NCBI GenBank assembly: GCA_045634745.1
Contig: JAZRAX010000028.1
Location: 1,674 to 65,673 of the forward strand
Length of the DNA stretch: 64,000 bases
Origin: Acetatifactor sp.
GTDB taxonomy: Bacteria > Bacillota > Clostridia > Lachnospirales > Lachnospiraceae
Direction of reading: 5' to 3'
Shown: positions 1 to 64,000 of the stretch, in pieces
Layout: each line of letters starts with the position of its first letter
Position numbering within the stretch: the first letter of the stretch is position 1
The notes under the pieces: generated by a model
The model's input: only the letters and a program-made list of their open reading frames with translations
Databases searched by the model: none
What the model was told of the DNA's origin: nothing
Program-made: the position numbers and the translations under genes

Positions 1-2
1 CG

Positions 3-809
3 GTAAACTTAGCTTACGAAGCTGCTACTGCAGATTTAAATGATATTAATATGATTGACCCTTATCATTTAAAAGCTTATGGGGAAGCCACAGTAAATTA
101 CAACCGCGACGTAGAAATCTTCCCGGTTTTGAATGCTATTTTCATGAAGATTTTTGGAAAGAGCCCTTATGCTTCTCCTACCGATATGGGCGTAAATATG
201 GTAGGCAATTGTATTATTGACGATGAAGCATGTCGGGAAGCTTCCCGTCAGGAAATCATTCGCAGATATTACAAAGCCCTGGTTGGTGTCGCAAATGGCA
301 CCAACACCATGGAGGAATTAGGTAAAATCGAGCTCTTAATGAGTCAGGAAAATATTGCTGCTACCGACAGGCCTACCGTGAAACCGGCTTTGGACCGCGC
401 AGCAGCCATCGGTGCTCCGGCAGTAGCCATTGAGCTGACCGACGGTCGCATCATTACCGGCAAAACCGGCGAGCTATTAGGAGCCAGTGCCGCGGCTTTA
501 GTCAACACGTTAAAAGCACTTGCAGGCATTCCCCACGAAGAATTGATTCTTTCACCGGATGCTTTATCTCCTATACAGGTATTGAAAACCAACTATTTGG
601 GTAGCAAGAATCCACGTCTGCATACAGATGAGGTATTGATTGCCCTCTCTGCTACAGCAGCATACAACGAGGATGCTACCCTTGCCCTGAAGCAATTACC
701 AAAACTAAAAGGATGTCAGGTACATTCCAGTGTAATGTTGTCCTCCGTGGACCAGAAAACCTTTAAGAAGCTTTTCTGTGATGTAACCTGCGAACCGAAA
801 ACCATATAG
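3..809 (+). CDS. DUF1846 family protein, 5'-truncated by the window edge
   Basis: The frame is open from base 3 (VNLAYEAATADLNDINMIDPYHL...). The motifs NYNRDVEIFPVL, SPTDMGVNM, RQEIIRRYY and PRLHTDEVLIALS match my recollection of DUF1846. Confidence 0.8.
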   Translation, partial: VNLAYEAATADLNDINMIDPYHLKAYGEATVNYNRDVEIFPVLNAIFMKIFGKSPYASPTDMGVNMVGNCIIDDEACREASRQEIIRRYYKALVGVANGTNTMEELGKIELLMSQENIAATDRPTVKPALDRAAAIGAPAVAIELTDGRIITGKTGELLGASAAALVNTLKALAGIPHEELILSPDALSPIQVLKTNYLGSKNPRLHTDEVLIALSATAAYNEDATLALKQLPKLKGCQVHSSVMLSSVDQKTFKKLFCDVTCEPKTI

Positions 810-811
810 AA

Positions 812-934
812 TGTACAATAAAATATAACCGCTTCGGCGGGCAGAAATATATCCCTATTCGGACACGCTTTTCAACAGTCCTCATTAGGGATATATTTCT
901 GCCCGCCGAAGCGGTTTTTATATTTTATTGTACA
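812..934. repeat. Long inverted repeat (46/49-bp arms, 28-bp loop), probable bidirectional terminator
   Basis: 812-857 is the reverse complement of 886-934 except for a 3-nt indel. Each arm holds a CCGC-TTCG-GCGG hairpin. It lies between convergent genes. Confidence 0.85.
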
Positions 935-3456
935 ATTGCAGGAGTCCAGTAATGCTGGTTATAAATATCGGTGAAGCGATAGGTTACTCGTACACTTCCT
1001 TCGCCCACATCTACATTGCTAATGGTCATATCTTCTGTTACCGTCATTTGCTCGCCCAAGTAATAGCTATCTAAATATTCTCCATCGTAGGAATAGTAAT
1101 CACAGATGAAATCCAAAGTATCACCTACCTGAAGTTCACTCATGCCCTTTGCTACGGTTTCCGTTTCACCCTCCACATAATCTGTACGGGCACCGGCTAT
1201 ATAACCGTAAGGATTTTCGTTATCAAATACCAACATCAGGTTTACTCTTTCACCGTTTAACAATGCCGGTACGCGACCGGTAATGGTATAGTTCACACCG
1301 TCATCTATGGTATCCAAGTAATAATATGCCACCGGCTGTCCGTTAATAGCCAGCCAGGTACGGTCAGTATCACCAATCAAATTGCCATTTTCATCAAATT
1401 CAAATACATTATCAAGTCCTAAATCAATAAAGCCTTCCCCATCATCATAGAACATATTTAATTCCAGACTATGTACCAAGCCCCACTGTTCTTCACTTAA
1501 ACTGAGTATGTTCTGTCCCTGACTATTCTTTGCCCAGGTAAGCGCTGTAGCATCAAAATAATTGTCCGCCAAATACTGCGCCATAGTTTCTGTATCCATA
1601 GAGCTTTCATCCATGAATTCCATATTAGTTCTATCCAAACCGGCAATATTTGAAATCTGTCCGGTTAAAAATCCACCCAGTAAATCCGCAATGGCATCTG
1701 AACTGCCATAACCACTTACCAAATCACTAGAGGTACTTCCCCCTGTCGCGCTACTACCAAGTAACGTGCCCAACAAAGAAGGTAATGCAGATGTAGTTCC
1801 TCCGGTGGTCACCTGGCCACCTACTTCCAAGCTGGCAAATTCTTGGATACAACGGGCATATTCTTCATCCATACCAATTGCTTCATAAGTGTCCACTACT
1901 CTATCTACGGAAGACGCCTTTTTATAAGGGAAGTAAATAGACAAGCCATAAGCATTGGTCATATTGCTGGAAGTACGATTATACTTTACCGTGCTAAGCA
2001 AAGCTTCCGCTAATGCTTCCCCTTCCTCTGTACCCATATTCTGCGCCAAATGAACTAAATCCACCTGGTCGATGGCAGAAGATTGCGCAAATTCTCTGGT
2101 ATTATAACGGGCATTGGACACGGTCTGGTATTCATTGTCCTGAATCAACTCACTGGCAGATTTCGAAAATGCCTTTAACTCCTCCGGCACTGTCTTTTCC
2201 AATTCAGCTAAGTCTACTACGGACAAGGTAGTCTTCTGTCCATTACACTTGCGTGCACAAGTATCCACAAAATCATCTACAATATTTTTACCGATTTCGA
2301 TGGTTGCCATAGAGGTATCCTTACCAAGCTCCGTCAACCAATCTGTATAATACCAACCCACGCCGGGTTCTGTCTCTTCAGAAGCAATCAAATAATCTGC
2401 ATAAGGTGTCAACATCAATGCAGTCTCCAAAGTAGCCATCAGACAAGCATCGAAGCCCACGAAGTCAAAAGTAACACCCGCCTCTTTTAATGCCTGATTG
2501 ATTTCTGCCAAATCCATAGAACCGGAGCTCTTGAACTTTTCATCATAGCCATAGCCACTGATAGAACCTCCGCCGTGATCCCAAAAAATTAACTGATTAC
2601 GATTTGCGGGAAAATTCTTATCACACCACTTAATAAAGCTAACCAAGGTATCCGGATCCGTCATGGAAACAGAACCTGCATCCTCTACCAAAGGATACAA
2701 ACTACCTTCTTTCACCTGATATATCTGATTTACCTTGCTGCTGATTATATTATTGCGCCAACCGGAACAGCCACCCGTATAAATTAACAGATTAACATTA
2801 TCTCCAAAATCAGCGTTCAGCATTTCCTGCAAATCGGAAGTACCCATTCCCGAACGGGATTCTAAATCGGTACCACACATATATACCATTATGGTAACTT
2901 CATCCTTACCGTTACCCAAAATCTCCGTTCTCTTATCTCTGGCTTCCTTTGCCACGGAAGTATTCAATTTACTGGTATTGCTGCCTAATTCCCAGCCGGT
3001 ACTGGTTGTACCACTGTTTAATAAAGTACTCAAGCTGCCGAAATCAAAAGCTCCGCTTGTACTTGTACCGGTACTCGTACCTGTTCCGGTGCCAAGACTG
3101 CTGTCAATTACAGTATCTAATATGGTGCCTACAACGGATTGCTCAGTGTCAGTACTGCTACCGCCACCTCCTAAAAGGCCAGACAAACCGCCGCCTCCGC
3201 CAAGCAAAGCAATTGCCAAAATAATAATTGCTGCCAACGTGCTCTTCTTTCCACCGGAAGAACGCATACCACCACCGGACGGTCTACTGCCACCTCCTAG
3301 TGTACTTCCTCCTCCCACGGAACTACTACTACCGCCAAAAGAACCACTACTGCCACTACCTACCGGTCCGGTTCCCAAGCCACTGCCACGCTTTTTCACA
3401 CCTTTGCTACCGCCGGTCACATTTTTTTCTCTGGACCTTGGTCTGTTACCTGCCAT
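925..3456 (-). CDS. Clostripain-like cysteine peptidase (C11), membrane-anchored
   Basis: YMCGTDLES, FWDHGGG (catalytic His) and FDACLM (catalytic Cys). A Gly/Ser-rich N-terminus is followed by a hydrophobic helix. Start placed at ATG 3456 behind a GAGGAG RBS. Confidence 0.85.
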   Translation of the reverse strand: MAGNRPRSREKNVTGGSKGVKKRGSGLGTGPVGSGSSGSFGGSSSSVGGGSTLGGGSRPSGGGMRSSGGKKSTLAAIIILAIALLGGGGGLSGLLGGGGSSTDTEQSVVGTILDTVIDSSLGTGTGTSTGTSTSGAFDFGSLSTLLNSGTTSTGWELGSNTSKLNTSVAKEARDKRTEILGNGKDEVTIMVYMCGTDLESRSGMGTSDLQEMLNADFGDNVNLLIYTGGCSGWRNNIISSKVNQIYQVKEGSLYPLVEDAGSVSMTDPDTLVSFIKWCDKNFPANRNQLIFWDHGGGSISGYGYDEKFKSSGSMDLAEINQALKEAGVTFDFVGFDACLMATLETALMLTPYADYLIASEETEPGVGWYYTDWLTELGKDTSMATIEIGKNIVDDFVDTCARKCNGQKTTLSVVDLAELEKTVPEELKAFSKSASELIQDNEYQTVSNARYNTREFAQSSAIDQVDLVHLAQNMGTEEGEALAEALLSTVKYNRTSSNMTNAYGLSIYFPYKKASSVDRVVDTYEAIGMDEEYARCIQEFASLEVGGQVTTGGTTSALPSLLGTLLGSSATGGSTSSDLVSGYGSSDAIADLLGGFLTGQISNIAGLDRTNMEFMDESSMDTETMAQYLADNYFDATALTWAKNSQGQNILSLSEEQWGLVHSLELNMFYDDGEGFIDLGLDNVFEFDENGNLIGDTDRTWLAINGQPVAYYYLDTIDDGVNYTITGRVPALLNGERVNLMLVFDNENPYGYIAGARTDYVEGETETVAKGMSELQVGDTLDFICDYYSYDGEYLDSYYLGEQMTVTEDMTISNVDVGEGSVRVTYRFTDIYNQHYWTPAIVQ

Positions 3457-3553
3457 AATTTTTCTCCTCACCTTGTTATTATAATGGATTCTCCGTACTC
3501 ATCTAATCTCTCTGGTATTATATCGGCGTTTTTCCGTCCTACATTTATAAATT

Positions 3554-4927
3554 TTAGAATAAATGCTCCATTACATCCTGAACATTATCCACACCAATCA
3601 ATCGGATGCCATCCACTTCTTTCACGCTCTTTAGACATACCTTAGGTAAAATACAAGTATCGAAGCCCAGCTTAGCAGCCTCCGCCACACGCTGCGGTGC
3701 CATACTGACTGAGCGCACCTCACCACTTAATCCTACTTCGCCAAAAGCAATCAGTTTCGGGCTCAAGGCCACATTTTTAAAGCTGGACAAAATAGCTAGA
3801 ATAATGGCTAAATCAATCGCCGGTTCCACAATCTTCATACCTCCGGTCAGATTCACATAAGCATCGCAACCGGACAGTTGTACACCCAAACGTTTCTCCA
3901 ACACTGCCATAAGTAAATTCACACGATTAAAATCCGTACCGGTGGTCTGTCTGCGAGGAATACCAAAATTACTATGACAAACAAGTGCCTGAATCTCTAA
4001 TAAGAGCGGTCTGGTTCCCTCCATGGAACAAGCCACCACCGAACCACTGGCATTCTTCGGCCGTCCTTCCAACATATATTCAGAAGGATTCTGCACCTGT
4101 ACCAATCCTTCTTCCCGCATTTCAAACACACCGATTTCGTTTGTAGAGCCAAATCTATTTTTCACGCCACGCAGAATTCGATAAGACGCATGCCTGTCCC
4201 CTTCAAAATAAAGCACTGTGTCCACCATATGCTCCAATACTCTGGGACCGGCCACCGTACCTTCTTTAGTTACATGTCCTACAATAAATATGGACACATT
4301 TAACCCTTTTGCCAACTGTAAAAGGGTGGCTGTAGACTCACGCACCTGCGATACACTTCCGGGTGCTGCCGATACATTCTCATTATACATAGTCTGTATG
4401 GAGTCGATTACCACTACCTTAGGCATTTCTCTACGGATTACTTCTGCAATAATATCCAAGTTGGTTTCACACAAGAGTAACATACTCTGCTTAAAGCTAC
4501 CAATTCGATCAGCGCGCATCTTAATCTGCACCTGAGACTCTTCACCCGAAATATATAGTACCTTCTGGTCTGCTTCTGCCAGCATACGACAAGTCTGTAA
4601 CAATAACGTAGACTTACCGATACCCGGATCTCCTCCTACCAAAGTCAAAGACCCCTGTACAATTCCACCACCTAATACTCGGTCCAGCTCTCCGATTCCG
4701 GTTTGCGATTTATCTTCTTCCTGAATAGTAACCTCTGACAAAGACGTAGGAACAGCCTTTCCCACACCGCCTACTGTCTTTCCTATATTTTTTAAGGAAG
4801 CCGTATTTACGACTTCCTCAACAAAAGTATTCCACTCTTTACATCCGGGACACTGTCCCATCCACTTTGAAGATTCATGTCCACAATTCTGGCAGAAAAA
4901 TATAGTTGTATTTTTTCCTTTTGCCAT
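3554..4927 (-). CDS. radA: DNA repair protein RadA/Sms
   Basis: N-terminal CxxC-CxxC zinc finger, Walker A GDPGIGKST, KNRFG motif and Lon-like C-terminus. Confidence 0.97.
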   Translation of the reverse strand: MAKGKNTTIFFCQNCGHESSKWMGQCPGCKEWNTFVEEVVNTASLKNIGKTVGGVGKAVPTSLSEVTIQEEDKSQTGIGELDRVLGGGIVQGSLTLVGGDPGIGKSTLLLQTCRMLAEADQKVLYISGEESQVQIKMRADRIGSFKQSMLLLCETNLDIIAEVIRREMPKVVVIDSIQTMYNENVSAAPGSVSQVRESTATLLQLAKGLNVSIFIVGHVTKEGTVAGPRVLEHMVDTVLYFEGDRHASYRILRGVKNRFGSTNEIGVFEMREEGLVQVQNPSEYMLEGRPKNASGSVVACSMEGTRPLLLEIQALVCHSNFGIPRRQTTGTDFNRVNLLMAVLEKRLGVQLSGCDAYVNLTGGMKIVEPAIDLAIILAILSSFKNVALSPKLIAFGEVGLSGEVRSVSMAPQRVAEAAKLGFDTCILPKVCLKSVKEVDGIRLIGVDNVQDVMEHLF

Positions 4928-4945
4928 AAAACACTTCTCCTAAGC

Positions 4946-5353
4946 TTATGCTTCTACAATCTTTACATCCACATCTTCCAACTTAAGATCTACACTTAAG
5001 TTAAGCTTACCACTTAAATTCGTCTTTACCACACCAATAGAAGCACCCTTTAAAAATACTTCATACTCGGTATCTTCCTTTAAACCAACCGTAATCTGTG
5101 TCGCATGAGCACCTTCTGCCAGGAAGGACATTCCTTCTGCCTTCTCTTCAAAATCATGCACACTGGTTCCCGGAACGGACTCATATAAGAACATACCGTT
5201 CTTTTCCAATTTAGTGATTTCCGCAAAGGTCTTTACCTTGTAAACATCACCCAAGTGCTCAAAATCCTCTACTTTCTTCTTCTCTTGTAACTCATGATTA
5301 CCAAAGCTTAACTTTCCATCTGCTTCTGCACGAAGCAATTCTGCTACTGACAT
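4946..5353 (-). CDS. Conserved hypothetical protein between clpC and radA
   Basis: 135-aa ORF with a GGAGG RBS, tightly packed in the operon. No catalytic motif recognised. Confidence 0.75.
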   Translation of the reverse strand: MSVAELLRAEADGKLSFGNHELQEKKKVEDFEHLGDVYKVKTFAEITKLEKNGMFLYESVPGTSVHDFEEKAEGMSFLAEGAHATQITVGLKEDTEYEVFLKGASIGVVKTNLSGKLNLSVDLKLEDVDVKIVEA

Positions 5354-5376
5354 AGCCGTATCCTCCTACGTTTTTT

Positions 5377-7839
5377 CTATTGTGTTTTTACTGTAAAGGT
5401 CACCTTACCCTGACCTGTTTTCTTATCCTTTTTATAACCTGCGGTTACCGCATCGCCTACCGCAACGTTCTTTCTTAAAATTTCTTCTGCCAATGAGTCC
5501 TCCACCACAGATTGAATCGCCCGGCGAAGAGGTCTTGCGCCCATTTTGTTATCGGAATACTTCTCTACCAAATGCTCTTTCAAAGCATTACTGAAGTGTA
5601 AGTCAATATTCATCTGCTGCTTGCATCTCTTACAAAGATTCGCCGCCAACAATTGAATAATCTCTTTCATATTATCCTTGTTCAACTGATGGAACACAAT
5701 AATATCATCAATACGGTTAATAAACTCCGGCTTAAAGCTCTTCTTTACCTCTTCCATGACATTGGACTTCATTCTATCGTAATCCTTCTGCTCACTTACT
5801 TCAGAAGAAAAACCTAAATTCTTCGGATCCACAATACGTTGTGCTCCCGCATTGGAAGTCATAATCAATATGGTATTCTTAAAGTTGACCTTACGTCCCT
5901 TAGAATCTGTAATATGACCATCATCCAACACCTGGAGTAAAATATTAAATACATCCGGATGCGCCTTTTCAATTTCATCAAAAAGCACCACGGAATACGG
6001 ATTGCGCCTTACCTTTTCACTAAGCTGCCCACCATCATCAAAGCCTACATATCCCGGTGGCGAACCAATCATCTTAGAAACAGAATGTCCTTCCATATAC
6101 TCAGACATATCCACACGGATCATGGCATTCTCTGAGCCAAACATAGCCTCTGCCAATGCCTTACTAAGCTCCGTTTTACCCACACCGGTAGGTCCTAAAA
6201 ACAAGAAGGAACCAATAGGTCTGTTAGGATCCTTTAAGCCTACACGGCCACGGCGCATGGCCTTTGAAACTGCCGTTACCGCTTCTTCCTGACCAATCAC
6301 ACGTTTATGCAGAGTACTCTCCAACTTCAAAAGACGCTCGCTTTCCTTCTCGGCCAGCTTCTGCACCGGAACCTTCGTCCACATAGAAACCACTTCTGCA
6401 ATTTCATTCTCGCCGATTTCGATTGCGGCAACATTACCTTGCTTCTTGGTTCGTTTCTTCGCCCGCTCCAGCTTAGTGATAAGAGCATCTTGATTTTTAC
6501 GTAACTCTGAGGCTTCCTTAAACTGACCGGCCCGGATTGCTTCTTCCATAGCCTTGTCCAATTTACGGATTTCCTCCTGAAGCTCGCCCTGCTTATCGGA
6601 ACTACCCATATGTTTTAATCGTGCTGCCGAAGATGCCTCATCAATCAAATCAATGGCCTTATCCGGCAAATTTCTATCGTTAATATAACGTTTTGCCAAC
6701 TTCACTGCTGCTACGGTTGCCTCTGTGGTAATCGTTACCTGATGATGCTCCTCATACTTTGCCTTGATACCCTCCAGAATATCTATAGCCTCTTCTACTG
6801 TAGGCTCTTCCACGCTTACCGGCTGAAATCTACGTTCCAAAGCTGCGTCCTTCTCCACATGTTTACGATACTCAGAAATCGTGGTGGCACCGATTAACTG
6901 AATCTCTCCTCTTGCCAGGGATGGTTTCAAAATATTAGATGCATCAATGGCACCTTCTGCACCACCGGCACCAATAATCGTATGCATTTCATCAATAAAG
7001 AGAATTACATTCCCATCATTGATTACTTCTTTGATTACTTTCTTAATACGTTCTTCAAACTCACCACGATACTTACTGCCTGCCACCATACCGGACAAGT
7101 CCAAAGTAAGTACTCGCTTGTTCTGCACGGTAAAGGGCACCTCTCCCCGTACAATACGAAGCGCAAGTCCTTCCACTACGGCAGTTTTACCCACACCCGG
7201 TTCCCCAATTAAACAAGGGTTATTTTTCGTACGGCGGCTAAGAATTTGGATCACACGTTTAATCTCGTCCTCTCTACCGATTACCGGATCCAACTTTCCT
7301 GCCTTAGCCAAGGCAGTCAAATCACGGCTATATTGCTCCAAGGTAGCCGTTTTACTCTTTCCATTGTTGCGTTTGCTTAAATCTTCTTTGTACAAATTAG
7401 GGTCTGCACCGATAGCTACCAACACATCCACATATACCTTTTGGGGAGAAATACCTAAAGTATTCAAAAGTCTGACAGCTACATTCTCTCCCTCTTTAAT
7501 CAGTGCCAATAAAATATGCTCTGTTCCGGTACTCTTCTGCCCGAAACGCTCTGCCTGCTTATGGGACTCCTCTAAAATCTTTAAAGCTCTGGGGGAATAT
7601 CCTTCCCTCTCCTGAACGGTTACACCACTATCAAAGGCTATCAGTTCTTTAATCATATTCATAACCTTGTCAAGTACTACACCATTATCCTCTAACACCT
7701 TGGATGCCACTCCGGTGCCTTCCATAATCAATCCCACTAAAATGTGTTCGGTTCCAATATATCCCTGTTTCATCTGCCTCGCACATTTACCGGCCATTTT
7801 TAACGCAGCTTCCGCTTTCTCTGTAAACTGTGACTGCAT
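5377..7839 (-). CDS. clpC: ATP-dependent Clp protease ATPase subunit ClpC
   Basis: Clp N-terminal repeats (GTEHIL twice), two AAA+ modules (GEPGVGKT, GPTGVGKT) and a UVR-like middle coiled coil. Confidence 0.95.
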   Translation of the reverse strand: MQSQFTEKAEAALKMAGKCARQMKQGYIGTEHILVGLIMEGTGVASKVLEDNGVVLDKVMNMIKELIAFDSGVTVQEREGYSPRALKILEESHKQAERFGQKSTGTEHILLALIKEGENVAVRLLNTLGISPQKVYVDVLVAIGADPNLYKEDLSKRNNGKSKTATLEQYSRDLTALAKAGKLDPVIGREDEIKRVIQILSRRTKNNPCLIGEPGVGKTAVVEGLALRIVRGEVPFTVQNKRVLTLDLSGMVAGSKYRGEFEERIKKVIKEVINDGNVILFIDEMHTIIGAGGAEGAIDASNILKPSLARGEIQLIGATTISEYRKHVEKDAALERRFQPVSVEEPTVEEAIDILEGIKAKYEEHHQVTITTEATVAAVKLAKRYINDRNLPDKAIDLIDEASSAARLKHMGSSDKQGELQEEIRKLDKAMEEAIRAGQFKEASELRKNQDALITKLERAKKRTKKQGNVAAIEIGENEIAEVVSMWTKVPVQKLAEKESERLLKLESTLHKRVIGQEEAVTAVSKAMRRGRVGLKDPNRPIGSFLFLGPTGVGKTELSKALAEAMFGSENAMIRVDMSEYMEGHSVSKMIGSPPGYVGFDDGGQLSEKVRRNPYSVVLFDEIEKAHPDVFNILLQVLDDGHITDSKGRKVNFKNTILIMTSNAGAQRIVDPKNLGFSSEVSEQKDYDRMKSNVMEEVKKSFKPEFINRIDDIIVFHQLNKDNMKEIIQLLAANLCKRCKQQMNIDLHFSNALKEHLVEKYSDNKMGARPLRRAIQSVVEDSLAEEILRKNVAVGDAVTAGYKKDKKTGQGKVTFTVKTQ

Positions 7840-8216
7840 TAGTTAAATCCTCCATATTCTTCATATATATCATCTATTAACTGATGGAAATCTTCTTTTG
7901 TAATTCCTTTACAGCTTCCCTTGGCTATCATTACCTGAAGCTCGCGTTTCAATTCCGCCACAGCCTCTAATTTATTCATATCAATAGCCACTATCGCACC
8001 TCTGCGCCGGTCCACCTTAACATAACCTTCCTGCTTCAGTACCGTATAGGCTTTATTTACCGTATGCATATTGATGCCTATGGTTTCCGCCATGCTTCTT
8101 ACGCTGGGAAGAGAATCTCCTTCCCGATACTGCGAGGTAGCAATTCCAAGAACTATTTGATTCCTCAGCTGCAGATACAGTGCTTCATCGCTGTTAAAAT
8201 CAATTTTAATTATCAT
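7839..8216 (-). CDS. GntR-family (YtrA-like) transcriptional regulator
   Basis: GntR wHTH motif LPSVRSMA...INMHTVNKAY..L..EG with a short C-terminal domain. The stop overlaps the clpC start (TAATG). Confidence 0.9.
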   Translation of the reverse strand: MIIKIDFNSDEALYLQLRNQIVLGIATSQYREGDSLPSVRSMAETIGINMHTVNKAYTVLKQEGYVKVDRRRGAIVAIDMNKLEAVAELKRELQVMIAKGSCKGITKEDFHQLIDDIYEEYGGFN

Positions 8217-8381
8217 TCTGCCAACCTCCCATCTTGTATTTCTGTTATACAAATCATATCACAACTACCTCTTTATGAGAAGTCATTTTCGCCTTTTTGA
8301 TTCTAAAATTTTTATTATTTTTTTGACAAAAAATCGCACCTACATAATCTGTAGGTGCGACAATATTTTTACATTAAGTCT

Positions 8382-9761
8382 TTATTCTTCGCCTTCGTCC
8401 CAATCCAAGAAACCATATTCCATATCATCATCGTCATCTGTCATAAAATTCTTTGACTGCCATGTCTGTTTAGAAGCATCTACAGGCTTCTTAGGCTCCT
8501 GTTTGTTTACAGGAGGCATTACTTTTGTTTCATCAGATACTGCAGGTTTTGCAACCGGTGCCTTCGGCTTAACATTTGCCGTTCTCTCTCCTGCCGGTCT
8601 TTGTGGCATAGGCTTCGGCTTGGTATCTGCAGGATTGGATACTTTTACGGTCTGAGGTGCATTACTTCCGTTTCTCTCCAAGTTCATCTTTGGTACAGAA
8701 GTCTTCTGCACACCACCCTGACGAATAGTGGTTCCTGCGCTTGAACCGCTACCTACCGTATGCATTACATTTTTATTACCTGTACTCTGTCTCTGGGTTT
8801 GACGCTGACGGATAGTTTCCTTCTCCACTGCAGCGAAATATGCCTCATCCATTACATCTTTTACTTTTAAGATTAACAGGGTCACTGCTACACTTAAAAG
8901 AATTACCAAAATAACAAGGAAAACAATCCATCCCTTCTGGGACTTAACTTTTCCTTCCATTTCAGTATAAATCTGTGGATTTCTAACCGCTGCATTCATA
9001 ACGCTTTCCAAATTGTAACGATTACCTTCCACGTTATCAATCAACCACCATACATCGCCTTCTTCAACAGTCTCATAATCCTTTGACAAAACAGGAACTA
9101 CTACTTCCGGCTCGTCCACTACAGGCTCATCTACTACAGGCGGTTCAATCACTTCCGGTTCCTGTGTCTCTGTTACCGGTACTAATTCACCGGATACTGA
9201 TACAAAATCACTTCTAACAAAACCTGTTACATCACCATTGTCTGAAGTAAAGGTTACGCGATACCATGTTTTATTTTCACTATCAGTTGCCTGTCCGTTA
9301 ATAGTCATTACCTCACCGTTACGTACCTGAGCAACCTTAGAACCACTGGTAGAAGCATTGGAACGTACATTTACCTGTCCACCGGTCACACTACAATTCA
9401 CCGGCTGAAGCTCTGTCACTTCAGATGCAGTGGTGGAAGGAGTTGAAGTATCTCCACCAATCTTCTGCATTAAGTCTGAACGAACATAACCCAATTTATC
9501 TTCTTCATAAGAAATCTGATACCATGTATAACCGTCAGAACCTGTCACTTCATTAATGATATCATAGGTTTCTCCATACGCTGCACTACCAACCACGTCA
9601 CAGGAAGTATTTGCTTCCTTTCTGATTTTTGCTGAGGTAGTTGTTATTTTACCTTCTGCTGCCAAGCTGGTAAAAGAAATGCATACAAACATTACACACA
9701 TTACCATTAAAGTCATAACCGTTCTCAGCAACTGACTTTTCACATCTTTTGTTCTTCTCAC
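8382..9761 (-). CDS. Secreted/membrane protein with two bacterial SH3 domains
   Basis: Signal peptide, two SH3b-like repeats (AKIRKEANTS..WYQI..GYVRSD; VNVRSNAST..WYRV..GFVRSD), a transmembrane helix and a low-complexity cytoplasmic tail. Confidence 0.8.
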   Translation of the reverse strand: MRRTKDVKSQLLRTVMTLMVMCVMFVCISFTSLAAEGKITTTSAKIRKEANTSCDVVGSAAYGETYDIINEVTGSDGYTWYQISYEEDKLGYVRSDLMQKIGGDTSTPSTTASEVTELQPVNCSVTGGQVNVRSNASTSGSKVAQVRNGEVMTINGQATDSENKTWYRVTFTSDNGDVTGFVRSDFVSVSGELVPVTETQEPEVIEPPVVDEPVVDEPEVVVPVLSKDYETVEEGDVWWLIDNVEGNRYNLESVMNAAVRNPQIYTEMEGKVKSQKGWIVFLVILVILLSVAVTLLILKVKDVMDEAYFAAVEKETIRQRQTQRQSTGNKNVMHTVGSGSSAGTTIRQGGVQKTSVPKMNLERNGSNAPQTVKVSNPADTKPKPMPQRPAGERTANVKPKAPVAKPAVSDETKVMPPVNKQEPKKPVDASKQTWQSKNFMTDDDDDMEYGFLDWDEGEE

Positions 9762-9779
9762 CTGCGTAACCTCCCGTTG

Positions 9780-10247
9780 TTATTTTAAATCATCTCGTCT
9801 GAATCGTTTTTCACCATGTGCACCATTTTGTTTATCGGAGCCAAAGCCATGTACATTATCCAGGCTTTCACGTAGTTTTTTACGTTGCTGTTCCTCCAAC
9901 AACCTATGTTGACTCATCTCACACTCCGGACACAGCATGCCACTTCGAATTGCTTTACCGCATCTCTCACAATGCAAAAACATCTTGGACCCTGCTGCAA
10001 TTTGCAGTCTGGATTCCCGTAACATTTGTCGTATAGTTTTTTGCGAAACTCCTGTAGCCGATTCGATTTCTAAAGCAGTCGCACCTTTGTGTTGTTCAAT
10101 ATACACGCGCACTTTGCCATAGTCATCGTAATCCATCTTATTACAATCTTCGCAACGATATTCACCTACACCCTTGTATACCATTACTCCTCCGCATGCC
10201 GTACACACATGTGGAATATGATATGTGTCCATTTGTAAAAAATCCAT
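9780..10247 (-). CDS. YvyF-like zinc-ribbon/HTH protein
   Basis: Three CxxC pairs flank YGKVRVYIEQHKGAT..EI..ATGVS..TI, resembling the YvyF flagellar-operon protein. Confidence 0.6.
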   Translation of the reverse strand: MDFLQMDTYHIPHVCTACGGVMVYKGVGEYRCEDCNKMDYDDYGKVRVYIEQHKGATALEIESATGVSQKTIRQMLRESRLQIAAGSKMFLHCERCGKAIRSGMLCPECEMSQHRLLEEQQRKKLRESLDNVHGFGSDKQNGAHGEKRFRRDDLK

Positions 10248-10249
10248 TC

Positions 10250-11524
10250 TTACGCCTCATCAATTGCTTTGCCGATATCATGACGCATATACTTATTTTC
10301 AAAAGAAACCCACTCTGTAGCCTGATAAGCATTTGCTCTGGCCTGCTTTAAATCTGTACCCTTGGCAGTAATACCCAGAACACGTCCGCCATTTGTCACA
10401 ATACCTGCTTCTGTCTGCTTGGTACCTGCATGGAAACAATAATAACCTTCCGCATTTTCAAACTTCTCCAGTCCTTCAATAACCAATCCCTTCTTGTAGG
10501 ATACCGGATATCCTTCGCTGGCAAGTACAACACAAACTGCTGCATTATCTTCAAACTGTAAATCTACCTGTTCCAAAGTACCATCGATACAAGCATCAAT
10601 CACATCCATAATGTCATTCTTCATTCGCGGGAGAACTACCTGTGTCTCCGGATCACCGAATCTGGCATTGTATTCCAACACCCTGGGTCCCTTTGGGGTT
10701 AACATAAGTCCAAAGAAAATAATTCCTTTAAATTCTCTGCCTTCTGCCGCCATAGCATCCACGGTCGCCTGATAAATGTACTTCTGGCAGAACTCATCCA
10801 CTTCTGCTGTATAGAATGGACTGGGGGAGAAGGTTCCCATACCACCGGTATTTAATCCCTGGTCACCGTCCAACGCACGCTTATGATCCTGCGCAGATGT
10901 CATCGTCTTAATTGTCTTACCATCTACAAAAGAAAGCACGGAAACTTCACGTCCGGTCATAAATTCTTCAATAACCATACGGTTGCCGGCACTTCCGAAA
11001 TGCTTATCCAGCATAATTTCCTTTACGCCTTCCTTCGCTTCCTCTAAGGTATTACAAATTAAAACACCCTTACCCAATGCCAAACCGTCTGCTTTTAATA
11101 CGATAGGCATATCTGCTGTTTCCAAATATGCTATTGCAGCCTCCGGGTCATCAAAAGTCTCATATGCTGCTGTAGGAATATTGTACTTCTTCATTAAATC
11201 CTTGGAAAATGCTTTACTTCCTTCCAAAATCGCTGCATTTTCTCTGGGGCCGAATACTCTTAAGCCTGCTGCCTCCAAAGCATCTACCAAACCACCTACC
11301 AACGGATCATCCGGTGCTACAAAAACTAAATCCACCGCTTTTTCCTTGGCATAAGCAACTACTTTGTCAAATTCCATTACTCCGATGGAAGGCTCACATT
11401 CTGCAATCTGTGCAATACCTGCATTGCCTGGTACGCAGTATAATTTGTCCACTCGTGGACTCTTCTTCATACTGACTGCAATTGCGTGCTCTCTTCCGCC
11501 GCCACCTACGATTAATACTTTCAT
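10250..11524 (-). CDS. purD: Phosphoribosylamine-glycine ligase
   Basis: [34 protein letters not shown] and EYNARFGDPETQ. Confidence 0.98.
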   Translation of the reverse strand: MKVLIVGGGGREHAIAVSMKKSPRVDKLYCVPGNAGIAQIAECEPSIGVMEFDKVVAYAKEKAVDLVFVAPDDPLVGGLVDALEAAGLRVFGPRENAAILEGSKAFSKDLMKKYNIPTAAYETFDDPEAAIAYLETADMPIVLKADGLALGKGVLICNTLEEAKEGVKEIMLDKHFGSAGNRMVIEEFMTGREVSVLSFVDGKTIKTMTSAQDHKRALDGDQGLNTGGMGTFSPSPFYTAEVDEFCQKYIYQATVDAMAAEGREFKGIIFFGLMLTPKGPRVLEYNARFGDPETQVVLPRMKNDIMDVIDACIDGTLEQVDLQFEDNAAVCVVLASEGYPVSYKKGLVIEGLEKFENAEGYYCFHAGTKQTEAGIVTNGGRVLGITAKGTDLKQARANAYQATEWVSFENKYMRHDIGKAIDEA

Positions 11525-12150
11525 GATTTCGTCCTCACTACTTTATTATCTACTACACCGATACGTCCGTTTGCAATATCATCAATGGCCTGGGGAAGTA
11601 AAATCCACTCCGCCTGTTCCATAACTCTACGTTGCAAAATCTCCGGCGTATCCTCTTCTTCAATATAAACTGCCTTCTGTGAAATAATCGGCCCCTCATC
11701 CATTCCTTCATTTACAAAATGCACGGTAGCTCCGGTTACCTTCACACCACGCTCCAACACTCTTTCATGCACTTTCAATCCGTAATAACCCACTCCACAG
11801 AAAGAAGGAATTAAAGACGGATGAATATTAATGATGCGGTTGCTGTATTTTGCCACCATTTTCGGCGGTATTGCCACCAAAAATCCGGCCAAAACCACCA
11901 AATCCGGTGCAAATTCGTCAATTTTTGCAAGAAAAGCGTCATTAAATAAATCTCTGTTTTCATAATCCTTGGGAGACACGCTTACTGCAGGAATTCCTGC
12001 AGTACGTGCTCTTTCCAGACTCTTCACTGTTTTATTATTGCTGATAACACCGATAATCTCCGTGTTGGTAATCTTCCCTGCTGCCACGCCATCAATAATC
12101 GCCTGCAGATTGGTACCGCCACCGGATACTAATACAAGTATTCTTAACAT
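11521..12150 (-). CDS. purN: Phosphoribosylglycinamide formyltransferase
   Basis: [25 protein letters not shown] and DEGPII. Confidence 0.97.
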
Positions 12151-13169
12151 AAGGTTACTCCCTTTTCTCCGGCTTCACACTTACCTGCTACCCATGCCTT
12201 TTCGCCTGCTGCTTCAATCGCTGCAATGGTCTTATCCACGTCTGCAGGATCCACTGCAAGCAACATACCGATACCCATGTTAAAGGTATTGTACATCATC
12301 TCATCTGCGATATTACCGGTCTTCTGCATTAACTTAAAAATAGCCGGTACTTCATAGCTGTTCAAATCCATATGTGCATTTACACCTTCCGGAAGCATTC
12401 TCGGAATATTCTCCTGGAATCCGCCACCGGTAATATGGCTACAACCCTTAATGGTAACACCTGCATCCTTTACAGACTTCAGTGCCTTAACATAAATCTT
12501 GGTAGGTGCAATCAAAGCCTCACCAAGAGTAGTTCCTAATTCATCATAATAAGTATCCAAACTTTCCTTGGTCATTTCAAATACCTTACGTACCAAAGAG
12601 AAACCGTTGCTATGTACACCTGAGGAAGCAATCGCTACCAATACATCGCCCGGCTTAATGTTAGCGCCGGTAATCAAATCTTTTTCATCTACTACGCCTA
12701 CTGCGAAGCCTGCCAAATCATAATCATCTTCCGGCATAAGTCCCGGATGCTCTGCGGTTTCACCACCGATTAATGCTGCACCGGCCTGCTTACAGCCTTC
12801 TGCTACTCCCTTCACGATCGTTGCAATCTTTTCCGGATAGTTCTTACCACATGCAATATAATCCAAGAAAAATAATGGTTCGCCGCCTGCACAAGCCACG
12901 TCATTTACACACATTGCCACTGCATCGATACCGATGGTATCATGCTTATCCATAATAAATGCCAACTTTACCTTCGTTCCACATCCGTCAGTACCGGATA
13001 ACAAAACAGGATTCTCCATATTCTTAATAGCTGCCAAAGAGAAAGCTCCGGAAAATCCGCCCAGACCACCCATAACCTCCGGTCTCATGGTTTCCTTTAC
13101 ATGCTTCTTCATAAGTTCTACTGATTTGTAGCCAGCTTCAATATCCACACCTGCGTTCTTATAATCCAT
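12144..13169 (-). CDS. purM: Phosphoribosylformylglycinamidine cyclo-ligase
   Basis: [35 protein letters not shown] and TFNMGIG. Start moved to ATG 13169 (GGAGG RBS). Confidence 0.97.
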
Positions 13170-13257
13170 AATTTCCTCCATCTCGCCCATATAGGACAGT
13201 ATATTTTGTTATAACAATCCATTGCATTTGCACAATCCGGATTGATTTATTATGCTC

Positions 13258-13767
13258 TTACTTATTCATGTAAGCCTTATAGCCTACTTCCTGTAATTTA
13301 GCATCCTTTGCCTGTACTTGTTCTTTTAAATTCTTGCTATAATCTTTCAGCTTCTGTAAAAGTTCTGCATCTGAGGTTGCCAGAATCTTCGCCGCCAAAA
13401 GCCCTGCATTCGCACCGCCGTTAATCGCCACGGTAGCTACCGGAATACCGGAAGGCATCTGTACGATAGAATAAAGAGAATCTCTGCCTCCTAAAGATGT
13501 GGTGTGCATAGGAATACCAATAACCGGCATAGGGAAAATCGCTGCGCACATACCCGGCAAATGAGCTGCCATGCCAGCACCTGCAATAATCACCTTAAAT
13601 CCCTTTTCTTCTGCACTCTTCGCATACTCAAAGAACACATCCGGTTCTCTGTGTGCGGAAATAATTGTCATTTCATAAGAAATGCCTAATTCCTCCAAAA
13701 TGTCGGCAGCCTTTGCCATAACCGGCATATCTGAATCACTGCCCATTACAATACCAACCTTAGCCAT
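13258..13767 (-). CDS. purE: N5-CAIR mutase
   Basis: GIVMGSDSD, ISAHR, AGAGMAAHLPG and SIVQMPSGIPVATV. Confidence 0.98.
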   Translation of the reverse strand: MAKVGIVMGSDSDMPVMAKAADILEELGISYEMTIISAHREPDVFFEYAKSAEEKGFKVIIAGAGMAAHLPGMCAAIFPMPVIGIPMHTTSLGGRDSLYSIVQMPSGIPVATVAINGGANAGLLAAKILATSDAELLQKLKDYSKNLKEQVQAKDAKLQEVGYKAYMNK

Positions 13768-13845
13768 GGTATTTACTCCTCCTCATTCTTATATTAAAAC
13801 GGCGTACCATATAGACATACTACGCCCTAAAACACTCTTAGCTTT

Positions 13846-13874
13846 AGTTTACTAGACTTAAAGCTACTATGCAA
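13846..13874 (-). promoter_or_regulatory. Sigma-A promoter candidate for the pur operon
   Basis: TTGCAT-N17-TAAACT on the minus strand, about 75 nt upstream of purE. Confidence 0.55.
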
Positions 13875-13985
13875 GACATTTTTCTACATTTTGTATGTTA
13901 ATAAGAAAATCTTAAGATTTTCAACCATATCTAGCACCCTTCCACGCCCAAGCCGGCAGGATATGTCATCTTTCTATGCCGCTTG

Positions 13986-16058
13986 CTATTCTCCGAAAGG
14001 CTCGTTTAATTCCTCACAGCCCTCCAACACAAACCGACCGTTTGAAACAATCACAATCCTTCTGCCATCCTTGCAAACCGCAGTCAACTCTCCCAGCTCA
14101 TCATAAGGAATGGTAATATCAACATGATTATCAAAATACGCCTTAGATGGATCTGTATGGCGAAATGCCACTACTTCATTTTCCTTAGCCACGATTTCCT
14201 TACCGTCCGGGTTAAAAAGTCTTACTTCTTCTGAGTGAGAATAGCAGGTATCACCTACCGCAAAGTGAGGGCCCATTTTTTCTGCAATCAAAATAGGCAG
14301 CCTGCTCTCAATGCCCCATTTTCGTGCAATCACATAAGCGGTGGTATTGGTACCGATGGCAAATTCCCCCATAGGAAGGGTTTCTCTGTGATACAACAGA
14401 TTCTCCTTAATATACTTCTTGTTCTCTTCCTCGGTTTCAAAATTTGTGCAGGAATACTCACTTATCATACCGTCCGTAAATTCCACTGTCAAATTTTGAT
14501 ACTCCAGCTCATCCAAGAACACCTTGGTTACATGTAGCACACCATTCGTTCCTGTGAGTTTCGGAGAAGTAAACACCTCTCCTACCGGAATATTTACATC
14601 TGCCACACAGTTTTCAAAAATCGTCTCCTTCTTAGGATTCTGCAGCTCATACAACTTCACGGTCAGATCCGTCACATTTCCGTTCATACCCTTGACTTCC
14701 ACAAAATCGGCCTGATCCAATGCATCAATTAAATTCTGTTGGATTCTGCGATACTTCATGTAGTCCAAGGTATTAATCTTTATAACATCTTCAAAGATTT
14801 CCGGGAAATTCTCTCCAATCTCCGGTACCGGGAAGGCAATAATGGTAAAGCTGCGTTCTTCCTCCAGAATATACTCTCTTTGGATAGCACCTCTTTGGGA
14901 ACGATATTCCACAAACAACTTTTGTTGCTTTTCATTGAAGGAAAGAACCTCTTTCTTATTTACCGGTGCAAAAGGCTTTTCTCCAAATATCTCCAGAACT
15001 GCCGGTCCTGCATAAAGGCGGGCTTCCTTGCGATACTTTTCAAAAACAGTCCTGTTCACCTCTAACATTCTCTGGGCCATAGCTTTATCCCAGATTAGTG
15101 CCTTATCATCCTTGTGATCAAAATCATACTGCTTATTGGGATTGCCACCTGCGGCTCCCATCTTCGCCAAACCACCGCCCTGCAAAATACCCATAGGCGT
15201 TCTGCGAAGTACCGGTTTCAGTCCCATGGCAGCAAAATTCTCAATAGCCTTCACAATCATTCGCTCAAAGCCTAAGAAATAATATATTTCCACCGACTCC
15301 TTTTTGGACAAATCAATCCCTGCCACTTCAAAGCCCATACGATAACCTTCTGTATATGTAGAAGCCATCAAATCTATGGTTTCCTGTGGTAAGCCTGCCA
15401 TAAATTCTGCCGTTTTTAATTCATTCTCAGAAACAAACTCACCATAACGGTACAAATATTCCGGACGGCTTAAATCAGCCTCCAGCATTACCTTTACTGC
15501 ATAATTACCTTCGGGCACCAACAGCCCCTTAATCCACTCTTCCACTGTAATGTCTGTATAATCACTGACATACCAATAAATTATCTGGCGCAGGGTTTCA
15601 TATACCGGAAGCACCTTATTTTCCTGCCACTCGCAGATACAGGCTGCATACAGCTCCACAAAAAACTCCAGACGGATGACAAGTTCTTCCAAACGTCTCT
15701 CCGTGGCAAGCACAATCAGACTACGCATTTCTGTTACAACCACGGACAATAATCTACCATATTCCTCACCAAAAATATGTACGGCATAGGTAGGATTGGC
15801 ATAACTTGTTTCATAATTTTTCTCCAAAATATCCTCATACAGACAGGCATTCCATTTCTGCAAGGTCTCTAAGTCAGCCGTTTCCAAGCCTCCTTCTCTT
15901 ACAAAAGCATAATATTCACTAATCTTCTCCAGAAAAGAAGCTACCGTCACAAAATAAGCGTCCCATATATCTTCCAATATATGTTCTTCTTTTATGTGTC
16001 CAATTCGCTCTACAGCCAATTCATATCTTTCCACTAAATATTCCAAACGTTCTTCCAT
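13986..16058 (-). CDS. M29 (AmpS/PepS-type) metallo-aminopeptidase with N-terminal extension
   Basis: NIPVGEVFTSP, GEFAIGTN, AEKMGPHFAVG and HVDITI. At 690 aa it is longer than the usual ~410 aa. Confidence 0.85.
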   Translation of the reverse strand: MEERLEYLVERYELAVERIGHIKEEHILEDIWDAYFVTVASFLEKISEYYAFVREGGLETADLETLQKWNACLYEDILEKNYETSYANPTYAVHIFGEEYGRLLSVVVTEMRSLIVLATERRLEELVIRLEFFVELYAACICEWQENKVLPVYETLRQIIYWYVSDYTDITVEEWIKGLLVPEGNYAVKVMLEADLSRPEYLYRYGEFVSENELKTAEFMAGLPQETIDLMASTYTEGYRMGFEVAGIDLSKKESVEIYYFLGFERMIVKAIENFAAMGLKPVLRRTPMGILQGGGLAKMGAAGGNPNKQYDFDHKDDKALIWDKAMAQRMLEVNRTVFEKYRKEARLYAGPAVLEIFGEKPFAPVNKKEVLSFNEKQQKLFVEYRSQRGAIQREYILEEERSFTIIAFPVPEIGENFPEIFEDVIKINTLDYMKYRRIQQNLIDALDQADFVEVKGMNGNVTDLTVKLYELQNPKKETIFENCVADVNIPVGEVFTSPKLTGTNGVLHVTKVFLDELEYQNLTVEFTDGMISEYSCTNFETEEENKKYIKENLLYHRETLPMGEFAIGTNTTAYVIARKWGIESRLPILIAEKMGPHFAVGDTCYSHSEEVRLFNPDGKEIVAKENEVVAFRHTDPSKAYFDNHVDITIPYDELGELTAVCKDGRRIVIVSNGRFVLEGCEELNEPFGE

Positions 16059-16156
16059 AATATTCCTTTCCCGCCCCGGCTCGTAAATACCACCTCAAGC
16101 CTAACCGTTACTTTGCGCCCTTCTTCGCACATATCATTCTCTTGCTATACACAACT

Positions 16157-16474
16157 CTATAAGTATGACCCGGCATACAATATACCGCTGACCGATAGCA
16201 GCGCCACAATATTCAGTACCAATCCAATAATGGCAAATACTTTAAATTTCTCACGTTCCTGCCATGCCAGCACTCCCAGGATACAACCTATCACCGAAAA
16301 TACCAGTGCTAAAATCACCGCAATTCCATAGTTTACCGGCACCTGGCCACCTTGTAAATACGACAAGTACACAAGCACAATCAGTGATATTACACTTAAA
16401 CTGCCAAACGCTGTAGACATAACTGCTTTTGAGGAATGTTTCTTGTTTGTAAACTTATATCCCTTCTTCGCCAT
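16157..16474 (-). CDS. Small membrane protein (DUF6142-like)
   Basis: 105 aa; a YKFTNKKH N-terminus followed by three hydrophobic helices. Confidence 0.65.
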   Translation of the reverse strand: MAKKGYKFTNKKHSSKAVMSTAFGSLSVISLIVLVYLSYLQGGQVPVNYGIAVILALVFSVIGCILGVLAWQEREKFKVFAIIGLVLNIVALLSVSGILYAGSYL

Positions 16475-16546
16475 TTTCTATCCTTTCTATCCGGCTCATC
16501 ATTCGCCAAAATAGGCATGCCCACAAAAATGGGTATGCCTACTCTT

Positions 16547-16699
16547 CTAAAACAATATTTTCGTCTTACCTGCAAGCAGTTTTGCCCCGCTAATAATTAA
16601 CAAAACCCCACTTGCCACACCGGTCACAATTACAACAACGCCCAACACAATATTCAGTGCACCTGCACCGCCCATGGTTTTATATGTTTTTTCTTCCAT
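16547..16699 (-). CDS. 50-aa membrane protein missing from the ORF track
   Basis: AGGAGG RBS, then MEEKTYKTMGGAGALNIVLGVVVIVTGVASGVLLIISGAKLLAGKTKILF-TAG, followed by a hairpin at 16511-16542. Confidence 0.75.
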   Translation of the reverse strand: MEEKTYKTMGGAGALNIVLGVVVIVTGVASGVLLIISGAKLLAGKTKILF

Positions 16700-16757
16700 T
16701 GTTACCTCCTATATCAATCCTTGCACTACTCGCAAAACCGCCTCTTCGCGGCTCTGA

Positions 16758-17435
16758 TTATGCACCATACTCCGCATAGTATGCATCAATGGCAGCCTTC
16801 AATTCATCGTTAATCAAAACCTGTCCTTTATAAGGCTTGTTGTAAAGATGTTCAATAACATCTGTCATGCTTACGATTGCATTAGCCTTGAAACCATACT
16901 TCTCCTGAACCTCTTCCAAAGCACGCTTCTCACCGCCAAGACCCTTTTCGCAACGATCCAAAGAAACCATAAGTCCTACGATTTCTACATCCGCAGCCCC
17001 CTTTACCTTCGGCACGGTCTCTTCCATAGACTTACCGGAAGTAGTAACATCTTCAATCATAATAACTCTGTCGCCATCTTTCAACTTGCTACCAAGGAAA
17101 CTTCCCTTATCTGCACCGTGATCCTTCTCTTCCTTACGGTCTGAGCAATAACGGATTTCCTTACCATACAGCTTGCTATAAGCGATTGCAGTAACAACGC
17201 TAATAGGAATACCCTTGTATGCAGGTCCGAACAATACATCAAAATCATCTCCGTAAGTATTATGAATAGCCTTTGCATAATATTCACCCAAGCCCATCAA
17301 CTGGCTACCGGTTACGTATCCACCTGCATTCATAAAGAAAGGTGACTTACGTCCGCTCTTCAAAGTAAACTCGCCAAATTTAAGTACCTGGCAATCCACC
17401 ATAAATTCAATAAACTCCTGCTTGTATGCTTCCAT
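16758..17435 (-). CDS. pyrE: Orotate phosphoribosyltransferase
   Basis: FGEFTLKSGRKSPFF, GPAYKGIP, RKEEKDHG and the PRPP-binding IEDVTTSG. Confidence 0.96.
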   Translation of the reverse strand: MEAYKQEFIEFMVDCQVLKFGEFTLKSGRKSPFFMNAGGYVTGSQLMGLGEYYAKAIHNTYGDDFDVLFGPAYKGIPISVVTAIAYSKLYGKEIRYCSDRKEEKDHGADKGSFLGSKLKDGDRVIMIEDVTTSGKSMEETVPKVKGAADVEIVGLMVSLDRCEKGLGGEKRALEEVQEKYGFKANAIVSMTDVIEHLYNKPYKGQVLINDELKAAIDAYYAEYGA

Positions 17436-17537
17436 GTCAAAATCTCCTTTATCTCATAGGAATAATGAATCCCCATATTTTGTCAACTATGTTCATAGCA
17501 TACCACAAAACACGGGTTTTATCAATGCGTAAAACGT

Positions 17538-17568
17538 AAAACAGGGGCAGTTTTCACTCCCCCTGCTT
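17538..17568 (-). terminator. Intrinsic terminator after trpB
   Basis: The minus strand reads AGCAGGGGGAGTGAAAACTGCCCCTGTTTTA. Confidence 0.65.
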
Positions 17569-17585
17569 GTTATTTATATTGTATT

Positions 17586-18806
17586 CTATCGGATACCATA
17601 CTTCTCAATAACGTAATCCATATCCTTGTCACCACGACCGGACAGGTTAATCAGCACGGAACCTTTTTCCATGGTTTGCGCCAACTTCATACCATATGCT
17701 ACTGCATGTGAACTTTCAATAGCAGGAATGATACCTTCCAATCTTGACAATTTGTAGAAAGCATCAATAGTTTCTTCATCATTAATTACATCATACTTCA
17801 CTCTGCCAAGATCCTGCAGGAATGCATGCTCCGGACCGGAAGAAGGATAGTCCAAACCACTGGCTACAGAGTAAACCGGTGCCGGTTCACCATTTTCGTC
17901 CTTTAACATAATACTGTTAAAACCATGCATAACACCTTCTGTACCATACTTAAGACTTGCCGCATGATCTCCTAATTTCTCACCTCTGCCAAGAGGCTCA
18001 ATACCATAAATATCTACCGGGTCATTTAAAAATCCCGAAAACAGGCCCATTGCATTGGAACCACCGCCCACACATGCAACAATTGCATCCGGCAAATGTC
18101 CTGTCATATCCAAAAACTGTTCTCTTGCTTCAATACCGATAACACTCTGGAAATCACGTACCATCATAGGGAATGGATGAGGACCAAGTACAGAACCAAT
18201 ACAATAAATGGCATCCTGATACTCTTTGCTATATGCATCAAATGCTGCATCTACAGCTTCCTTCAAGGTCTGTAAGCCATGAGTTACTTCCACCACATTA
18301 GCTCCCAAAATCTTCATACGTGCCACATTCGGAGCCTGCTTCTTAATATCCACAGAACCCATATAAATATCACATTCCAAACCAAAATATGCCGCAGCTG
18401 TAGCAAGTGCCACACCATGCTGTCCTGCACCGGTCTCTGCAATCACCTTTTTCTTACCCATATATTTAGCAAGCAACGCTTCACCCATACAATGATTCAG
18501 CTTATGTGCACCGGAATGATTCAAATCCTCTCTCTTTGCATAAAGCTGTACCTTACCACCCATTGCATCGGAAAGTCTCTCCAAATGTGTAACAGGTGTA
18601 GGTCTTCCCTGAAACTCCTTACGTATTCTTCTAAGCTCTGCAATGAACTTACGTGACTGACAAATAGTAAAATAAGCTTCCGTAATTTCTGCCATGGCTT
18701 TTTTGAGCTTATCTTCTATATACACACCGCCATATTTTCCAAAATAACCGTCCTTATCAGGATAATTTCTAAAATAGGTATCAAAATCAACATTATTAAA
18801 CTGCAT
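17586..18806 (-). CDS. trpB: Tryptophan synthase beta chain (stand-alone)
   Basis: [14 protein letters not shown] (PLP lysine), [24 protein letters not shown] and NLSGRGDKD. Start at ATG 18806 behind GGAGG. Confidence 0.96.
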
Positions 18807-18899
18807 ACTCTTTTCCTCCAAATACTTAACTAATCTATTGTTTTAAATTTTCTTTTCACTTTCTGTTTTATATATTTGCTTTTAAACTCACCTTAACAT

Positions 18900-18938
18900 T
18901 TAGCTATATAAGCCCCGCCATCGTTTTGTTAACAACAT
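18900..18938 (-). CDS. Candidate 12-aa upstream peptide MLLTKRWRGLYS
   Basis: AGGAGG, a 7-nt spacer, then ATG. One Trp codon. Lies between the T-box terminator and trpB. Confidence 0.4.
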   Translation of the reverse strand: MLLTKRWRGLYS

Positions 18939-19029
18939 AAATGCACCTCCTAAATAAAAAACATTACCCATATTTGCTGCCATAAGTCTTTTATTTTCTA
19001 AGTGCCTTTTATTTCACAAGAGTCTCTTA

Positions 19030-19410
19030 GCAATAAAAAAAGCCCATGACAGAAACATATCTACTATCTGTCAAGGACGAATAAACGCTTTCTGTGCTCC
19101 TATCCGCGGTGCCACCTTGATTCACAAATAACCGTTCTAATTACTTGTGCGCTTTTAGCAGGATACCAACATACCCCCGACAACTAACGTATGTCAACAC
19201 GTCGCAGAATACTCTGTAGTACTCAATGCATTTACTATATCCATCTCCTCGGTCTCAAATTTACGTCCGAGCTGACACTTCACTGCATCTTGCAATACAT
19301 TTGACTGCGCCCTCCGCGGTCCATTTGATAATCTGGGGTTCGCCCATTCTCAGCAACATGGGCTCTCTGTGGAATCATAACTACCTTTATCTCCGCTTCA
19401 ACAGTTTATA
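19030..19410 (-). promoter_or_regulatory. T-box riboswitch, Trp specificity
   Basis: Stem I with AGAGA and GCTGAG boxes; specifier codon UGG (plus 19321-19323); T-box AAGGTGGCACCGCG (19104-19118); hairpin plus T-run terminator (about 19034-19080). Confidence 0.92.
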
Positions 19411-19425
19411 TATGAACTTGATATT

Positions 19426-19454
19426 ATTAAAACACCCGTTGCAAGATTTGTCAA
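19426..19454 (-). promoter_or_regulatory. Sigma-A promoter of the T-box/trpB unit
   Basis: TTGACA-N17-TTTAAT with a TG extension. Confidence 0.75.
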
Positions 19455-19468
19455 CGATTTTTTATACA

Positions 19469-19494
19469 GTGCACTACTTTTGTGCACTACTTTT
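19469..19494. repeat. 13-bp perfect tandem duplication GTGCACTACTTTT x2
   Basis: Read directly at 19469-19481 and 19482-19494. Confidence 0.9.
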
Positions 19495-19564
19495 CCGGGT
19501 TTCGAAGGGCTGTCGCTCCAGATTTCCAGCTTTTGAAGGACTGCCGCCCTGCTTTTCCTAACTT

Positions 19565-19814
19565 TGCGGTCTATGGGAAATTTTTGCACTTTCAGAATCC
19601 TTTTTTCTCTCGTTTTGTCGGAAAACTCCACCTATTTTAATCATATGCGGTCTATACAGAAAAAGTTACTCGTGGGATACCGATTTTTCTAAAAAGTACG
19701 GTCTCACAGACATATTTTTTTGCATAGACCTACGAGGCGTCATTTTTCGCGCGGAAATGCCCTAAATTCACGCAAAATGGATTCTAACGGAACATTTTTT
19801 CTGCATAGACCGCA
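19565..19814. repeat. 250-bp palindromic element, copy A
   Basis: GCGGTCTAT at 19566 and 19647; core GTGGGATACC..CGGTCTCAC; ATAGACC at 19724 and ATAGACCGC at 19805. All are symmetric about 19689.5. Confidence 0.9.
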
Positions 19815-19895
19815 AGGAATTCATAATTGCAAAAATGCCTAGTCAAAACCAATTATATTAGCAAAAATGCTTGTACCTTTTCCTATTCTGACCAA

Positions 19896-20009
19896 TGGAC
19901 TAGTCTCTGTATCCTGATACTTTTTGTATAACTTTGAAAAAGCTTCCACCTGCATCTTCTAAATGTTTTCCGCATCGTCTATTTCAGCTCTAATTAATTT
20001 TATACTCAT
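19896..20009 (-). pseudogene. Truncated GNAT-like gene fragment
   Basis: The ATG overlaps the upstream stop (ATGA). MSIKLIRAEIDDAENI*KMQVEAFSKLYKKYQDTETSP has an internal TAG, and the protein-like sequence ends about 80 bp from copy A. The GNAT assignment is from memory of similar N-termini. Confidence 0.55.
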
Positions 20010-20557
20010 ATGCGCTTCCACTTGTTTTCCCATTGTTCTTTCGTCATATAATTCGTATGTCCAACTCTTATTTCCTTCATCAAGGGTACCGGCACTTCTT
20101 GACAAGTATGGTGATAAATAAATCCCACTTTTTCCTGCACACGCTTTGACTTATTATTCCCTTCATAATAGCCGCACCAAATAGTAGCCATTCCAAGATC
20201 TTCAAATCCATGACGCAGAATTTCATTTGCCGCTTCCGGCATATATCCTCTTCCCCAAAATGGTTTTCCAAGCCAATATCCCAGTTCACATTCATCATCT
20301 TTTTCCGTCATATCCGTATGACCATTCAGTTTAAGTTCAATTGCACCAATTGCTATATTGCTCCCCTTTTCGCAAATGGCATAACACTCCGCACCATTAA
20401 AAACATTTCTTATAATATTCAAGCTTTCTGCAACGTTTTTATGCGGCGGCCATCCCGCAATCGGACCAATAGCCGGATCCTTAGCATATTCATACAAACT
20501 TTCTGCATCGCTCTCCTTCCAATGACGCAAAACCAATCTATCCGTTTCTAATATCAT
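20006..20557 (-). CDS. GNAT N-acetyltransferase, RimJ/RimL-like
   Basis: MILETDRLVLRHW, ELGYWLGKPFWGRGYMPEA and N..S.RVQEKVGF. Confidence 0.9.
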   Translation of the reverse strand: MILETDRLVLRHWKESDAESLYEYAKDPAIGPIAGWPPHKNVAESLNIIRNVFNGAECYAICEKGSNIAIGAIELKLNGHTDMTEKDDECELGYWLGKPFWGRGYMPEAANEILRHGFEDLGMATIWCGYYEGNNKSKRVQEKVGFIYHHTCQEVPVPLMKEIRVGHTNYMTKEQWENKWKRI

Positions 20558-20614
20558 ATTATTTCTCCCTCATTTTTACTATCTCTGTTTGAATCAATCC
20601 ACCGGCGAGTCATT

Positions 20615-21367
20615 CTATTTCCTATACAAATACAACACATATGTATCCTGAAATACTATTCGATTTCCAAATTTTACAATCGCATTACGAATCCCCTCAA
20701 AGAAAGGTTCTCGGCAATCTTCTTTAATCGCCGTATGGTCTGAATGTGTATGGATATATTCAATATACTCATCCGCAGTAAACTCTCGCCGCCCATAAAA
20801 CTCCTTTCTACCAAGGTATTGCAAACCATAGCTCGCACCATTTTCATAGTCAAATTTACATCTATAAGGATTCTCAGGCTTAAAATATTTATCATATATT
20901 TTCTGAATAGCCGCATACATCTCAGGATTGGGCGTCCGGTATTCCCCACGTGTCAGAAACATAGCCAAATATCCACCTTCCTTCAACATATTCACACACT
21001 TTCTATATGCAACATCTTCACCAATCCATTGAATCGTCGCGGCAGAATATACAAGGTCATAGGCGTTTTCTCCAAAATCATATGTTTCAAAATCTGCATT
21101 CACAATATTAAAGTTAGGATATTTGGCGTATTTATTTTTCATAAACGTAGCCAGATTTTCTCCTAATTCAATCGCCGTATAATCGCATCCTGTTTGTAAT
21201 GCAAAATCCGTTGCCTGTCCGGTCCCCGGACCGATTTCCAGACACTTTTTACTTTTATTAAGCTCACATTCTTTTACTAAATAATCAAATAGCTCCTGAC
21301 TATAGCGACACCTCCATTTATCAAAGATGTCCGTAATTTTATCAAAGACTAATCTATTGTCCGCCAT
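20615..21367 (-). CDS. Class I SAM-dependent methyltransferase
   Basis: LEIGPGTGQ, IVNADFE and YDLVYSAATIQWI. Start at ATG 21367 (GGAGG RBS). Confidence 0.9.
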   Translation of the reverse strand: MADNRLVFDKITDIFDKWRCRYSQELFDYLVKECELNKSKKCLEIGPGTGQATDFALQTGCDYTAIELGENLATFMKNKYAKYPNFNIVNADFETYDFGENAYDLVYSAATIQWIGEDVAYRKCVNMLKEGGYLAMFLTRGEYRTPNPEMYAAIQKIYDKYFKPENPYRCKFDYENGASYGLQYLGRKEFYGRREFTADEYIEYIHTHSDHTAIKEDCREPFFEGIRNAIVKFGNRIVFQDTYVLYLYRK

Positions 21368-21412
21368 GTTGTCACCTCCACTGATTGCTTTTATCTGCAC
21401 AAAGTCATGTGC

Positions 21413-21868
21413 TTATTTATTCTCCACCTTCCACTCATTATCCTCCAACCAATGATAGTTCTCTGATAAATTGTCGTTATCAAACACTTCAAACATCTTT
21501 TCAAAACCATCCGCAAGAGTATATTTACTTAACTCCCTTTTATCAATCCAAAACACTTCTCCTTCTTCAGAAGCATTTAACTCACCAGAATATGTATTTG
21601 TCTTATAAAAGAATACAATATACCGATACTTTCCTGTTCTATGTGACCATTGCTTCACGCCGCATAGCCGCACGTCTGCAATATCCAAGCCTGTTTCTTC
21701 CTTTACCTCTCTAATCACAGATTCCACAAAAGATTCCTGCGGTTCAATATGCCCGCCCAGAAACGTGATTCCCGGCCAGTCAGGATTCTTCCTGTCTTGC
21801 ACTAAAATTCTATCCCCATCATATACCATGCACATATTTGTCAATATACATACTTCTTCTCTTGCCAT
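21413..21868 (-). CDS. NUDIX hydrolase (MutT-like)
   Basis: Nudix box GGHIEPQESFVESVIREVKEETG. Confidence 0.92.
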   Translation of the reverse strand: MAREEVCILTNMCMVYDGDRILVQDRKNPDWPGITFLGGHIEPQESFVESVIREVKEETGLDIADVRLCGVKQWSHRTGKYRYIVFFYKTNTYSGELNASEEGEVFWIDKRELSKYTLADGFEKMFEVFDNDNLSENYHWLEDNEWKVENK

Positions 21869-21872
21869 AGTT

Positions 21873-22352
21873 TTATCCTCTATCTAATTTATTCTCCAGA
21901 CTCATCACATAAATCTGACAAGGATTCCATTCATCCCACAAAGTCGGCAAAACTTCAAATTCTTTAAATCCCATACTCAGATAAAACAGATTTGTCCTAT
22001 CATAGTCTTCATATACTCCCATTTTCACGGTTTTTACCTGCATAAAGGCATATCCTTTTTCGTAAGCCGTCTTTTTTGCCAGCATGAATAATTCTCTTCC
22101 TATGCCACGATGATGATACTCTTTTCGTACTCCCATAACGGCCAGCTCCACCGTTGCATTACCGGTTTCCTTTAGACATAAAAATCCCACTGCCTCTTCT
22201 TCATCATATGCGCCGAAACAGATTTGCTGTGCACTTTCCATAATATATTGTTCTCTTGCCTCCTCAATTCCAAACCAGTCAGGCAACGCTTCTAATATGT
22301 TCCTTGCAAGTATTTTCTTTCGCTCTTTATCATTAATAATTTGAAAATTCAA
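21873..22352 (-). CDS. GNAT N-acetyltransferase
   Basis: ARNILEALPDWFG, VMGVRKEYHHRGIG and NLFYLSMGF. Likely TTG start at 22352 behind AAGGAG. Confidence 0.85.
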   Translation of the reverse strand: MNFQIINDKERKKILARNILEALPDWFGIEEAREQYIMESAQQICFGAYDEEEAVGFLCLKETGNATVELAVMGVRKEYHHRGIGRELFMLAKKTAYEKGYAFMQVKTVKMGVYEDYDRTNLFYLSMGFKEFEVLPTLWDEWNPCQIYVMSLENKLDRG

Positions 22353-22463
22353 TTGCTTTCTCCTTTTGCACATTATCATATCAGTAATCACTTCTAGCAC
22401 AAATATATTTCTTATTCATGATACCACACCTCTTCGTTTCCGAAAAGAAAATTATATTCTCAC

Positions 22464-22492
22464 TTGCACATTTACTTTAAATATGTTTTAAT
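22464..22492 (+). promoter_or_regulatory. Sigma-A promoter candidate for the nuclease-like gene
   Basis: TTGCAC-N17-TTTAAT with a TG extension. Confidence 0.6.
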
Positions 22493-22539
22493 ACACATTA
22501 CAACCATTAACATTTCATCTTTAGAAAGGAGGCGTCTCT

Positions 22540-23316
22540 ACGCTTTACGAACGAATTTTAACGGAACACAAACGACTTGAAAATCAAATTAATGTCATTC
22601 AACAGGACATCGAAAATCTGCCGGAAGGTAAACTAATCTGTTGTCATCATAACAATCACTGCAAATGGTATCAAAGTGACGGTCATAAAAAAGTCTACAT
22701 TCCCAAAAGCAATCCCTTATTGGCAATGCAACTTGCACGCAAAAAATATTTAACTCTTAAACTGGAAGATTTAGAAAACGAAAAACATGCTCTTGGGTTT
22801 TATTTACGGCATCATGCACCTACCGACAAATCAGACATTCTTCTATCAGAACCATCTGAATATCAGAAGCTTTTAGTTCCACAGTTTACATCTTTTTCAG
22901 ACGATATTTCACATTGGATTGAATCCTCCTATGAACAAAATCCTTCCCATCCCGAACGATTAATTTACAAAAGCATTTCGGGTCATTTGTTGCGCTCGAA
23001 ATCCGAGATGATGATTGATATGATGCTGTATCAGCACAAAATCCCTTTTCGCTATGAATGTGCCCTAACTTTAAATGAAGCAGTGCTTTACCCGGATTTT
23101 ACCATTCGTCATCCTCAAACCGGAGAATACTATTATTGGGAGCATTTCGGTCTGATGGACCAACCCGACTATGCTGCCAAGACCTTTTACAAGTTGCGTT
23201 TATATACGGAGCATGGTATTGTTCCCGGCATCCATCTAATTACTACTTATGAAACACTAGAACGCCCTCTCAGTACGGAGATGGTAGAGAAAATCATAGA
23301 ATATTATTTTACTTAG
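22540..23316 (+). CDS. Putative PD-(D/E)xK / Vsr-DUF559-like nuclease, 258 aa, apparent ACG start
   Basis: The frame is open for 60 codons upstream of the track's TTG (22720), back to an ACG 7 nt after AGGAGG. The N-terminus is coiled-coil-like. The C-terminal motif RSKSE...IPFRYE...YPDFTI...YWEHFG is a nuclease-type pattern. Confidence 0.65.
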   Translation, partial: TLYERILTEHKRLENQINVIQQDIENLPEGKLICCHHNNHCKWYQSDGHKKVYIPKSNPLLAMQLARKKYLTLKLEDLENEKHALGFYLRHHAPTDKSDILLSEPSEYQKLLVPQFTSFSDDISHWIESSYEQNPSHPERLIYKSISGHLLRSKSEMMIDMMLYQHKIPFRYECALTLNEAVLYPDFTIRHPQTGEYYYWEHFGLMDQPDYAAKTFYKLRLYTEHGIVPGIHLITTYETLERPLSTEMVEKIIEYYFT

Positions 23317-23332
23317 TACCAATGAGCTGATT

Positions 23333-23582
23333 TTCGGTCTATACAAAATTTTTGTATTTCTGGAATCCCTTTTCCCCTTATTTTGCTCCAAAAACATCTG
23401 AATTATGGACACTTGCGGTCTATGGAAAAAAAATCACCCGTGGGATACCACTTTTTCAGAAAAGTGCGGTCTCACCAACATATTTTTCTACATAGACCTA
23501 CGAAATGGTATTTTCCACACAAAAATGCACTAAATTTGTACAAAATGGATTCCAACGAAACATTTTTCCTGCATAGACCGCA
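23333..23582. repeat. 250-bp palindromic element, copy B (direct repeat of copy A)
   Basis: The same motifs are all offset by exactly 3768 bp from copy A. A manual ungapped alignment gave 183/250 identities. Confidence 0.9.
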
Positions 23583-23603
23583 CAAATCCAAAATTCACTT
23601 TAA

Positions 23604-23690
23604 AATACACCAATAGCCCTTACTACACGCAACGTTTCACATCAGAATACACTAATAGCCCTTACTGCACGTAACAATTCACATCAGAAT
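23604..23690. repeat. 42-bp imperfect tandem duplication
   Basis: AATACACCAATAGCCCTTACTACACGCAACGTTTCACATCAG followed by AATACACTAATAGCCCTTACTGCACGTAACAATTCACATCAG. Confidence 0.9.
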
Positions 23691-23715
23691 GTGTCAATGG
23701 CATATTGGGAACCAT

Positions 23716-23744
23716 AAAAAGGCGCACCACCGAAGCGATGCGCC
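23716..23744 (-). terminator. Terminator after the MATE gene
   Basis: GGCGCA...TGCGCC hairpin followed by a T-run on the minus strand. Confidence 0.6.
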
Positions 23745-23812
23745 CTCAAAAATAAGTACGGGGATACTTATATTTTTCTAATTTAATTGCTTATTGCATT
23801 ACGCTATGTACA

Positions 23813-25171
23813 CTACCCTTTATACTTTCTTCTGACAATCAAGAAGCAAATCGTATGAGCCGCCAATGTCACGCCCCAAGAAATCGGATACGCATAGTAA
23901 ATGGTTTGTATAGTATGGAACGCCGGATTCTGAAATAGTATAGTAATCCATGCCACTCGGAATGCACATACCCCCAGCAGGGATACAATCATGGGCATTA
24001 CGGAATGTCCCAAACCTCGCAATGCACCAGCCATGACATCCATGGCACCATATATAATATGTAAGGTACACGCAATAGAAATTCGTACCATGCCGGCTTC
24101 AATTACTTCTGCACTGTTAGAGTAGAGCCCTAGTAATGACCTGCCACTCAAATAAGCAATTGCACCCATGGTACCATCTACCACTACCACGCACATTAAT
24201 ATAGTACCCAGAATCTTGTTAACTCTATCATATTTACCGGCACCCACATTTTGGCTGACAAAGGCAACCGTCGCCTGCGACAATGCCTTAATAGCCATAG
24301 CTAAAAAGCTTTCAATATTTTGTGCCGCCGCATTGCCTGCCATGATTACATTTCCAAAACTGTTAATAGAAGACTGTACCACTACATTTGACAGGGAAAA
24401 CATAGAACTTTGAATCCCTGCAGGCACACCAATTTTCAAGGTATCAATTAAAATACCTTTATCAATTCCCAGATACTTACGCTCCAAACGAATGGAACCG
24501 CTTTCCTTTGCTAAACAGCGAATTACCAATACAGCGGAAATACACTGGGAAATTACTGTAGCAATCGCTACACCTGCCACATCCATGTGGAAAACAATCA
24601 CAAATAGCAGATTCAATACTACATTTACTACACCCGCAAAGGTCAGGTAGTATAGGGGACGCTTGGTATCTCCCACACCTCTGAGAATCGCTGCGCCAAA
24701 ATTATAAAGCATGCTAGCTGGCATACCCAGAAAATAAATCCTCAAATATAGCGTAGCTAGGTCAATTACCTCCGGTGGGGATTGTGTCCATATTAAAAGT
24801 TGCTTCGCAGCAAGTCCGCCTACGGCAATAAGCACAATACCACAAACGATGCTAAGCGTAATAGCCGTATGAACGGTTTTTCTCAATTCTTCTTCCCGCT
24901 TACCGGCAAAATATCTTGCCGCCAATACATTGGTACCAATGGACAACCCCATGAACACATTGACAATCAAATTCACAATAGGACCATTAGAGCCTACTGC
25001 CGCCAGCGAATTATCTCCGGCAAACTTGCCCACTACCATTACATCCACAGCATTAAAAAGTAACTGTAAAATACTGGACGCAATCAGCGGAAGGGAAAAT
25101 AAAATTATTTTTTTCAAAATGGGCCCTTCGCACAGGTCCATGGTATATTTTTTTGCAACTTTTTCTGCCAT
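23813..25171 (-). CDS. MATE family efflux transporter
   Basis: MDLCEGPILKKI, LRGVGDTKRPLY..NVVLN and about 12 TM helices. Start at ATG 25171. Confidence 0.93.
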   Translation of the reverse strand: MAEKVAKKYTMDLCEGPILKKIILFSLPLIASSILQLLFNAVDVMVVGKFAGDNSLAAVGSNGPIVNLIVNVFMGLSIGTNVLAARYFAGKREEELRKTVHTAITLSIVCGIVLIAVGGLAAKQLLIWTQSPPEVIDLATLYLRIYFLGMPASMLYNFGAAILRGVGDTKRPLYYLTFAGVVNVVLNLLFVIVFHMDVAGVAIATVISQCISAVLVIRCLAKESGSIRLERKYLGIDKGILIDTLKIGVPAGIQSSMFSLSNVVVQSSINSFGNVIMAGNAAAQNIESFLAMAIKALSQATVAFVSQNVGAGKYDRVNKILGTILMCVVVVDGTMGAIAYLSGRSLLGLYSNSAEVIEAGMVRISIACTLHIIYGAMDVMAGALRGLGHSVMPMIVSLLGVCAFRVAWITILFQNPAFHTIQTIYYAYPISWGVTLAAHTICFLIVRRKYKG

Positions 25172-25245
25172 GTTCTGTTCCTTACGTACAATAAAACTAC
25201 TTAACAGATAAATAATATCTGCCTCCAATGGTTGAGCGCTTTAAC

Positions 25246-26082
25246 TTACGCTTCATCCCACAATCCCTGGAAATACTTACGTGCCTCCACTGCATTTTCC
25301 GGCACGGTATTTTCCAAGGTTACATGAATATATGGTTTCTGCGTCTTGATAAACTTCACTATTTCTGTATAATCCATCATACCGGTTCCGGCTGCTACCG
25401 AAACCATCTTGCCATCTTCTATCACAAAATCTTTAATGTGTACCATCGCAATATCCTTACCCAAAAGCTCAATGGCCTCATGAATAATGGATTCTCTCTG
25501 TTCATAATTCCACATTTCCAGTAAATTTACCGGATCAAAAATAATCTGTAAATTAGGAGACGCAATGGTATCCAACACTTTTCGCGCACGCTTAGGGCTA
25601 CATACAATGTGTCTGCAAACCGGCTCAATGGCCAAAATCACGCCCATCTTCTCTGCGTATTCCACAATAGGACGCAGATTCTCAATAAAAATCTCCAAAG
25701 CTTCCTCGGAGAAATTTGCCTCTTCCGTGGCATACTTTTCATTGACCGCACCGGTTTCAGTTCCCACTACACCTACACCCAAAAGAGATGCAAAACGGAT
25801 ATGTGCCAGATATTTTTCCTGAATTTTCTTTAAGCTTTCCTTATTTGGATTGCCCAAATTCAAATAACACCCGAGCACCGCAATATCCAACTCATTTTTT
25901 TGAAAAAGACGCTTTAAGTACATAGCAAAGCCCGGTGTCAACGCGCTGTTGTCCACCGAGTATTCGCTAATCACCTTGGATAATGCCAGATGACCACAGG
26001 CAAAGCCTTGCTCTCTGGCAATTTCCAAGCGTCTTTCTAAGGTCGTTTTTTCAATATCATGCAAACGAATTCCTAACTGCAT
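25246..26082 (-). CDS. Sugar phosphate isomerase/epimerase (xylose-isomerase-like TIM barrel)
   Basis: LAIEPV, IIFDPVN, VHIKD and VTLEN metal-binding pattern. Confidence 0.8.
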   Translation of the reverse strand: MQLGIRLHDIEKTTLERRLEIAREQGFACGHLALSKVISEYSVDNSALTPGFAMYLKRLFQKNELDIAVLGCYLNLGNPNKESLKKIQEKYLAHIRFASLLGVGVVGTETGAVNEKYATEEANFSEEALEIFIENLRPIVEYAEKMGVILAIEPVCRHIVCSPKRARKVLDTIASPNLQIIFDPVNLLEMWNYEQRESIIHEAIELLGKDIAMVHIKDFVIEDGKMVSVAAGTGMMDYTEIVKFIKTQKPYIHVTLENTVPENAVEARKYFQGLWDEA

Positions 26083-26094
26083 AGTATCACCCGA

Positions 26095-26898
26095 TTATGA
26101 AGGCTGCTTTCCAATGTAAGCTAAAATACCGCCATCTACGTAAAGAATGTGACCATTTACTGCGTTAGATGCTTCAGAAGCAAGGAATACTGCAGGACCG
26201 GTTAACTCTTCCGGCTTTAACCATCTGTCTGCAGGAGTCTTTGCACAGATGAACTGGTCGAAAGGATGTCTGCTTCCATCCGGCTGAATCTCACGAAGAG
26301 GTGCAGTCTGAGGAGTCTCAATATAACCGGGGCCAAGGCCGTTACACTGAATGTTGTACTGGCCGTACTCGGAACAAATATTCTTGGTAAGCATCTTTAA
26401 GCCACCCTTTGCTGCAGCATATGCAGAAACGGTTTCACGACCAAGCTCTGACATCATAGAACAGATATTGATAATCTTTCCTGCTCTTCTCTCCATCATG
26501 GAAGGAATAACTGCCTTTGCCATGATGAAAGGTCCGTTTAAGTCAATGTCGATAACCTGTCTGAACTGAGCTGCACTCATCTCATGCATAGGAATACGCT
26601 TAATAATACCTGCATTGTTAACTAAAATATCAATAGGGCCAACTTCGCTGGCAATCTGAGCTACCATAGCCTGTACCTGCTCTTCATTGGTAACATCACA
26701 TACATATCCGTGAGCCTTGATGCCTTTTTCTGCGTAAGCCGCAATACCCTTATCTACCAATTCCTGATTGATATCGTTAAAGCATACTGTTGCACCAGCT
26801 TCTGCGTATGCAGATGCAATTGCGAAACCAATACCATAAGATGCTCCTGTTACAAGAGCGATTTTGCCTTCCAAAGAAAAGTTTGTAAATGCTGACAT
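26095..26898 (-). CDS. kduD: SDR of the gluconate 5-dehydrogenase / 2-deoxy-gluconate 3-dehydrogenase group
   Basis: TGASYGIG, NNAG and YAAAK. The pectin context favours a KduD role; the IdnO label is also possible. Confidence 0.7.
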   Translation of the reverse strand: MSAFTNFSLEGKIALVTGASYGIGFAIASAYAEAGATVCFNDINQELVDKGIAAYAEKGIKAHGYVCDVTNEEQVQAMVAQIASEVGPIDILVNNAGIIKRIPMHEMSAAQFRQVIDIDLNGPFIMAKAVIPSMMERRAGKIINICSMMSELGRETVSAYAAAKGGLKMLTKNICSEYGQYNIQCNGLGPGYIETPQTAPLREIQPDGSRHPFDQFICAKTPADRWLKPEELTGPAVFLASEASNAVNGHILYVDGGILAYIGKQPS

Positions 26899-26925
26899 AA
26901 TTTTTCCCTCCAATAAATTAATGAA

Positions 26926-28296
26926 TTATAATGTTACACCTGCTTTAAATATGGATATCTCTCTGTATCCATGAATTTCATTCTTCGTTTCCTTACCGTT
27001 TGCCACCTCTACAATAAACTCAAACAGTTCATTTGTAAGTGGATTACCCTCCAAGGTAGGGCTAGCATCAAAGTCAATCCAATTGGCCTTTCTCTCTGCC
27101 AAACCATGATTGGTTGCAATCTTTACGGTAGGAACCGCACTACCAACCGGCGTTCCACGACCGGTAGTAAAAAGTACCATGTGTACTCCGGCTGCCATTA
27201 AGTTTGTAATAGCTACAATATCGTTACCCGGACCATTTAACAAAGATAAACCGTTCTTGCTCAGTCTGTCGCCGTAATCAAGTACATCCACTACCTTTGA
27301 CAAGCCGCCCTTTTGGATACAACCCAAGGACTTTTCTTCCAAAGTAGTAATACCACCCTTTTTGTTACCTGGGGAAGGATTTTCGTAGATTACCTGATTG
27401 TGTCTTGCATAGTAATCCTTAAAGTTATTGATTAGTGCTACAGTCTTATCAAAAACCTCTTCATTTTCACATCTCTGCATTAAAAGATGCTCTGCACCGA
27501 ACATTTCCGGTACTTCTGTCAGTACACAGCTTCCGCCCATAGCAATTACCTTGTCGGAAAGTCTGCCTACCAAAGGATTTGCAGTAATTCCACTGTAACC
27601 GTCACTACCGCCACACTTTAATCCTACTTTTAACTTAGATACAGAAACCTCAGTACGCTTAAAGGTGTCTGCATAAGCCTGTAATTCTTTTACAATCTTA
27701 ATGCCGTCTGCCACTTCATCACTGCTGTCCTGACAGTTTAAGAATTTCACTCTTCTATCGTCCCAGGTTTCCAACACGCCCTTAAATACATCAATATTAT
27801 TATTCTCACAACCAAGTCCTAATACTAACACGCCTGCTGCATTGGGATGATTTACCATGCCTGCTAAAATCTTCTGTGTAGTCGCCTGATCATCGCCCAT
27901 CTGGGAACATCCAAAAGGATGTGGAAAGCTTCTGGCACCGGTAGCTGCTGCGATGGCTTCTGCTACCTTATTAACACAACCAACCGTATTTACAATCCAC
28001 ACTTCATTACGGATACCTACTTCACCGTTCTCACGAACATAACCCATAAAGGTACGATTTTTGTCTTCTTCTGCAATATCATAAAAACAAGGTGTGTATG
28101 TATATTCCAGATTACCGGACAAATTGGTCTTGGTATTGTGGGTGTGCACATGCTCACCCTTTTTAATATCACAGGTAGCGTGTCCGATAGGGTTACCATA
28201 TTTAATGATGTTTTCCCCTTCTGCAATGTCTCTCAACGCATACTTGTGACCGTCTTCTAAATTAATATCAACATTATCAAGCTGATTAATTAGCAT
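26926..28296 (-). CDS. uxaA: Altronate dehydratase
   Basis: SAF domain (GHKYAL..IKYG), HPFGCSQ, GLKCGGSDG, PSPGNKKGG and FTTGRG. Confidence 0.92.
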   Translation of the reverse strand: MLINQLDNVDINLEDGHKYALRDIAEGENIIKYGNPIGHATCDIKKGEHVHTHNTKTNLSGNLEYTYTPCFYDIAEEDKNRTFMGYVRENGEVGIRNEVWIVNTVGCVNKVAEAIAAATGARSFPHPFGCSQMGDDQATTQKILAGMVNHPNAAGVLVLGLGCENNNIDVFKGVLETWDDRRVKFLNCQDSSDEVADGIKIVKELQAYADTFKRTEVSVSKLKVGLKCGGSDGYSGITANPLVGRLSDKVIAMGGSCVLTEVPEMFGAEHLLMQRCENEEVFDKTVALINNFKDYYARHNQVIYENPSPGNKKGGITTLEEKSLGCIQKGGLSKVVDVLDYGDRLSKNGLSLLNGPGNDIVAITNLMAAGVHMVLFTTGRGTPVGSAVPTVKIATNHGLAERKANWIDFDASPTLEGNPLTNELFEFIVEVANGKETKNEIHGYREISIFKAGVTL

Positions 28297-29570
28297 TTTT
28301 CAATCTCCTTTGCAAGATAAGAGAGGTCTTCGCCCCAAAGGTCTGCATTTGCCAGAATTTCTTCTGTGTTATGATTCTTCATAAATTCGATAACGTCTGC
28401 GTCATCGTTCGTCATATCCGTCTTGTAGAACTCAATCAATTTCTTGAAGGAGAACAACAAGGTTTCCGGCATCTTGTCATATCTCTTAATATACTCCAAA
28501 ATAGAAGGTAATACTCTTACCTTAAACTTGCTTACTGAGTTCAAAGCGATTGCTGATAAGTAATGCTTGATGTAAGGATTGCCAAAACGCTCCAATACAC
28601 TGTTTGCATATGCTTCCAATTCTTCCTTCGGCAAATCAAGTGTAGGAATGATTTCGTCAAATACACACTTTCTAATGTGCTCATACATTACCGGATCATC
28701 AATACAGCTCTTTACGGTGTCCTTACCGAAAAGAAGTGCATAAGGTACAAGTGAGGTGTGTGCACCATTTAAGATACGAACCTTTCTGGTACGGTACATT
28801 TCTAACTTGTCAGGAGTTACGATAACATTTAAGTTTGCTGCTGCAAATGGTAATTCCTTCTCTAAATCATAATCGGTTTCAATTACCCAGAGATGGAAGA
28901 ACTCAGAGGTATTTAACATATTGTCCTCATAATCAAGTCCTAAGTCCTCACCCTTCGGATATCCTGTATTAATACGGTCTACCAAGGTATTGGTAAATAC
29001 GTTTTCTTCCTCAACCCACTTCTTGAAATCATCGCCAAGCTCCCAGAGATCAGCGTACTGAAGAACACACTTCTTTAAGTTGTCACCGTTACGATTAATT
29101 AACTCACAAGGAAGGAAAATAAAGCCCTTCAAGCCTAATTCAAATCTCTTCTTTAACAGAAGGGTAACCTTTGCCGGGAAGGTCTTCGGAGGTGCATCTG
29201 TCACCTTATCGGTATCTGCAAATACAATACCGGACTCAGTTGTATTGGATACTACAAATCTAAAATCAGGGTTCTCAGCCAAAGCAAGATATGCATCAAA
29301 ATCTTCATAAGGCTTTACACATCTGGAAATAACATCTACGAGAGTCTTATCTACACCCTCAATACCACGAATTACATGAGTATATACACAATCCTGTGCA
29401 CTTAACATGTCGCACATACCGTTTTCGATAGGCTGTACAACAACTACATTACCATTAAAATCACTGCTTTCATTTACCTTCTGAAGCATCCAGTCAACAA
29501 AACCACGAAGGAATCCTCCTTCACCAAACTGAATTACTTTCTCCGGTCTACTTACCTTATTGAAGCTCAT
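28290..29570 (-). CDS. uxaB: Tagaturonate (altronate) reductase
   Basis: IQFGEGGFLRGF, SNTTESGI, LPCELI, TLVDRI and RKVRILNGAHT. Confidence 0.92.
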   Translation of the reverse strand: MSFNKVSRPEKVIQFGEGGFLRGFVDWMLQKVNESSDFNGNVVVVQPIENGMCDMLSAQDCVYTHVIRGIEGVDKTLVDVISRCVKPYEDFDAYLALAENPDFRFVVSNTTESGIVFADTDKVTDAPPKTFPAKVTLLLKKRFELGLKGFIFLPCELINRNGDNLKKCVLQYADLWELGDDFKKWVEEENVFTNTLVDRINTGYPKGEDLGLDYEDNMLNTSEFFHLWVIETDYDLEKELPFAAANLNVIVTPDKLEMYRTRKVRILNGAHTSLVPYALLFGKDTVKSCIDDPVMYEHIRKCVFDEIIPTLDLPKEELEAYANSVLERFGNPYIKHYLSAIALNSVSKFKVRVLPSILEYIKRYDKMPETLLFSFKKLIEFYKTDMTNDDADVIEFMKNHNTEEILANADLWGEDLSYLAKEIEKC

Positions 29571-29712
29571 ATACCTTTCCTTTCTGCGACCCTAGTCACC
29601 CCAAATATTTTTCTACAAAAAGAGTTTGATAACTTTTCAAATTCTCTAAAAATATTGTACATCAAAAATACTATCAATTCCTTAAGAAAATTAATGAAAA
29701 ACTATCAAAAAT

Positions 29713-29727
29713 CTTGATTTTTTTGAT
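29713..29727. promoter_or_regulatory. Candidate activator site CTTGATTTTTTTGAT
   Basis: An identical 15-mer recurs at 43738-43752, upstream of the ABC operon. Confidence 0.5.
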
Positions 29728-29769
29728 GTCTGGTGTACAATAGAAGAAAAAGTATTAAGGAGGCTGGAA

Positions 29770-30621
29770 ATGAAAGGGAATATCGCCAAATATATACCTA
29801 ATTACTACTATAGTAAAGTAGTGGATATTATTGACCATGAGTCTACCCATCACTATCATCATGCCTTTGAAATTTATTATATGCTGGATGGGGAATGCAA
29901 TTATTTTATTGGCAATCGTTCCTATCGGGTTACCTCCGGGGATGTGATTTTAATCCCCTCTGGAACTATCCATCGTACCAATTATGAAGGCATGAAGCAC
30001 ACTCGCCAGCTCATTAACTGTGCACCGGAATATATCCCTTCCTCCATTATTGAACGACTGGCATCTATGGATTACTTATATCGTAACAGTAAGGTAAAAA
30101 AGCAATTAGATGAAGTTTTTTCTAAAATTGAAAATGAGTATGAAAATGCTGATGCGCTTTCTGCCGATGTATTACGTTGTTATACAGCGGAACTTTTCTT
30201 TATTATTTTGCGCAATGAAAATAAGTATGAAGGCAAGCAGGATGAAAGCAACCTGATTCCGCGTGTTGTGAAATACATTCGCCAAAATTATATGAATGAA
30301 GTTAAATTGGCTGCCGTTGCCAAGAACTTTTCTGTAAGTGCAGAGCATCTTTCCCGCATGTTCAAAAAAGATACCGGTTTCGGCTTCAATGAATATTTGA
30401 CTATTTTACGTTTGCAAAAAGCAGAATACATGCTAAAAAATGAGCCCGGCAGAGCCGTTTGTGAAGTTGCTTATGCTTGTGGCTTTAATGATGGTAACTA
30501 TTTTTCTTATAAATTCAAGTCTGCTTACGGAGTCTCTCCTACGCAGGTAAAGGGACGGAAAGCAGACGGAGAAATCTATAAAAACATTGAAATAATTACA
30601 GTTAACGGAGAAAATTCATGA
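29770..30621 (+). CDS. AraC-family transcriptional regulator
   Basis: Cupin sensor (HYHHAFEIYY) and C-terminal double HTH (HLSRMFKKDTG..VAYACGFND.NYFS..FK). Confidence 0.93.
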   Translation: MKGNIAKYIPNYYYSKVVDIIDHESTHHYHHAFEIYYMLDGECNYFIGNRSYRVTSGDVILIPSGTIHRTNYEGMKHTRQLINCAPEYIPSSIIERLASMDYLYRNSKVKKQLDEVFSKIENEYENADALSADVLRCYTAELFFIILRNENKYEGKQDESNLIPRVVKYIRQNYMNEVKLAAVAKNFSVSAEHLSRMFKKDTGFGFNEYLTILRLQKAEYMLKNEPGRAVCEVAYACGFNDGNYFSYKFKSAYGVSPTQVKGRKADGEIYKNIEIITVNGENS

Positions 30622-31373
30622 GTCAATATCACATTTCAGAAAGCAATATTGTTATAGAAAATCAGGAATATAGCGGAAAGCTTTCCGCCCATCTTTCGCA
30701 CGAGGATGGCAAGCCCTATCATACTTTCCGTACTTATACAGTACTTGTGGATGGCAACAATGTAACTTTTCGAAATTGCATTTTTGAAAATACAGCCGGT
30801 CCCGGCAAGGATGTCGGTCAAGCCATTGCCCTCTACTTGGATGGCAATAATATTACATTAGAAAATTGTGTACTTCGCGGACATCAGGATACCTTATTCC
30901 TGGCTCCTTTACCGGAAAAAGAAATGATGGTGGATGGCTTCTTAGGACCGAAGCAGTTTACTCCCCGTACCCCCAGAACCGTGTATTTTCGCGATTGCTT
31001 AATTGAAGGTGGTGTGGATTTTATCTTCGGTGGTGCCACTGCTTATTTTGAAAATTGTGAGTTTAAGAATATTGAGCCCGGCTATGTTTTTGCCCCCTCT
31101 ACGCCGAAGAATGTTGTAGCAGGCTTTGTGGCAAAAAATTGCCGTTTTACTGCTGCCGGAAATGTTCCAGATGGTTCTTGTTATATTGGACGTCCTTGGC
31201 GGAATCATGCAAAGATTCGTTTAGAAAACTGCTATTTAGGAGAACATATTCATCCGATCGGCTGGGATGATTGGGGTAAACCGGATGCTCATGCCACTGT
31301 GGAATTCATCGAACAGGGTTCCTATGGACCAGGTGCCAACGCTAACCGCCCGGAGTATGTGAAGATGATTTGA
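30618..31373 (+). CDS. Pectin methylesterase (CE8), no signal peptide
   Basis: QAIAL, GHQDTLF, IEGGVDFIFG and YIGRPW. Confidence 0.92.
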   Translation: MSQYHISESNIVIENQEYSGKLSAHLSHEDGKPYHTFRTYTVLVDGNNVTFRNCIFENTAGPGKDVGQAIALYLDGNNITLENCVLRGHQDTLFLAPLPEKEMMVDGFLGPKQFTPRTPRTVYFRDCLIEGGVDFIFGGATAYFENCEFKNIEPGYVFAPSTPKNVVAGFVAKNCRFTAAGNVPDGSCYIGRPWRNHAKIRLENCYLGEHIHPIGWDDWGKPDAHATVEFIEQGSYGPGANANRPEYVKMI

Positions 31374-31428
31374 TTTGGCAAGAAAATTCCTCATACAAGT
31401 AATTAAAGTACATCGTTTTACGAAAAAT

Positions 31429-31458
31429 AAAAACACCCCGAAGGGTGCTTTTATTTTG
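31429..31458. terminator. Bidirectional terminator
   Basis: AAAAACACCC-CGAA-GGGTGCTTTTATTTT between convergent genes. Confidence 0.75.
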
Positions 31459-31466
31459 GGCTTATT

Positions 31467-32567
31467 CTAGTAAGATTTTTTCGTTGTTTCGATTACCTTC
31501 TCACTTTCACCGTCGAAAAGATATACTCCGCTGTAAGGGATAGAGAAATCAATCTTAGAATCGATTTCAGGTGTATCATGCGGATCTACCTTCAAAATAG
31601 ACTTAACGCCATCAATATCTACATAAACGTTTGTATTATCACCAAGAAGTTCAGTTAATTCTACTTCTGCATTTAATACATAACTGTCACTCTGCTTACC
31701 TAACTCAATTGCTTCCGGACGGAAACCTAGTACAATCTTTTTGCCTTCATAGGAAGCAAGTACTTCCGGAGTCAATACCTCTGCAAGAGAAAGTGCTGTA
31801 TTACCCACCTGGATATTACCATTCTTCACTTCCGCATTGATAAAGTTCATAGGCGGTTCACCGATAAAGCCTGCAACAAACATATTAACCGGCTTGAAAT
31901 ACAAATCATACGGTGTACCAATCTGCTGGATATAACCATCCTTCATAACTACAATTCTATCTGCCATAGTCATAGCTTCTGTCTGGTCATGTGTTACATA
32001 AATAGTGGTTGCTCCAACCTTTCTATGAATATCTGTAATCTCTGCACGCATGGTTACACGCTGCTTTGCATCCAAGTTAGAAAGAGGCTCGTCCATAAGG
32101 AAGATTCCTACTTTACGGATGATTGCTCGACCTACAGCTACACGCTGTCTCTGACCACCGGAAAGTGCTCTTGGCTTTCTGTCAAGATAATCCGTAAGAC
32201 CTAAGATTCTAGCGGTATCCATAACCTTCTTCTCAATAACATCTTCATCTACACCCTGTAAAGAAAGACCAAATGCCATATTATCATAAACTGACATATG
32301 AGGATACAATGCGTAGCACTGGAATACCATGGCTACCCCTCGTTCACGAGGGCCCATTTCATTTGCACGAACTCCATCAATTGCAAATTCACCGTTACTG
32401 ATATTTTCCAAACCTGCAATCATACGAAGAGTGGTAGACTTACCACATCCGGAAGGTCCTACAAATACAATAAACTCGCCTTGTTCAATTTCCAAATTGA
32501 AATCGTGAACTGCATGGAATCCATTCGGGTATATTTTGTTTATTCCTTTTAAAGAGAGATATGACAT
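31467..32567 (-). CDS. Carbohydrate ABC transporter ATPase (MalK/MsmX type) no. 2
   Basis: GPSGCGKST, LSGGQ, LMDEP, YVTHD and a TOBE C-terminus. Confidence 0.95.
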   Translation of the reverse strand: MSYLSLKGINKIYPNGFHAVHDFNLEIEQGEFIVFVGPSGCGKSTTLRMIAGLENISNGEFAIDGVRANEMGPRERGVAMVFQCYALYPHMSVYDNMAFGLSLQGVDEDVIEKKVMDTARILGLTDYLDRKPRALSGGQRQRVAVGRAIIRKVGIFLMDEPLSNLDAKQRVTMRAEITDIHRKVGATTIYVTHDQTEAMTMADRIVVMKDGYIQQIGTPYDLYFKPVNMFVAGFIGEPPMNFINAEVKNGNIQVGNTALSLAEVLTPEVLASYEGKKIVLGFRPEAIELGKQSDSYVLNAEVELTELLGDNTNVYVDIDGVKSILKVDPHDTPEIDSKIDFSIPYSGVYLFDGESEKVIETTKKSY

Positions 32568-32579
32568 AATAAACTCCTT

Positions 32580-33704
32580 TTAGCGTAAGATTTCTGTATA
32601 ACACAGTATAAAGGGCGCTACTCCCTTAGCATCGTTCTCAACAATCGGCTCTGAAATATAATACTCATATGTACCATCTCGACGAGGATTGTTTTCCGGA
32701 CCAAGACCTGCCACCAAGCAGATACCACCTAGATTCAGCTCACCGTCCTCATTAAAATCAAGGTATTTTTCGCAAATTCCATCGAAAGTACCTTTTCCAT
32801 ATGTTGCAAAGCTTGCATCCAGAACGCCTAATCTGGCACCCTTAAGCATTGCATAAGCAATCATTGCGGAACCACTGGTCTCCAGATAATTACCTTCTCT
32901 ACCCGGCTGGTCAACTACCTGCCAATACATGCCGCTTTCTTCGTCACGGAACTTCAGAATATCTGCCATCAAACGCGAGAAAATACCTGAAAGCTCTGAC
33001 TTGGTCTGCTCATCAACGATTTCAATAATATCAATCATGGCTACACTGAACCAACCAATGGAACGAAGCCAGAAGTTCTTGGAACGTCCGGTTTCCGGAT
33101 CAGCCCAGAAAATAGATTTGGAACAATCCATTCCATGATAATAAAGTCCGGTCTTATCATCCTTCATGTATTTTTCTACATTCTTAATCTGTGCAAGCAT
33201 ATCGGAATAATCTCCGTCCAAATAATGCTTTGCATATAAGGTAGAGAATACCTGTGCCATATAAATACCATCCAACCAAATCTGGTTCGGGTATATCTTC
33301 TTATGCCAGAAGTTACCGGTATTGGTACGAGGCTGCTCTTTTACCTGCTCATACTGCTTTTCAATTGCTAATCTGTACTTTTCTTTTCCTGTTCTCTGGT
33401 ATAATTCAAAAAGTACGCGACCTTCATTCAAGTCATCTACATTATATTTTAATTTATCAAATCCTAAGATGGAACCGTCTTCGCTTACATAATAGTCAAT
33501 GAAGTTTTCTGCAAAGTCAAAATACTTTGCATCACCGGTTATGTTGTTGATTGCCAATAAAGAGGTAATCATACAACCATCTATGTAGTTCCAATGTGCC
33601 GGTTTTCCATGTCTGATACTTTCAATATTCCACATAGGTGCATTCGGTTCTGACATGGTAATAAGTCTGTCAATATATTGGTCGATTTTTTTGTACATAG
33701 CCAT
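32580..33704 (-). CDS. Unsaturated (rhamno)galacturonyl hydrolase, GH105 (YteR-like)
   Basis: WNYIDG, FWHKKIYPNQIWLDGIYMAQ, LYYHG, WLRSIGW and LETSGS. Confidence 0.92.
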   Translation of the reverse strand: MAMYKKIDQYIDRLITMSEPNAPMWNIESIRHGKPAHWNYIDGCMITSLLAINNITGDAKYFDFAENFIDYYVSEDGSILGFDKLKYNVDDLNEGRVLFELYQRTGKEKYRLAIEKQYEQVKEQPRTNTGNFWHKKIYPNQIWLDGIYMAQVFSTLYAKHYLDGDYSDMLAQIKNVEKYMKDDKTGLYYHGMDCSKSIFWADPETGRSKNFWLRSIGWFSVAMIDIIEIVDEQTKSELSGIFSRLMADILKFRDEESGMYWQVVDQPGREGNYLETSGSAMIAYAMLKGARLGVLDASFATYGKGTFDGICEKYLDFNEDGELNLGGICLVAGLGPENNPRRDGTYEYYISEPIVENDAKGVAPFILCYTEILR

Positions 33705-33717
33705 CCTTTCCGAGAAT

Positions 33718-35268
33718 TTATTCTCTTACAAGTTTTCCTATATTGTGGGCAATCAATTCTTCACTATCTGCCCCTTCCACTGTTACATCACGAATAACTA
33801 ATTTAGATACATTGTCAAAGTACATACCCACCCGACAGAAGTCATCCATATAATCACGGGATGCAGGCTTTGAAGGCTTTGCATCTTCTGCATAAGTGAA
33901 CTTAATATTTTCTACCACAATTTCATCAATCGGCTGTTCCGGTAAACCATCACAGTAGCAAGCAGCCACTTCACAATTTTCACATTCCATGTTGCGGAAG
34001 GTAAACTTTCCTAAATAGGGAGTTCTATCATCTACCGGAAGCGATTCTCTGGACCATACATACTCAGAATGACGGTCCGGGTCGCAACAATTGTACCACA
34101 TATTAATAACGATTGGTGTAAGTACACCATCCATTTTAATGTTCTCAAAAAGTACGCCGTCAATTACAGCATCCTTACCTCTGCCTCGACGTGTCTTAAT
34201 ACGAAGACCTCTGTCAGTCTTACGGAAAACACAACGATTTACGGTAAGATTTGTTACACCACCTGCTGTCTCACTTCCCAAGGTTACTGCACCATGTCCA
34301 AATTCCATGAGACAGTTTGTAATAGTATGTAAATTTGCAGGCTGTTTAAATGTCTTACCAATGTCAATCTTACCTGATTTGATAGCAATACAATCATCAC
34401 CTACACTGAAGCGGCAACCAATAATATTTACTACATCGCATGCCTCAGGATCGATAGCATCGGTATTCGGGCTATCTTTCGGTGCCTGAATATCCAAATC
34501 ATAAAAATCAACATTCTTTGAAAAATATGGATGAAGCTGCCAAGATGCAGCATCTTTTGCCAAAATTCCATGTACGTGAATACCATCACAACGATTAAAG
34601 AACAAAAGTCTAGGTCTTGCAACGGTATAATGCTTTACTTCCGCATCGCACCACCAGTCTGCCACCGGAGCATTGCCATCTACAATACCTCGTCCAACGA
34701 TGGTAATATCCTCAGCATACTCTGCAAACAGAAGAGACTGATGCATCGGCACTGCCACACCTTCCCACACACCAAAGTGTAAGTCATCTCCGGTATTAAA
34801 ATCACTGACGATTCCGGGAATGGTTGGATATTTGCTCTTGTCCGGATGTCCTAAAATCGTGGCACCCTTACTAATTTCCACTGTAGTATGACTCTTCAAA
34901 CAAAGAGGCGCAACCACATAAGTTCCTTCCGGGAAATATAATCTGGCATCCTTGGGAAGACAGTTAATTGCGGTCTGGCATGCAACTGTATCATCTGTCA
35001 AACCATCACCTACCGCACCAAAATCCTTAACATTCACACAAGCCGTCTCAGCTTTTGTTGTATATTCCAACTTACCATCCCACTTATCAGAAGTAATTTC
35101 ATAAGTGGTAGCAGGTTTTAAATCAAATAATGAAAAGACATTGGTATCACCCTGATACACTGCCTCACCATTCACATAAATTGTATATTCTTCTCCTTTG
35201 TAATACGCCAAATCATTTTGCCATTCAAAGCAAGACGATGTAGAAGAAGTAAAAAGCAATTTAATCAT
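33718..35268 (-). CDS. Polygalacturonase, GH28
   Basis: PNTDAID, GDDCIAIKSG, GHG and GLRIKT. No signal peptide. Confidence 0.93.
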   Translation of the reverse strand: MIKLLFTSSTSSCFEWQNDLAYYKGEEYTIYVNGEAVYQGDTNVFSLFDLKPATTYEITSDKWDGKLEYTTKAETACVNVKDFGAVGDGLTDDTVACQTAINCLPKDARLYFPEGTYVVAPLCLKSHTTVEISKGATILGHPDKSKYPTIPGIVSDFNTGDDLHFGVWEGVAVPMHQSLLFAEYAEDITIVGRGIVDGNAPVADWWCDAEVKHYTVARPRLLFFNRCDGIHVHGILAKDAASWQLHPYFSKNVDFYDLDIQAPKDSPNTDAIDPEACDVVNIIGCRFSVGDDCIAIKSGKIDIGKTFKQPANLHTITNCLMEFGHGAVTLGSETAGGVTNLTVNRCVFRKTDRGLRIKTRRGRGKDAVIDGVLFENIKMDGVLTPIVINMWYNCCDPDRHSEYVWSRESLPVDDRTPYLGKFTFRNMECENCEVAACYCDGLPEQPIDEIVVENIKFTYAEDAKPSKPASRDYMDDFCRVGMYFDNVSKLVIRDVTVEGADSEELIAHNIGKLVRE

Positions 35269-35274
35269 CTCTAT

Positions 35275-35910
35275 TTAAACTCCGTTCTTTTGTTTTGCGT
35301 CATTTACTATGCTAATCATAGTATTCTTTATGCCAATTAGGCACATATCAATAGCCATATAGAAAAGGCCAAACAGTAGTGGCTCCACACCCAGATAAAT
35401 GGTACCATCCGTACCTTTTATCATATTTAACCCTATATTTATCACATTATATAACCACATAACACAATATAAGATTACAAATGCATAGGGAATATTCGCT
35501 AAAAACGTCCAATATTTCTTCTGCGGGAACATCATCCACTTGCTGTTCTGTCCCGGGTAACGTTCAAAGAAGCGGAATGCATTGTTAACCAATATATCCG
35601 TAACCACACCCAGTACCACTGCCATGACCACAATCATGTCAAACATATCGCCTATATACAGACCCAATCCCCAAAAGATAAAGAAACAAACCGCACCATT
35701 AAACCAAAACTTCATGAATAATGCCAATATCCAACTGGGAATTCTATCCAAAAATCCGCTTCGATATTCTTTTCCGGGATCCTTCTTTGTCTCTGTATAA
35801 GTCTTTTTCTCTGCATTGACAAGACGGTCAATCGCATCTTTTTTTAAATCATAATAATTCTCTGTTACTTGCTCAGGGGCTTCATTCTTCCCCTTATTCT
35901 TTTTTGCCAT
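35275..35910 (-). CDS. Hypothetical membrane protein
   Basis: 211 aa with about 4 hydrophobic segments, operon-embedded. Confidence 0.75.
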   Translation of the reverse strand: MAKKNKGKNEAPEQVTENYYDLKKDAIDRLVNAEKKTYTETKKDPGKEYRSGFLDRIPSWILALFMKFWFNGAVCFFIFWGLGLYIGDMFDMIVVMAVVLGVVTDILVNNAFRFFERYPGQNSKWMMFPQKKYWTFLANIPYAFVILYCVMWLYNVINIGLNMIKGTDGTIYLGVEPLLFGLFYMAIDMCLIGIKNTMISIVNDAKQKNGV

Positions 35911-35919
35911 ATTGAAAAA

Positions 35920-36507
35920 TTAATCCTCGTCGCTGATATCTACTGCTTCAATTTCACCGTTATCTTCTACATCGATAGAAGTATTAATCTTTCTGAGTAA
36001 CTTAGCAAATACCGGCTCTAATAAAACACATGCCATGGTAATTGCAATGGTAATAATATGCATCTGCATGTAGTATCTTGCATATAATATATATGCTGTT
36101 TCTACGGTAACTACAATAGGATTCTCCGGTCTATACAATGCATAATCAATACGATTGATGTAGAATGCATCTGCAACAATAACAATGATGTACATTACCA
36201 TTAACAATGCAACCATAATCCAATTGGGTTTTTTACGCTTTGGAAACGCATTAAACATACATACATATGACAGAATGGAAAGCAACATGGAAATAAATGC
36301 ACACAGACCCATATGCTTACCATAAATCTTAGCTGTAGTGTTTGAAATCGATGTTAAGTTAAATGAAAAGATAATAAATGAAACCGTTAATGCAAGAAGC
36401 GGAATAATCTGTGGATTCTTCTTCAATGCAACTAATAATTTACGAATCTTCTCTTTAATCCATGCACCAAATCCTGTTTTTTTCTTGTTCTTAATCTGCT
36501 CAGCCAT
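35920..36507 (-). CDS. Hypothetical membrane protein
   Basis: About 4 hydrophobic segments and an acidic C-tail, operon-embedded. Confidence 0.75.
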   Translation of the reverse strand: MAEQIKNKKKTGFGAWIKEKIRKLLVALKKNPQIIPLLALTVSFIIFSFNLTSISNTTAKIYGKHMGLCAFISMLLSILSYVCMFNAFPKRKKPNWIMVALLMVMYIIVIVADAFYINRIDYALYRPENPIVVTVETAYILYARYYMQMHIITIAITMACVLLEPVFAKLLRKINTSIDVEDNGEIEAVDISDED

Positions 36508-36520
36508 AATATCCAATCCT

Positions 36521-37579
36521 TTATCTTATTGCGTTGGTAGTTTCTTTATCAAAGAAATGTACTCGATCAAAGGAAACACCAACCACATCTCCATGCTTAT
36601 ATGTTGACCACTCGCGGAATTTTGCGGTAGCCTTGTGACCGCCTAATGTACCGTGAATCAATGTGGTCTGACCCAGGTTTTCATTAGTGTTTACGGAAAG
36701 CTGTAAATCTCCTCCCGGAACAATGTTTTCAGGTCTTACACCAAGAGTAATTACCTTTCCAACATAATCCTTAAGAGTTTCTTTCTGAGTATCACTTAAT
36801 GCATATTCAATACCATCTCCTACCAGCTTACCGTCCTCAACCTTACAATCAAAGAAGTTCATAGGCGGAAGTCCGATGAAGGATGCCACAAATAAGTTTG
36901 CAGGATTATCATAAAGCTCAAGAGGTGTACCAATCTGCTGTACATAACCCATGGACATACACACAATTCTATCTGCCAAGGTAAGAGCTTCTGTCTGGTC
37001 ATGTGTTACATATAACATAGTTGCACCCAGACGCTTATGTAAAAGCAAAATCTCTCTTCTGGTTGCTCCACGAAGCTTTGCATCCAAGTTGGACAAAGGC
37101 TCGTCAAACAAAAATACTTTCGGATTACGTACAATAGCACGTCCCATAGCAACACGCTGTCTCTGACCACCGGAAAGCTGCTTCGGCTTCTTATTTAACT
37201 GATCTGTAAGACCAAGGATTTCAGCTGCAGCCAATACCTTCTCGTGAATCACGTTAGGATCTTCATGTGCTAATGTAAGTGAAAATGCCATGTTTTCATA
37301 TATAGTCATATGACCGTATAACGCATAGTTCTGGAAAACCATGGCAATATCTCTGTCCTTCGGCGGTTTTCTGGTAACGTCATCGCCATCAATAATTAAC
37401 TTTCCTGTAGTAATATCCTCCAAACCAGCAATCATTCGAAGTGTTGTAGACTTACCACAACCGGAAGGTCCTACAAGTACAATGAACTCACCATCCTTAA
37501 TATCCATGTTAAAATCAAAAACAGCCTGAACATTATTGTCATATATTTTATTCAGATTTTGCAAACTTAATGAAGCCAT
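36521..37579 (-). CDS. Carbohydrate ABC transporter ATPase (MalK/MsmX type) no. 1
   Basis: GPSGCGKST, LSGGQ, LFDEP and YVTHD. Start at ATG 37579. Confidence 0.95.
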   Translation of the reverse strand: MASLSLQNLNKIYDNNVQAVFDFNMDIKDGEFIVLVGPSGCGKSTTLRMIAGLEDITTGKLIIDGDDVTRKPPKDRDIAMVFQNYALYGHMTIYENMAFSLTLAHEDPNVIHEKVLAAAEILGLTDQLNKKPKQLSGGQRQRVAMGRAIVRNPKVFLFDEPLSNLDAKLRGATRREILLLHKRLGATMLYVTHDQTEALTLADRIVCMSMGYVQQIGTPLELYDNPANLFVASFIGLPPMNFFDCKVEDGKLVGDGIEYALSDTQKETLKDYVGKVITLGVRPENIVPGGDLQLSVNTNENLGQTTLIHGTLGGHKATAKFREWSTYKHGDVVGVSFDRVHFFDKETTNAIR

Positions 37580-37610
37580 ATTTGTAAGCCACACCTTTCT
37601 TTATGAACTC

Positions 37611-38096
37611 TTATACAAACCCGTTCTCTTTCTTATAGTTCTGAAGAGTAATGGTCTTATACATACCAATGATACCTGCCAGGATACAGCAAGCTGCTGA
37701 TAACAAGAGGCAAACCACTACATAAGTATGCTGACTACTACCCATAACCGGAACTTCCACACCATCAATAACAGTAAGTGCTTCGCTTGCCATACGGGGA
37801 ATTCCCCAAATACGTGCAATCTGTACCAAACCGACTGCAATAATAACAAACGAATAGTTGAGCTTGTAATTCTTTAATCCTTCGGAAGACAAAAATGCAA
37901 TCAGAAGAAATACTAAATTACATACTACTGACAAACCTATGGTTATTGAATAATAATAATTACCTACGTCAGACTGATAGATACTTACAAAATACAGTAC
38001 CCCGAATACAATCGCCAAATAAGCCAAATTAGCAGATGTCTTATTCTTAGTATAACGCAAACGGTCTTTTTTAATAGTTGCAACATCACGTCCCAT
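37611..38096 (-). CDS. Hypothetical membrane protein
   Basis: 161 aa with about 4 hydrophobic segments. Confidence 0.75.
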   Translation of the reverse strand: MGRDVATIKKDRLRYTKNKTSANLAYLAIVFGVLYFVSIYQSDVGNYYYSITIGLSVVCNLVFLLIAFLSSEGLKNYKLNYSFVIIAVGLVQIARIWGIPRMASEALTVIDGVEVPVMGSSQHTYVVVCLLLSAACCILAGIIGMYKTITLQNYKKENGFV

Positions 38097-38100
38097 AGCG

Positions 38101-38700
38101 TTATACCTCCTTGCTTTCTTTTAACAGCTTCTTTTCTGCATTCATTACAATTACCTTAAAAATAAGATTAAGGACATTTAATGCAGCAACTGCCAAAACA
38201 ATACCAAAAACAACCTTACTAATATCAAACCAAAATACATTGGGTTCTGCATTGTACTTGAACAATTCTGAATACATCTGCAATCTCTCATTTGTAAAAT
38301 CAACGGTCAGATACAGTGCTTTATATGATAAGATATTGTTGATTGCCCATACAGAAATTGCAATTGAGCCAACTGTATTTGCAACAACAGTTATGTAATT
38401 TGCAATGTAATATTTTCTGCGTAAATGATTCCTGAACACAAACTGTGCTACTGCCAAAAGAATCAATACGATACCTGCAGACGTCAAATCCTGATTAAAT
38501 GTCTGCATCTGATAGTACACCTCAGTTCCCGGGAACTGTGGGGTAACTGTATTATCTTTATAATACGCCTCTGCGTAATATGCGAATCCATTTTCATAAA
38601 GGCCAGTCATAAGGCCTAAGGAATAAATAAATACAAGCGCTGCTGCTACCAATCCTAAGTAGCAAACCAAACGCTGGAGAATCATTTGTTTCTTGTACAT
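38101..38700 (-). CDS. Hypothetical membrane protein
   Basis: About 4 hydrophobic segments; start probably MYKKQ at 38700. Confidence 0.75.
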   Translation of the reverse strand: MYKKQMILQRLVCYLGLVAAALVFIYSLGLMTGLYENGFAYYAEAYYKDNTVTPQFPGTEVYYQMQTFNQDLTSAGIVLILLAVAQFVFRNHLRRKYYIANYITVVANTVGSIAISVWAINNILSYKALYLTVDFTNERLQMYSELFKYNAEPNVFWFDISKVVFGIVLAVAALNVLNLIFKVIVMNAEKKLLKESKEV

Positions 38701-38771
38701 ACCTGTCTCCATTTCTTCGTCCATGCGACAAAGTTTCTAGTCGTTGCCGGTTGCAACAAATTTTTATTTTG

Positions 38772-38802
38772 CCTGCGAAGAGGCTTGCACCTCTTACGCA
38801 GG
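38772..38802 (-). promoter_or_regulatory. Intra-operon stem-loop 3' of the binding-protein gene
   Basis: CCTGCG-(T)-AAGAGG-TGCAAG-CCTCTT-CGCAGG, not followed by a U-run on the sense strand. Confidence 0.55.
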
Positions 38803-38831
38803 ACTTTTAAAAAGTTTATTGTAAAAAATTA

Positions 38832-41009
38832 TTAGTTAAGTGTATTGTAGTAGTTTACAAGGCTGTCCCATGCAATCTGCTTTAATGCAAGATAACCGGT
38901 ACCATTCCATGTGCCACTTACGGTTGAAACAACATCTGCTCTTGAAGAAGTGCCATCTCCTGAGTATCCCTTAGCGATGATATCTACGAAGAGGTTCTCG
39001 CCACCCTTAGAGGATGAGAACTTACCCTTAGAAGTAAGCTCAGAGTAGCTAGCGAGCATTTCGTTTTCCTGCTTGGTGTTAGGAAGAACGGTAGGAATTG
39101 AAGTATACCAAGGATTCTCGGTAATAGCCAATTCAGGATGCTTAATGGTTCCTAAAGCGATAGCTGTAGAAATCTTTCCAGCACCTTCCTTACCAACTTC
39201 ATGTGTACACTGATACTCGAATGCCTGGCTCTTTACGAATGATAAAGTAGAACCTAAGAACTGACGAGCATAGTTGGTGTAGTTACCAGAAGCCTTATCC
39301 CACAATTCTGCATAAGTTGCATCTGCGATAACAGGCATTTCATCACCGTTGAAGTTGAAGGTTACGCCTTCCTTAATAAATGCTGCAGGACCATAAGACA
39401 TTAAAATCTGTCCTTCAGGGCTGTAAGCATAGTCGATTAATGCAAGAGCTGCATTTAACTTGTTGGTATCTTCGCCAACACCAGCCTTAGAGATTGCCCA
39501 ACCATCAGTCTTAACTGATCTCCAAGACTCAGTAAATCTCATGTAAACGCCGCCTTCAGTACCATCGAACCAAAGAGCTACAGGTACCATAACTGCCATG
39601 TACTTCTCGCCATCCTGTAACTGTGTCTCATTGTAAACAGTCTGAGTCTGGTTGTAATCATAGTGCATGAAACCAGCATCATTAGCAAGCATAGTCTTTG
39701 TATCAGTATCTTCCATGTTAATGAAAGAAGAAGCGATTAAGCCTTCCTGTGCCATTGCATTCATCTTCTCAAGTGCAATGTAAGTAGCTTCTTCCTGACG
39801 AGCGTCATGAAGTAATCCGTCAGTACCTACATAGAGATAATCCTGTCTAGACTCTAAACCACGAACACCGAAAAGAGTTCCTGCAAAACGGAACATATCA
39901 ACACGTCTCTGAGTATTGTCATCTTCACGAGAGAACAAACCAGCTACAGTATCAGTACCATTTAAGGTCTGAGGGTTAGCAACTACACAACGAAGTAAAG
40001 CCACAAGTTCATCAGCATCCCAAGCTGCATTCTGACCAATGAAGAGGTCTGCACGGTTGGTGCCATAATATCCGTTGTATGCGGTATCGATGTAATCACG
40101 AAGCATGTTAACTGCATCTACACCGGTAAGACCAGCTGCTGCATTCATATTAGCAACGATATTACCTGCTGCATCATAATCCTTAGTAACACTTTCAACT
40201 GCAGTACCTGCAGCGTTAACTACGTCTACTTCTACCTTACCGCTTGTAGGCATGTAAGGCTCATAAACTGCTGCTGCAACATTGTTGCTAGCATCTGCAA
40301 CGAAGTCGCCTTCGCCGTTAAGAAGCTTTTCTACCCAGTCAGTACGCATCAAAGGCATACGCTCGATATCGTTTACACCATCAAAGTAAGGTGAGAAGTA
40401 AATAGCACCTGTAGAGGTGTCACCTGTAATGGAAAGGCGAACGATAGGGTTAGCATTTAAGTAAGCCTTAAAGTTAGGCATGTAATCAAGGTAATCAGCG
40501 ATATTGATAAGGCTGCCTGCTACACCAGCTTCTGAAAGCTGAGATGCAGAACCGGATACCATATCCACCTGATCAAGCTGCTGCTGCCAGTACTCAAATT
40601 CCTTTGAAGCACTGTTGCCCTGATATTTGTTTTCGAAAGCTACACCAAGTACATTCTGTACTTCAACCCAAGTCGGCTTTAAATCGCCTGCCTGATAGGT
40701 AATACCATCAGCCAAGGTGATACCTTCGCCTGCAACTTCTGCATCGAAGAACAAACCTGTCTTAGCGTTGTTGTAACCAGTTGCCATACGAAGAGATGTA
40801 CCGGTTGCATACTCCAACTTAAGTACTTCTTCTACCACGGGGTCTGAAGTTTCAGAACCACCAGTTGATCCTGTATCGCCTGTGGTTGTATCACCAGTTG
40901 AAGTTCCGGTAGACGGAAGGTTTTCAACTTCGGGAGCGCCACATGCAGCAAGTGTACCAACAGATAATGCTGCAGCGAGTACAAGAGAAAGAATCTTGCT
41001 CTTTTTCAT
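38832..41009 (-). CDS. Extracellular solute-binding lipoprotein, unusually large
   Basis: Lipobox LAAC, Thr/Gly-rich linker, SBP-like segments (LINIADYLDYMPNF, GAIYFSPY) and a position after two permeases. Confidence 0.85.
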   Translation of the reverse strand: MKKSKILSLVLAAALSVGTLAACGAPEVENLPSTGTSTGDTTTGDTGSTGGSETSDPVVEEVLKLEYATGTSLRMATGYNNAKTGLFFDAEVAGEGITLADGITYQAGDLKPTWVEVQNVLGVAFENKYQGNSASKEFEYWQQQLDQVDMVSGSASQLSEAGVAGSLINIADYLDYMPNFKAYLNANPIVRLSITGDTSTGAIYFSPYFDGVNDIERMPLMRTDWVEKLLNGEGDFVADASNNVAAAVYEPYMPTSGKVEVDVVNAAGTAVESVTKDYDAAGNIVANMNAAAGLTGVDAVNMLRDYIDTAYNGYYGTNRADLFIGQNAAWDADELVALLRCVVANPQTLNGTDTVAGLFSREDDNTQRRVDMFRFAGTLFGVRGLESRQDYLYVGTDGLLHDARQEEATYIALEKMNAMAQEGLIASSFINMEDTDTKTMLANDAGFMHYDYNQTQTVYNETQLQDGEKYMAVMVPVALWFDGTEGGVYMRFTESWRSVKTDGWAISKAGVGEDTNKLNAALALIDYAYSPEGQILMSYGPAAFIKEGVTFNFNGDEMPVIADATYAELWDKASGNYTNYARQFLGSTLSFVKSQAFEYQCTHEVGKEGAGKISTAIALGTIKHPELAITENPWYTSIPTVLPNTKQENEMLASYSELTSKGKFSSSKGGENLFVDIIAKGYSGDGTSSRADVVSTVSGTWNGTGYLALKQIAWDSLVNYYNTLN

Positions 41010-41083
41010 TTTGAATCCTCCTAAAATCTTTTATATTATTAAGCGTCCATCGCATAATAACCAACATTGTTAACAGTGAACTT

Positions 41084-41974
41084 TTATTCCTTAACACCAC
41101 CGGCATTTGCGCCCTTAGCAAAATACTTCTGGATGAAAGGATAAATAATAAGTACCGGAATAATGGAGCAAACGATTAATGCATAAATAACGGAATCGGA
41201 TGCATACGCCTTATCCCAGCCGGTCATAATGTCCGGATCCTGGAACTCTTCCAATTTCAAACGGATAAATACCTGCAACGGATGCTCATTTAAGTTGCTA
41301 ATCATCTGTCTTGCCCAGAAGTAACCATTCCATCTGGAAATTGCAAAGAACAAAGCAACAGTTGCGATTGTGGACTTACTCATAGGAATATATACATTAG
41401 TAAGTACCTGGATTTCAGTAGCACCATCTACAATAGCTGCCTCTTCAATTTCGGAAGGTACGCCTTCGAATGCATTACGAAGAAGGATAATATTCATAGC
41501 TGCCATACCCATGGCAATTACTACCAACCACTTATCATCGGTAATACCAAACTTGTTAAACACCTTCTGAGTATCCAGGTAGTTCAAATACTGAGGTACC
41601 AAACCTGCTGAGAACCACATGGTAAATACCAAGTAGAAATTGAAGCCTGTACGGAACAACAATCTCTTCTTAGAAAGTGCATAACCGCCAAGGATTGCTA
41701 CACCCATTGCCCAAAGAGTACCATAAAATGTCAGGAACAATGTATTTGTATAAGAGTTCCAGAACATATTATTGTTAAACATTTCTGCGAAAGCCTCAAA
41801 CTGAAGGTCCTTCGGAAGCAATACAATCTGTCCGTACTCTACCATTTCTCTTCCACTAATTGCTGCCGAAATAGCGTAAAGGAAAGGATACAAACAACAA
41901 ATTGCAAATATGGTAAGAAATACGTAACTTATAATTTTAAATATAAGTTCGGATACTTCAAGTTTTCTTTTCAT
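41084..41974 (-). CDS. Carbohydrate ABC permease (MalG-type)
   Basis: EAA motif EIEEAAIVDGA and WNGYFW. Confidence 0.93.
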   Translation of the reverse strand: MKRKLEVSELIFKIISYVFLTIFAICCLYPFLYAISAAISGREMVEYGQIVLLPKDLQFEAFAEMFNNNMFWNSYTNTLFLTFYGTLWAMGVAILGGYALSKKRLLFRTGFNFYLVFTMWFSAGLVPQYLNYLDTQKVFNKFGITDDKWLVVIAMGMAAMNIILLRNAFEGVPSEIEEAAIVDGATEIQVLTNVYIPMSKSTIATVALFFAISRWNGYFWARQMISNLNEHPLQVFIRLKLEEFQDPDIMTGWDKAYASDSVIYALIVCSIIPVLIIYPFIQKYFAKGANAGGVKE

Positions 41975-41988
41975 TTAGAAGTTCCTCC

Positions 41989-43047
41989 TTAATATAATGA
42001 TACATCAGATGCCTTGCGGGCAATCGTGTTAGCACTGATAACGAGCAACATACCTACTACGTTGTTTAACATTTCCGCTGCGGATGAAATACCAATAAGA
42101 CCACTTTCAATACCGTATCTCTGTGCAAAGGTAGAAACCACATCTGCCGTTACGTAGGTATTAGGATTGTAAAGCAACAATACTTTTTCGTAACCAATGT
42201 TAAGAAGGGAACCGATACGTGTAATCAACATAATTACGATGGTTGAAAGAATGGAGGGAAGTACTACATATCTCATCTGTGCCATCTTTCCTGCACCGTC
42301 AATCTGCGCCGCTTCATAGCTTGTCAGCGAAATCGCAATAATTGCAGAGAAGAAAATGATACTGTCGTATCCTGCCGTCTCCCAAATACCACTAATCTGA
42401 TAAATCGCTCTGAAATACTCCGGCATGTTCAAAAGTCCAGCCTGACCGATTTCAGGAGTAATTGCTCCGATACTTACCAGAAATCTGGAAATAACACCCA
42501 TTTCAATTCCTGCAAGAGGAGATGCCTGACGAACAAGCATGGTTACCAGGGAGGTCATAACTACAGTTGACATGAACTTAGGCAAATATGTAATAACCTG
42601 GTAAATACTTCTTGCAATGTTGGAACGAATCTCATTGAAGAAAAGTGCTATAATAATCGGCATCGGGAAACCAAACAACAATCCGTAAAAGCTAAGTAAG
42701 AATGTGTTACGGAAAGCTGCCCAGAATTCTGTGGACATGGAACCTTCGCCCACAAATAATTCCTTGAAGTAATGGAAACCTACATACAACTGGTCTGCAA
42801 CCGGCAGGTTTGCATCATCTACTTTGAAACATCCCAAAAGTTCGTACATTGGGAAGTATCTCCAGAACAAGAATACCAGGAACATCGGTATGATCATAAG
42901 ATACAAACGCCAATCCTTCAAAATGGTACGTCCCACATTCAGCCAATAATGTTTCTCTACATCATCTCTAACTGCCTGCTCCGGATCTTCATGATATTTC
43001 CCCGTCACTTTGTCATATACGAGGTAATCGTCCGCTTTGATTTTCAT
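41989..43047 (-). CDS. Carbohydrate ABC permease (LplB/YteP-type)
   Basis: YEAAQIDGAG..QMRYV.LP and FRNTFLLS. Confidence 0.93.
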   Translation of the reverse strand: MKIKADDYLVYDKVTGKYHEDPEQAVRDDVEKHYWLNVGRTILKDWRLYLMIIPMFLVFLFWRYFPMYELLGCFKVDDANLPVADQLYVGFHYFKELFVGEGSMSTEFWAAFRNTFLLSFYGLLFGFPMPIIIALFFNEIRSNIARSIYQVITYLPKFMSTVVMTSLVTMLVRQASPLAGIEMGVISRFLVSIGAITPEIGQAGLLNMPEYFRAIYQISGIWETAGYDSIIFFSAIIAISLTSYEAAQIDGAGKMAQMRYVVLPSILSTIVIMLITRIGSLLNIGYEKVLLLYNPNTYVTADVVSTFAQRYGIESGLIGISSAAEMLNNVVGMLLVISANTIARKASDVSLY

Positions 43048-43080
43048 AAAAAACTTCCTCCGTTCCTTGAACCATTCTAT

Positions 43081-43659
43081 CTAATAAATGTTATCTTCTT
43101 CATCTTCTTCCCATACTCTCTGCAAATATGCTTTCTGGTCTTCTATCATGCCATCGCATTTTCCAAGAATATGAAGAATCATTACTGCAAACAGCAGCGA
43201 CATAATGTCTGTTGTAATATATACGGTAAAGGCTGTGAAATCTCCTCCAAAGAAAAGTGATATAATCCATCTGCCCAACACCATTCCCACATATGCTACC
43301 ATTGCAAATAAGACTTTATTCAAAAATCCGTTTTGAATCTTTTCTTTTCCCAAATACTTCATAAGCAACATAGCAATCAATGCAAACATATTACCGATGC
43401 AGTATATTATGTATTGCTCTATATTCGCTCCGGATATAATGCAGACCACCAAGCCTCCAATCGCTGCAACAATCGCTGCATATCCGTTCCACCGCATCAT
43501 GACCGCACATACAAGTGCAAGTGTTATGGATAATGCTACCGGCTGTAAATAAAACCACTTTATGGTAGCCATGGTGGTGATTGTTTCAAAAATCACTGTC
43601 ATTACAATCCACATCATCAGGTCAACATTGCGATATTGTTCTACTGTAATTCGTCTCAT
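43081..43659 (-). CDS. Hypothetical membrane protein heading the ABC operon
   Basis: 192 aa with about 6 hydrophobic segments and an acidic C-tail. Confidence 0.75.
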   Translation of the reverse strand: MRRITVEQYRNVDLMMWIVMTVIFETITTMATIKWFYLQPVALSITLALVCAVMMRWNGYAAIVAAIGGLVVCIISGANIEQYIIYCIGNMFALIAMLLMKYLGKEKIQNGFLNKVLFAMVAYVGMVLGRWIISLFFGGDFTAFTVYITTDIMSLLFAVMILHILGKCDGMIEDQKAYLQRVWEEDEEDNIY

Positions 43660-43737
43660 AATCTTCCAACTTTATACACAAAAATCCCAAGTCACAAAAT
43701 TTGTATTATCATTGTAACTTACTTGCAAATATATTTC

Positions 43738-43783
43738 CTTGATTTTTTTGATTATCCATTTTTAATATCTTAATTTTTTTGAC
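43738..43783. promoter_or_regulatory. Direct repeats CTTGATTTTTTTGAT / CTTAATTTTTTTGAC, 31 bp apart
   Basis: Read directly upstream of the ABC operon; a third partial copy is at 43907-43920. Confidence 0.5.
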
Positions 43784-43859
43784 GCCTTATTTTAAAAATA
43801 ACTGTCAATGTACAAAACTCGCTTTGTTTTTTGTGCACTTTGCACAATTTAAGTCCGAG

Positions 43860-43886
43860 TGTAACCGCTTACGGTAAGCGGTTACA
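43860..43886. promoter_or_regulatory. Perfect 13+1+13 palindrome made of two cre/LacI-type half sites
   Basis: TGTAACCGCTTAC-G-GTAAGCGGTTACA; each half is one mismatch from the cre consensus TGWNANCGNTNWCA. Confidence 0.6.
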
Positions 43887-43916
43887 TCCGCTCTGTTTCA
43901 TCAAATCTTAATTTTT

Positions 43917-44780
43917 TTACATCAAATCCTGGTTGCGGATTCCATCCATATCATCAAAATCCTGATTCTCACCAACCATCCCCCAAATAAAGGTATAAGC
44001 CCTGCTTCCGCCACCGGAATGAATGGACCAGCTGGGAGAAATAACCGCCTGCTCATTTCTCATAACAATGTGACGTGTTTCCTGTGCCTGTCCCATATAA
44101 TGCATTACAAAAGCATCTTCAGGTAAATCAAAGTACAAATATACTTCCATTCTTCTGTCATGTGTGTGACAAGGCATGGTGTTCCACACACTACCCGGCT
44201 TCAGACTGGTCATACCCATAACTAACTGACAGCTTTCCACCTGTCCGGGCAAAATGTACTTACAGATCACTCTGTGATTTGCATCCTCCAGACAACCAAG
44301 CTCTACCTTATTTTCGTCCTTCACAATAACTACGCCATCTTCCGATGTACCCTCTCTCTTAATCACCACGGTAGGATAGGTCTTGTGTGCAGGTGCACTG
44401 TTAAAATAGAACTTCGCAGGATTCTTCTGATCCACGCTGTCAAAGCTGATATCTCTCTTACCCATACCGATATACATACCGTCTCTGCTTTCAATACGGT
44501 ACTGTACACCATCTATTGTAATAATACCAGCTCCGCCAATATTAATAACGCCCATTTCACGTCTCTGCAGGAAATACTCCGCACGAAGCTCGTCGCCAAC
44601 CGCAAGCACTAAGGTCTTGCCCACCGGCATGGCGCCACCGGTAATAATACGATCCACATAGCTATAAACACTGGTAATTTCATTTTCTACAAATATCTTC
44701 TCAATTAAATACTCCTCGCGCAAGCGCTTGGTATCAAAAGTCTTCATATCCTGTGGAGATGTTGCATATCTTGTTTCCAT
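43917..44780 (-). CDS. kduI: 4-deoxy-L-threo-5-hexosulose-uronate ketol-isomerase
   Basis: [40 protein letters not shown] and SPSWSIHSG. Start at ATG 44780. Confidence 0.96.
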
Positions 44781-44957
44781 GTATCGAAACCCGTCCCTTC
44801 TCAAAATAAATTTATATAGTATTTTTATCATATCACTTAAAGCCACATATTGCAATGTAATCTTTTTCATTTTATTATAGATATATTTTTACTCGATACC
44901 GAAACATATATTATCCATATATTTACTTTACTCCGCTATATTCATATGTTGGCATAT

Positions 44958-46013
44958 TTACTCTATTCCAAAATATACATCAACTCCGTTTGCGATACCG
45001 GCCACAATCTTGTCCTGATAATCCTCCGTGGCCATCAGTGCATCTTCTTCCTGATTGGTCATATACCCCATTTCCACGATAGTAACCGGCACCTGACACC
45101 AATTAATGCCACTCATGGTATCTGTTTCCCAAACCTTCCGCCTTTTACAACCGGTAGCCGCCACCATTTCATCCAGCACCGCCACTGACAACGCCTTGCT
45201 TTCTTCATATAACGAAGCATTGTAGGGATTATTCTTGGTCTGGCAAAGTGTCATTGCCCCATGCACCGACGCATCTTCAGCTCCATTGGCATGAATACGT
45301 ATGAACGCATCCGCTCCTGCATCATTAGCCACCTGTGCACGTTCACTGTTACTTATATCCACATCATGTGTAGTTCTGACCATCAGCACCTCATAGCCTC
45401 TGTCAAGCAGTTCCTCCTCCAATTTCAGCGCCACCGCCAGATTTAGTTCATACTCTGCCCAGCCACTGACACAGCCCGTAGTTCCGCTGGATACCTTAGC
45501 CTTCATCTCTGTTGCCCCGGGACCTACCGGCTCTTTTTCTTTATTTCCCTTGGCCTGATGACCTGCATCAATGACCACCAGATATCCATTGGCACTATCT
45601 GACTTTTCCTTCAAATACCGGCTGGCCACATAATACACGCTACCATCCAAAAGAATCCTGCTCCACTCACCATCCTCCGAAATCACGCCCACTTCTGCTC
45701 TGCGGCTTAAAACTGTATAGATCTCACTCTCCGTAGAGGGTGCGATTCTGACACGGAGCTTATCCGTGGTGTATTTTACCATTTGTATTTCGGGCAAGGG
45801 TGTTAGTACCGGCGTAGATGTAGGTTGTGGAGTTGCTGTAGGCTCCGGGGGTGCTGTGGGCTCGGGAGTTTCTGTTTGTTCCGGCACTGCCGTAAAATCT
45901 GGGTTTGCCACGCGCTCCACTTCTACCTCTACATACTGCGTTTTTTCACTTCCACAGCCAGCCAACATTACACATACACCTAAAAGCACCATATATTTTA
46001 ATACTTTCCTCAT
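44958..46013 (-). CDS. N-acetylmuramoyl-L-alanine amidase lipoprotein with SH3 domain
   Basis: Lipobox LAGC, PT-rich linker, SH3b domain, and Amidase_3 motifs VVIDAGHQ, FIRIHANG and IVEMGYMTN. Confidence 0.92.
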   Translation of the reverse strand: MRKVLKYMVLLGVCVMLAGCGSEKTQYVEVEVERVANPDFTAVPEQTETPEPTAPPEPTATPQPTSTPVLTPLPEIQMVKYTTDKLRVRIAPSTESEIYTVLSRRAEVGVISEDGEWSRILLDGSVYYVASRYLKEKSDSANGYLVVIDAGHQAKGNKEKEPVGPGATEMKAKVSSGTTGCVSGWAEYELNLAVALKLEEELLDRGYEVLMVRTTHDVDISNSERAQVANDAGADAFIRIHANGAEDASVHGAMTLCQTKNNPYNASLYEESKALSVAVLDEMVAATGCKRRKVWETDTMSGINWCQVPVTIVEMGYMTNQEEDALMATEDYQDKIVAGIANGVDVYFGIE

Positions 46014-46131
46014 ACACTACTTACTCCTGCTTATCTAATTCTATATCCCTAATTATCTACCACCCCTTCCCTTCTTGTCAATCCCACGCATTTTTACCCT
46101 CATCTAACCCATTACTCATAAAATGCACTTT

Positions 46132-46299
46132 GGGTATAAATACTCTATTATGCATGGTTAATACCCACAAAAACACAAATCTCCGGGTATAAGAGTTGAA
46201 ATTCCTTTATTTATACCCAAACAGCCTTTAAAATACTTATAAATTGTCATTTTCAGCTTCCATTTGGGTACTAAACCTCCAAAAACGTTCATTCTACCC
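46132..46299. repeat. Three GGGTA...TACCC inverted units (34-35 bp each)
   Basis: Units at 46132-46166, 46185-46218 and 46266-46299, often extended to TTTGGGTA / TACCCAAA. Confidence 0.7.
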
Positions 46300-46405
46300 A
46301 AAACATAAATTTTACACTAAAATCCAGCCACTTTGCGTCTGCCGTGCTTCGCATTTTTGATTTTGTCATTCTATTGTTGCTTGTTCCCCCTATCACAAAG
46401 AAGCA

Positions 46406-48046
46406 CTACGCCACGCTGCGTAATGCTTCTTCCACCTTATCATATCTGGGTGCGTCCAGCACCTTTAACAGACTTTCATAAGGGTCCTTTATTTCTTTTT
46501 TCGCCGCTACTTTTGCCGCATTCTGGGAAAAGCCGGAAAGCAGACACAAACCACTTTCATTATCTACCATAGGAATGGTGTCGGTACGTCCGCACAAATT
46601 CCAGAAAATCAGGCGAGGCATGGTGTAGCCTGCCGCCTTGTACTCCTCTGCAATTTGCTCAAACAACGCGTCATCCACTGAACCGCCCACCCATGTACCG
46701 GTTCTCCAGTCATACGCTCGGCTGGTGGCACAGTCAAACTCCATATCCGAAAGCACCAGCACCTGCTTAGGCAACTGTTCCTGTGGTACCTGATTACTTA
46801 CCGCCATGGCAAGGAGCATGTCAAACACCGCCTTGATGTTAGTATTTGCCACTTCATTGTGCGCCAGCATGATTTCCAGCTTATCTTTAAGAGAGCTTCC
46901 CTTCTCCAAATCGATAAACTTTGGCGTCATACTAAAGGTAATAGCCTTATTATGGAACACGCCCTGTAACTGCTCGGCAAAGTAAATGGCCAAAGAATTA
47001 CACACCTCCAAAGCCCTTACGCTACTGCTACCACTTACACAGCTGAACATACTGCCGGAACCGTCTGCCACTACGATACAGCCGTCCAGTCCCCAGTCAT
47101 TCTGAAAACCCTGCCTCGTAATAATTTCCCACATAAGCTCTGCCAAAACGTCCTCTTTCAAGGTTCTGGAATAACTTGCAAAATAGTCTTTCATATATCT
47201 GTGCACGATTTCGTAAGGCATAAGACCGGTAGCATTCAGCTTACCCTCCCCAAGCAAAACTGCTCTCAGATACTCTGCACGTCTTTCCTTATCGTGCTTG
47301 TAGAAGGCATTGTCGTACAGAAGGTTTGCCTTTGCCGGTACCGCCTCATAGTCCACCGTCTCCCACGCACCTGCTGAAAGCTTGGTTTCCAGCACATTAC
47401 CATAAGCTCGGAGGCTCGCCAAAAGCTTACGGTACTCCTTGGAAGAATAGCCCATGCCCCTTGCCAAAATTGCCGCATACTCACGACTTTCCTTGGAAGA
47501 AGTATTCACACTGGGTAACCACTTAGCCAAAAGTGAAATACTCCTGCCCTCATTCATGCATCCCAAATCGTGCATCAGCTGTCCCTTGATAAATTTGCAA
47601 ACCTCTTTGCGAAGAGGGGTATCCAAATACACCAGCAAATCATCATATCTGCCATATTCCGGCACCAGCTTCATAACCGCCAGGGCAATCTTTGGCTGAG
47701 AAACTGCCAAATACTTCAAGCAAATACGAAAGCTTCTTCTTTCGCCCAGACCTTCCCAAATGTCACGCAAGAAAAACAGCCACTTCACCGCATGGACTCT
47801 ATCCTGCATAAATGCCTTGATAAATTCACCAGTAATATATTCCTCCGTTCTGCATCTTAAGGAAGAAACCTTAAAATTCAAATCCAACAACGGGTTGGTA
47901 GTGGTTTTGTAACCTACCGCACCATTCTCAGTCACTGACCGATTATTATAATTTTTCAAAAAGTGTACTGCATGAGCACGAGTAATGTCCACACTGTCAA
48001 TTTCTTTTTGAATATCCTTATTATCAAATCTCACTGCTCTCTGCAT
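46406..48046 (-). CDS. DUF2828-family vWA / Ro60-TROVE-like protein
   Basis: TENGAVGYKTT..PLLDL, LRDIWEGLGER, AKWLPS, MIDAS-like VVADGSGSM, LSDMEFD and LIFWNL. Start at ATG 48046 behind AGGAAAGGTGG. Confidence 0.8.
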   Translation of the reverse strand: MQRAVRFDNKDIQKEIDSVDITRAHAVHFLKNYNNRSVTENGAVGYKTTTNPLLDLNFKVSSLRCRTEEYITGEFIKAFMQDRVHAVKWLFFLRDIWEGLGERRSFRICLKYLAVSQPKIALAVMKLVPEYGRYDDLLVYLDTPLRKEVCKFIKGQLMHDLGCMNEGRSISLLAKWLPSVNTSSKESREYAAILARGMGYSSKEYRKLLASLRAYGNVLETKLSAGAWETVDYEAVPAKANLLYDNAFYKHDKERRAEYLRAVLLGEGKLNATGLMPYEIVHRYMKDYFASYSRTLKEDVLAELMWEIITRQGFQNDWGLDGCIVVADGSGSMFSCVSGSSSVRALEVCNSLAIYFAEQLQGVFHNKAITFSMTPKFIDLEKGSSLKDKLEIMLAHNEVANTNIKAVFDMLLAMAVSNQVPQEQLPKQVLVLSDMEFDCATSRAYDWRTGTWVGGSVDDALFEQIAEEYKAAGYTMPRLIFWNLCGRTDTIPMVDNESGLCLLSGFSQNAAKVAAKKEIKDPYESLLKVLDAPRYDKVEEALRSVA

Positions 48047-48139
48047 AAGTACCACCTTTCCTGCTTTTCCACAAAGCACTCTTCACGCTCTGCAAGCCTT
48101 TGACCATAAAGCCACTGCTCTGCCAAGCTTCTTTAAGCG

Positions 48140-48290
48140 AAAAACGCGCCCAAGGTGCACCTTGGGCAACGACTCTCAACCAGACGCAATTTAAATGCTT
48201 AAGCCTTGCACAGGCTTCGCGCTTTGATCATCCATAGTTTTCTTTAAATTTTAAGGGATTGCTGTAAGCGTCTGTCTGTTTTTGTTTACA
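48140..48290 (-). ncRNA. Candidate structured leader / small RNA upstream of DUF2828
   Basis: CAGACGC(TTACA)GCAAT pairs with ATTGCGTCTG and encloses an AAGCCT-GTGCA-AGGCTT hairpin. It ends in the perfect palindrome GCCCAAGGTGCACCTTGGGC followed by GCGTTTTT. Confidence 0.5.
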
Positions 48291-48295
48291 CTGAC

Positions 48296-48324
48296 ACTAT
48301 AACACGCCTAAAACACTTTGTCAT
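48296..48324 (-). promoter_or_regulatory. Sigma-A promoter for the leader/DUF2828 unit
   Basis: ATGACA-N17-TATAGT with a TG extension. Confidence 0.65.
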
Positions 48325-48362
48325 TTAACCCGTGGTTTAAAATATCTGTTTTCATCCCATCA

Positions 48363-48389
48363 AAAAGCCCCGCCTTGGGCGGGGCTTTT
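48363..48389. terminator. Terminator after pyrF
   Basis: AAAAGCCCCGCC-TT-GGGCGGGGCTTTT. Confidence 0.85.
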
Positions 48390-48404
48390 ATCTACTTTAA
48401 ATTT

Positions 48405-49331
48405 TTATCTATTTGCCAATGCACTTGCAATATCTTCTCTCATATCCAGCACTGCCGCACGGGATGCATCTGCATAGCCTGCATCACCATAAGAAGCATA
48501 CTTCTCCTGCTGATATGCTGCAATGATTCCTCTAGAAGAGTTTACGATAGCACCCAAACCGTCTTCATCAAAGAAGTGTACCAAATCTGCTCCTTTACCG
48601 CCCTGTGCACCATAACCCGGTACCAGAATAAAGGACTTGGGCATTACCTTACGCAAAATCTTACCCTGCTCCGGATAAGTAGCGCCAACTACTGCACCGA
48701 TATAGCTGTAGGAATCGCCCATGTGGTCAGCGCCCCACTCAGCAACCTTCTCACCAACGTGCTCATAAAGAGGCTTACCGTCAATCAGACGATCCTGGAA
48801 ATCGCCACTACTTGGATTAGAAGTCTTTACCAAAATAAACAGACCCTTCTTTTCCTCTTTACAAACCTTTACAAACGGAAGCACACTATCTGCTCCCATA
48901 TATGGATTAATGGTTAAGAAATCTTCATCAAAGCCATAGTAAGAATTGCTTCCTACCTGCACCTTACCCAAATGACCTACTGCATACGCCTCTGAAGTAG
49001 AACCGATGTCACCACGCTTTGCATCTCCGATGACTACCAAGCCCTTACTCTTACAGTAATCTACTGTCTTCTTAAAAGCTACCAAACCGGGAATACCAAA
49101 CTGCTCATACATAGCAATCTGAGGCTTCACTGCCGGTACTAAATCATAAATCGCATCTACAATACCCTTGTTGTACTGCCAAATAGCTTCTGCCGCACCC
49201 TCTAAGGTCTCGCCAAACTCCGCAAATGCAGCCTGCTTAATATGCGCCGGAATAAACTTCATCATGGGGTCCAAACCAACCACGATAGGCGCATTTGTCT
49301 TTTTGATTTTTTCCACTAATTTGTTAATCAT
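48405..49331 (-). CDS. pyrF: Orotidine-5'-phosphate decarboxylase
   Basis: VVGLDP, KPQIA, DAKRGDIGST, KTSNP, GAVVGATYP, LVPGYGAQG and NSSRGI. Confidence 0.96.
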   Translation of the reverse strand: MINKLVEKIKKTNAPIVVGLDPMMKFIPAHIKQAAFAEFGETLEGAAEAIWQYNKGIVDAIYDLVPAVKPQIAMYEQFGIPGLVAFKKTVDYCKSKGLVVIGDAKRGDIGSTSEAYAVGHLGKVQVGSNSYYGFDEDFLTINPYMGADSVLPFVKVCKEEKKGLFILVKTSNPSSGDFQDRLIDGKPLYEHVGEKVAEWGADHMGDSYSYIGAVVGATYPEQGKILRKVMPKSFILVPGYGAQGGKGADLVHFFDEDGLGAIVNSSRGIIAAYQQEKYASYGDAGYADASRAAVLDMREDIASALANR

Positions 49332-49494
49332 CGTTCCTTACCATCCTTTTCTCTTTTTTCAAGGTCTAACTATAAACGAACCTGTATTTAAAGTCAATCA
49401 CTCTTTGTTTGACTTTTTTCCAACCAAATTGCATTCTTTTTAAATCACCATTATCTGTAAATAAAGCCGATACTATCTTCTCAAGTACGCTTTC

Positions 49495-50589
49495 CTACCG
49501 CGTGGATAAAAACTCATACTCTCTCGCCGCCTTTGCATCATCCGGATATGCAGTCATATAACTCTGCATTAATGATGCTGCCGTTTCAAACTCGCCCAGA
49601 TACTCATAGACCATAATTTCATTAAACTGAAGTACCTGCTTCATCGTGCTGTTGGGTATTTGTAATCCTGCCTGAAAAGCCGCAAGGGCATTAGCATATT
49701 CGCCCTTCTTGGCTTCACACAACCCTAACTGGTTGTATACCTGCGCATCCTCTCCCACCTTTGTCAAATAAGAATTGTATACACTAGCAGCATAATTATA
49801 GTCTCCGGTAGCCTCATAAGCCATTCCCAGATACAAGTAACCTTCCACGCCGCCTTGCCCTCTGGCTTCCTCCAACGCAAGATATGCTTTCTGATACTCA
49901 CCCATATAATAAAACATGCGGCCCTTATCAAAATAGCTCATTTCTGCCTCATAGGTCTGCAAAGCATCCGTCAAATAACCTTGACCCGCATCCTTGTAGC
50001 CACTCTCTGCCATGGTTTCATATATCTGAATAATCCGTTCAAAATTCTTACCATCCAGAGCAACTACCCGGTCCATATCTTCCTTGGACTGTGTATAGTT
50101 TCCCAATTTTAACCGCACACTACCTCTTAAGAACAAAACCTCCGCATCCTGCTCACGCAAAGCCAGAATTGCATTGTAAATCTCTTCGGCCTTCTCAAAC
50201 TGTCCCATTTTGGTATAAACCGCAGCCAAATACAGATTAATATCATAATCCATATCTTCCACCAAACCATTACTGTAGCTTAGCGCCTCCAAAAAATACT
50301 CTGCGGCTTCCTCATACTGAGTCAAACCCATGTAAGCAATTCCTCTGCTTCTGGCCAACAATTTCTCGTCTTCGCCGGCTTGTGCCGCCAAGGTAAAACA
50401 ATCCAGCGCAGACTGGTAATCCAATTCCTCCACAAACTTCATTCCTTCTGAAATATGGGTGGTTTCCTTTCCACAGCTACACAACAACATTCCCAGCATC
50501 ATGCCACAAATGATAATCGTTATCTTGCTCCTTCTTTTTTCTTTTTGCATCTTTTTCATCATCTTCCCCATTGTATTTAAAACACCCAT
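49495..50589 (-). CDS. Tetratricopeptide-repeat (lipo)protein
   Basis: A hydrophobic segment ending in CSC, then repeated TPR-like helices (YNQLGLCEAKKGEYANALAAFQAGL). Confidence 0.85.
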   Translation of the reverse strand: MGVLNTMGKMMKKMQKEKRRSKITIIICGMMLGMLLCSCGKETTHISEGMKFVEELDYQSALDCFTLAAQAGEDEKLLARSRGIAYMGLTQYEEAAEYFLEALSYSNGLVEDMDYDINLYLAAVYTKMGQFEKAEEIYNAILALREQDAEVLFLRGSVRLKLGNYTQSKEDMDRVVALDGKNFERIIQIYETMAESGYKDAGQGYLTDALQTYEAEMSYFDKGRMFYYMGEYQKAYLALEEARGQGGVEGYLYLGMAYEATGDYNYAASVYNSYLTKVGEDAQVYNQLGLCEAKKGEYANALAAFQAGLQIPNSTMKQVLQFNEIMVYEYLGEFETAASLMQSYMTAYPDDAKAAREYEFLSTR

Positions 50590-50594
50590 CTATA

Positions 50595-52202
50595 TTACCT
50601 GTTATTCATATAAAGAACCATATCCCCATCTCTTGCCACTTCCGAAAATCCCTTTTCCCGACACAGTTCGTCAATGACGCCTCCACTTACTGTGGCAACA
50701 TACCGGCTCTGTAAATCCTCCAATTTCTGCATTACATAATCCGGCATACAACAACTGATTCCCATGCCCTCCGGCAAACCATACAGTAACTGCCACTTCA
50801 TATTCATGGATTGATTCGTTTCCAAAACCGTATCACTAAATACCCATATTACGCTATTCTCAAATCCGGGTACATTATCCTTTTCCAAAGCCATAGATTC
50901 CCGGAAAACTTCTTCCCAAGCCTCTACCTGTACTTTTAATTCCTCTTCTTCAAATGGTACTTGATAATCGTATGGATCCACTGCCATATAAATATAAAAA
51001 TACAGAAATGTTACGCCCACGAAAAGCATTTTTTCATAAAACTTTGTACGCATCAAACTGACTACAAATACTGCCACTGCCATAAAAGTCAGTAAATGTT
51101 TGCTTCCCTCCGTCAATTTATACATTAACAGTAAAGCAAACAACATTCCCACAAAACAAAATGCCAGATGTCCTTCTACCCAAAGTAGTTTCATCCGTCC
51201 CTGCTTTTCAGATGTTTCTTTCTCTGACAAATTTTCTGCTTTACGCCTTTTCCACCACCACAAAAAATCCACTATGGTCTGTACTGTCAACACTGCTAAC
51301 AGCACAAGATAGCCGCAGAAGAAGGCTCCCGAAGCCAATCCTGACTGTATACCACTCTTCATATGGTCACAAAAATTCAGTCCATTCCAATATAATTTAC
51401 TGCAAAAATACCGGATACCGCCCAAGAATCCCTGAGCAAAAAACGCTTCTATCCAATCTGTAAAAAACAAAGGAGTAAAATACTCTGCTCCCAAATAATG
51501 ATTAATCAATACATATCCGGTCATTCCTCCTCCCAACAAAAGAAGAGAACCGCAAACGCCTTTCCAATCGGACCTTTTTACCCAAAAAGCTATTGGCAAA
51601 AACATAAACAATACCAAATACGGACGCATTAATATCATTACTTCTGCCATACCCAAAAGTACTGCCAACTTACCCACATGTTCCTTCTGCAAATAGCTGA
51701 TTGCCACACTATAGAAAACAATCAACATAGCAAAACATATGATTTCAGGCATTCCGGAAAGCATATATCTGACAAAAGGCGTATATAGGAAAAACAATAT
51801 CACCAAAACACCTATCTGCTTCCACGTTGGTCTCACTAACCAGCCAAATATAGCCATAGCTACACATAATAATACTATATTACAAATAATCGGCGAAAGA
51901 ATATTCCAACCAAAAAGCAATCCCCAAAGTATCCATGGAAATACCAACACCGGACTCCATGCCGCAAAAGAAAGCTTCAAAGCATGACTTTCATTAAAGC
52001 CAAAATACCCCTGCGGATATCCATAATTCACTATAGCTTCTACTTGCTTGAAATAAAACAGCTCGTCATTCCACTGGGAACCCGGCAAATATACCTCGGC
52101 AATGCTTCGTCCTTGGAAAACACAATACAACAGGCAACTTAATACCGGAATCAAAGCCAATATTATGGGCTTCATCTTTTCGCTTTTTATGAATCTACTC
52201 AT
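50595..52202 (-). CDS. Polytopic membrane protein, possibly GT-C-like
   Basis: More than 10 hydrophobic segments and an acidic WNDE motif in the first loop. Function inferred only. Confidence 0.6.
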   Translation of the reverse strand: MSRFIKSEKMKPIILALIPVLSCLLYCVFQGRSIAEVYLPGSQWNDELFYFKQVEAIVNYGYPQGYFGFNESHALKLSFAAWSPVLVFPWILWGLLFGWNILSPIICNIVLLCVAMAIFGWLVRPTWKQIGVLVILFFLYTPFVRYMLSGMPEIICFAMLIVFYSVAISYLQKEHVGKLAVLLGMAEVMILMRPYLVLFMFLPIAFWVKRSDWKGVCGSLLLLGGGMTGYVLINHYLGAEYFTPLFFTDWIEAFFAQGFLGGIRYFCSKLYWNGLNFCDHMKSGIQSGLASGAFFCGYLVLLAVLTVQTIVDFLWWWKRRKAENLSEKETSEKQGRMKLLWVEGHLAFCFVGMLFALLLMYKLTEGSKHLLTFMAVAVFVVSLMRTKFYEKMLFVGVTFLYFYIYMAVDPYDYQVPFEEEELKVQVEAWEEVFRESMALEKDNVPGFENSVIWVFSDTVLETNQSMNMKWQLLYGLPEGMGISCCMPDYVMQKLEDLQSRYVATVSGGVIDELCREKGFSEVARDGDMVLYMNNR

Positions 52203-52223
52203 AAGCAGCTTCCTTCCTCAAAT

Positions 52224-53450
52224 CTAATAATAAGTATTTCCCTGTGCCAATCCCATAAAATAATAAATACCGCATGCTACATGCCATAAATATGGCAACC
52301 ATTGTAACAAAAGCCAAAACAGATTCTTCTTTTCTCCGGTCTTCTGTAATAATAGAATAATTGCTCCGAAAAACGCAAAGAAAATACCATACATATATCC
52401 CCAGGAAAAATTAAAATGCGCCCAACGGAACCCTTTTTCATATACAAAAAATGCCTGGAAAAAGCTCATTAAATAAATCTGCCACGAAAACCGGAACAAT
52501 GTATTTGTTTTTAACTCTTTAAAATTCAATACCAATACTGCCAGCGGGAAACCAATTGCAAGACAAACTGCCAGCGGAATACTATCACAATATTGTCCCC
52601 AGATACCGCCTATCGTAAATCCAATGCCACCCTCTACACCTTCTTCCGGCACAAATACACCGCTATATTGATACAGCAGATGTAAAAGTGTTGGTACAAA
52701 GCATATACCCAGTTGCAGACTCGGCACAAAGTTACGGAATTTACTACGGATAAATCGCCACACCATGATCACAAACATTACGCATACCAGGACCAATGTG
52801 AAGCTGGGTTTAGTCATGGTCGCCAATAATAAAAATACCGCAAAGCAAATATAATCTTTTAAATATTCTCTTTGAAATCCCTCTTCGTAAATATCCAAAA
52901 GCTTTACACACCAAACAAAGGCAAGCACTGCAAATGGACGCGCCGCCATATAAGTAGCATTATGAAACGGATTCGGTGAAAAAACGCCTAAATAATCATG
53001 CTTAATTCCCGGCAAATAAATCCCTTCCGGCGGAAACAGCATGGAAATAAAAAACAAGGTCACCGCCACCAAGCTGATACAAACTCCGGCCAGCCACTTC
53101 TGTTTTCCAAAACATTCTTCTAACTTCTCCAAGGCATAATGATTTAATGCCCATTTTACAATAACCATAGCCAGACAATTCAACAATAACGTAGCCAATG
53201 CTACAGACAACTGCGGCGACGCAAACAAATGAATCAAAGCTGATAATTTAAAAAAAATCGGATATGTGAACACATAACCACTGTCCAATCCCTGCATTTC
53301 CAACATATATGCCTTCATGTCTGAAGGATAAAATTCATCACCGCCATAAGTTTGATGGTAGAACAACTGAAACATTACTACTGAAGCAATCAACAGCAAT
53401 GCCAAAAAGAATCCGCTATCTATTAACTTATTCGTCTTTCGCAAATTCAT
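52224..53450 (-). CDS. Polytopic membrane protein, possibly GT-C-like
   Basis: About 11 hydrophobic segments with SDM, HNATY and KPSF motifs. Start at ATG 53450. Confidence 0.6.
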   Translation of the reverse strand: MNLRKTNKLIDSGFFLALLLIASVVMFQLFYHQTYGGDEFYPSDMKAYMLEMQGLDSGYVFTYPIFFKLSALIHLFASPQLSVALATLLLNCLAMVIVKWALNHYALEKLEECFGKQKWLAGVCISLVAVTLFFISMLFPPEGIYLPGIKHDYLGVFSPNPFHNATYMAARPFAVLAFVWCVKLLDIYEEGFQREYLKDYICFAVFLLLATMTKPSFTLVLVCVMFVIMVWRFIRSKFRNFVPSLQLGICFVPTLLHLLYQYSGVFVPEEGVEGGIGFTIGGIWGQYCDSIPLAVCLAIGFPLAVLVLNFKELKTNTLFRFSWQIYLMSFFQAFFVYEKGFRWAHFNFSWGYMYGIFFAFFGAIILLLQKTGEKKNLFWLLLQWLPYLWHVACGIYYFMGLAQGNTYY

Positions 53451-53552
53451 ATATCGTCCCCACACTAAAATATAACTACATTCCACATTCAAGGTTACCT
53501 ATTGACATATAATTTTATCATAATTCTTATGACTTTACAACACATCCAAATC

Positions 53553-53588
53553 AAAAAGGATAATCAACCTTCCGGTCGATTATCCTTC
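53553..53588. terminator. Terminator after carD
   Basis: AAGGATAATCAACC-TTCC-GGTCGATTATCCTT. Confidence 0.7.
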
Positions 53589-53591
53589 TCT

Positions 53592-54104
53592 TTATACCAT
53601 ACTATATCCCTGCAAATGTTGCGTAATATATTCACAAACCTTATTCCGCTCCATTTCCAGCGCTACTGCCAACTCTCCATACAAATTTTCCTCTGCAATC
53701 CGGAAATATTTACCATCCACCGCAGTTTCCTTTCGACCTGCTTCTAAACGCTTTTGCTTGCGCAGATAAATGGTCTTGATCAATTTCACCCACTCGCTGC
53801 AACAATTACTCTTCATACAAGCCTTATATTCCATTTCCACCATTTTCTCGTTCTTAATCTCCAAAACCGGAATCTGAGGAATGGATTCCACCAATGCTTC
53901 TGCTTCTTTTCTCGTCAAAACATTACGCATGGAAGTAGCTGCCGAGTCCACCGGAACGTATACCGTACTGGCACTTACATACTTTGGTTTTAAAATATAA
54001 TACTTTTTCGCCTTATCCACACCGGAAATATCCAATGTAGTAATATCCTCCACTGTACAAACGCCCTTATTGCCACAAATCACATACTGACCTATGCTAA
54101 ACAT
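53592..54104 (-). CDS. CarD-family transcriptional regulator
   Basis: MFSIGQYVICGNKGVCTVEDI..YYILKP..TVYVPV. Confidence 0.88.
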   Translation of the reverse strand: MFSIGQYVICGNKGVCTVEDITTLDISGVDKAKKYYILKPKYVSASTVYVPVDSAATSMRNVLTRKEAEALVESIPQIPVLEIKNEKMVEMEYKACMKSNCCSEWVKLIKTIYLRKQKRLEAGRKETAVDGKYFRIAEENLYGELAVALEMERNKVCEYITQHLQGYSMV

Positions 54105-54252
54105 TCCTTACCTGCCCTTCTTTTTGCATCCACTTTATCCCTATTATTCTCTTATTTTAGCAGATTTATCCATAAAAAGTCAGTCTATTTTTGCTTTTAT
54201 TTCTATTTTTGTGCACAATGCCTACGCAGTCAGCTTTAAAATTTGTCTATTT

Positions 54253-54939
54253 TTACTTTTGTACATTTATCAAATCCTTTATTACCTCCGACGCAATAAT
54301 CAAGCCTGCCACAGAAGGTACAAAGGATACCGAACCGGGCGGTGTACATTTTACCACAGGCTCTTCCTTTGAATACACTACCTTTAGTTTTTTTACGCCT
54401 CTGGCCTTCAATTCCCGGCGCATGACTTTTGCCAGGGGACACACCGATGTTTTATAAATATCTGTCACTTCTAATTGGGTGGGATTTAACTTATTTCCGG
54501 TCCCCATACTACTAATTACAGGTACACCGGCTTCTTTTGCCTGCATAATCAACTGTATTTTTCCGGTTACCGTATCAATGGCATCCACTACATAATCATA
54601 CTGCGAAAAATCAAACACACCACTGCTTTCCGGCAAGTAAAAGCATTGATACTGCTTCACTTGACACTCCGGATTTATGTCACGGATCCGCTGGGCCATG
54701 ACCTCTACCTTAGCACGTCCCAAAGAACTTCTGGTAGCAATAATCTGTCGGTTCAGATTGGATTCGCAAACCACATCATTATCAATCAAATCGATACTGC
54801 CCACCCCGGCACGCACCAAAGCCTCTACTACATGTCCCCCTACACCACCGATGCCAAATACGGCCACCCGGGACTTGGTCAGACATTCTATAGCTTCCTC
54901 TCCCAAAAGTCTCGCTGTTCGGGAAAACATTTCCTGCAT
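54253..54939 (-). CDS. tcdA: tRNA threonylcarbamoyladenosine dehydratase (ThiF family)
   Basis: FGIGGVGG, SNLNRQ, DAIDTV, MGTGNK and CPLAKVMR. Confidence 0.9.
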   Translation of the reverse strand: MQEMFSRTARLLGEEAIECLTKSRVAVFGIGGVGGHVVEALVRAGVGSIDLIDNDVVCESNLNRQIIATRSSLGRAKVEVMAQRIRDINPECQVKQYQCFYLPESSGVFDFSQYDYVVDAIDTVTGKIQLIMQAKEAGVPVISSMGTGNKLNPTQLEVTDIYKTSVCPLAKVMRRELKARGVKKLKVVYSKEEPVVKCTPPGSVSFVPSVAGLIIASEVIKDLINVQK

Positions 54940-55006
54940 AAATTCACTCCTTTATTTTCCATAGCTTGTTGTATTAAGCCATTCCCAAGCCGGACACTAA
55001 CCTTCC

Positions 55007-57532
55007 TTACTCTACCGAAAGCACCTTGTAATCCTGTGCCTCTACAGTTTGCTTCAGCACCTCATTCTCTACGTTTTCACTCAAGATAACCACTGCTGTT
55101 CCTTCCACATAACTAACCTTTGCTTCCGCCACTTGGGGCAAAGCTTCCAGCACCTTCTTAACTCTCGCCTCACAGTGTCCACACATCATACCTTCAATTT
55201 TTAATGTTCTTTCCATAGTTTTTACCTCTTCTTTCTTTTCTGGTTTCTGTTCTATTTTTTTATCTTTCGATGCATCATGAATGGAAATTAAATTCAACCG
55301 CAGTGCATTTGTTACTACGCAAAAGCTGGACAAGCTCATGGCTGCCGCCCCAAACATAGGATTCAATTCCCAGCCAAATACCGGAATCCACACGCCCGCT
55401 GCCAAGGGAATACCAATAATATTATAAAAGAATGCCCAAAACAGATTCTGATGAATATTACGAAGTGTTGCCCGGCTCAATCGGATAGCAGCCGGTACAT
55501 CACTTAACCTGCTCTTCATTAATACTACATCCGCTGCATCTATGGCAATATCCGTTCCTGCACCGATGGCAATACCCATATCCGCACGACTTAATGCAGG
55601 GGCATCATTAATACCGTCGCCCACCATGATTACCTTGCCGCTTTCCTGCAACTTTCGAATCACATTTTCTTTGCCCTCCGGCAATACTCCGGCAATTACT
55701 TCATCTACTCCCGCCTGATGGCCGATGGCTTTTGCCGTACGCTCATTATCTCCGGTCAGCATCACTACACGGATTCCCATATTTTGCAATTCGCTTACTG
55801 CCTGAGGGCTATCTTCTTTTATCACATCCGCCACTGCTATCATTCCCTGAAAAACATTGTCTTTTGCAAAGAAAAGAGGTGTTTTCCCCTCTGCCGCAAA
55901 TTGATGGGCACATTCCCTTATACTTTCCGGAATTTGCACCAGACCTGTCATATATTTTTCGTTACCACCTACCAACTTACTTTCCTGTAGAAGGGCAGAC
56001 AAGCCATTTCCGGGAAGAGCCTCAAAATCGCTGACCTCCTCCGATTCTATTCCTTTCTCCTTAGCATATTCCATAATCGCTTTCGCCAAAGGATGTTCGC
56101 TCTTCTTTTCCAAGGAAACCGCCTGTAGCAAAAGCTCTTCTACGCTCACTTCTGTGACATTGACCACGTCAGTCACCTTCGGTTCTCCACAAGTAATGGT
56201 ACCTGTTTTATCCAATACTACAATCTGCGTTCTTCCACATTCTTCCAAAGATACTGCTGTTTTAAATAAAATACCGTTTTTCGCTCCCACACCGTTTCCA
56301 ACCATAATCGCCACCGGTGTAGCCAATCCCAATGCGCAAGGGCAACTGATTACCAATACCGAAATACCTCTTGCCAAAGCATATCCCAAATCTGCACCGG
56401 TTAACAGCCATACTGCAGTAGTCAATACTGCAATTATAATTACTGCAGGCACAAAAATACCGGATACTTTATCTGCTATCTTTGCAATAGGTGCTTTGGT
56501 AGCCGCCGCATCACTTACCATTTGAATAATCTGTGATAATGTAGTATCTTCACCCACACGTGTGGCTTCACAACGCAAATAACCGGACTGGTTTACGGTT
56601 GCCGCACTTACCAAATCTCCGGGCATTTTATCATTTGGAATGCTTTCTCCGGTCAATACAGACTCATTGACCGCACTGGTTCCTTCCAATACCACACCAT
56701 CCACCGGTATATTTTCTCCCGGCTTTACCACAAAAATATCGCCCTTTTTAACCTGTTCAATACTTACCTCAGTTTCTACACCATCTACCACAATCACAGC
56801 AGTCTTGGGCGCCAGCTTCATTAAAGACTTTAACGCATCCGTGGTTTTTCCTTTGGAACGTGCCTCCAGCATTTTTCCTACGGTAATCAAAGTTAATATC
56901 ATTGCCGCCGATTCAAAGTAAAACTCGTGCAAATAATGGTTTGCCGCCATGACACCCTCGTCAATTGACACCCTTGTCATTTCAAACAAGGCGTAAGAAC
57001 TATATACAAATGCCGCCGTAGCTCCAAGTGCCACCAATGTATCCATATTAGGAGCCTTATTCCACAGACTCTTAAATCCACTGATAAAAAACTTTTGATT
57101 TATTACCATTACTACACCCGTAAGCAACAGCTGCAGCAGTCCCAGCGCCATAGGATTTCTCTCAAAATACAATGGCACCGGCCAATTCCACATCACATTC
57201 CCCATGGAAAAATACATTAATACCAGTAAAAAGCCCAAGGAAGCCCACAATCTTTTCTTTAAAAGAGGGGTTTCTTTGTCCGCCAAAGCATCTTCACTTA
57301 TCCCTACACTTCCCGGCTCCTTCTCTCCGGCATACCCTTTCTCTGCCGCATGATATCCTGCATTTTCCACTGCCCGAATAATCTCCTGCGCAGATGCAGT
57401 TCCTTCTACTCCCATAGAATTGGTTAATAAACTGACCGAAACACTTGTGACTCCTTCTACAGCCCCTACCGCCTTTTCTACCCGGGCACTGCATGCAGCA
57501 CAACTCATACCGGTCACCGTATATTGCTTCAT
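55007..57532 (-). CDS. copA: Cu(I)-translocating P1B-type ATPase
   Basis: N-terminal GMSCAAC and C-terminal GMMCGHC HMA domains; CPC, DKTGT, GDGIND, YN and MSLSS motifs. Confidence 0.95.
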   Translation of the reverse strand: MKQYTVTGMSCAACSARVEKAVGAVEGVTSVSVSLLTNSMGVEGTASAQEIIRAVENAGYHAAEKGYAGEKEPGSVGISEDALADKETPLLKKRLWASLGFLLVLMYFSMGNVMWNWPVPLYFERNPMALGLLQLLLTGVVMVINQKFFISGFKSLWNKAPNMDTLVALGATAAFVYSSYALFEMTRVSIDEGVMAANHYLHEFYFESAAMILTLITVGKMLEARSKGKTTDALKSLMKLAPKTAVIVVDGVETEVSIEQVKKGDIFVVKPGENIPVDGVVLEGTSAVNESVLTGESIPNDKMPGDLVSAATVNQSGYLRCEATRVGEDTTLSQIIQMVSDAAATKAPIAKIADKVSGIFVPAVIIIAVLTTAVWLLTGADLGYALARGISVLVISCPCALGLATPVAIMVGNGVGAKNGILFKTAVSLEECGRTQIVVLDKTGTITCGEPKVTDVVNVTEVSVEELLLQAVSLEKKSEHPLAKAIMEYAKEKGIESEEVSDFEALPGNGLSALLQESKLVGGNEKYMTGLVQIPESIRECAHQFAAEGKTPLFFAKDNVFQGMIAVADVIKEDSPQAVSELQNMGIRVVMLTGDNERTAKAIGHQAGVDEVIAGVLPEGKENVIRKLQESGKVIMVGDGINDAPALSRADMGIAIGAGTDIAIDAADVVLMKSRLSDVPAAIRLSRATLRNIHQNLFWAFFYNIIGIPLAAGVWIPVFGWELNPMFGAAAMSLSSFCVVTNALRLNLISIHDASKDKKIEQKPEKKEEVKTMERTLKIEGMMCGHCEARVKKVLEALPQVAEAKVSYVEGTAVVILSENVENEVLKQTVEAQDYKVLSVE

Positions 57533-57549
57533 AGACTTCTCCTTTTTTT

Positions 57550-57631
57550 CAGAGAATTGCTTGCAATTCTCCCTGAACGAAACTTAGAAATTCTTGGTGC
57601 ATATTATGCACCTTAGAATTTCTTTTCGTTT
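57550..57631. repeat. Two adjacent inverted repeats between MATE and copA
   Basis: GAGAATTGC-TT-GCAATTCTC, and AGAAATTCT(T)GGTGCATA-T-TATGCACC(TT)AGAATTTCT. Confidence 0.75.
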
Positions 57632-58984
57632 TTAGATCTTAATTGACATCCACTTTCCGCTCTTAAAACGTATAGAGCCTAAAATCAGTCTGGACAATTG
57701 GTCTGCCACAACGCCCATCCAAATACCAATAATACCCCAATGTAACACGTAGCAGAAGAAATAAGAACCCACTGTACGCATAATGGTTACACTAATGGTT
57801 GATGCAATAGCCGTATACAAGGTATCTCCTGCACCACGCAGACAGCCCATATAAATCACCTGCGATACCTGAAGCACTACAATCAACGCAATCACACGCA
57901 TAATACCGATACCGATTGTTACAATTTCCTGTTCTTCAAAGAACATACCATACAACCAACCGCCGCCTAATAAATAAAGTACTGCCAAAACCACGGAAAT
58001 CACTCCACCAATAGACCGGCATATACTTCCATACTTTTTGGCCAACTCCGGGTCCTGGGCTCCCAGACTATATCCAATCAAAGCCACTGCCGTTGCCTGC
58101 AAGCCGTCGCCAAAAGAAAAGGATAACCCCATAATATTCATACCCACCTGATGTGCTGCCATAGCATTGGTGCCCTGGGCCGCAGCCATAAGTGATGTGG
58201 CCATAAATCCTACTCTTAAAAGCAATTGCTCTGCAAATACACTATAACCAACTTTCACAATATTTCCAAATGCCGCCAATCCCGGCACAATCTTCTCTTT
58301 TATAATATATTGCAGGCTGACAAAAGTATCCTTTCCACACACCGAAAGCACACTCATAATACTTGCCACTACGGTACCCAGCACCGTTGCCAATGCTGCA
58401 CCTTGGATTCCCAACGCCGGGAAACCGAAATGTCCTTGTATCAATAAATAATTAAATATTACATTTATTGTATTAGAAACCAAATTGGTTCGCATGGTAA
58501 TCTTAGTATTTCCCGAACCTCTTTGTGCTGCATTTACACCCATCTGGATACAGTTAAAAATCATTCCGCCCATAATAATGCGAAAATATGTTACCGCTCC
58601 TTCATGGGTTTCCGGCTCCGAACCACAAAGATGTATAATAGAGTCCGCAAATGTCACCAGTATAATGCTTATCACTACCGCCGCCAATACGATAAACAAA
58701 AGAGCCGTTATAAAAATACGATTGGCCCCTTCACGGTTCTGCTCACCCTTTCTTCGGGCAACCAACGCCGATAATGCCACGTTTACCGCAAAAAACATAG
58801 CCAATCCCACAAATTTCGGTTGCGTAGTTAAGCCTACAGAGGCTACTGCTGCCGAACCTAAAGAACTTACCATGAAAGAGTCTACCAATCCCACAAAAGC
58901 AATAAAAAAGGATTCCAGCATAGCCGGCCAGGCTATCTGCAATACTTTTTTCACACTCTCTTTATCATATGCAAACATCCTCAT
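57632..58984 (-). CDS. MATE family efflux transporter
   Basis: IAWPAMLE, GLVDSFMVSSLG, GSGNTK, LRGAGDT and about 12 TM helices. Confidence 0.93.
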   Translation of the reverse strand: MRMFAYDKESVKKVLQIAWPAMLESFFIAFVGLVDSFMVSSLGSAAVASVGLTTQPKFVGLAMFFAVNVALSALVARRKGEQNREGANRIFITALLFIVLAAVVISIILVTFADSIIHLCGSEPETHEGAVTYFRIIMGGMIFNCIQMGVNAAQRGSGNTKITMRTNLVSNTINVIFNYLLIQGHFGFPALGIQGAALATVLGTVVASIMSVLSVCGKDTFVSLQYIIKEKIVPGLAAFGNIVKVGYSVFAEQLLLRVGFMATSLMAAAQGTNAMAAHQVGMNIMGLSFSFGDGLQATAVALIGYSLGAQDPELAKKYGSICRSIGGVISVVLAVLYLLGGGWLYGMFFEEQEIVTIGIGIMRVIALIVVLQVSQVIYMGCLRGAGDTLYTAIASTISVTIMRTVGSYFFCYVLHWGIIGIWMGVVADQLSRLILGSIRFKSGKWMSIKI

Positions 58985-59168
58985 TTTCCTCAGACTCCTC
59001 TCATCTTATTCTACTATATAGCAGTTTTTTAATTTTTTCCATAGAAAAACGTTTATTTGCAAAAAATGTTCATTAACAAACATCTCGTCAAAGCATCTCC
59101 GCTATGTTATACTATACAAAGATTGTTTTCAACACACTTTATATGAGAATAAAACTTTGGAGGTTTTT

Positions 59169-60209
59169 ATGATACTTTTTAACTGTGATTACAACGAAGG
59201 TGCACACGAAAGCATCTTAAAACGTTTATGTGAAACCAATTTAGAACAAACCATGGGCTACGGCGAAGATCACTATTGTCAGGAAGCCGCTGCCAAAATC
59301 AAAGGGCTTTGTGCAGACACTTCCGTAGACGTACATTTTCTGGTAGGTGGCACACAGGCTAATTTAACCGTTATTGATGCAGCTCTTCGCAGCCATCAGG
59401 GTGTCCTTTGCGCAAGTACCGGACATATTAACGTTCACGAAACCGGTGCCATTGAAGCTTGTGGTCACAAGGTGCTGGCCCTTCCCTCTGCTGATGGCAA
59501 ACTCACTGCCAAGCAAATCGAGGATGCCTATTTAGAGCACAAAAATAACGATGCCTTTGAACACATGGTTCAACCAAAAATGGTATACCTCTCTTTCCCT
59601 ACAGAGTTGGGAACTATTTATTACAAAGAAGAGTTAGAAGCCATTTCTTCTATCTGCCGTGCCTGCCACTTATATTTGTTTATTGACGGAGCCCGCTTAG
59701 GTTATGGTCTGGCGGCTGCCGACAACGATATTACTTACGCAGACTTAGCTGCCCTTAGCGATGTATTTTACATTGGCGGTACCAAACAGGGCGCTCTGTT
59801 TGGTGAAGCCGTAGTTATTAGTCACCCTGATTTGCAACAGGACTTCCGCTATTTTATCAAACAAAAAGGTGGTATGCTTGCCAAGGGACGTTTGTTAGGA
59901 CTTCAGTTCCTGACTTTGTTAGAAGACAACCTTTATATGAAACTTGCCTCTCACGCCGACCAATTGGCAGACCGGCTCAGGGATGCCTTTCGTGAGTGTG
60001 GATTCCCCTTCCTGGTAGAAAGCCGCACAAACCAGATTTTTGTTATCATGCCGGATAGTGTTCTGAATTCTTTGGCCGAAAATTATAGTTACTCCTACGA
60101 CCATCGCATTGACGAAACCCACAGTGCCGTTCGCTTCTGTACCTCCTGGGCTACCACAGAAGATGCTGTTAACCAATTCATATCCGACTTACACTCCTTA
60201 AAATACTAA
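59169..60209 (+). CDS. ltaE: Low-specificity L-threonine aldolase
   Basis: FNCDYNEG, GGTQANL, HINVHETGA, DGARL and IGGTK (PLP lysine). Confidence 0.92.
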   Translation: MILFNCDYNEGAHESILKRLCETNLEQTMGYGEDHYCQEAAAKIKGLCADTSVDVHFLVGGTQANLTVIDAALRSHQGVLCASTGHINVHETGAIEACGHKVLALPSADGKLTAKQIEDAYLEHKNNDAFEHMVQPKMVYLSFPTELGTIYYKEELEAISSICRACHLYLFIDGARLGYGLAAADNDITYADLAALSDVFYIGGTKQGALFGEAVVISHPDLQQDFRYFIKQKGGMLAKGRLLGLQFLTLLEDNLYMKLASHADQLADRLRDAFRECGFPFLVESRTNQIFVIMPDSVLNSLAENYSYSYDHRIDETHSAVRFCTSWATTEDAVNQFISDLHSLKY

Positions 60210-60216
60210 ACATATA

Positions 60217-60257
60217 AAACCGCCACAGCCATGCTTCTCTCTGCACTGTGGCGGTTT
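60217..60257. terminator. Bidirectional terminator
   Basis: AAACCGCCACAG...CTGTGGCGGTTT between convergent ltaE and MFS genes. Confidence 0.8.
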
Positions 60258-60277
60258 GGTTATTCACTCCGACCTAT

Positions 60278-61474
60278 CTACTCTGCCTGATGCGTCTTCC
60301 ACTTTACCAAGGAAAGTCCCACCAACATTACCACCGGAAATACTATAGCCGTTAAAATACCTACCTTCAAGTTACCATCACTGGCATTTGCTACAAATCC
60401 TACCACACTGGGACCGGAGGAACATCCCAAATCTCCTGCCAAAGCCATAAAGGCGTACATGGCCGTTCCGCCTCCCGGTAGCTTCAGTGCTGCCAAGCTA
60501 AAAGTACCCGGCCAGAAAATACCTACCGTAAAACCACATAAGGCACAACCTATTAATCCTATAAACGGACTTCCCACCAAGGACGCTGTCAAATAACAAA
60601 GAACGCAAAGTACTGCACTCCCCTTCATCATTATCTGCAACGGTAATTTATCACTATACTTTCCATAAAGCGCTCTGGCGGTTCCCATAAATATGGCAAA
60701 CGCACATGGACCTGCCAAATCTCCTACCGTCTTTGATACTTTTAAGCCTAACTCTGCAAATGCAGAAGCCCATTGACTCATTGCCTGCTCCGAAGCACCT
60801 GCACATATCATTAGCAAAATCAATATCCAGAAGACCTTTTGGCTTAACAATCCTTTTATGGAAATCTTTTCATTTTCACTTACAATAGGGTATATGGGTA
60901 CCAGCATAAAATAGAACACGTTAAACATTGGCACAAGTGCCCACAAGCAAGCCATCAGCTTCCAACTTCCAATACCGCATACACTGAAAAAAAGCGTAGA
61001 TAGCAATACCACTCCTACATGTCCCCAGCAATAAAAAGAATGCAACAGACTCATGGCCGCTTCCTTCTTTTTCGTAGGACACGCTTCCACTACCGGACTG
61101 ATAAGCACCTCCATAATGCCTCCACCGATAGCATAAAGTACTACTGCAACCAAAATACCTACATACGCATTGCCCAAAAGTTGTGGCAAAATTGCCAGTC
61201 CTATCAATCCAAGCACAATACAGCCATGTCCAAATACCAACGACGGACGGTATCCCACCTTATCTACTACCTTAACCGCCAACAAATCCACCAATAGCTG
61301 TACCAAGAAGTTAAGCGTAGTAATAAAAGTAATTTTGTCCAAGCTCAAACCATAATCTGCCACAAAAGTCAAAAACAAAAGTGGTACAAAATTATTTACA
61401 ATTGCCTGGCTAATATATCCAATATAACAAGCATAAATCGTATGATTATAATTTTTCCTAATACTTTGAAACAT
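60278..61474 (-). CDS. MFS transporter (fucose/sugar permease-like)
   Basis: 12 hydrophobic helices, DKVGYR loop and LLHSFYCWG. Start at ATG 61474. Confidence 0.9.
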   Translation of the reverse strand: MFQSIRKNYNHTIYACYIGYISQAIVNNFVPLLFLTFVADYGLSLDKITFITTLNFLVQLLVDLLAVKVVDKVGYRPSLVFGHGCIVLGLIGLAILPQLLGNAYVGILVAVVLYAIGGGIMEVLISPVVEACPTKKKEAAMSLLHSFYCWGHVGVVLLSTLFFSVCGIGSWKLMACLWALVPMFNVFYFMLVPIYPIVSENEKISIKGLLSQKVFWILILLMICAGASEQAMSQWASAFAELGLKVSKTVGDLAGPCAFAIFMGTARALYGKYSDKLPLQIMMKGSAVLCVLCYLTASLVGSPFIGLIGCALCGFTVGIFWPGTFSLAALKLPGGGTAMYAFMALAGDLGCSSGPSVVGFVANASDGNLKVGILTAIVFPVVMLVGLSLVKWKTHQAE

Positions 61475-61518
61475 AATTCTCTCCATAACAAAACAGCACT
61501 TAATCGTGCTGCTTTGTT

Positions 61519-62913
61519 TTACTGTATTCTTAATGCAATCCTCGTGCCCAATAAAAATCTGCCACATTCATTCAAATGACAACCGTCTGACAAATACACT
61601 TGCCAATTCTCTGCGGTAATAGGTAGCTCATTAAAATTATCCAAGACTTCTACATTCATCTCTTCTGCCAACTGCAACACCGCATCCGCATACTCTTTAA
61701 GGTTTCCGCCATTTTCACTTTGAATCCCCTCACCATACTCAAAATACACTGTATAATTGGGAGTATTTAACATAATGGTTGCTTCCGGATAGGTCTCCTG
61801 CAAACTCTTTATCGCGGTCCGTAAAGCACCACTATAGGTGGTAATATCATAAGCATCCTCTCCGTCCACAGGATAACCGTTGAAATAATCATTTAAGCCA
61901 AGATTGAACACAAACATCAGCTTATTATCCTTTTTCTCACGATTCATAAACTTTGTAATTCCCACGCTCACCTGTTCTTCCTGCGGCAACGCTGAAACAT
62001 CCCCATTAATCAAAGCCTCTGTAATCATAGGAATAGGATATTGGTCCTTTTCTCCCAGGGCGGCACTTCGTCCGCCATATCCGCAATTGTAAACATTTGC
62101 TCCGGTAAGTGAACTTACCACTTCCGGTACAGACATACTGTCCGCATAGTTTGCAATGATACTGTCACCGAAAAATACAATATCCAAACCTGCTCCATCC
62201 GGATAAGTTATCGGTTCCTCACGATACAAACGAATCAATTCCCTCATTTGATTTATTTCAGTTTCTATAGTCTCTGTTTTCAATATATATGGATGCTGAT
62301 TATCACAATTACACATCAAAAACCGGGATACTGCCTCATTGGTCATTCCATCTGCTTCATAATTTGCTTTATTACAAATCAGCCACTCTTCTCCACTGAA
62401 AAAATAAGTTCCGGCATTGGGCAGACCTATCATCCACTGTGCAAACACCTGATACTCTTGCAAAATTTCTTCACATTTTTCCGGGCTCATATTTAACCAA
62501 TAGGTTATCTGCGGATGTGCTAATGCTATCTCAAACTTAATCTGAGGATTCTCCTGAATCATGATTACAATATCTTCTTTTGTGGTTTTCTCCGGATCGA
62601 TGCCCAAATACACTGTGGTTACCACATTCTCCGTTGCATTAATCTGATCCATAAACCAACGCATTACTTTTCCGTTAGGTATTACATAATCACAACGTAC
62701 TGCCTGCATCCCACGGAAGTACATATAATCACTTTCCACATAATTGTCTGTAGGATACATAGATAGAAAGACCGTATCATAGCTTTCCTTCTCTAAACGT
62801 TCCAAATCCGGCTTCATCTTAAGATACCATCCCAGCAAAAAGGCTGCACCGAATATCAAAACCGCCAATATAATACCAACAATAATCCCTATTACTTTTT
62901 TCTTACCTTTCAC
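61519..62913 (-). CDS. Membrane-anchored SGNH/GDSL hydrolase with uncharacterised N-domain
   Basis: FFGDSI, GYGG, GLND and DGCHL blocks; N-terminal TM helix. Confidence 0.88.
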   Translation of the reverse strand: MKGKKKVIGIIVGIILAVLIFGAAFLLGWYLKMKPDLERLEKESYDTVFLSMYPTDNYVESDYMYFRGMQAVRCDYVIPNGKVMRWFMDQINATENVVTTVYLGIDPEKTTKEDIVIMIQENPQIKFEIALAHPQITYWLNMSPEKCEEILQEYQVFAQWMIGLPNAGTYFFSGEEWLICNKANYEADGMTNEAVSRFLMCNCDNQHPYILKTETIETEINQMRELIRLYREEPITYPDGAGLDIVFFGDSIIANYADSMSVPEVVSSLTGANVYNCGYGGRSAALGEKDQYPIPMITEALINGDVSALPQEEQVSVGITKFMNREKKDNKLMFVFNLGLNDYFNGYPVDGEDAYDITTYSGALRTAIKSLQETYPEATIMLNTPNYTVYFEYGEGIQSENGGNLKEYADAVLQLAEEMNVEVLDNFNELPITAENWQVYLSDGCHLNECGRFLLGTRIALRIQ

Positions 62914-63533
62914 AGCGTTTCGCGCCTTTCAATCACTAAATACGTATTTTTATAAAAAGGCATATACCATGCCCTAGTGTTCCAATATTTTAAAAACTCT
63001 TCCGATTTCAGTCTACGGTTAAAAAACTCTTCTTTGCAATTCGTTAAGTAACGAAGCGATTCTGCAATAAAAACTTCCTCTTCATTGTATCCTACAATAG
63101 GAACATAATGAAGCCAATTTTTATCCAGTCGAGTTTTCACAAAGGCAATCACACGATTTCCCTTACTTAATTCTGCTTTTACGGAATTCAAGTCTCCCCG
63201 CATAAAACGCACCCGAAAACCATACTCCTGCAATAGCTTTTTCAAGTTTTTGGGTAATACTGCTCCATTTTTTAATCGTCCCGGCATTTTAGCATACAGC
63301 TCATTTCCGTCTGCTTCCACCCCAAAGCTTCTTAGCACATGTGCTGAAGAAAAACCTGAACATTCCGTACTTCTCTGCAACGCCAAGCGGTTTTTGTTTT
63401 GTAAGAGAAAACTTTTTTCACCGGCACTTTTATGAAAGTTCGGCTTGGCAAAGCCTATAATAAGCCAATCCAAAACTGCAATAATAATTATTATACTTAT
63501 TACGAGGATTAATAATCCTATTACCAGCTTCAT
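62910..63533 (-). CDS. C39-like cysteine peptidase with N-terminal anchor
   Basis: Q..TEC (catalytic Cys) and LHYVPIVGY...AES (His plus acidic residue). Confidence 0.75.
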   Translation of the reverse strand: MKLVIGLLILVISIIIIIAVLDWLIIGFAKPNFHKSAGEKSFLLQNKNRLALQRSTECSGFSSAHVLRSFGVEADGNELYAKMPGRLKNGAVLPKNLKKLLQEYGFRVRFMRGDLNSVKAELSKGNRVIAFVKTRLDKNWLHYVPIVGYNEEEVFIAESLRYLTNCKEEFFNRRLKSEEFLKYWNTRAWYMPFYKNTYLVIERRETL

Positions 63534-63572
63534 GCTCTTTCTCCTACCCGCTTCCTCACTGCAACCATACAG

Positions 63573-64000
63573 CTACATGGTTTCATAAATCACAAATTGA
63601 TTCTTTCCTTTGCGCTTTGCTTCATATAGTGCCGCATCTGCCTTGGCATACAATTCTTCCAGTGTCTCACCGTCGGAAGGATACAAACTGACACCTACAC
63701 TACCGGACAAATCCAAATCTGAATAATCCACACAAACATTACGAATAGCGGTTAATAACTCCCGCGCCTTCTTTCTGGCAGCTACCACACCACCGCTGTT
63801 TCGCATAAATGCAAAGAACTCATCACCACCGACTCTTCCTACAATATCGCTATCTCTAAAACACTTCCTCATGGCCTTGGCAAGTAATGCTAAAAATTCA
63901 TCTCCTGCCTGGTGTCCAAAGGTATCATTTACCTGTTTAAAATTATCCATGTCCACCATGAACAATACATGCTTTTGCTTTGCTTCCTCTTCCAACACCT
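63573..64000 (-). CDS. Diguanylate cyclase (GGDEF), 5'-truncated by the window edge
   Basis: DMDNFKQVND.FGH..GD, RVGGDEF and ADAALYEAK..GKN. Confidence 0.93.
   Translation of the reverse strand, partial: VLEEEAKQKHVLFMVDMDNFKQVNDTFGHQAGDEFLALLAKAMRKCFRDSDIVGRVGGDEFFAFMRNSGGVVAARKKARELLTAIRNVCVDYSDLDLSGSVGVSLYPSDGETLEELYAKADAALYEAKRKGKNQFVIYETM

What the first reader, a model, noticed from the sequence alone, without database searches (positions are those of the whole stretch)
46406..48324. Ro60-like DUF2828 gene with its own structured upstream RNA (Y-RNA-like candidate)
Seen: promoter at 48296-48324; a ~245-nt leader; a 10-bp closing helix with a 7-nt bulge containing UUACA; two hairpins that both display GUGCA loops (one self-complementary GUGCAC, which could allow kissing or dimerisation); and a terminator-like end near 48140, ahead of the CDS. 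Established: Ro60/TROVE proteins have a vWA domain and bind Y RNAs at a bulged helix encoded nearby; DUF2828 proteins are uncharacterised vWA proteins. Inference: an undescribed RNP or autoregulatory pair in which the protein binds its own ~150-nt RNA.
Basis: partly seen in the sequence, partly recalled or inferred. Interest (0 to 1): 0.7.

Follow-up and report, generated by a model that had tools for sequence, protein, structure and literature searches.

The report
Ro60-like protein with its own small RNA
A gut bacterium carries a gene for a protein shaped like the human Ro60 autoantigen. Just in front of it lies a small structured RNA whose "handle" (a short helix followed by UUACAGCAA) follows this protein family through bacteria and hundreds of phages, which points to an undescribed cousin of the Ro60/Y-RNA particle.

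Summary
The sequence features are real. There is a sigma-70 promoter (48324-48296, minus strand). A 7-bp helix (48274-48268 with 48187-48181) encloses UUACAGCAA (48267-48259) and a 5-bp hairpin. An intrinsic terminator follows (48177-48137), then the gene (ATG 48046; DUF2828 + DUF7788/vWA).

1. The AlphaFold model (pLDDT 85) has only Ro60 structures as its four best PDB matches, all full-length.
2. The helix + ACAGCAA module is conserved upstream of homologues. ACAGCAA occurs 508 times on the gene strand and 29 times on the other strand in 97 loci. It lies within 600-700 nt upstream in 72/75 phage and 26/28 Lachnospiraceae loci. All helix pairs show compensatory changes. A covariance model searched over 301 whole genomes hit only genomes that carry the gene, and 12 of 13 hits lie next to it.

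Not supported: the extra 3 bp and the "7-nt bulge", and the GUGCA loops as kissing sites. Those loops vary among close relatives or are simply the terminator apex.

This window holds a minimal chromosomal version: one RNA and one protein. Phages carry arrays of the module, often grafted onto tRNA-like scaffolds. In 7/28 Lachnospiraceae genomes RtcB is adjacent to the gene.

Protein-RNA binding and RNA expression remain untested. I found no description of the RNA class in Rfam 15 or the searched literature.

The parts
48327..48337 (-). Palindromic box AACCACGGGTT (AAC-N5-GTT) abutting the -35; possible regulator site
   Evidence: The same box, AACYACNNGTT, sits at a fixed 63-73 nt upstream of the motif in 12 chromosomal relatives. 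Its function was not tested.
48296..48324 (-). Sigma-70-type promoter: -35 ATGACA (48324-48319), extended -10 TGTTATAGT (48304-48296). Start inferred near 48288.
   Evidence: Consensus scan gives 10/12 matches with a TG extension. It is conserved in relatives of 62-91% protein identity although the flanking genes differ.
48268..48274 (-). 5' strand of the closing helix (CAGACGC)
   Evidence: Pairs with 48187-48181. In the window's clade: C-G to U-A at pair 1, G-C to A-U at pair 6, G.U at pair 4. Family-wide, 7 core pairs all show compensatory changes.
48259..48267 (-). Conserved single-stranded motif UUACAGCAA (invariant core ACAGCAA 48265-48259); proposed protein-docking site
   Evidence: ACAGCAA occurs 508 times on the gene strand and 29 on the other in 97 homologous loci. 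Density is 2.10/kb upstream against 0.03/kb on the opposite strand. It is invariant in alignment A3.
48225..48237 (-). Semi-conserved interior element CUAUGGAUGAUCA
   Evidence: Partly conserved in L001, L100, L102 and L105. Role unknown.
48201..48217 (-). Inner hairpin AAGCC-UGUGCAA-GGCUU (5 bp, 7-nt loop)
   Evidence: The stem is kept in 7 close relatives while the loop varies. It has the dimensions of an anticodon stem-loop but carries G instead of U at loop position 2.
48181..48187 (-). 3' strand of the closing helix (GCGUCUG)
   Evidence: See the 5' strand. With filters off, the covariance model aligns 48276-48178 full-length at 25.6 bits, E 1e-5 for a 401-nt search.
48137..48177 (-). Intrinsic terminator: lower stem GAGAGUCGUU, hairpin GCCCAAGG-UGCA-CCUUGGGC (48167-48148), U tract
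   Evidence: Terminator scan. Conserved with compensatory changes in the clade. Absent in more distant relatives, where the RNA abuts the ribosome-binding site.
48052..48059 (-). Shine-Dalgarno AAAGGUGG, 5 nt upstream of ATG 48046
   Evidence: Sequence. The same AAAGGTGGTACTT-ATG junction is found in L001 and L002.
46406..48046 (-). CDS of 546 aa: helical DUF2828 domain + DUF7788 (vWA with a complete MIDAS motif: D328, S330, S332, T402, D434); Ro60-like fold
   Evidence: Pfam PF11443 (2.8e-27) and PF25043 (3e-43). PHROG 850 'RNA-binding protein', 1e-113. Invariant MIDAS residues. AF2 pLDDT 85, pTM 0.84. Foldseek top 4 are Ro60 structures.

Best explanation
The leader is the gene for a Y-RNA-like small RNA. 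This RNA is the partner of the Ro60-like DUF2828/vWA protein encoded just downstream.

Shown:
- One conserved promoter precedes an RNA whose ends pair in a 7-bp helix.
- The helix is followed directly by single-stranded UUACAGCAA.
- After a variable interior with one hairpin comes an intrinsic terminator, then the ribosome-binding site and the gene.
- The helix + ACAGCAA module travels with this protein family, on the gene's strand, through Lachnospiraceae chromosomes and phages of mycobacteria, enterobacteria and Firmicutes.
- The protein model resembles solved Ro60 structures over its full length.

Inferred:
- The protein docks on the helix + ACAGCAA 'handle', as Ro60 docks on the conserved stem of Y RNAs.
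- Most transcripts stop at the terminator and give a ~150-nt RNA. Read-through yields the mRNA, so the RNA is made in excess of the protein and the protein may feed back on its own leader.
- The variable interior is the functional or adaptor part. In phage relatives it is an anticodon-stem-loop look-alike or a whole tRNA-like body.
- The particle most likely works in surveillance, repair or protection of tRNA-like RNAs together with host enzymes such as RtcB or PNPase.
For: Protein:
- DUF2828 + DUF7788 domains and PHROG 850 'RNA-binding protein'.
- 704 phage records carry a homologue, annotated 'Ro-like RNA binding protein' or 'vWFA protein', mostly inside tRNA gene clusters.
- Invariant MIDAS residues.
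- Model pLDDT 85. The four best Foldseek PDB hits are all Ro60: 9kop E 1e-6 with TM 0.49/0.56, 9l5y, 1yvr, 9nen.

RNA:
- ACAGCAA occurs 508 against 29 times by strand.
- 72/75 viral and 26/28 bacterial loci have it within 600-700 nt upstream.
- An exact 7-nt Watson-Crick partner lies downstream in 143/368 instances, against 1.5% at random positions.
- Covariation score is 0.711 (seeds) and 0.537 (covariance-model hits in other genomes), against 0.23 and 0.21 shuffled, with 0/500 shuffles reaching it. All pairs show double changes.
- 120 of 120 covariance-model hits in 44 viral loci are on the gene strand.
- In 301 whole genomes the model hits only 10 genomes, all among the 30 with the gene, and 12/13 hits are adjacent to it.
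- In the window's clade the promoter, helix (with compensatory changes), motif, hairpin and terminator are all kept.
- The window RNA aligns full-length to the model.

Link to Ro/Y biology:
- RtcB is immediately adjacent on the same strand in 7/28 loci.
- Permuted tRNA-like members give sub-threshold YrlA hits of 40-46 bits.
Against: - No binding or expression data.
- Sequence-level homology to TROVE/Ro60 is marginal. There is no PF05731 hit. hhalign against three TROVE proteins gives probability 25%, E 7.6e-4, over the end of the helical region and the first part of the vWA domain, including the MIDAS DxSxS motif. phmmer and hmmsearch against the PDB are not significant.
- Foldseek TM is only about 0.5 with rmsd about 9 A. 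A closed ring was not verified.
- The RNA motif differs from the Ro60-binding GNCGAA(N)G/CGAA motif (PMC4201824, PMC12135203).
- In this window the single copy sits in the 5' leader before a terminator, which by itself also fits a purely cis-regulatory element.
- The window RNA has no tRNA-like domain.
- RtcB in this genome is on another contig.
Confidence: 0.7

Rival explanations
1. The element is only a cis-acting leader. The protein, or another factor, binds the helix + ACAGCAA site in its own mRNA to control termination at 48177-48137 or translation. No free functional small RNA or stable particle exists.
For: In the window and its close clade there is one copy, in the 5' leader, followed by a terminator and then the gene. 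No second promoter was found between the terminator and the ATG. In L107, L113 and L114 the RNA abuts the ribosome-binding site.
Against: Phage and other bacterial loci carry 2-10 tandem copies, and some lie downstream of the gene (UPIE, heid). Many copies are grafted onto tRNA-like or YrlA-like scaffolds. One covariance-model hit lies on a contig away from the gene (G126). A simple operator needs neither arrays nor tRNA mimicry. The two readings do not exclude each other.
Confidence: 0.15
2. The helix + ACAGCAA module is a processing or recognition signal for a host enzyme (an RNase, a tRNA-modifying enzyme or RtcB) rather than for the DUF2828 protein. The genes are merely co-inherited in a tRNA/RNA-repair island.
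For: The module often lies in tRNA gene clusters and next to RtcB. Binding to DUF2828 is untested.
Against: In whole-genome searches the RNA occurs only where DUF2828 occurs: 10/30 genomes against 0/271. This includes this genome, where no tRNA cluster or RtcB is nearby. The pairing holds across hosts as different as Mycobacterium, E. coli and Clostridia, whose host enzymes differ.
Confidence: 0.08
3. It is a metabolite- or tRNA-sensing riboswitch-like attenuator, or a DNA-level element such as a recombination site or operator repeat.
For: The leader position with a terminator. A conserved palindromic box lies upstream. An integrase gene is inserted next to the locus in L098.
Against: The strand bias of 508:29 and compensatory base-pair changes argue for RNA, not DNA. 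Arrays, tRNA scaffolds and positions downstream of the gene do not fit a riboswitch. No Rfam family matches.
Confidence: 0.04

Closest known systems
Ro60 (Rsr, TROVE + vWA) with Y RNAs: Deinococcus Yrn1, Salmonella/Mycobacterium YrlA/YrlB (Rfam RF02553; PMC4201824), Thermus phage phiLo Ro60 with Yrl1/Yrl2 (PDB 9KOP, PMC12135203)
   Same: - The protein has a helical-repeat N-terminal part plus a C-terminal vWA domain with MIDAS, and solved Ro60s are its best and only full-length structural matches.
- The partner RNA is encoded next to the gene on the same strand.
- The RNA ends pair in a stem that carries a conserved motif.
- Relatives have several RNAs per locus, some with a tRNA-like module.
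- RtcB is linked in some genomes, as in the Salmonella rsr-yrlBA-rtcBA operon.
   Different: - No TROVE Pfam match, and only marginal profile similarity.
- The RNA motif is ACAGCAA directly 3' of the 5' strand, not GNCGAA(N)G/CGAA.
- All Rfam YrlA scores are below the gathering score (at most 46 against 69 bits), and there is none in the window.
- The window RNA has no tRNA-like domain.
- Many relatives use an unpermuted tRNA body with the handle in place of the anticodon arm, a topology not described for YrlA.
Dictyostelium Class I RNAs (Rfam RF01414; PMC7919456)
   Same: The design is the same: a short terminal stem of 6-7 bp joins the 5' and 3' ends, a conserved unpaired motif lies directly 3' of the 5' strand, the interior is variable, and the length is about 60 nt. 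The Rfam consensus reads CUUACAGCAAU, identical to window 48268-48258. The conserved ends are also alike: AAG...CUGU in Dictyostelium (PMC7919456) against AAGRCNC...GNGYCUUG here.
   Different: - Eukaryotic, and reported as unique to dictyostelids.
- The known binder is the RRM protein Rnp1A/CIBP.
- Rfam scores here are far below the gathering score: 15.4 bits in the window and 25 in L017, against 41.5. There was no hit at E<=1 in 8 rich loci.
- Whether Dictyostelium has a DUF2828 protein could not be tested with these tools.
- The shared 7-9-mer could be convergence.
Phage and bacterial tRNA-like small RNAs and tRNA gene clusters of large phages
   Same: Relatives of this locus lie inside phage tRNA clusters. 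They include elements that score as tRNA (RF00005, 32-53 bits) with a 57-59-nt insertion in place of the anticodon loop.
   Different: The window RNA has no D or T arm, and ARAGORN finds no tRNA next to the close relatives L001 and L002. The shared feature is the handle, not the tRNA body.

Membership tests
Ro60 / TROVE protein family | Pfam TROVE domain (PF05731) or significant sequence-profile similarity to Ro60 | tested here: not met
   Pfam at E<=10 gives only DUF7788, DUF2828 and a weak VWA_2. hhalign of A2 against three TROVE proteins gives probability 25%, E 7.6e-4, over 177 columns spanning the end of the helical region and the first part of the vWA domain, including the MIDAS DxSxS motif. 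The PDB profile search gives E 0.6 to 9kop/9l5y, MIDAS stretch only.
Ro60 / TROVE protein family | Architecture: alpha-helical repeat domain followed by a vWA domain with a MIDAS motif | tested here: met
   AF2 secondary structure is all-helical at residues 52-312, then alpha/beta at 323-504. D328-x-S330-x-S332, T402 and D434 are invariant in 53 sequences.
Ro60 / TROVE protein family | Overall fold matches solved Ro60 structures | tested here: met
   Foldseek PDB ranks 1-4 are 9kop (E 1e-6, TM 0.49/0.56), 9l5y, 1yvr (E 2.4e-5, TM 0.50/0.52) and 9nen, with 543-562 aligned columns. The next hits are isolated vWA domains. TM of about 0.5 is moderate.
Ro60 / TROVE protein family | Closed ring with a central cavity; binds Y RNA on the outer surface | not testable with these tools
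   Model coordinates could not be inspected, and there are no binding data.
Y RNA / YrlA (RF02553) | Encoded next to the Ro-type gene on the same strand | tested here: met
   Window: the RNA at 48276-48178 lies about 130 nt upstream of ATG 48046, same strand.
Y RNA / YrlA (RF02553) | 5' and 3' ends form a stem that carries the conserved protein-binding motif GNCGAA(N)G / CGAA | tested here: not met
   The terminal stem is present and covaries. The conserved motif is ACAGCAA, not CGAA (motif definitions from PMC4201824 and PMC12135203).
Y RNA / YrlA (RF02553) | tRNA-like module (T arm, D arm, acceptor-like stem), and the Rfam gathering score | tested here: not met
   No RF02553 or RF00005 hit in the window leader at E<=10. 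Related loci reach only 24-46 bits against a gathering score of 69.
Dictyostelium Class I RNA (RF01414) | Short terminal stem plus the 11-nt motif (CCUUACAGCAA) directly 3' of the 5' strand | tested here: met
   A 7-bp stem, then UUACAGCAA. CUUACAGCAAU aligns identically to model positions 7-17.
Dictyostelium Class I RNA (RF01414) | Rfam gathering score (41.5 bits) and a length of 42-65 nt | tested here: not met
   15.4 bits, local alignment only. The window RNA spans 94 nt from helix strand to helix strand (48274-48181). Phage members have a median of 68 nt but give no RF01414 hit at E<=1.
Dictyostelium Class I RNA (RF01414) | Occurs in dictyostelids with a DUSE promoter; binds Rnp1A | not testable with these tools
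   No eukaryotic genomes are held. Features are taken from PMC7919456.
Rho-independent terminator / attenuator leader | GC-rich hairpin followed by a U tract between the promoter and the CDS | tested here: met
   A 9-pair stem at 48168-48147, then CGUUUUUCGC. It is conserved with compensatory changes in 7 relatives. No alternative anti-terminator pairing was identified.

The most novel reading that the evidence does not exclude
The helix + UUACAGCAA handle is the docking site of a second, very widespread branch of Ro60-type particles (DUF2828 proteins). It is also the same module as in the Class I RNAs of Dictyostelium. DUF2828 proteins, which also occur in eukaryotes, would then be the long-sought core partner of Class I RNAs. 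The variable inserts (anticodon-stem-loop copies, tRNA bodies) would be interchangeable baits or decoys, used in conflicts over tRNA cleavage and repair.
Probability: 0.25. Interest if true: 0.9.

Novelty: new variant of a known kind. Interest (0 to 1): 0.78.

Why it matters
Ro60/Y RNA particles are a classic but still poorly understood RNA-surveillance system and a major human autoantigen. Bacterial work so far covers only TROVE-type Ro60 with CGAA-motif Y RNAs.

Here a much more widespread, uncharacterised family has its own cognate RNA class. The family has 704 phage records and about 10% of Lachnospiraceae genera, and its fold is Ro60-like. The RNA class has a simple, testable handle.

That gives DUF2828/PHROG 850 a concrete biochemical hypothesis. 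It explains many odd 'tRNA-like' sequences in phage tRNA clusters. It ties the family to RtcB RNA repair. It may also connect to the unexplained Class I RNAs of social amoebae.

This window offers the simplest known version for experiments: one promoter, one RNA, one terminator and one protein.

Tried and rejected
- Thermodynamics of the whole leader: z = -0.61, not informative.
- Rfam 15 on the region (E<=10) and on related loci: no family explains the RNA. There were only terminator look-alikes, sub-threshold YrlA and a 15-bit local match to RF01414.
- phmmer and profile search of PDB sequences: not significant. NCBIfam: none.
- Kissing or dimerising GUGCA(C) loops: rejected. The loops are not conserved, and the second is the apex of the terminator stem.
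- 10-bp helix with a 7-nt bulge: rejected in favour of a 7-bp helix followed by an unpaired motif.
- The inner hairpin as a true anticodon-loop mimic in this window: undecided. It has a 5-bp stem and a 7-nt loop, but G sits at the U33 position in most clade members.
- A first MFE-like helix count that allowed G-U pairs was uninformative (control 32%). It was replaced by an exact 7-mer test.
- A first regular expression for the promoter box had the wrong spacer and was corrected.
- RNA-seq evidence: no RNA run was listed.
- Literature: 'DUF2828' appears in 5 papers, none on function. 'Ro-like' phage papers are genome notes plus an overexpression screen in which LeBron gp53 is moderately toxic. 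A catalogue of 10,006 viral structured RNAs reports highly expressed 64-86-nt RNAs in Lachnospiraceae and Blautia phages, but no sequences are held, so overlap could not be checked.
- A second copy in this genome: the pattern search finds only the window copy plus one unrelated match, and there is one DUF2828 gene.
Full report
**What is in the window**

All coordinates below are on the minus strand.
- pyrF ends at 48405 with its own terminator (48389-48363).
- A sigma-70-type promoter follows: ATGACA (48324-48319), 17 nt, TG-n-TATAGT (48304-48296), 10 of 12 consensus positions.
- About 10 nt after the inferred start, CAGACGC (48274-48268) is followed directly by UUACAGCAA (48267-48259).
- 71 nt later, GCGUCUG (48187-48181) closes a 7-bp helix.
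- Inside lies a 5-bp hairpin, AAGCC-UGUGCAA-GGCUU (48217-48201).
- After the helix comes a strong terminator: lower stem GAGAGUCGUU, hairpin 48167-48148, and a U tract to about 48140.
- About 80 nt further are AAAGGUGG (48059-48052) and ATG 48046, which opens a 546-aa reading frame ending at 46406.
- The GTG at 48079 listed by the ORF finder is less likely. The AAAGGTGGTACTT-ATG junction and the N-terminus MQRA are shared by relatives.
- Folding the 149-nt predicted transcript recovers all three helices. The whole 261-nt leader is not more stable than shuffles (z = -0.61).

**The protein**

- Pfam assigns DUF2828 (PF11443) and DUF7788 (PF25043).
- PHROGs assigns family 850, 'RNA-binding protein' (E 1e-113).
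- tblastn finds homologues in 704 phage records. These include cluster L mycobacteriophages ('Ro-like RNA binding protein'), Felix O1-like coliphages ('vWFA protein'), and large Listeria, Staphylococcus and Enterococcus phages.
- In the phages I inspected, the gene sits in or beside tRNA gene clusters.
- A complete MIDAS motif (D328, S330, S332, T402, D434) is invariant in 53 diverse sequences.
- An AlphaFold2 model built on that alignment is confident: pLDDT 85, pTM 0.84.
- Its four best PDB matches by Foldseek are all Ro60 proteins aligned over their full length: phage phiLo 9kop (E 1e-6, TM 0.49/0.56), 9l5y, Xenopus 1yvr (E 2.4e-5) and human 9nen. After these come only isolated vWA domains.
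- At sequence level the relation to TROVE/Ro60 is marginal. There is no PF05731 hit. hhalign gives probability 25% over the end of the helical region and the first part of the vWA domain, including the MIDAS motif. PDB sequence searches are not significant.
- I therefore call it Ro60-like by fold and architecture, not a TROVE family member.

**The RNA is a family, and it follows the protein**

Before I consulted any earlier notes, upstream regions of 14 genome homologues already showed the same 'helix strand + NN + ACAGCAA'.

Strand and position:
- In 97 loci (620 kb), ACAGCAA occurs 508 times on the gene's strand and 29 times on the other. About 38 per strand would be expected by chance.
- In 75 viral loci the density is 2.10 per kb upstream of the gene, against 0.03 per kb on the opposite strand. 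72 of the 75 have a copy within 600 nt upstream.
- 26 of 28 Lachnospiraceae chromosomal homologues have one within 700 nt.

Pairing:
- The 7 nt that end two bases before the motif have an exact Watson-Crick partner 10-150 nt downstream in 143 of 368 distinct instances (control 1.5%).
- A hairpin partner lies just upstream in 29 more (control 0.36%).
- The helix sequences differ widely: AAGACAC, AAGGCGC, GGGGCGC, AAGUCGC and others.
- On a 38-sequence seed alignment, every pair shows changes on both sides. The covariation score is 0.711, against 0.231 for shuffles (0/500), and slid registers collapse to about 35% paired.
- Those seeds were chosen for pairing, so I built a covariance model (R1) and searched other loci. 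It gave 47 hits beside DUF2828 genes, and the alignment gives 87% paired, all 9 pairs with double changes, and a score of 0.537 against 0.205 (0/500).
- In 44 viral loci, all 120 hits at E<=0.01 are on the gene strand.

The most independent test:
- R1 was run over 301 whole Lachnospiraceae genomes at E<=0.001 per genome.
- It hit 10 genomes, all among the 30 that carry the protein. 12 of the 13 hits lie directly beside the gene.
- None of the 271 genomes without the gene had a hit.

**The window's own clade**

- Relatives at 62-91% protein identity are L001, L002, L003, L098, L100, L102, L103, L105, L106, L107, L113 and L114.
- They keep the promoter, the 5' strand YAGRCRC, NN, ACAGCAR, and the 3' strand GYGYCUR.
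- The helix shows compensatory C-G to U-A (pair 1) and G-C to A-U (pair 6) changes, and G.U at pair 4.
- Close relatives also keep the inner hairpin stem and the terminator. The terminator has its own compensatory change (GGUGCACC to GAUGCAUC in L098).
- More distant relatives have no separate terminator, and the RNA abuts the ribosome-binding site.
- The window RNA has an unusually long interior, so R1 finds it only locally with default filters (19.5 bits). With filters off it aligns full-length (48276-48178, 25.6 bits, E 1e-5 for the 401-nt search).
- The genome has one DUF2828 gene and one such RNA.
- The pyrF - RNA - gene - amidase arrangement is syntenic in several relatives, with an integrase or a ketopantoate-reductase-like (ApbA family) gene inserted upstream in some. 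This is a chromosomal, minimal version and not a prophage array.

- The extra AAU/AUU pairs, and hence the '10-bp helix with a 7-nt bulge', are not conserved.
- The first 'GUGCA loop' varies even among the closest relatives.
- The second is the apex of the terminator stem.
- There is no support for kissing or dimerisation.

**How it most likely works**

Shown: the transcription unit layout, the covarying helix with an invariant unpaired 7-mer, exclusive co-occurrence with the protein, and a Ro60-like fold.

Inferred:
- The protein docks on the handle, as Ro60 docks on the conserved stem of Y RNAs.
- The terminator makes the RNA more abundant than the mRNA, and no second promoter was found.
- The variable interior is the working part.

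Supporting context:
- In phage relatives the interior is an anticodon-stem-loop look-alike in 69 of 147 members, against 6% of shuffles.
- Elsewhere the handle replaces the anticodon arm of an otherwise tRNA-like body. Such elements hit RF00005 with a 57-59-nt insert. In others the handle encloses a permuted T arm/acceptor/D arm unit that resembles YrlA.
- RtcB lies immediately next to the gene on the same strand in 7 of 28 Lachnospiraceae genomes. This echoes the Salmonella rsr-yrlBA-rtcBA operon (PMC4201824). In this genome RtcB is on another contig.
- A role in surveillance, repair or protection of tRNA-like RNAs is the best guess. It is the least secure step.

**Comparison with what is known**

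- Bacterial and phage Y RNAs described so far belong to TROVE-annotated Ro60 and use a GNCGAA(N)G/CGAA motif (PMC4201824, PMC12135203). That work selected genomes by TROVE annotation and so did not cover DUF2828.
- Rfam 15 has no family for this RNA.
- The only sequence-level echo is RF01414, the Dictyostelium Class I RNAs. Its consensus, CUUACAGCAAU, is identical to window 48268-48258. Its design (6-bp terminal stem, motif directly 3' of the 5' strand, variable interior, about 60 nt, ends AAG...CUGU) matches (PMC7919456). Scores are far below threshold, and I could not test whether dictyostelids have DUF2828. This remains a lead.
- I found no paper on DUF2828 function or on this RNA.
- Earlier notes of this scan report the same family in other genomes. 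They are not independent evidence, but I re-derived their main claims here.

**Limits**

- There are no expression or binding data.
- The Foldseek TM score is moderate.
- The covariance-model E-values are rough by construction.

Noticed in passing
window 48327-48337 (-); L001, L003, L098, L102, L103, L105, L106, L107, L114, L119, L130: A palindromic box AACYACNNGTT (AAC-N5-GTT, often GAAC-N5-GTTC) abuts the -35 hexamer at a fixed 63-73 nt upstream of ACAGCAA in 12 chromosomal loci whose flanking genes differ. It looks like an operator for an unknown regulator. Its spacing differs from the Firmicute LexA box.
   Followed up: partly
L004 1521-1759; L005-L009 and L011 about 2600-2910; L116, L120, L025, L034: tRNA-like elements with acceptor stem, D arm and T arm pass the Rfam tRNA threshold (32-53 bits), but ARAGORN does not call them. 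They carry a 57-59-nt insert (hairpin + NN + ACAGCAA) in place of the anticodon loop, often as tandem pairs just upstream of the DUF2828 gene.
   Followed up: partly
class-1 RNAs in L018-L097 (e.g. L028 1107-1174, L025 2229-2293, L029 741-805): The interior of 69/147 short members holds a 4-5-bp hairpin with a 7-nt loop of anticodon-loop form (Y-U-NNN-R-N), against 6% of shuffled interiors. The 'anticodons' are mostly UUU, UGA, UGG, CGA, CAU and GCU.
   Followed up: partly
G162:C1, G171:C2, G093:C4, G147:C39, G123:C228, G074:C170, G050:C51: RtcB (PF01139) lies immediately next to the DUF2828 gene on the same strand in 7 of 28 Lachnospiraceae genomes. In the window's genome RtcB is unlinked (C29:63898-64974).
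   Followed up: yes
L015 (Mycobacterium phage UPIE) 4430-4700: Three handle-bearing RNAs lie downstream of gp53. The middle one (variant motif GCAGCAA) encloses a T arm, an acceptor-like hairpin and a D arm in YrlA topology, and scores 39.8 bits on RF02553, below the gathering score.
   Followed up: partly
L098 1-1052; L100 and L102 103-1137: The upstream border of the locus is variable: pyrF in the window, a tyrosine-integrase gene in L098, and a ketopantoate-reductase-like (ApbA family) gene on the opposite strand in L100 and L102. The RNA, the gene and the downstream SH3-amidase gene stay together.
   Followed up: no
L004 2937-4487; G171:C2:22199-23695; G223:C71: Some homologues contain one in-frame stop (TAG in G171 and G223). 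They may be pseudogenes, or they may come from elements that read TAG as sense. Not examined.
   Followed up: no
L017 (Escherichia phage heid) 4722, 5277, 5364: In this Felix O1-like coliphage of E. coli K-12, three handle RNAs (GAAGACCAAnUACAGCAA...) sit between tRNA genes downstream of the 'vWFA protein' gene. This is a tractable laboratory system for testing the family.
   Followed up: no
PMC10690425 (no sequence held): A 2023 catalogue of viral structured RNAs reports unnamed 64-86-nt RNAs that are highly expressed in human gut small-RNA-seq, from phages of Lachnospiraceae, Blautia and Ruminococcus. They might overlap this family, but this could not be checked.
   Followed up: partly
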